Part shown: positions 1 through 15,049 of the stretch, piece after piece
Position numbering within the stretch: position 1 is the first letter of the stretch
Layout: each line of letters opens with the position of its first letter
From: Fibrobacteria bacterium
GTDB taxonomy: Bacteria > Fibrobacterota > Fibrobacteria > UBA11236
Length of the DNA: 15,049 nucleotides
Assembly (NCBI GenBank): GCA_043732185.1
Contig: JAYTHY010000029.1
Coordinates: 1-15,049, forward strand
Reading direction: 5' to 3'
Made by a program: the position numbers and the translations under genes
Notes under the pieces: model-generated
Database searches by the model: none
Told to the model about the DNA's origin: nothing
Seen by the model: the letters and a program-made list of their open reading frames with translations, nothing else

Positions 1-346
1 CGGCGCGGAAAAGACGGATATCCAGCGTGGACAGGTGTTGTGCAAACCCGGCACCATCACGCCGCATACGAAGTTCAAGGCGGAGATTTACGTATTGTCT
101 AAAGACGAAGGCGGTAGACATACGCCGTTCTTCAATGGCTATCGTCCGCAGTTTTATTTCCGTACCACGGACGTTACAGGTAGCTGTGACTTGCCGGCGG
201 GCGTTGAGATGGTGATGCCAGGTGACAACGTGTCGATTACGGCGGAGTTGATTGCGCCGATTGCCATGGCAAAGGACCTGCGTTTTGCTATACGTGAAGG
301 CGGAAGGACCGTCGGAGCGGGTGTTGTAACCGAGATATTGGTCTAA
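1..346 (+). CDS. tuf: Elongation factor Tu, 3' part (5'-truncated by the window edge; frame begins at nt 2)
   Basis: Translation [17 protein letters not shown]...[25 protein letters not shown]...MVMPGDN...[16 protein letters not shown] is the EF-Tu domain II/III signature; stop TAA at 344-346. Confidence 0.99.
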
Positions 347-358
347 AGAAGGAATTCT

Positions 359-431
359 AGGTCAGTAGCTCAATTGGTAGAGTACCGGTCTCCAAAACCG
401 TAGGTTGTGGGTTCAAGTCCCCCCTGGCCTG
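359..431 (+). tRNA. trnW: tRNA-Trp (anticodon CCA); 3' CCA end not encoded
   Basis: Cloverleaf: acceptor AGGTCAG (359-365)/CTGGCCT (424-430), discriminator G431; D arm GCTC-AATTGGTA-GAGT; anticodon loop CTCCAAA with CCA at 392-394; T arm GTGGG-TTCAAGT-CCCCC. Usual position between tuf and secE. Confidence 0.97.
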
Positions 432-444
432 AAAGTTTTTGATT

Positions 445-627
445 ATGAAGAGATTTCAAAATTATATCAGAGACGTAATTGCCGAGCTACGCAAGGTGAC
501 TTGGCCTACGCGTGAGGAGCTGAAAGGATCCACGATTACCGTGGTCATCTTCAGCCTCCTGTCGATGTCATTTGTGTTTATGGTGGATTCGCTTTTGGGA
601 AAACTGGTTCAGTACATTTTAGGATGA
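445..627 (+). CDS. secE: Preprotein translocase subunit SecE (short, single transmembrane type)
   Basis: Motif ELRKVTWPTREEL followed by a hydrophobic TM segment; position tRNA-Trp/secE/nusG. ATG 445 preferred, alternative TTG 439. Ends TGA. Confidence 0.96.
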   Translation: MKRFQNYIRDVIAELRKVTWPTREELKGSTITVVIFSLLSMSFVFMVDSLLGKLVQYILG

Positions 628-709
628 CGTCTGTAGCGGCGGCCGGTTCCAACTTGGAACAGGTACTGAAGTTTGCAGCAACGAACGGAACGGATAGGAA
701 TCGCATAAA

Positions 710-1237
710 GTGAAGAAGTGGTACGTGGTCCATACATATTCCGGGCAGGAGGGCAAGGTCAAGCAGCACTTGGAGGCCCTTATTGAGAAGAACGGCCTTC
801 AGGAGATGTTCGGTCAAATACTCATGCCGACACGTGAAGTCACGACGGTGCAAAAGGGAAAAAAGACGACTCGGGACAAGAAATTCTATCCCAGTTACCT
901 CCTCGTTGAGATGGAGTTGACTAAAGAGACCATGCATTACGTAACGGACGTTCCCGGTGTCACCCATTTTGTCGGAGTGGGCAAACCTCAGCCTTTACGC
1001 AAGAGTGAAGTGGATCGCATTCTGGGCCAGACTGCTGTGGAGCCGACGGTTTCCGGAGTTGTGGAAATTCCATTCACCAGTGGTGAAAAAGTCCGGATCA
1101 AGGATGGCCCATTCAAGGATTTCGATGGTGTTGTCGAGGAAATAAATCCCGAAAAGGGAAAATTAAAGGTGATGGTCAGCGTCTTTGGGCGTTCCACACC
1201 CGTTGAATTGGACTTCGTGCAAGTTGATTCGGTATAG
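710..1237 (+). CDS. nusG: Transcription termination/antitermination factor NusG
   Basis: [13 protein letters not shown]-terminus, [15 protein letters not shown] domain [22 protein letters not shown]-terminal [17 protein letters not shown] start. Confidence 0.98.
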
Positions 1238-1245
1238 GAGCTATT

Positions 1246-1668
1246 GTGGCAAAGAAAATTACGGGATACATTAAATTGCAGGTGCCGGCTGGCGCTGCCA
1301 ACCCTTCTCCTCCCATTGGCCCGGCCTTGGGTCAGCGGGGATTGAACATTATGGAGTTCTGCAAAGCATTTAACGCCCAGACTCAAGACAAAAAGGGATA
1401 CATCATCCCGGTCGTGATCACGGTGTATGCCGATCGCAGTTTCAGCTTCGTAACAAAAACACCGCCAACTCCTGATCTTTTGAAAAAGGCCATGGGTTTG
1501 GAAAAAGGATCCGGTGAGCCGAACCGTAAGAAAGTCGGCAAGGTTACGCAGAAGCAGATCGAAGATATCGCTAAAATGAAAATGCCGGATCTCAACACCG
1601 TTGACTTGGCTGCGGCCATGAGCATGGTGGCGGGAACGGCTAAAAGTATGGGCTTGGAAATAGCCTAA
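1246..1668 (+). CDS. rplK: 50S ribosomal protein L11
   Basis: [56 protein letters not shown] 1236-1240, GTG start. Confidence 0.99.
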
Positions 1669-1677
1669 AGGAAAGCA

Positions 1678-1808
1678 AACGCGGTGGAGGGATCCGGAAA
1701 ACCCGGAACGGACCCCCAGAGGCTTGGTGCGATGAAAGTCGCAGCAAGACTCCGAAGACCCTCGCGTTGAAGTACCGGCAAGATTAAATAGGCAACCAAA
1801 GGTAGGAG
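1678..1808 (+). promoter_or_regulatory. Structured rplK-rplA spacer; candidate ribosomal-protein autoregulatory leader (L10-leader-like and/or L1-binding)
   Basis: Helices seen by eye: AACGC 1678-1682/GCGTT 1764-1768; GAGGG 1687-1691/CCCTC 1759-1763; TCCGG/CCGGA 1693-1707; GAAA-tetraloop hairpin 1719-1752. An alternative pairing CTCC 1750-1753/GGAG 1805-1808 covers the rplA RBS. Function is inferred. Confidence 0.5.
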
Positions 1809-1810
1809 CC

Positions 1811-2500
1811 ATGAAGAAGAGCAAAAACTACCGCAGCCTCGCCGAGAAGATTGATCGGCAAAAGGAGTACCAACTCCCTGAGGCTGTGACGATTCTTAAG
1901 GGTGGGATCAAAACAAAATTTGATTCCTCCTTGGAAGTTCACATGAATCTTGGCGTGGACCCCAAGTATTCCGAGCAAGTGGTGCGCGGAAACGTGGTGC
2001 TGCCACACGGAACAGGAAAAAAAGTCCGCGTTCTTGCATTTTGTAAAGGTGAATTGGAAAAGGCTGCCACTGCCGCCGGAGCGGATTATGTCGGCGCCGA
2101 GGAAATGGTAACCAAGATCCAGGGCGGATGGATGGATTTCGATCAAGTGATCGCGACTCCAGACATGATGCCCTTGGTCGGCCGAATTGCCCGTATACTT
2201 GGACCGCGTGGATTGATGCCGAGCCCAAAGGCTGGCACTGTCACCATGAATGTCGCCCAAGTTGTGAAGGAACTCAAAGCCGGTAAAATCGCGTTTCGCG
2301 TCGACAAGGGCGGCAACGTCCATGCGCCGGTCGGCAAGGTGTCGTTCAACGCCGACCAATTGGTTGAGAACGTCAAGGTTTTAATCGATGCAGTGGTCAA
2401 GGCCAAGCCTCCCACTTCCAAAGGTGTATATGTCCGTAGCATCACTCTGGCCGGCACGATGAGTCCCGGGGTGCGCTTGGACAAAGGCATAGCCAGGTAA
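1811..2500 (+). CDS. rplA: 50S ribosomal protein L1
   Basis: [71 protein letters not shown]. Confidence 0.99.
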
Positions 2501-2512
2501 GCGAGGCATAAT

Positions 2513-3058
2513 ATGGTAGTACAAAAATCAAATAACAATAAAAGCGAAGTCATTGCCCAATTGGAGGCTAGCTTCAAAAGTGCATTAGGAATTTATGTCA
2601 CGGATTTCTCCCGCATTCGCGTGGAGACGGTGACAGCCTTACGTGCCAGCCTCAAGAAAAAGGGCATGAAAATGAAGGTGGCTAAAAACACCCTCATCAA
2701 GCGCGCCCTAGATGGAGCCGGTATCAAAGGCCTTGAGAAACATCTCGTGGGTCCCACCGCGATTATCCTATCGGACGACCAAGATCCCATGGCTCCGGCC
2801 AAGGCATTGGTTGAGTTCTACAAGGCCAATGAAGGCTTCATGACCGTTAAGGTGGTTTCCATCGATGGTGCCACCTATCCCGGCGACAAGATTGCCGCAT
2901 TGGCCAAGATGCCAGGTAAGAAAGAATTGCAGGCTTCGATCGTCACCTTGGCTCTCGGGCCAGGTGCTAACGTTGTGGGCGTCATCAAGAGCCCCGGCAC
3001 CAAGATTGCCGGCCAAATCAAGGCTCTCGTCGAGAAATTGGAGGGAGGCGCTCAATAG
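2513..3058 (+). CDS. rplJ: 50S ribosomal protein L10
   Basis: [29 protein letters not shown]; lies between rplA and rplL; SD GAGG 2503-2506. Confidence 0.97.
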
Positions 3059-3087
3059 AACTAGAAAGAAAACCAAACTTGAAAAAA

Positions 3088-3113
3088 CCGGCGTTTCTCC
3101 TAGAAGCGACCGG
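3088..3113 (+). other. Intergenic stem-loop between rplJ and rplL in A-rich context
   Basis: CCGG-CGTTTCT (3088-3098) pairs with AGAAGCG-A-CCGG (3102-3113). No U-tract on the + strand, so not a sense terminator. Confidence 0.45.
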
Positions 3114-3172
3114 ACGATAAGCAGAACGAAAAGTAAAGAAATTTTTTAATCAATCTAACGGAGGACATTTCC

Positions 3173-3568
3173 ATGTCAGATGCAACTTACTCAACTCCTG
3201 TGAAGGAAATCGGCGACAAGATTGTAGCCCTATCCCTATTACAGGCCAAAGAACTTTCGGATTATCTCAAGAACGTATACGGAATTGAAGCTGCTGCCGC
3301 AGCTGCAGTTGCCGTTTCCGGTGGCGCTGGCGCTGCTGCGGAAGCCCCTGCTGAAAAAACCGAATTCGACGTCGTGCTGGAATCAGCTGGCGAAAAGAAA
3401 ATCGGCGTCATCAAGGTGGTTCGCACCATCACTGGTCTTGGCCTGGCAGAAGCCAAAGCCTTGGTCGACGGCGCTCCCAAGACGGTCAAGGAAGGCGTGG
3501 CCAAGGCCGAAGCCGAAAAGATGCAGAAGGAACTCGAGGAAGCTGGCGGCAAGGTAAGCCTGAAGTAA
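3173..3568 (+). CDS. rplL: 50S ribosomal protein L7/L12
   Basis: Ala-rich hinge, [44 protein letters not shown] 3160-3164. Confidence 0.99.
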
Positions 3569-3609
3569 TCCTTGAGAAAAATTCTTCGCTATATAGCTGG
3601 AGAAATAAT

Positions 3610-3650
3610 ACGCCCTGCCCGCGCCTGCGGACAGGCGTTTTTCCGTTTTT
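3610..3650 (+). terminator. Intrinsic terminator/attenuator between rplL and rpoB
   Basis: GC-rich imperfect stem ACGCCCTGCCCGC-GCCT-GCGGACAGGCGT (3610-3638) followed by TTTTCCGTTTTT; same position as the known rplL-rpoB attenuator of E. coli. Confidence 0.7.
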
Positions 3651-3712
3651 AGAGATGTGTTTGCCGGTCTGAAATGGCTGGTGCTGGAACTTTTAAGGGA
3701 TCGGAGACTTTG

Positions 3713-6700
3713 GTGGAAAGACGGACATACTCTTCAAGTCGGTTTAATTATGAGTTGCCTTACCTGCTGGATGTGCAGGTCAATTCATTCAACCGTTTCA
3801 TCCAAGCGGGCACCCTTCCCAAAGAGCGGAAGAACGAAGGCCTGCAGAAGATTTTCAGCGAAGTGTTCCCCATTACGGATATCAAGGAAATGTATTCCCT
3901 TGAGTTCGAGGGCTATTCGTTAGGCGTTCCCAAGTATTCTCTGGAAGAATGCCAGAAACGCGGAATGACCTACGCTGCTCCGCTCAAAGCGACCCTGAGC
4001 TTGAATATTTTTGAAGGTGAAGGCGAAGAGCGCAAGTTCGTCGAGAAGATCACGAACGATGTATATATCGGTGACCTTCCCTTGATTACCCAAAACGGCA
4101 CATTTATCATAAATGGCGCAGAGCGCGTCATCGTGTCACAGCTACATCGTTCGCCAGGCGTGAGTTTCGACGAAGAAACCCATCCCAACGGCAAGCGTTT
4201 ACTCAAAGCCCGCGTTATACCTTATCGCGGCTCCTGGGTTGAATTTCTCGTGGACGTCAACGAGGCCATGTACATCAATATCGATCGCCGGCGGAAAATT
4301 CCCGCCACTATTCTTTTACGGGCCATCGGCTTCTCCCGCAACCAGGATCTGGTTAAGATTTTCTATGAAGCGGAAGAGATGACCGTTAATCCCAAAGCCC
4401 TTGACGGCCTTGAAGATAAGGTTCTCTACGAGGATTTGGTCGACAAGGATACCGGCGAGTTGATTGCCGAAGCCAATACCGTTATCACACCTGTACTCGC
4501 CAAAAAAATCGGCGAATTGGGTCTCAAGAAAGTCAAGCTTATCAAGGGTGTGGAAAGCAATCCCGTTCTGCATAACACCTTGTCTGCGGATCCTACTTCC
4601 AATGAAGAAGAAGCCCTCTTCCGCATCTACAGCCTGATTCGGCCTGGAGATCCCCCCAATGTGCAAACCGCCAGAACGCTATTAGAGCGTTTGTTCTTTG
4701 ATGACAAGCGTTACGATCTCGGCGAAGTCGGTCGTTATCGCTTGAATAGCCGCCTCAAGCTCAAAGTTCCGATGGAAACGATGACGATGACCAAGGATGA
4801 TTTCATCGCCATCATGCGTTATCTAGTATCCCTGTTTATGCAGGATGGCTTCCTGGATGATATTGATCATCTCGGCAACCGCCGGGTACGGTCCGTTGGC
4901 GAATTGCTAGGCAACCAGTTTTCATTGGGCCTAACACGCATGGCGCGAACCATTCGTGAACGCTTGTCCCTGCGCGATACGGAAGAGCTTACGCCTCAGG
5001 ATCTCGTGAATGCCCGTACGGTTTCGACGGTCATATCCACATTCTTCGGTTCGTCCCAACTTTCCCAGTTCATGGATCAAATGAATCCCCTGGCGGAACT
5101 GACGCATAAACGCCGTATGTCCGCCCTAGGGCCAGGCGGTTTGACACGCGAGCGCGCGGGCTTCGAAGTGCGCGACGTGCATCATAGCCATTATGGTCGG
5201 CTGTGCCCGATTGAAACACCGGAAGGTCCGAACATCGGCCTTATTTCTTCCTTGGCCGCGTACGCCAAAGTGAACCAGTTCGGCTTTATCGAAACGCCTT
5301 ATCGCAAAGTCAAGGGTGGCATTGTAACCGATGAAGTAATCTATTTGACTGCGGATCAGGAAGACGATTACCACGTCGCTCCAGCTTCCACAATCATCAA
5401 CGAAAAAAACCGTTTCGTAAGCGATTATGTCATCGTGCGCAAGCAAGGTGAGTTCCCGCTGATTCCTCGCGACAATGTACAGCTTATGGATGTGTCGCCC
5501 AAGCAACTTGTTTCCATCGCTGCGGGCCTCATTCCATTCCTGGAACACGATGACGCCAACCGCGCGCTCATGGGCTCCAATATGCAGCGCCAAGCTGTGC
5601 CGTTGCTCATCCCTGAATCGCCACTAGTGGGAACCGGATTGGAAGCCAAGGCCGCCTACGATTCCGGCGCAATGGTGGTTGCTCTGCACAGTGGACTCGT
5701 CCACTCCGTGGATGCCCGCACCGTCGTCATCAAGCGCGAAGAAGCCGGTAAGTTGGTCACCGATTTCCTCGACGTACCCGAATACGACACTTACCATCTC
5801 CGTAAATTTGAACGCTCCAATCAAGACTCCTGCATCAACCAGAGAATCCTGGTCAAGGTGGGTCAAGTTATCAAGCGCGGCGACGTGCTCGCGGATGGTT
5901 CCAGCACTTCCAATGGAGAATTGGCGCTGGGCAAGAACATCCTAATCGGTTTCCTTCCCTGGAACGGCTACAACTACGAAGATGCCATTATCATCTCCGA
6001 GGAGCTTTCCAAGAAGGACACGTTTACTTCCATACATATTGAAGAATATGAATTGGAAGTGCGCGATACCAAGCGTGGTCCTGAAGAATTGACCCGGGAA
6101 ATTCCAAATGTTTCCGAAGAATCGCTTCGGAACTTAGATGAAAACGGTATTATCCGCGTAGGCGCGGAAGTGGATGCCAGTGATATTTTGGTCGGCAAAG
6201 TAACGCCCAAGGGCGAAACAGAATTGTCTCCGGAAGAGCGCTTGCTGCGCGCCATCTTCGGCGAAAAAGCCGGCGATGTCCGCGACTCTTCTCTCAAGGC
6301 TCCTCCTGGTATGAAGGGCATTGTGGTAGAAAGCCGCACGTTCTCACGCAAGGAACGGGATAAGAAAACCAAAAAAAGCGATAAGGATCGGATTGATGAA
6401 TTGCGCGCAACCATGAGCGCGCGTATTCAAGAAATCACATCGGCCCGGGACAAGAAACTGCTGGAACTTTTGGACGGCCAAGATTCGCAGGAAATTCGGG
6501 ATGGTTCGACCAATGAGCTCATTGTCGGCAAAGGCAAAAAGTTCAACGATAAGATTCTGCAAAAGATCAATTTTTCTGATGTCAATGTCCCCGAGGGTTT
6601 GACGTCTGATGAAAAGGCGAATAAGACGGCAGAAAAAGTTTTGAATTCCGCCAACGAGATGATTTTCCGGCTCGAAGATGAGCTGGATAAGGAAATCGAC

Positions 6701-7480
6701 AAGATCATTCGCGGTGACGAACTAAAGCCCGGTGTGTTGCAGCTGGTCAAGATTTATATCGCCAAGAAGCGCCGCATTGCGGTGGGTGATAAAATGGCCG
6801 GCCGTCATGGTAACAAGGGTGTTATTTCCAAAATCGTTCCCGTGGAAGATATGCCTTTCATGCCCAATGGTGAACCCGTCCAGATTCTTCTGAATCCGCT
6901 TGGCGTGCCTTCCCGTATGAACGTGGGTCAGGTGCTGGAAACGCATCTAGGCTGGGCTGCCGCAGCGCTCGGAATAAAAATCGCATCGCCGGTTTTTGAC
7001 GGAGCCAGCTATGATGATATTCTTGCCGCACTCAAAGAAGCGAAGCTTCCGCAGTCCGGAAAAACGGTTCTCTTTGACGGACGCACCGGTGAGCGCCTCA
7101 ATAATGAAGTAGGCGTCGGGTACATGTACATGCTCAAGCTCGGCCATTTGGTCGATGATAAGATTCATGCACGTTCCATTGGACCCTATTCTCTGGTCAC
7201 TCAGCAGCCACTCGGCGGCAAGAGCCAGTTTGGCGGTCAGCGCTTTGGCGAAATGGAAGTTTGGGCACTGGAAGCCTACGGCGCTGCCTATACATTGCAG
7301 GAAATCCTCACGGTTAAATCCGATGATGTTATGGGTCGCTCGAAGATTTACGAGGCCATCGTCAAGGGTGAAAATGCACCCCGGCCTGGCGTACCGGAAT
7401 CCTTCAATGTGCTCATTAAAGAAATGCAAGCCCTATGCCTGGACGTAAAGTTCTTGCAGAAGGAAGAAGAACTGGCCTAA
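3713..7480 (+). CDS. rpoB: DNA-directed RNA polymerase beta subunit
   Basis: [73 protein letters not shown]. The ORF is open from ATG 3674, but GGAG 3703-3706 favours GTG 3713 (or TTG 3710) as the start. Confidence 0.99.
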
Positions 7481-7611
7481 AGAGGCAACGCGCGGTGTGC
7501 GGCCCTTTGGGGCTGGTCGCTCGGTGGAATTAGCAGGGATGTTGGGTCAATGAGGCCCACCTCCTTAGTAGAAGAGTAATAGGTTCAGCGGAAAATTAGC
7601 GGGAGATAATA

Positions 7612-10600
7612 ATGAACGATTTTTTCGAGAACTCCACGGAAGTCCAGGATAAAGAAGCCATCAGTATTCAGCTGGCTTCCCCCGATGTCGTCCGGGGCTG
7701 GTCGTACGGTGAAGTTACCAAGCCGGAAACCATCAATTACCGCTCCTTCAAACCCGAAAAAGACGGGTTGTTTTGCGAACGCACTTTTGGCCCGGTAAAG
7801 AACTGGGAATGCTCGTGCGGAAAGTACAAGCGCATTCGCTATCGCGGTGTCGTTTGCGATCGCTGCGGCGTGGAAGTTACCCATTCCAAAGTGCGTCGGG
7901 AACGCATGGGACATATCGAATTGGCTGTGCCGGTGGTGCATATTTGGTTCTTCAAGAGCTTGCCATCTGTCATCGGATCCTTGCTCGGCATGTCGGTTAC
8001 GAACCTAGAACGCGTCATCTACTATGAATCGTACATCGTTCTCGATCCAGGTGATACCGATCTCAAACTCGGCCAGCTCATTTCAGAAGATGAATATATC
8101 GACCTTGAAGACGAAGGCCGGCATTTTGATGCCAAGATGGGTGCCTCCGCAATCAAACAACTTCTGGCCGAACTGAATCCGGAAACTCTTTCCGTCGATA
8201 TGCGCAAGCGCATCAAAGAAGAGACCTCCAGCCAGCGCAAGCAGGATCTTTTGAAGCGGCTCAAAGTTGTGGAAGCCTTCCGTAAATCACCCAACCGTCC
8301 AGAATGGATGGTTCTGGATGTGCTGCCCGTCATTCCTCCGGATTTGCGCCCCTTGGTGCCTTTGGAAGGTGGCCGTTTTGCTACGTCCGATTTGAACGAT
8401 TTGTATCGCCGCGTCATCAATCGCAACAACCGTTTAAAGAAGCTCATTGATATCAAAGCCCCGGAAGTTATTCTGCGGAATGAAAAGCGCATGCTTCAAG
8501 AAGCCGTGGACGTATTGTTCGACAATGGCCGTCGCACCTTCTCGGTGAAGGGCGAAAATCGCCGTCCGCTCAAGTCCTTGTCCGAATTGCTCAAAGGTAA
8601 GCAGGGCCGCTTCCGTCAGAACTTGCTCGGCAAACGTGTGGACTATTCCGGCCGTTCTGTAATCGTGGTGGGTCCGGATCTTAAAATTCATCAATGCGGC
8701 TTGCCCAAGCCCATGGCCCTCGAACTTTACAAACCTTTTATTATCCAGAAACTGGAAGAGAAGGGTTTTGTACATACGGTCAAGTCTGCAAAGAAATTTG
8801 TGGAAAAAGAGCGCCCCGAAGTTTGGGATATTCTGGAAGAGATCATCGACGATCATCCCGTGCTCTTGAACCGCGCGCCTACCTTGCATCGTCTGGGTAT
8901 TCAGGCTTTTTATCCCAAGCTTGTGGAAGGCAAAGCTATTCGCTTGCATCCGCTAGTGTGTACGGCTTTCAACGCCGACTTCGACGGCGATCAAATGGCC
9001 ATTCACTTGCCGCTGTCCTTTGAGGCTCAGCTCGAGTGCCGTATCCTCATGATGTCTTCCAATAACATTCTGCACCCCGCATCCGGTCAGCCCATTGCTG
9101 TGCCGTCGCAGGATATTGTGCTCGGCTGCTATTACCTGACGGCCATGAAGACCAAGGGCAAAGGCGCAGGAAAAATGTTCACGGATTCCACTGAAGCCAT
9201 CCAATGTTTGGAAGCCGGCGGCGTGGAATTGCACGTACCCATCAAGGTGAGAGTCGACGGAAAACTTATTGAAACGTCCGTGGGCCGCGTGATTTTGAAC
9301 GATGTGATTCCCAATGATCTGGGCTTCATCAATAAAACCTTCGACAAGAAGACGATTTCTGCCACCATCGACAAGTATTTCCGTATCGCCGGGAATGAGC
9401 GCACCTGTTTGTTCCTGGATGCCATCAAAGAGCTCGGATTCAAGTGGGCTACCAAGGGCGGCATGAGCATCGCCATTGGGGACATGATTATCCCGCCTGA
9501 GAAGTATGAAATGATCAAGGGCACTAAGGTTAAGGTCGACAAGGTCGCCGAGCTCTATGAAAACGGCGTCATCACCGATGGCGAGCGTTACAATCAAATC
9601 ATCGATCTCTGGTCGCATACCACCAATGATGTGGCCACACTTGTGTACGAAAAATTGGCCCAGGATCGCGACGGTTTCAATCCTGTTTATATGATGGCCG
9701 TATCCGGCGCTCGTGGTAGCCGCGAGCAGATCAAGCAGCTTTCCGGAATGCGTGGCCTTATGGCCAAGCCTCAGAAAAAAATCACGGGACATGAAATCAT
9801 CGAGAACCCGATTCTTTCCTGCTTCCGGGAAGGTTTGAACGTACTCGAATACTTCATCTCCACTCACGGTGCTCGTAAGGGCTTGGCGGACACGGCTCTT
9901 AAAACCGCCGACGCCGGCTATTTGACCCGTCGCCTTGTAGACGTTGCGCAAGACGTGGTTGTGAATGAAGAAGATTGCGGCACGGTACTCGGACTGGACA
10001 TGACGGACACCATGGAAGGTGACGATGTCGTGGTCTCGGTAGCCGACAAGATTCTGGGCCGCGTGGCTTGTGATGATATTTTCCATCCGGTTTCTGACCA
10101 GGTCATTTGCCATGCCGGAGAACTCATCGATGAAGTCATGGCTGACAAAATCGGCAAGGCAGGAATCGAAAGCGTCAAGGTGCGCTCCGTGCTCACCTGC
10201 GAAGCCCTCCGCGGCGTTTGCGGAAAGTGCTATGGCCGTAACCTCGCTAACGGTCGCATGATCGACATCGGTGAAGCTGTTGGTGTGATGGCTGCCCAGT
10301 CGATTGGCGAACCCGGTACGCAGCTTACCTTGCGTACATTCCATATCGGTGGCGCCGCTTCCCGCATGACGGCGGAGTCGGTCAAGAAAGCCAAGTGGGA
10401 TTGCAAAATTTCCTTGCGCGACGTGGAACTTGTTGAAAATAAAAAAGGCGAATCCGTTGTGGTCAGCCGCTCTGGGGAAATGTCCCTGCTTGACGAACAC
10501 GGCATTACCAAGGTGCGTTACGTTGTGCCTTACGGCGCCTTGCTTAAAGTCAAAGATGGCGCACAGATCAAAGCCGGAACCCTCATGTTCGAATGGGATC

Positions 10601-11730
10601 CTTACAACACGCTCATCATTACCCGCAACGCAGGCACCATTGAATTTGATGGACTCAAAGATGGTGTTACTTATGTCACCGAGTACGATGACACCACCGG
10701 AATGGAACGCCTTCGCGTCATTCGCGACAAACGCGCCAAACTCCATCCGCATGTCATCATCTTGGCCGAGGACGGCAAAACCAAGCTGGGACGTTATGCC
10801 GTACCGGAAAACGCCTACCTTCAGTACAAACATGGTGACACGGTTTTTGCCGGTGAGCCACTGGTTAAAATCGCCAGAGCCGCAGGAAAGACTCGTGATA
10901 TCACCGGTGGTCTTCCGCGCGTGGCCGAACTCTTTGAAGCACGCCGACCGAAATCACCGGCCGTGGTTACCGCCATTGACGGCATTGTAACCTTCGGTGA
11001 AGTTGAGCGCGGTCAGCAGCGCATCGTGATCGAAGATGGCGACGTCAAAGAATCCTATTTGATCCCCCGTGGCAAGCATGTTACCGTACATCCGGGCGAT
11101 CGCGTCCGCTCCGGCGACAAGCTTTGCGATGGCCCAATCGATCCTCATGACATTCTGCAAATCGCCGGCGATGCTGCAGTACAACGTTACTTGGTAGAAG
11201 AAATTCAAGCCGTGTACCGTTTGCAAGGCGTGACGATTTCCGATAAGCACATTGAAAGCATTGTGCGCCAGATGCTGCGCAAAGTAGCTGTCGTAAATCC
11301 TGGCGATACCGAACTTTTGGAAGGCGAGGAAATCTCGAAAGCCAGAATCCGCGAGTCCAATAACCGCGTGGTCGTTCAGGGCAAGCGCGCCGCTTCTTTC
11401 CGGCCGATGTTGCTCGGAATTACCAAGGCCTCTTTGGGTACGGATAGTTTCATCTCGGCGGCTTCTTTCCAGGAAACCACCAAGGTGTTGACCAATGCGG
11501 CCATTGCCGGAAAAATCGATACGCTGGTCGGTCTCAAGGAAAACGTTATCATGGGTCGCCTCATTCCTTCGGGAACTGGTAATTCCATGGTCAACGCTGT
11601 GCGAATTCGAGATTTGGACGCAGAAATCGAAGAAGAACAGTCCATGGCTGCGGTCGTTGAAGAAACGGCTTCGGTTGGGGACGCGAACAATATTACCGGC
11701 CAGTCTATGGTCTCCTCGGAATCGCCGTAA
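7612..11730 (+). CDS. rpoC: DNA-directed RNA polymerase beta' subunit
   Basis: Zn finger CSCGKYK...CDRCGVEV, catalytic NADFDGD, bridge helix [23 protein letters not shown], trigger loop [18 protein letters not shown] 7601-7605. Confidence 0.99.
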
Positions 11731-11756
11731 ATACGGGCTTCCGAGGCCTTAACTCA

Positions 11757-11786
11757 TTGACAGATATCGACTTATTTAACTAATTT
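11757..11786 (+). promoter_or_regulatory. Putative sigma70-type promoter for rpsL-rpsG
   Basis: Perfect -35 TTGACA (11757-11762), 18-bp spacer, -10-like TAATTT (11781-11786) in the AT-rich spacer upstream of rpsL. Confidence 0.6.
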
Positions 11787-11822
11787 TCACCACTCATCGG
11801 AAAAAACGGAGAACTTCATACC

Positions 11823-12242
11823 GTGCCTACAATCAGCCAGTTGATCCGCAAGGGCAGGAAAAAGCCAGTTGTCAAAAGCAAAGCTCCTGCCTTGATGGGT
11901 GCCCCGCAAAAGCGCGGCGTTTGCACTCGTGTTTATACCACCACGCCTAAAAAGCCAAACTCCGCCTTGCGCAAGATCGCCCGCGTGCGTCTTTCCAACA
12001 AGATGGAAGTGACGTGCTATATTCCAGGCGAGGGTCATAACCTACAGGAACATTCCATTGTCCTCATTCGTGGTGGTCGTGTTAAGGATGTTCCTGGTGT
12101 ACGCTACCATATTATTCGGGGAACCTTGGACACCTCCGGTGTCGAAGGTAGAAAGCAAAGCCGATCCCTGTACGGCGTGAAGAAGCCAAAGGCTGGCGCC
12201 GCTGGTGCCAAAGGCGCAGCGCCTGCCAAAGGCAAGAAGTAA
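11823..12242 (+). CDS. rpsL: 30S ribosomal protein S12
   Basis: [60 protein letters not shown]; Ala/Lys-rich C-terminal tail; GTG start, SD GGAG 11808-11811. Confidence 0.99.
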
Positions 12243-12274
12243 CTCCGGACTTGATGCGAAAATAGAGGACTAAG

Positions 12275-12751
12275 ATGTCGAGAAGAAAAAGAGCCGATAA
12301 GCGAAAAATCTACGGGGACCCCAAGTTCAATAGCACCTTGGTCACCCAGTTCATGAACGTCGTCGTCAGCCGCGGTAAGCGCAGCATTGCCGAAGATGTG
12401 GTGTATTCCGCCTTGATCGAATTCAAACGGAAAATCGGGGGCGAAGACGATGAGCTTACCCTTTTCAAGAATGCGCTGAACAATATCAAGCCTTCACTGG
12501 AAGTGAAGTCCCGCCGTGTTGGCGGTGCCAACTATCAGGTACCGGTTGAAGTGGGTCCAGCCCGCCGCACTGCTTTGGCATTGCGCTGGCTTAAAGAATC
12601 CGCTCAAGGACGCAATGAAAAAGACATGTCCCGACGGCTTTCTGCGGAACTTATCCAGGCCCTCAACAATGAAGGCAATGCAGTCAAAAAGAAACAAGAT
12701 ATCCATCGCATGGCCGAATCCAATAAGGCTTTTGCACACTTTAGGTGGTAG
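12275..12751 (+). CDS. rpsG: 30S ribosomal protein S7
   Basis: [46 protein letters not shown] 12265-12269. Confidence 0.99.
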
Positions 12752-12758
12752 ATAATCT

Positions 12759-12776
12759 GCGAAGGACCCCCTTCGC
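12759..12776 (+). other. 7-bp stem-loop just after the rpsG stop codon
   Basis: GCGAAGG-ACCC-CCTTCGC perfect hairpin, 10 nt before the terminator. Confidence 0.55.
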
Positions 12777-12786
12777 CCTATGCTTG

Positions 12787-12818
12787 CTAAAAAACCCCGG
12801 TTTTCCGGGGTTTTTTAG
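12787..12818. terminator. Strong, probably bidirectional intrinsic terminator downstream of rpsG
   Basis: Perfect 14-bp inverted repeat CTAAAAAACCCCGG-TTTT-CCGGGGTTTTTTAG: GC stem with A6 before and T6 after. Confidence 0.9.
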
Positions 12819-12889
12819 TTATTATCCCTTTTTGAGATCGAACCTTCCAAATCAGCATTTACCAGGATGCTCTTAACGGGCCTAGCAGC

Positions 12890-14839
12890 ATGTCCTCCAT
12901 CGCTAAAGAAACCCGTGCCATTGCCATCCTCGCTCATGTGGATGCTGGAAAAACCACGGTATCCGAAAGACTATTGTATTTCAGCGAAGCCATTCCCGGG
13001 CTCGGCGAGGTGGATGAAGGTCTCGCCACCATGGATTATCTGGAAGAGGAAAAAAAACGCGGCATCACCATTGAGGCAGGCATAGCGTCTTATCAGTGGA
13101 AAGGGACGCAGGTCACCTTTGTGGACACACCCGGCCATGTGGATTTTGGCGTCGAAGTGGATTTCGCATTGCAGGCCGTGGAGGGTGTCATTCTGGTTCT
13201 TTCCGGAATCAGCGGCATTGAATCGCAAAGTCTGGAGGCCTGGGAAAAAATCCGCGCCAACCGGAACCAATCCATCATTTTCATCAACAAGCTGGACATC
13301 TCTGGATCCGACTACCGCAAGGTGATGCAGCAGATTCAAGTTTTGTTCGGTGTGCATCCGGTGGCATTGACTATTCCCGTTTACATCGACGGAAAAATCG
13401 ATGGAGTGGTCGATGTCTTAAATCAGCTGGCGCTTTATCGCTCGGTGGAAAACCCGCGGAAGCTTATCAAGGGCGAGGTTCCGGCCTTTTTGGCAGAGGA
13501 ATACGCAATGGCGCGCAAGGATTTACTGGATGTCGCGAGCACATTCAATGACACCTTGGCCGCTGCCTATTTTTCTGGTGAAGAAATAAAAAATGAAGAC
13601 ATCGTCATCGGGTTGAAGTTGGCCATGGAAAGTGGTGGTAGCATTCCCGTTTACATGGGATCGGCTATCAAGAATGTCGGCATTAGGCAGCTTATGAACG
13701 GAGTCAATCTGCTCCTGCCTCCGCCAGCCATAAAACCGGAGTTCGCGCTCTCCCTTGGTTTTGTGATCAAAATACGACATTACCAGAACATCGGAAAAAT
13801 ATTTCTGGTAAAAATATTCAACACCCAAGCGCTAAGCGGATTGGAAAACGTACGCTTCTTCCGGGTTTTCGCAGAGAGTTTGGAGGAAGTTAAGAATATC
13901 ACCGAGATTCGGGCTGGCGACATTCTCGCCCTTGAATCACCGCATCATTTTCGCATGGGTCAATATTTACTGACCGATGGCCGGCTCGATCTTGGATCTG
14001 CTCCGAGTGCATTGCTCAAGGTCTACCGGCCCTTGTTGCAATCACGCATTGAGCTCGTTCATGCCGATGATTTCGATTTCGTAGATAAGACTCTTAAACA
14101 GCTTGCCGAAACCGAGCCTTCCATTTCCATCCTACCAGATAATTCAACCGGTGGGTGGCTCATCAGCACGGTGGGTGAACTACAACTCGATGTGTTTTGC
14201 AAACGACTGAAAAAAGATCACAAATGTGACATTAAGATTGGCGCGCCCAGCGTCCGTTATCTGGAAAGGTTAAAAGCACCGCAGCTTGAAGTGGAAAATA
14301 CCGTAATGGCCATGGGCATGGAGGTCCGCGTTGTAGCGGATTTCCAAAACAGTTCGGATGACGAAAAAAATTCCTTGGTATTCGTTCCAAAAGGTGAGCC
14401 TGGGGAATATCGAGAGGTATTTGAAGCCACATTCGACCTCTTCTGCAGTCAGGGCAGTTGTGGATTTGGTACGATTGCCGGACTCACCTGTAAAATTCAG
14501 CATATTTCCGGTAGCCAAGGGCCAATTCCACTGCCTTTGCTATCTCGGTGTTTTTCGGATTTGCTGAAATTACACTTAACATGCGCTCAATTTGAGATTT
14601 TAGAGCCCTTAATGCGTTTGGAGATCATCATTCCAGACGAATTTTGCGGAATGGTCTTGGCCGATTTGGCCTCACGAGGCGGGATTATTCGAAAAATGGA
14701 CTCAGATGGATATAACTCGATAATTCTGCTGGAGATACCCTTGGCGAATACCTTCGGCTATACTACTTTACTGCGCTCCTTATCAAAAGGGTTGGGTGTT
14801 TACGTTCTTACCTATGAAAAACATGGGGTAAGCAGGTAA
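12890..14839 (+). CDS. fusA: Highly divergent elongation factor G paralog (fusA-like translational GTPase) in the str-operon fusA position
   Basis: G1 AHVDAGKTT, G2 RGITI, G3 DTPGHVDF, G4 NKLD, G5 GSA; G' motif GVVDV; domain III GELQL; domain V LEPLMRLEI..P..F.G.VLADL..RGG and FGY...LRS.SKG.G. Domains II and IV are degenerate. The symbol reflects synteny and homology, not canonical function. Confidence 0.88.
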   Translation: MSSIAKETRAIAILAHVDAGKTTVSERLLYFSEAIPGLGEVDEGLATMDYLEEEKKRGITIEAGIASYQWKGTQVTFVDTPGHVDFGVEVDFALQAVEGVILVLSGISGIESQSLEAWEKIRANRNQSIIFINKLDISGSDYRKVMQQIQVLFGVHPVALTIPVYIDGKIDGVVDVLNQLALYRSVENPRKLIKGEVPAFLAEEYAMARKDLLDVASTFNDTLAAAYFSGEEIKNEDIVIGLKLAMESGGSIPVYMGSAIKNVGIRQLMNGVNLLLPPPAIKPEFALSLGFVIKIRHYQNIGKIFLVKIFNTQALSGLENVRFFRVFAESLEEVKNITEIRAGDILALESPHHFRMGQYLLTDGRLDLGSAPSALLKVYRPLLQSRIELVHADDFDFVDKTLKQLAETEPSISILPDNSTGGWLISTVGELQLDVFCKRLKKDHKCDIKIGAPSVRYLERLKAPQLEVENTVMAMGMEVRVVADFQNSSDDEKNSLVFVPKGEPGEYREVFEATFDLFCSQGSCGFGTIAGLTCKIQHISGSQGPIPLPLLSRCFSDLLKLHLTCAQFEILEPLMRLEIIIPDEFCGMVLADLASRGGIIRKMDSDGYNSIILLEIPLANTFGYTTLLRSLSKGLGVYVLTYEKHGVSR

Positions 14840-14884
14840 AACCCTCTTTTTGAACGAAACCCCTCAGATAATGAAGGGAAAACC

Positions 14885-14915
14885 GAACCGAGGTTCCTAC
14901 GGGATAACGCGGTTC
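14885..14915 (+). other. Stable hairpin with cUACGg (UNCG) tetraloop in the tuf leader
   Basis: GAACCG 14885-14890/CGGTTC 14910-14915 enclose TCC-TACG-GGA 14895-14904. Confidence 0.5.
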
Positions 14916-14951
14916 AGGACAGAGTCTCAATAGAGCAGGTGGAGTTGTATT

Positions 14952-15049
14952 ATGGCCAAGGAAAAATTCAACCGCAATAAGCCGCATGTGAACGTGGGTA
15001 CCATTGGTCACGTGGATCATGGCAAGACGTCCTTGACGGCTGCCATCAC
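14952..15049 (+). CDS. tuf: Elongation factor Tu, 5' part of a second copy (3'-truncated by the window edge; not in the ORF track)
   Basis: ATG 14952 translates to [32 protein letters not shown], the EF-Tu N-terminus with P-loop [14 protein letters not shown] 14941-14944. Confidence 0.98.

Follow-up and report, generated by a model that had tools for sequence, protein, structure and literature searches.

A strongly diverged EF-G paralogue in the fusA slot of class Fibrobacteria, a candidate ribosome-recycling GTPase

The slot between rpsG and tuf is the usual position of EF-G. In a sediment Fibrobacteria genome (GCA_043732185.1) this slot encodes a protein, P0001, that the original prediction described as an EF-G paralogue with an intact GTPase and a domain IV stripped of its translocation loops. 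The prediction was made from the letters of a 15,049-nucleotide stretch of contig JAYTHY010000029.1 (the window), and it raises two questions: what does such a protein do, and what moves tRNA in its place? The best explanation is that P0001 is a functional ribosome-dependent GTPase of EF-G build that no longer translocates tRNA. By analogy with known systems, we suggest that it is an extremely diverged, spdEFG2-like factor specific to this lineage, which would work with RRF to split ribosomes, a reading to which, as a whole, we assign a probability of about one half.

An intact GTPase with an altered domain IV

The gene order rpsG-P0001-tuf (table 1) is not an assembly artefact, because short contigs from other runs bridge both junctions, that with rpsG in three of four runs (X5, X6, and X7) and that with tuf in all four (X3, X5, X6, and X7). 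A hairpin between rpsG and P0001 (z -6.7; equally good folds in 0 of 200 shuffles) resembles an intrinsic terminator or an attenuator. It was missed by a simple promoter and terminator scan, which found sites no more numerous than in shuffled sequence, and an Rfam search of the whole window returned a tRNA-Trp as the sole match.

Table 1. Features of the window at and around the EF-G paralogue
Feature	Position	Strand	Remarks
rpsL, further upstream	11823-12242		
rpsG (S7), upstream neighbor	12275..12751	+	TIGR01029, 200 bits
Perfect 15-bp hairpin, then U run	12786..12819	+	-24.2 kcal/mol
EF-G paralogue ORF (P0001)	12890..14839	+	649 aa plus stop, uninterrupted
G domain and G' insert (aa 1-280)	12890..13729	+	G1-G5 intact; Pfam GTP_EFTU 6-277, E 5.8e-46
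Domain II, shortened (aa 281-378)	13730..14023	+	no Pfam D2 match
Domain III (aa 379-455)	14024..14254	+	Pfam EFG_III 381-451, E 3.4e-10
Domain IV (aa 456-568)	14255..14593	+	fold retained (predicted); no PF03764 match
Domain V and protein end (aa 569-649)	14594..14836	+	Pfam EFG_C 569-644, E 9.5e-18; no C-terminal helix
tuf 5' end, downstream neighbor	14952..15049	+	runs off contig

P0001 carries the G motifs AHVDAGKT (aa 15-22), RGITI (57-61), DTPGH (79-83), NKLD (133-136), and GSA (257-259). Pfam matched its GTP_EFTU, EFG_III, and EFG_C domains, with no match to EFG_IV (PF03764) or GTP_EFTU_D2. In an alignment with the Klebsiella and S. aureus EF-Gs, the loop I motif KQSGGRGQYGHV is replaced by NTVMAMGMEVRV, GGVIP is deleted, GSYHDVDSSE has become ISGSQGPIPLP, YRET is YLER, and RNIGI is RAIAI; loop I has thereby shrunk to a tight turn (AMGMEV) and the HxVDSS loop has become Pro-rich (GPIPLP). 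Domain II lacks ∼19 aa at its start and ∼11 aa around RVYSG, and the protein ends ∼20-25 aa short of canonical EF-G, without the C-terminal helix. The sequence and alignment thus bear out what had been claimed of the protein: an open frame with intact G1-G5, unrecognizable domain IV loop motifs, the YLER and RAIAI substitutions, a short domain II without RVYSG, and a curtailed C-terminal helix.

The best NCBIfam match of P0001, to TIGR00484, reached 341 bits where the cut-off is 659.4, and no NCBIfam model reached its own cut-off. A custom domain IV profile built from 21 canonical EF-Gs did not match P0001, while Tet(M/O/W) scored 24-25 bits and canonical EF-Gs 130-177 bits. P0001 resembles canonical EF-G in predicted fold and in its rpsG-tuf position but not in TIGR00484 score or domain IV motifs. 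Nor does it resemble EFG II, of which a divergent G1 and the loss of RGITI are described as hallmarks (PMC3150367); the EFG II-like proteins of the phylum Fibrobacterota carry GHGxSGKT, whereas P0001 keeps AHVDAGKT and RGITI.

The full-length AF2 model (pLDDT 82.6) has the five-domain EF-G fold, matching EF-G at TM 0.6-0.8 in Foldseek, with beta strands at 290-349 of domain II and a low-confidence loop at 368-378. Domain IV modeled alone (aa 452-572), a check proposed with the original prediction, gave a confident EF-G domain IV fold (pLDDT 94.1) that matched domain IV of EF-G and mtEFG2 at TM 0.65-0.82. The top match was mtEFG2 (7nsh_BC; E 2.9e-8, TMq 0.76), EF-Gs came next, and no Tet protein was among the 46 Foldseek rows listed.

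A class-wide family alongside an spdEFG1-type partner

The genome is 100% complete and encodes one other EF-G only, the 715-aa P0002 (G000:C88:39247-41358), together with RRF (221 bits). P0002 lies outside the str operon, where a further EF-G had been anticipated. It scores 952 bits on TIGR00484, is the sole EFG_IV match in the genome, and has a Lys-rich C-terminal extension and the KDG switch-I insert described as an spdEFG1 signature (Margus 2011, PMC3150367). Among solved proteins it matches mitochondrial EF-G1 best (778 bits; E. coli EF-G, 660 bits). Judged by these features P0002 is an spdEFG1/mitochondrial-EF-G1-like protein with a normal tip, and it is probably the factor that moves tRNA.

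The suspicion that P0001 belongs to a lineage-specific subfamily was well founded. Homologues were confirmed in 53 of 58 genomes of class Fibrobacteria (f1, 8/9; f2, 1/1; f3, 44/47), with two further probable members in f3. None was found in 2 of the 58, G034 (98% complete) and G090 (95% complete), where the gene is either dispensable or lost in assembly beside the repeated tuf. Synteny is conserved: in f1 the order is rpsG-paralogue-tuf, and the paralogue and tuf are also paired in G064 and G104, where rpsG lies 14 and 44 kb upstream of the pair with the same orientation. EFG_IV matches number one per genome in 53 class Fibrobacteria genomes and two in the other 5, as against two to four in 62 of 63 genomes of other classes; the P0001 family and a second EFG_IV protein are thus complementary in distribution. 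RRF was present in 40 of the 41 class genomes searched, the single miss being a 66%-complete genome.

P0001 is under purifying selection and is not decaying. Across 13 pairs with finite dS, dN/dS (NG86) was 0.030-0.179 for the whole gene and, in the per-domain comparison that had been called for, 0.00-0.21 for domain IV, which is therefore constrained; the pair of the window with its congener G102 was left out, as dS was saturated in three domains and the whole gene. Sixty-nine columns are invariant across 44 members, including G522, G525, G527, and D557 of domain IV, and the fetched homologues among the listed matches contain no internal stops. Divergence between families is nevertheless very fast, at 35% identity (66% for spdEFG1), and domain IV shares only 17% identity between f1 and f3, despite tight constraint within genera. 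On sequence grounds this is a fast-evolving subfamily, limited to class Fibrobacteria as far as labelled sequences show.

Recycling with RRF and the competing explanations

We propose that the spdEFG1-type P0002 would carry out translocation and that P0001 would bind the post-termination ribosome bearing RRF. With GTP, its rigid domain IV, free of decoding-center loops, would act as a lever on RRF so that the subunits split, and the missing C-terminal helix would spare it the clash with RRF that keeps mitochondrial EF-G1 from recycling. P0001 would in this way fill the role of Borrelia EF-G2 and mitochondrial EF-G2 from the ancestral fusA position.

This proposed role is suggested by analogy, by the presence of RRF, and by a weak complex prediction. 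spdEFG1 and spdEFG2 are described as occurring together where EFG I is absent, the two jobs of EF-G being divided between them (PMC3150367), and the P0001 genome likewise has spdEFG1 and lacks EFG I. In papers including PMC3150367 and PMC8203779, spdEFG1-type factors are described as not recycling in the systems tested. EF-G2mt is reported to bind alongside RRF thanks to a shorter C-terminal helix and the lack of a C-terminal extension, and to have altered loop I glycines, as does Borrelia EF-G2 (PMC8203779). The predicted complex of P0001 (aa 379-649) with RRF from its own genome scored 0.43 (best control, 0.00), with at least 94% of contacts agreeing between runs and a partner pLDDT of at least 82. 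In the benchmark for this score, the mark is reached by 116 of the 157 solved complexes, only 18 of them at 0.60 or under, and by 2 of the 215 mismatched pairs, both at 0.60 or under. The prediction lends weak support to a partnership with RRF, and its score may reflect memory, because EF-G-RRF complexes have already been solved.

Two points count against simple recycling. The account of E. coli EF-G in PMC4666400 has recycling retained on deletion of loop I and abolished on deletion of loop II (583-589, HDVDSSE), a requirement that P0001 leaves unmet, since the motif comparison shows no counterpart of loop II. The C-terminal region of EF-G2mt is also described as touching and stabilizing RRF domain I (PMC8203779), and the absence of the C-terminal helix from P0001 weakens the case accordingly.

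Among known systems, spdEFG2/mtEFG2 (Borrelia burgdorferi EF-G2; human EF-G2mt/GFM2) shares with P0001 a genome containing an spdEFG1/mtEFG1-like translocase and RRF, an intact GTPase, a domain IV tip unfit for the decoding center, and the lack of a C-terminal extension. Unlike P0001, these factors are described as retaining loop I at its full length, altered at single glycines, and, in EF-G2mt, a 12-aa C-terminal helix (PMC8203779); in P0001 loop I is reduced to a turn, neither GGxIP nor HxVDSS remains, the second domain is short, and the helix is absent. In phmmer searches of the PDB, mtEFG2 (228 bits) ranks below canonical EF-G (277 bits). A second likeness, by description only, is to lEFG of Leptospira, in another phylum, where it accompanies spdEFG1 as the second EF-G and is likewise too diverged for subfamily profile models and trees to place it (PMC4342817, PMC3150367). 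L. interrogans is said to have “highly diverged EFGs with extensive deletions” (Margus 2011, PMC3150367), and lEFG has been proposed as a hidden spdEFG2 orthologue (Atkinson 2015, PMC4342817; PMC3150367).

P0001 is without either tip loop and without the C-terminal helix, a more extensive loss than has been reported of EF-G2mt or Borrelia EF-G2, and this could instead mean that it is a functional trGTPase with another new job, such as rescue of stalled or hibernating ribosomes, biogenesis, or quality control, independent of RRF and with recycling regained by spdEFG1. A domain IV that is constrained within genera but shares so little between f1 and f3 suggests lineage-specific partners, the strong terminator-like hairpin sets the gene apart from rpsG, and the two class genomes in which no homologue was found point the same way. 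We nonetheless consider such a job unlikely: nothing positive favors any one alternative role, the tested spdEFG1-type factors do not recycle and the spdEFG1 copies of the class retain their C-terminal extension, and RRF is retained and well conserved.

A relative of the Tet ribosomal protection proteins, chromosomal and vertically inherited, would be an A-site GTPase that dislodges a bound small molecule or factor and that displaced fusA in the ancestor of Fibrobacteria, leaving both translocation and recycling to spdEFG1. The published census favors this assignment. The supplement of Atkinson 2015 lists CysN, two EF-Tu, IF2, LepA, RF3, spdEFG1, Tet, and TypA for F. succinogenes S85, its 653-aa “small GTP-binding protein” having been assigned to Tet automatically, with 304 bits (PMC4342817). 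P0001 and Tet(M), Tet(O), and Tet(W) also have in common a length of ∼640 aa, a ∼19-20-aa deletion at the G/II junction, and a few motifs (AHVDAGKTTL, and Y-x-E-R for YRET). Y-x-E-R and KTTL are, however, non-diagnostic as markers of Tet kinship, as they recur in unrelated EF-G-like proteins with a weak domain IV signal (P0241, P0233, and P0261).

Trees were built from the EF-G types of Fibrobacterota, the EF-Gs of Klebsiella and S. aureus, three Tet proteins recorded on plasmids, and representatives without labels. With full-length sequences the P0001 family adjoins Tet (96 SH-aLRT), but these are the two longest stems, for which long-branch attraction is expected, and with more taxa and conserved domains only, the backbone has a support of just 46. 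On the G, III, and V columns, joining the family to Tet improves lnL by 2.5 over the free tree (p-AU 0.578), so that this grouping is not rejected.

Similarity searches tell against a Tet relationship. P0001 falls below all Tet cut-offs, scoring 264 bits on NCBIfam tet_protect NF012153 (cut-off 775) and 204 on NF033148 (cut-off 1100), and phmmer against the PDB gave 164 bits to TetO, 159 to TetM, and 276 to EF-G. Identity is 24% to Tet(M) and 27-28% to EF-Gs, and in domain V 22% and 33-38%, respectively. P0001 keeps the G' segment that is missing from the three Tet proteins. The domain IV loops and C-terminal extension of Tet are functionally important, and P0001 has neither that extension nor the loop motifs PPNPFW and YYSPVSTP. 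Its family is chromosomal, vertical, and class-wide and sits in the fusA slot. Kinship with Tet thus seems improbable.

That P0001 is a decaying or neutrally drifting fusA remnant is highly improbable: the very fast divergence between families and the loss of all domain IV motifs might suggest it, but the open frame of every fetched homologue among the listed matches and the confident fold oppose it, and the 69 invariant columns and a dN/dS of 0.03-0.18 rule it out. Of the outcomes named beforehand as counting against a specialized factor, neither a sole EF-G nor frameshifted or neutrally evolving orthologues were observed.

Implications and origin of the family

Split EF-G systems (spdEFG1/2, mtEFG1/2) are a natural experiment in which parts of EF-G translocate and which recycle. 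The P0001 family is the most stripped-down second EF-G found here, yet it is strongly selected, class-wide, and has a cultured representative. Should P0001 prove to recycle, it would define a minimal domain IV for recycling and call the published need for loop II into question; otherwise, spdEFG1 is not always translocation-only and P0001 has a new role. More speculatively, and against the odds in our estimation, the whole class, including the culturable Fibrobacter succinogenes, may translate with two EF-Gs, the second of which is missing not only loop I but also the loop on which recycling by E. coli EF-G depends and the C-terminal helix, and works either by minimal-lever splitting or as a housekeeping sister of Tet. 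The former would mean that RRF-assisted splitting makes do with much less of domain IV than the E. coli work implies, and the latter would imply a new A-site-clearing job and indicate what sort of cellular factor Tet arose from. The annotation can also be corrected: the published census bins the family as Tet, and the NCBI name is “GTP-binding protein.” Such labels could lead to too many tetracycline-resistance homologues being counted in metagenomes from rumen and sediment.

In sister classes, an EF-G of ∼692 aa follows rpoC-rpsL-rpsG in six of the eight loci fetched. Like P0001, these slot EF-Gs share the slot and an spdEFG1 partner, and their domain IV evolves fastest and has altered tip motifs: among eight, GGxIP and the His of HxVDSS are kept in none, and the GG of loop I is AG in two. 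Unlike P0001, they have the full ∼692 aa and retain Pfam EFG_IV (72-78 bits), D2, and the C-terminal helix, and they pass TIGR00484 at 897-910 bits. From their sequences, the tip is already partly remodeled. As the most likely origin of the P0001 family we propose that the str-slot EF-G of the phylum, its tip already relaxed, underwent runaway divergence without leaving the slot. The sequence trees do not confirm such an origin from the sister-class type; AU tests reject a clade of the two (p 0.016 for full length, p 0.0025 for G+III+V). Neither this separation nor the automatic binning as Tet had been foreseen by the original prediction.

No family closer than P0001's own was found among 1.84 billion representatives. 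Beyond it, the nearest ESM Atlas clusters belong to the EF-G family and come from Actinomycetota and Planctomycetota, and the nearest non-family protein clusters with organism names are from Planctomycetota (two) and Pseudomonadota (one; together 3 of 10) and Desulfovibrio (1 of 10).

The str-operon paralogue and its locus

P0001, the EF-G paralogue encoded between rpsG and tuf, has an open frame of 649 codons with complete GTPase motifs, in which Pfam recognizes GTP_EFTU, EFG_III and EFG_C and finds no match to EFG_IV (PF03764) or to domain 2. No NCBIfam model reaches its cut-off on the protein, the best being EF-G with 341 bits (cut-off 659). A domain IV HMM that we built from 21 canonical EF-Gs scores 130–177 bits on canonical proteins and ∼24 bits on Tet(M/O/W), and gives no match on P0001. 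When P0001 was aligned with the EF-Gs of Klebsiella and S. aureus, all of the motif substitutions listed in the original prediction were confirmed: at domain IV's tip, loop I forms a tight turn, GGxIP has been lost by deletion and a Pro-rich segment occupies the place of the HxVDSS loop (loop II). The C-terminal alignment shows that the C-terminal helix is absent.

The AlphaFold2 model of P0001 is a five-domain EF-G (pLDDT 82.6; Foldseek TM 0.6–0.8 to EF-G). Domain IV, for which a structural check had been proposed, is predicted with confidence when residues 452–572 are folded alone (pLDDT 94.1), and has the topology of EF-G domain IV. Its best match among those listed by Foldseek is the recycling-specific mtEFG2 (7nsh, E 2.9e-8, TMq 0.76), with many EF-Gs close behind; no Tet protein is among the 46 matches listed. 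A fold predicted intact with trimmed loops suggests that the body of the domain is preserved and its tip cut back.

The window, a single contig of 15,049 bp, carries, in order, tuf (3′ end), tRNA-Trp, nusG, rplK, rplA, rplJ, rplL, rpoB, rpoC, rpsL, rpsG, the EF-G-like ORF and tuf (5′ end). The genome is rated 100% complete with 1.2% contamination, and the nusG-rpoBC-str block probably forms its own short contig because of the repeated tuf at both borders. Contigs from other sequencing runs span the rpsG-ORF junction in three of four runs and the ORF-tuf junction in all four. The hairpin behind rpsG could terminate transcription in both directions, so P0001 may be transcribed separately from rpsL-rpsG. 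One low-depth contig from run X6 shows two indels six bases apart at 14131–14137, an insertion (+1) and a deletion (−1), which together preserve the reading frame and alter two domain III codons.

Coordinates of features in the window
Feature	Position	Description
tuf copies at contig ends	2-346 and 14952-15049	contig begins in one copy and stops in another
Hairpin	12786-12819	perfect 15-bp palindrome with an A run on one side and a U run on the other, directly after rpsG; -24.2 kcal/mol, z -6.7
EF-G-like ORF (P0001)	12890-14839 (+)	

The second EF-G and the extent of the family

The expectation of another EF-G outside the str operon was borne out by exactly one protein, P0002 (715 aa, contig C88, 39247–41358), which reaches 952 bits with TIGR00484 and gives the genome's sole EFG_IV match; the remaining GTP_EFTU matches are RF3-, LepA/TypA- and IF2-sized proteins. 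In alignment, switch I of P0002 contains the KDG insert of three residues described as the spdEFG1 signature (Margus et al. 2011, PMC3150367). Among proteins of known structure, mitochondrial EF-G1 scores best with it (778 bits, compared with 660 for E. coli EF-G), and its C terminus carries a Lys-rich extension, a feature of all eight spdEFG1 copies aligned from the phylum. By these three sequence characters P0002 is spdEFG1-type. It also has a 12-residue G-domain insert (aa 73–84), located between motifs G2 and G3 and absent from the seven other spdEFG1 copies aligned. RRF was found in this genome and in 40 of the 41 class genomes searched.

A search of 5.8 billion proteins recovered >100 full-length relatives of P0001 at 36–81% identity, and PF03764 occurs in none of the 120 matches listed, the query itself set aside. 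The relatives that have names are ‘GTP-binding proteins’ from Fibrobacteria, Fibrobacterota or Fibrobacteraceae, except for one with a Mucilaginibacter label. Among 1.84 billion representatives, matches above ∼300 bits are almost all 620–690 aa long with no domain IV signal. A FastTree phylogeny of 179 sequences resolves the family as one clade of 44 (support 1.0) with a three-member ‘f4-type’ sister group.

We surveyed 121 Fibrobacterota genomes, 58 of class Fibrobacteria and 63 of other classes. Within the class, the family is present in 8/9 genomes of group f1, the single f2 genome, 44/47 of f3 (two by profile search alone, with partial matches in two more) and, in a divergent tuf-adjacent form, the single f4 genome; it occurs in none of the 63 genomes outside. 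No copy was found in this survey in the otherwise near-complete G034 and G090, which may be due to the repeated tuf bordering the block. Pfam finds one EFG_IV match in 53 class genomes, two in five, and three or four in none; the other classes have one (1/63), two (13/63), three (48/63) or four (1/63). The second match in the five (G005, G022, G064, G088 and G116) may come from a Tet gene that was acquired or from an additional EF-G. At one locus in the genus of P0001 (L017, G102:C51), the orthologue matches in two pieces (aa 1–281 at 82% and aa 283–649 at 69% identity) sharing one open frame of 786 aa, implying that ∼35 aa are inserted in frame at the G/II junction and that a long open stretch lies upstream.

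Origin of the family

In the sister classes, an EF-G of ∼692 aa follows rpoC-rpsL-rpsG in six of eight loci fetched, with tuf directly behind in three. This slot EF-G passes TIGR00484 (897–910 bits), with a weak EFG_IV score (72–78 bits compared with 124–158 for other EF-Gs). Neither GGxIP nor the loop His is kept in any of the eight (including L043, L048 and L053), and loop I has AG for GG in two and DK in one. A translocation-unfit str-operon EF-G therefore looks, from these sequences, to be phylum-wide. The same genomes also hold an spdEFG1 60–63% identical to P0002. Within the class, f1 has the order rpsG-paralogue-tuf. The paralogue and tuf form a pair in G064 and G104, on the same strand as rpsG and at distances of 14 and 44 kb downstream of it; in genus g7 the paralogue is 54–82 kb downstream and has no tuf beside it.

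Three features speak for runaway divergence in place: where the gene lies, its complementary distribution, and the absence of any closer family elsewhere. Sequence trees are at odds with this. In the full-length tree, the family and the f4-type group form a long-stemmed clade adjoining Tet (96 SH-aLRT), and a conserved-domain tree of 52 sequences leaves the family in an unresolved backbone. AU tests reject a clade of the family with the sister-class slot EF-G (p 0.016; p 0.0025) and do not reject one with Tet (p 0.578). The family and Tet have the two longest stems, making long-branch attraction a live explanation, and the discrete characters common to both recur in unrelated EF-G-like proteins with weak domain IV signal. 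On balance, we lean slightly towards divergence in place.

Proposed function

The two jobs of EF-G are split between two paralogues in Borrelia and mitochondria (PMC3150367, PMC8203779). EF-G1mt is reported to be kept from recycling by a long C-terminal helix and extension, and EF-G2mt has altered loop I glycines (PMC8203779); in E. coli EF-G, deletion of loop I leaves recycling intact (PMC4666400). By analogy with this division of labour and the loop I results, P0002, RRF and P0001 would fit a translocase and recycler pair: P0002, with its C-terminal extension, would be the translocase half, and P0001, its tip inert and its C terminus free of obstruction, the RRF-partnered recycler. We put the probability that P0001 is an RRF-dependent recycling factor at about one half. 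Complex prediction of its domains III–V with the genome's own RRF weakly supports this reading (0.43 compared with 0.00 for the best control). However, deletion of loop II abolishes recycling in E. coli (PMC4666400) and P0001 lacks that loop, as it lacks the C-terminal region with which EF-G2mt reportedly stabilizes RRF (PMC8203779). The observation and testable predictions made originally have held, while the function is one that we still infer.

Some other role is possible though unlikely. A Tet-like clearing role seems more doubtful. At depth the paralogue evolves fast, with 35% identity between f1 and f3 (domain IV 17%) compared with 66% (59%) for spdEFG1 of the same genomes, but a decaying gene is very improbable: the neutral evolution proposed as its mark was not seen, with Nei–Gojobori dN/dS over 13 usable close pairs of 0.030–0.179 for the whole gene and 0.00–0.21 for domain IV. 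The alignment of 44 family members has 69 invariant columns, among them G522, G525, G527 and D557 of domain IV.

The presence of spdEFG1 in Fibrobacter was noted by Atkinson (2015, PMC4342817); its supplementary tables assign the 653-aa F. succinogenes S85 homologue to ‘Tet’ with only 304 bits and list no spdEFG2. The same source describes lEFG of Leptospira as divergent and a probable spdEFG2 orthologue. No publication on the Fibrobacter protein itself was found in a search of mainly open-access literature. The P0001 family is an extreme new variant of the known split-EF-G theme, class-wide, at present misannotated, and testable in a cultured organism. Two EF-G-like ‘GTP-binding proteins’ without domain IV sequence signal, P0232 and P0227, come from MAGs of Desulfovibrio and of Planctomycetota; as these are both spd lineages, domain IV may have undergone extreme erosion several times.
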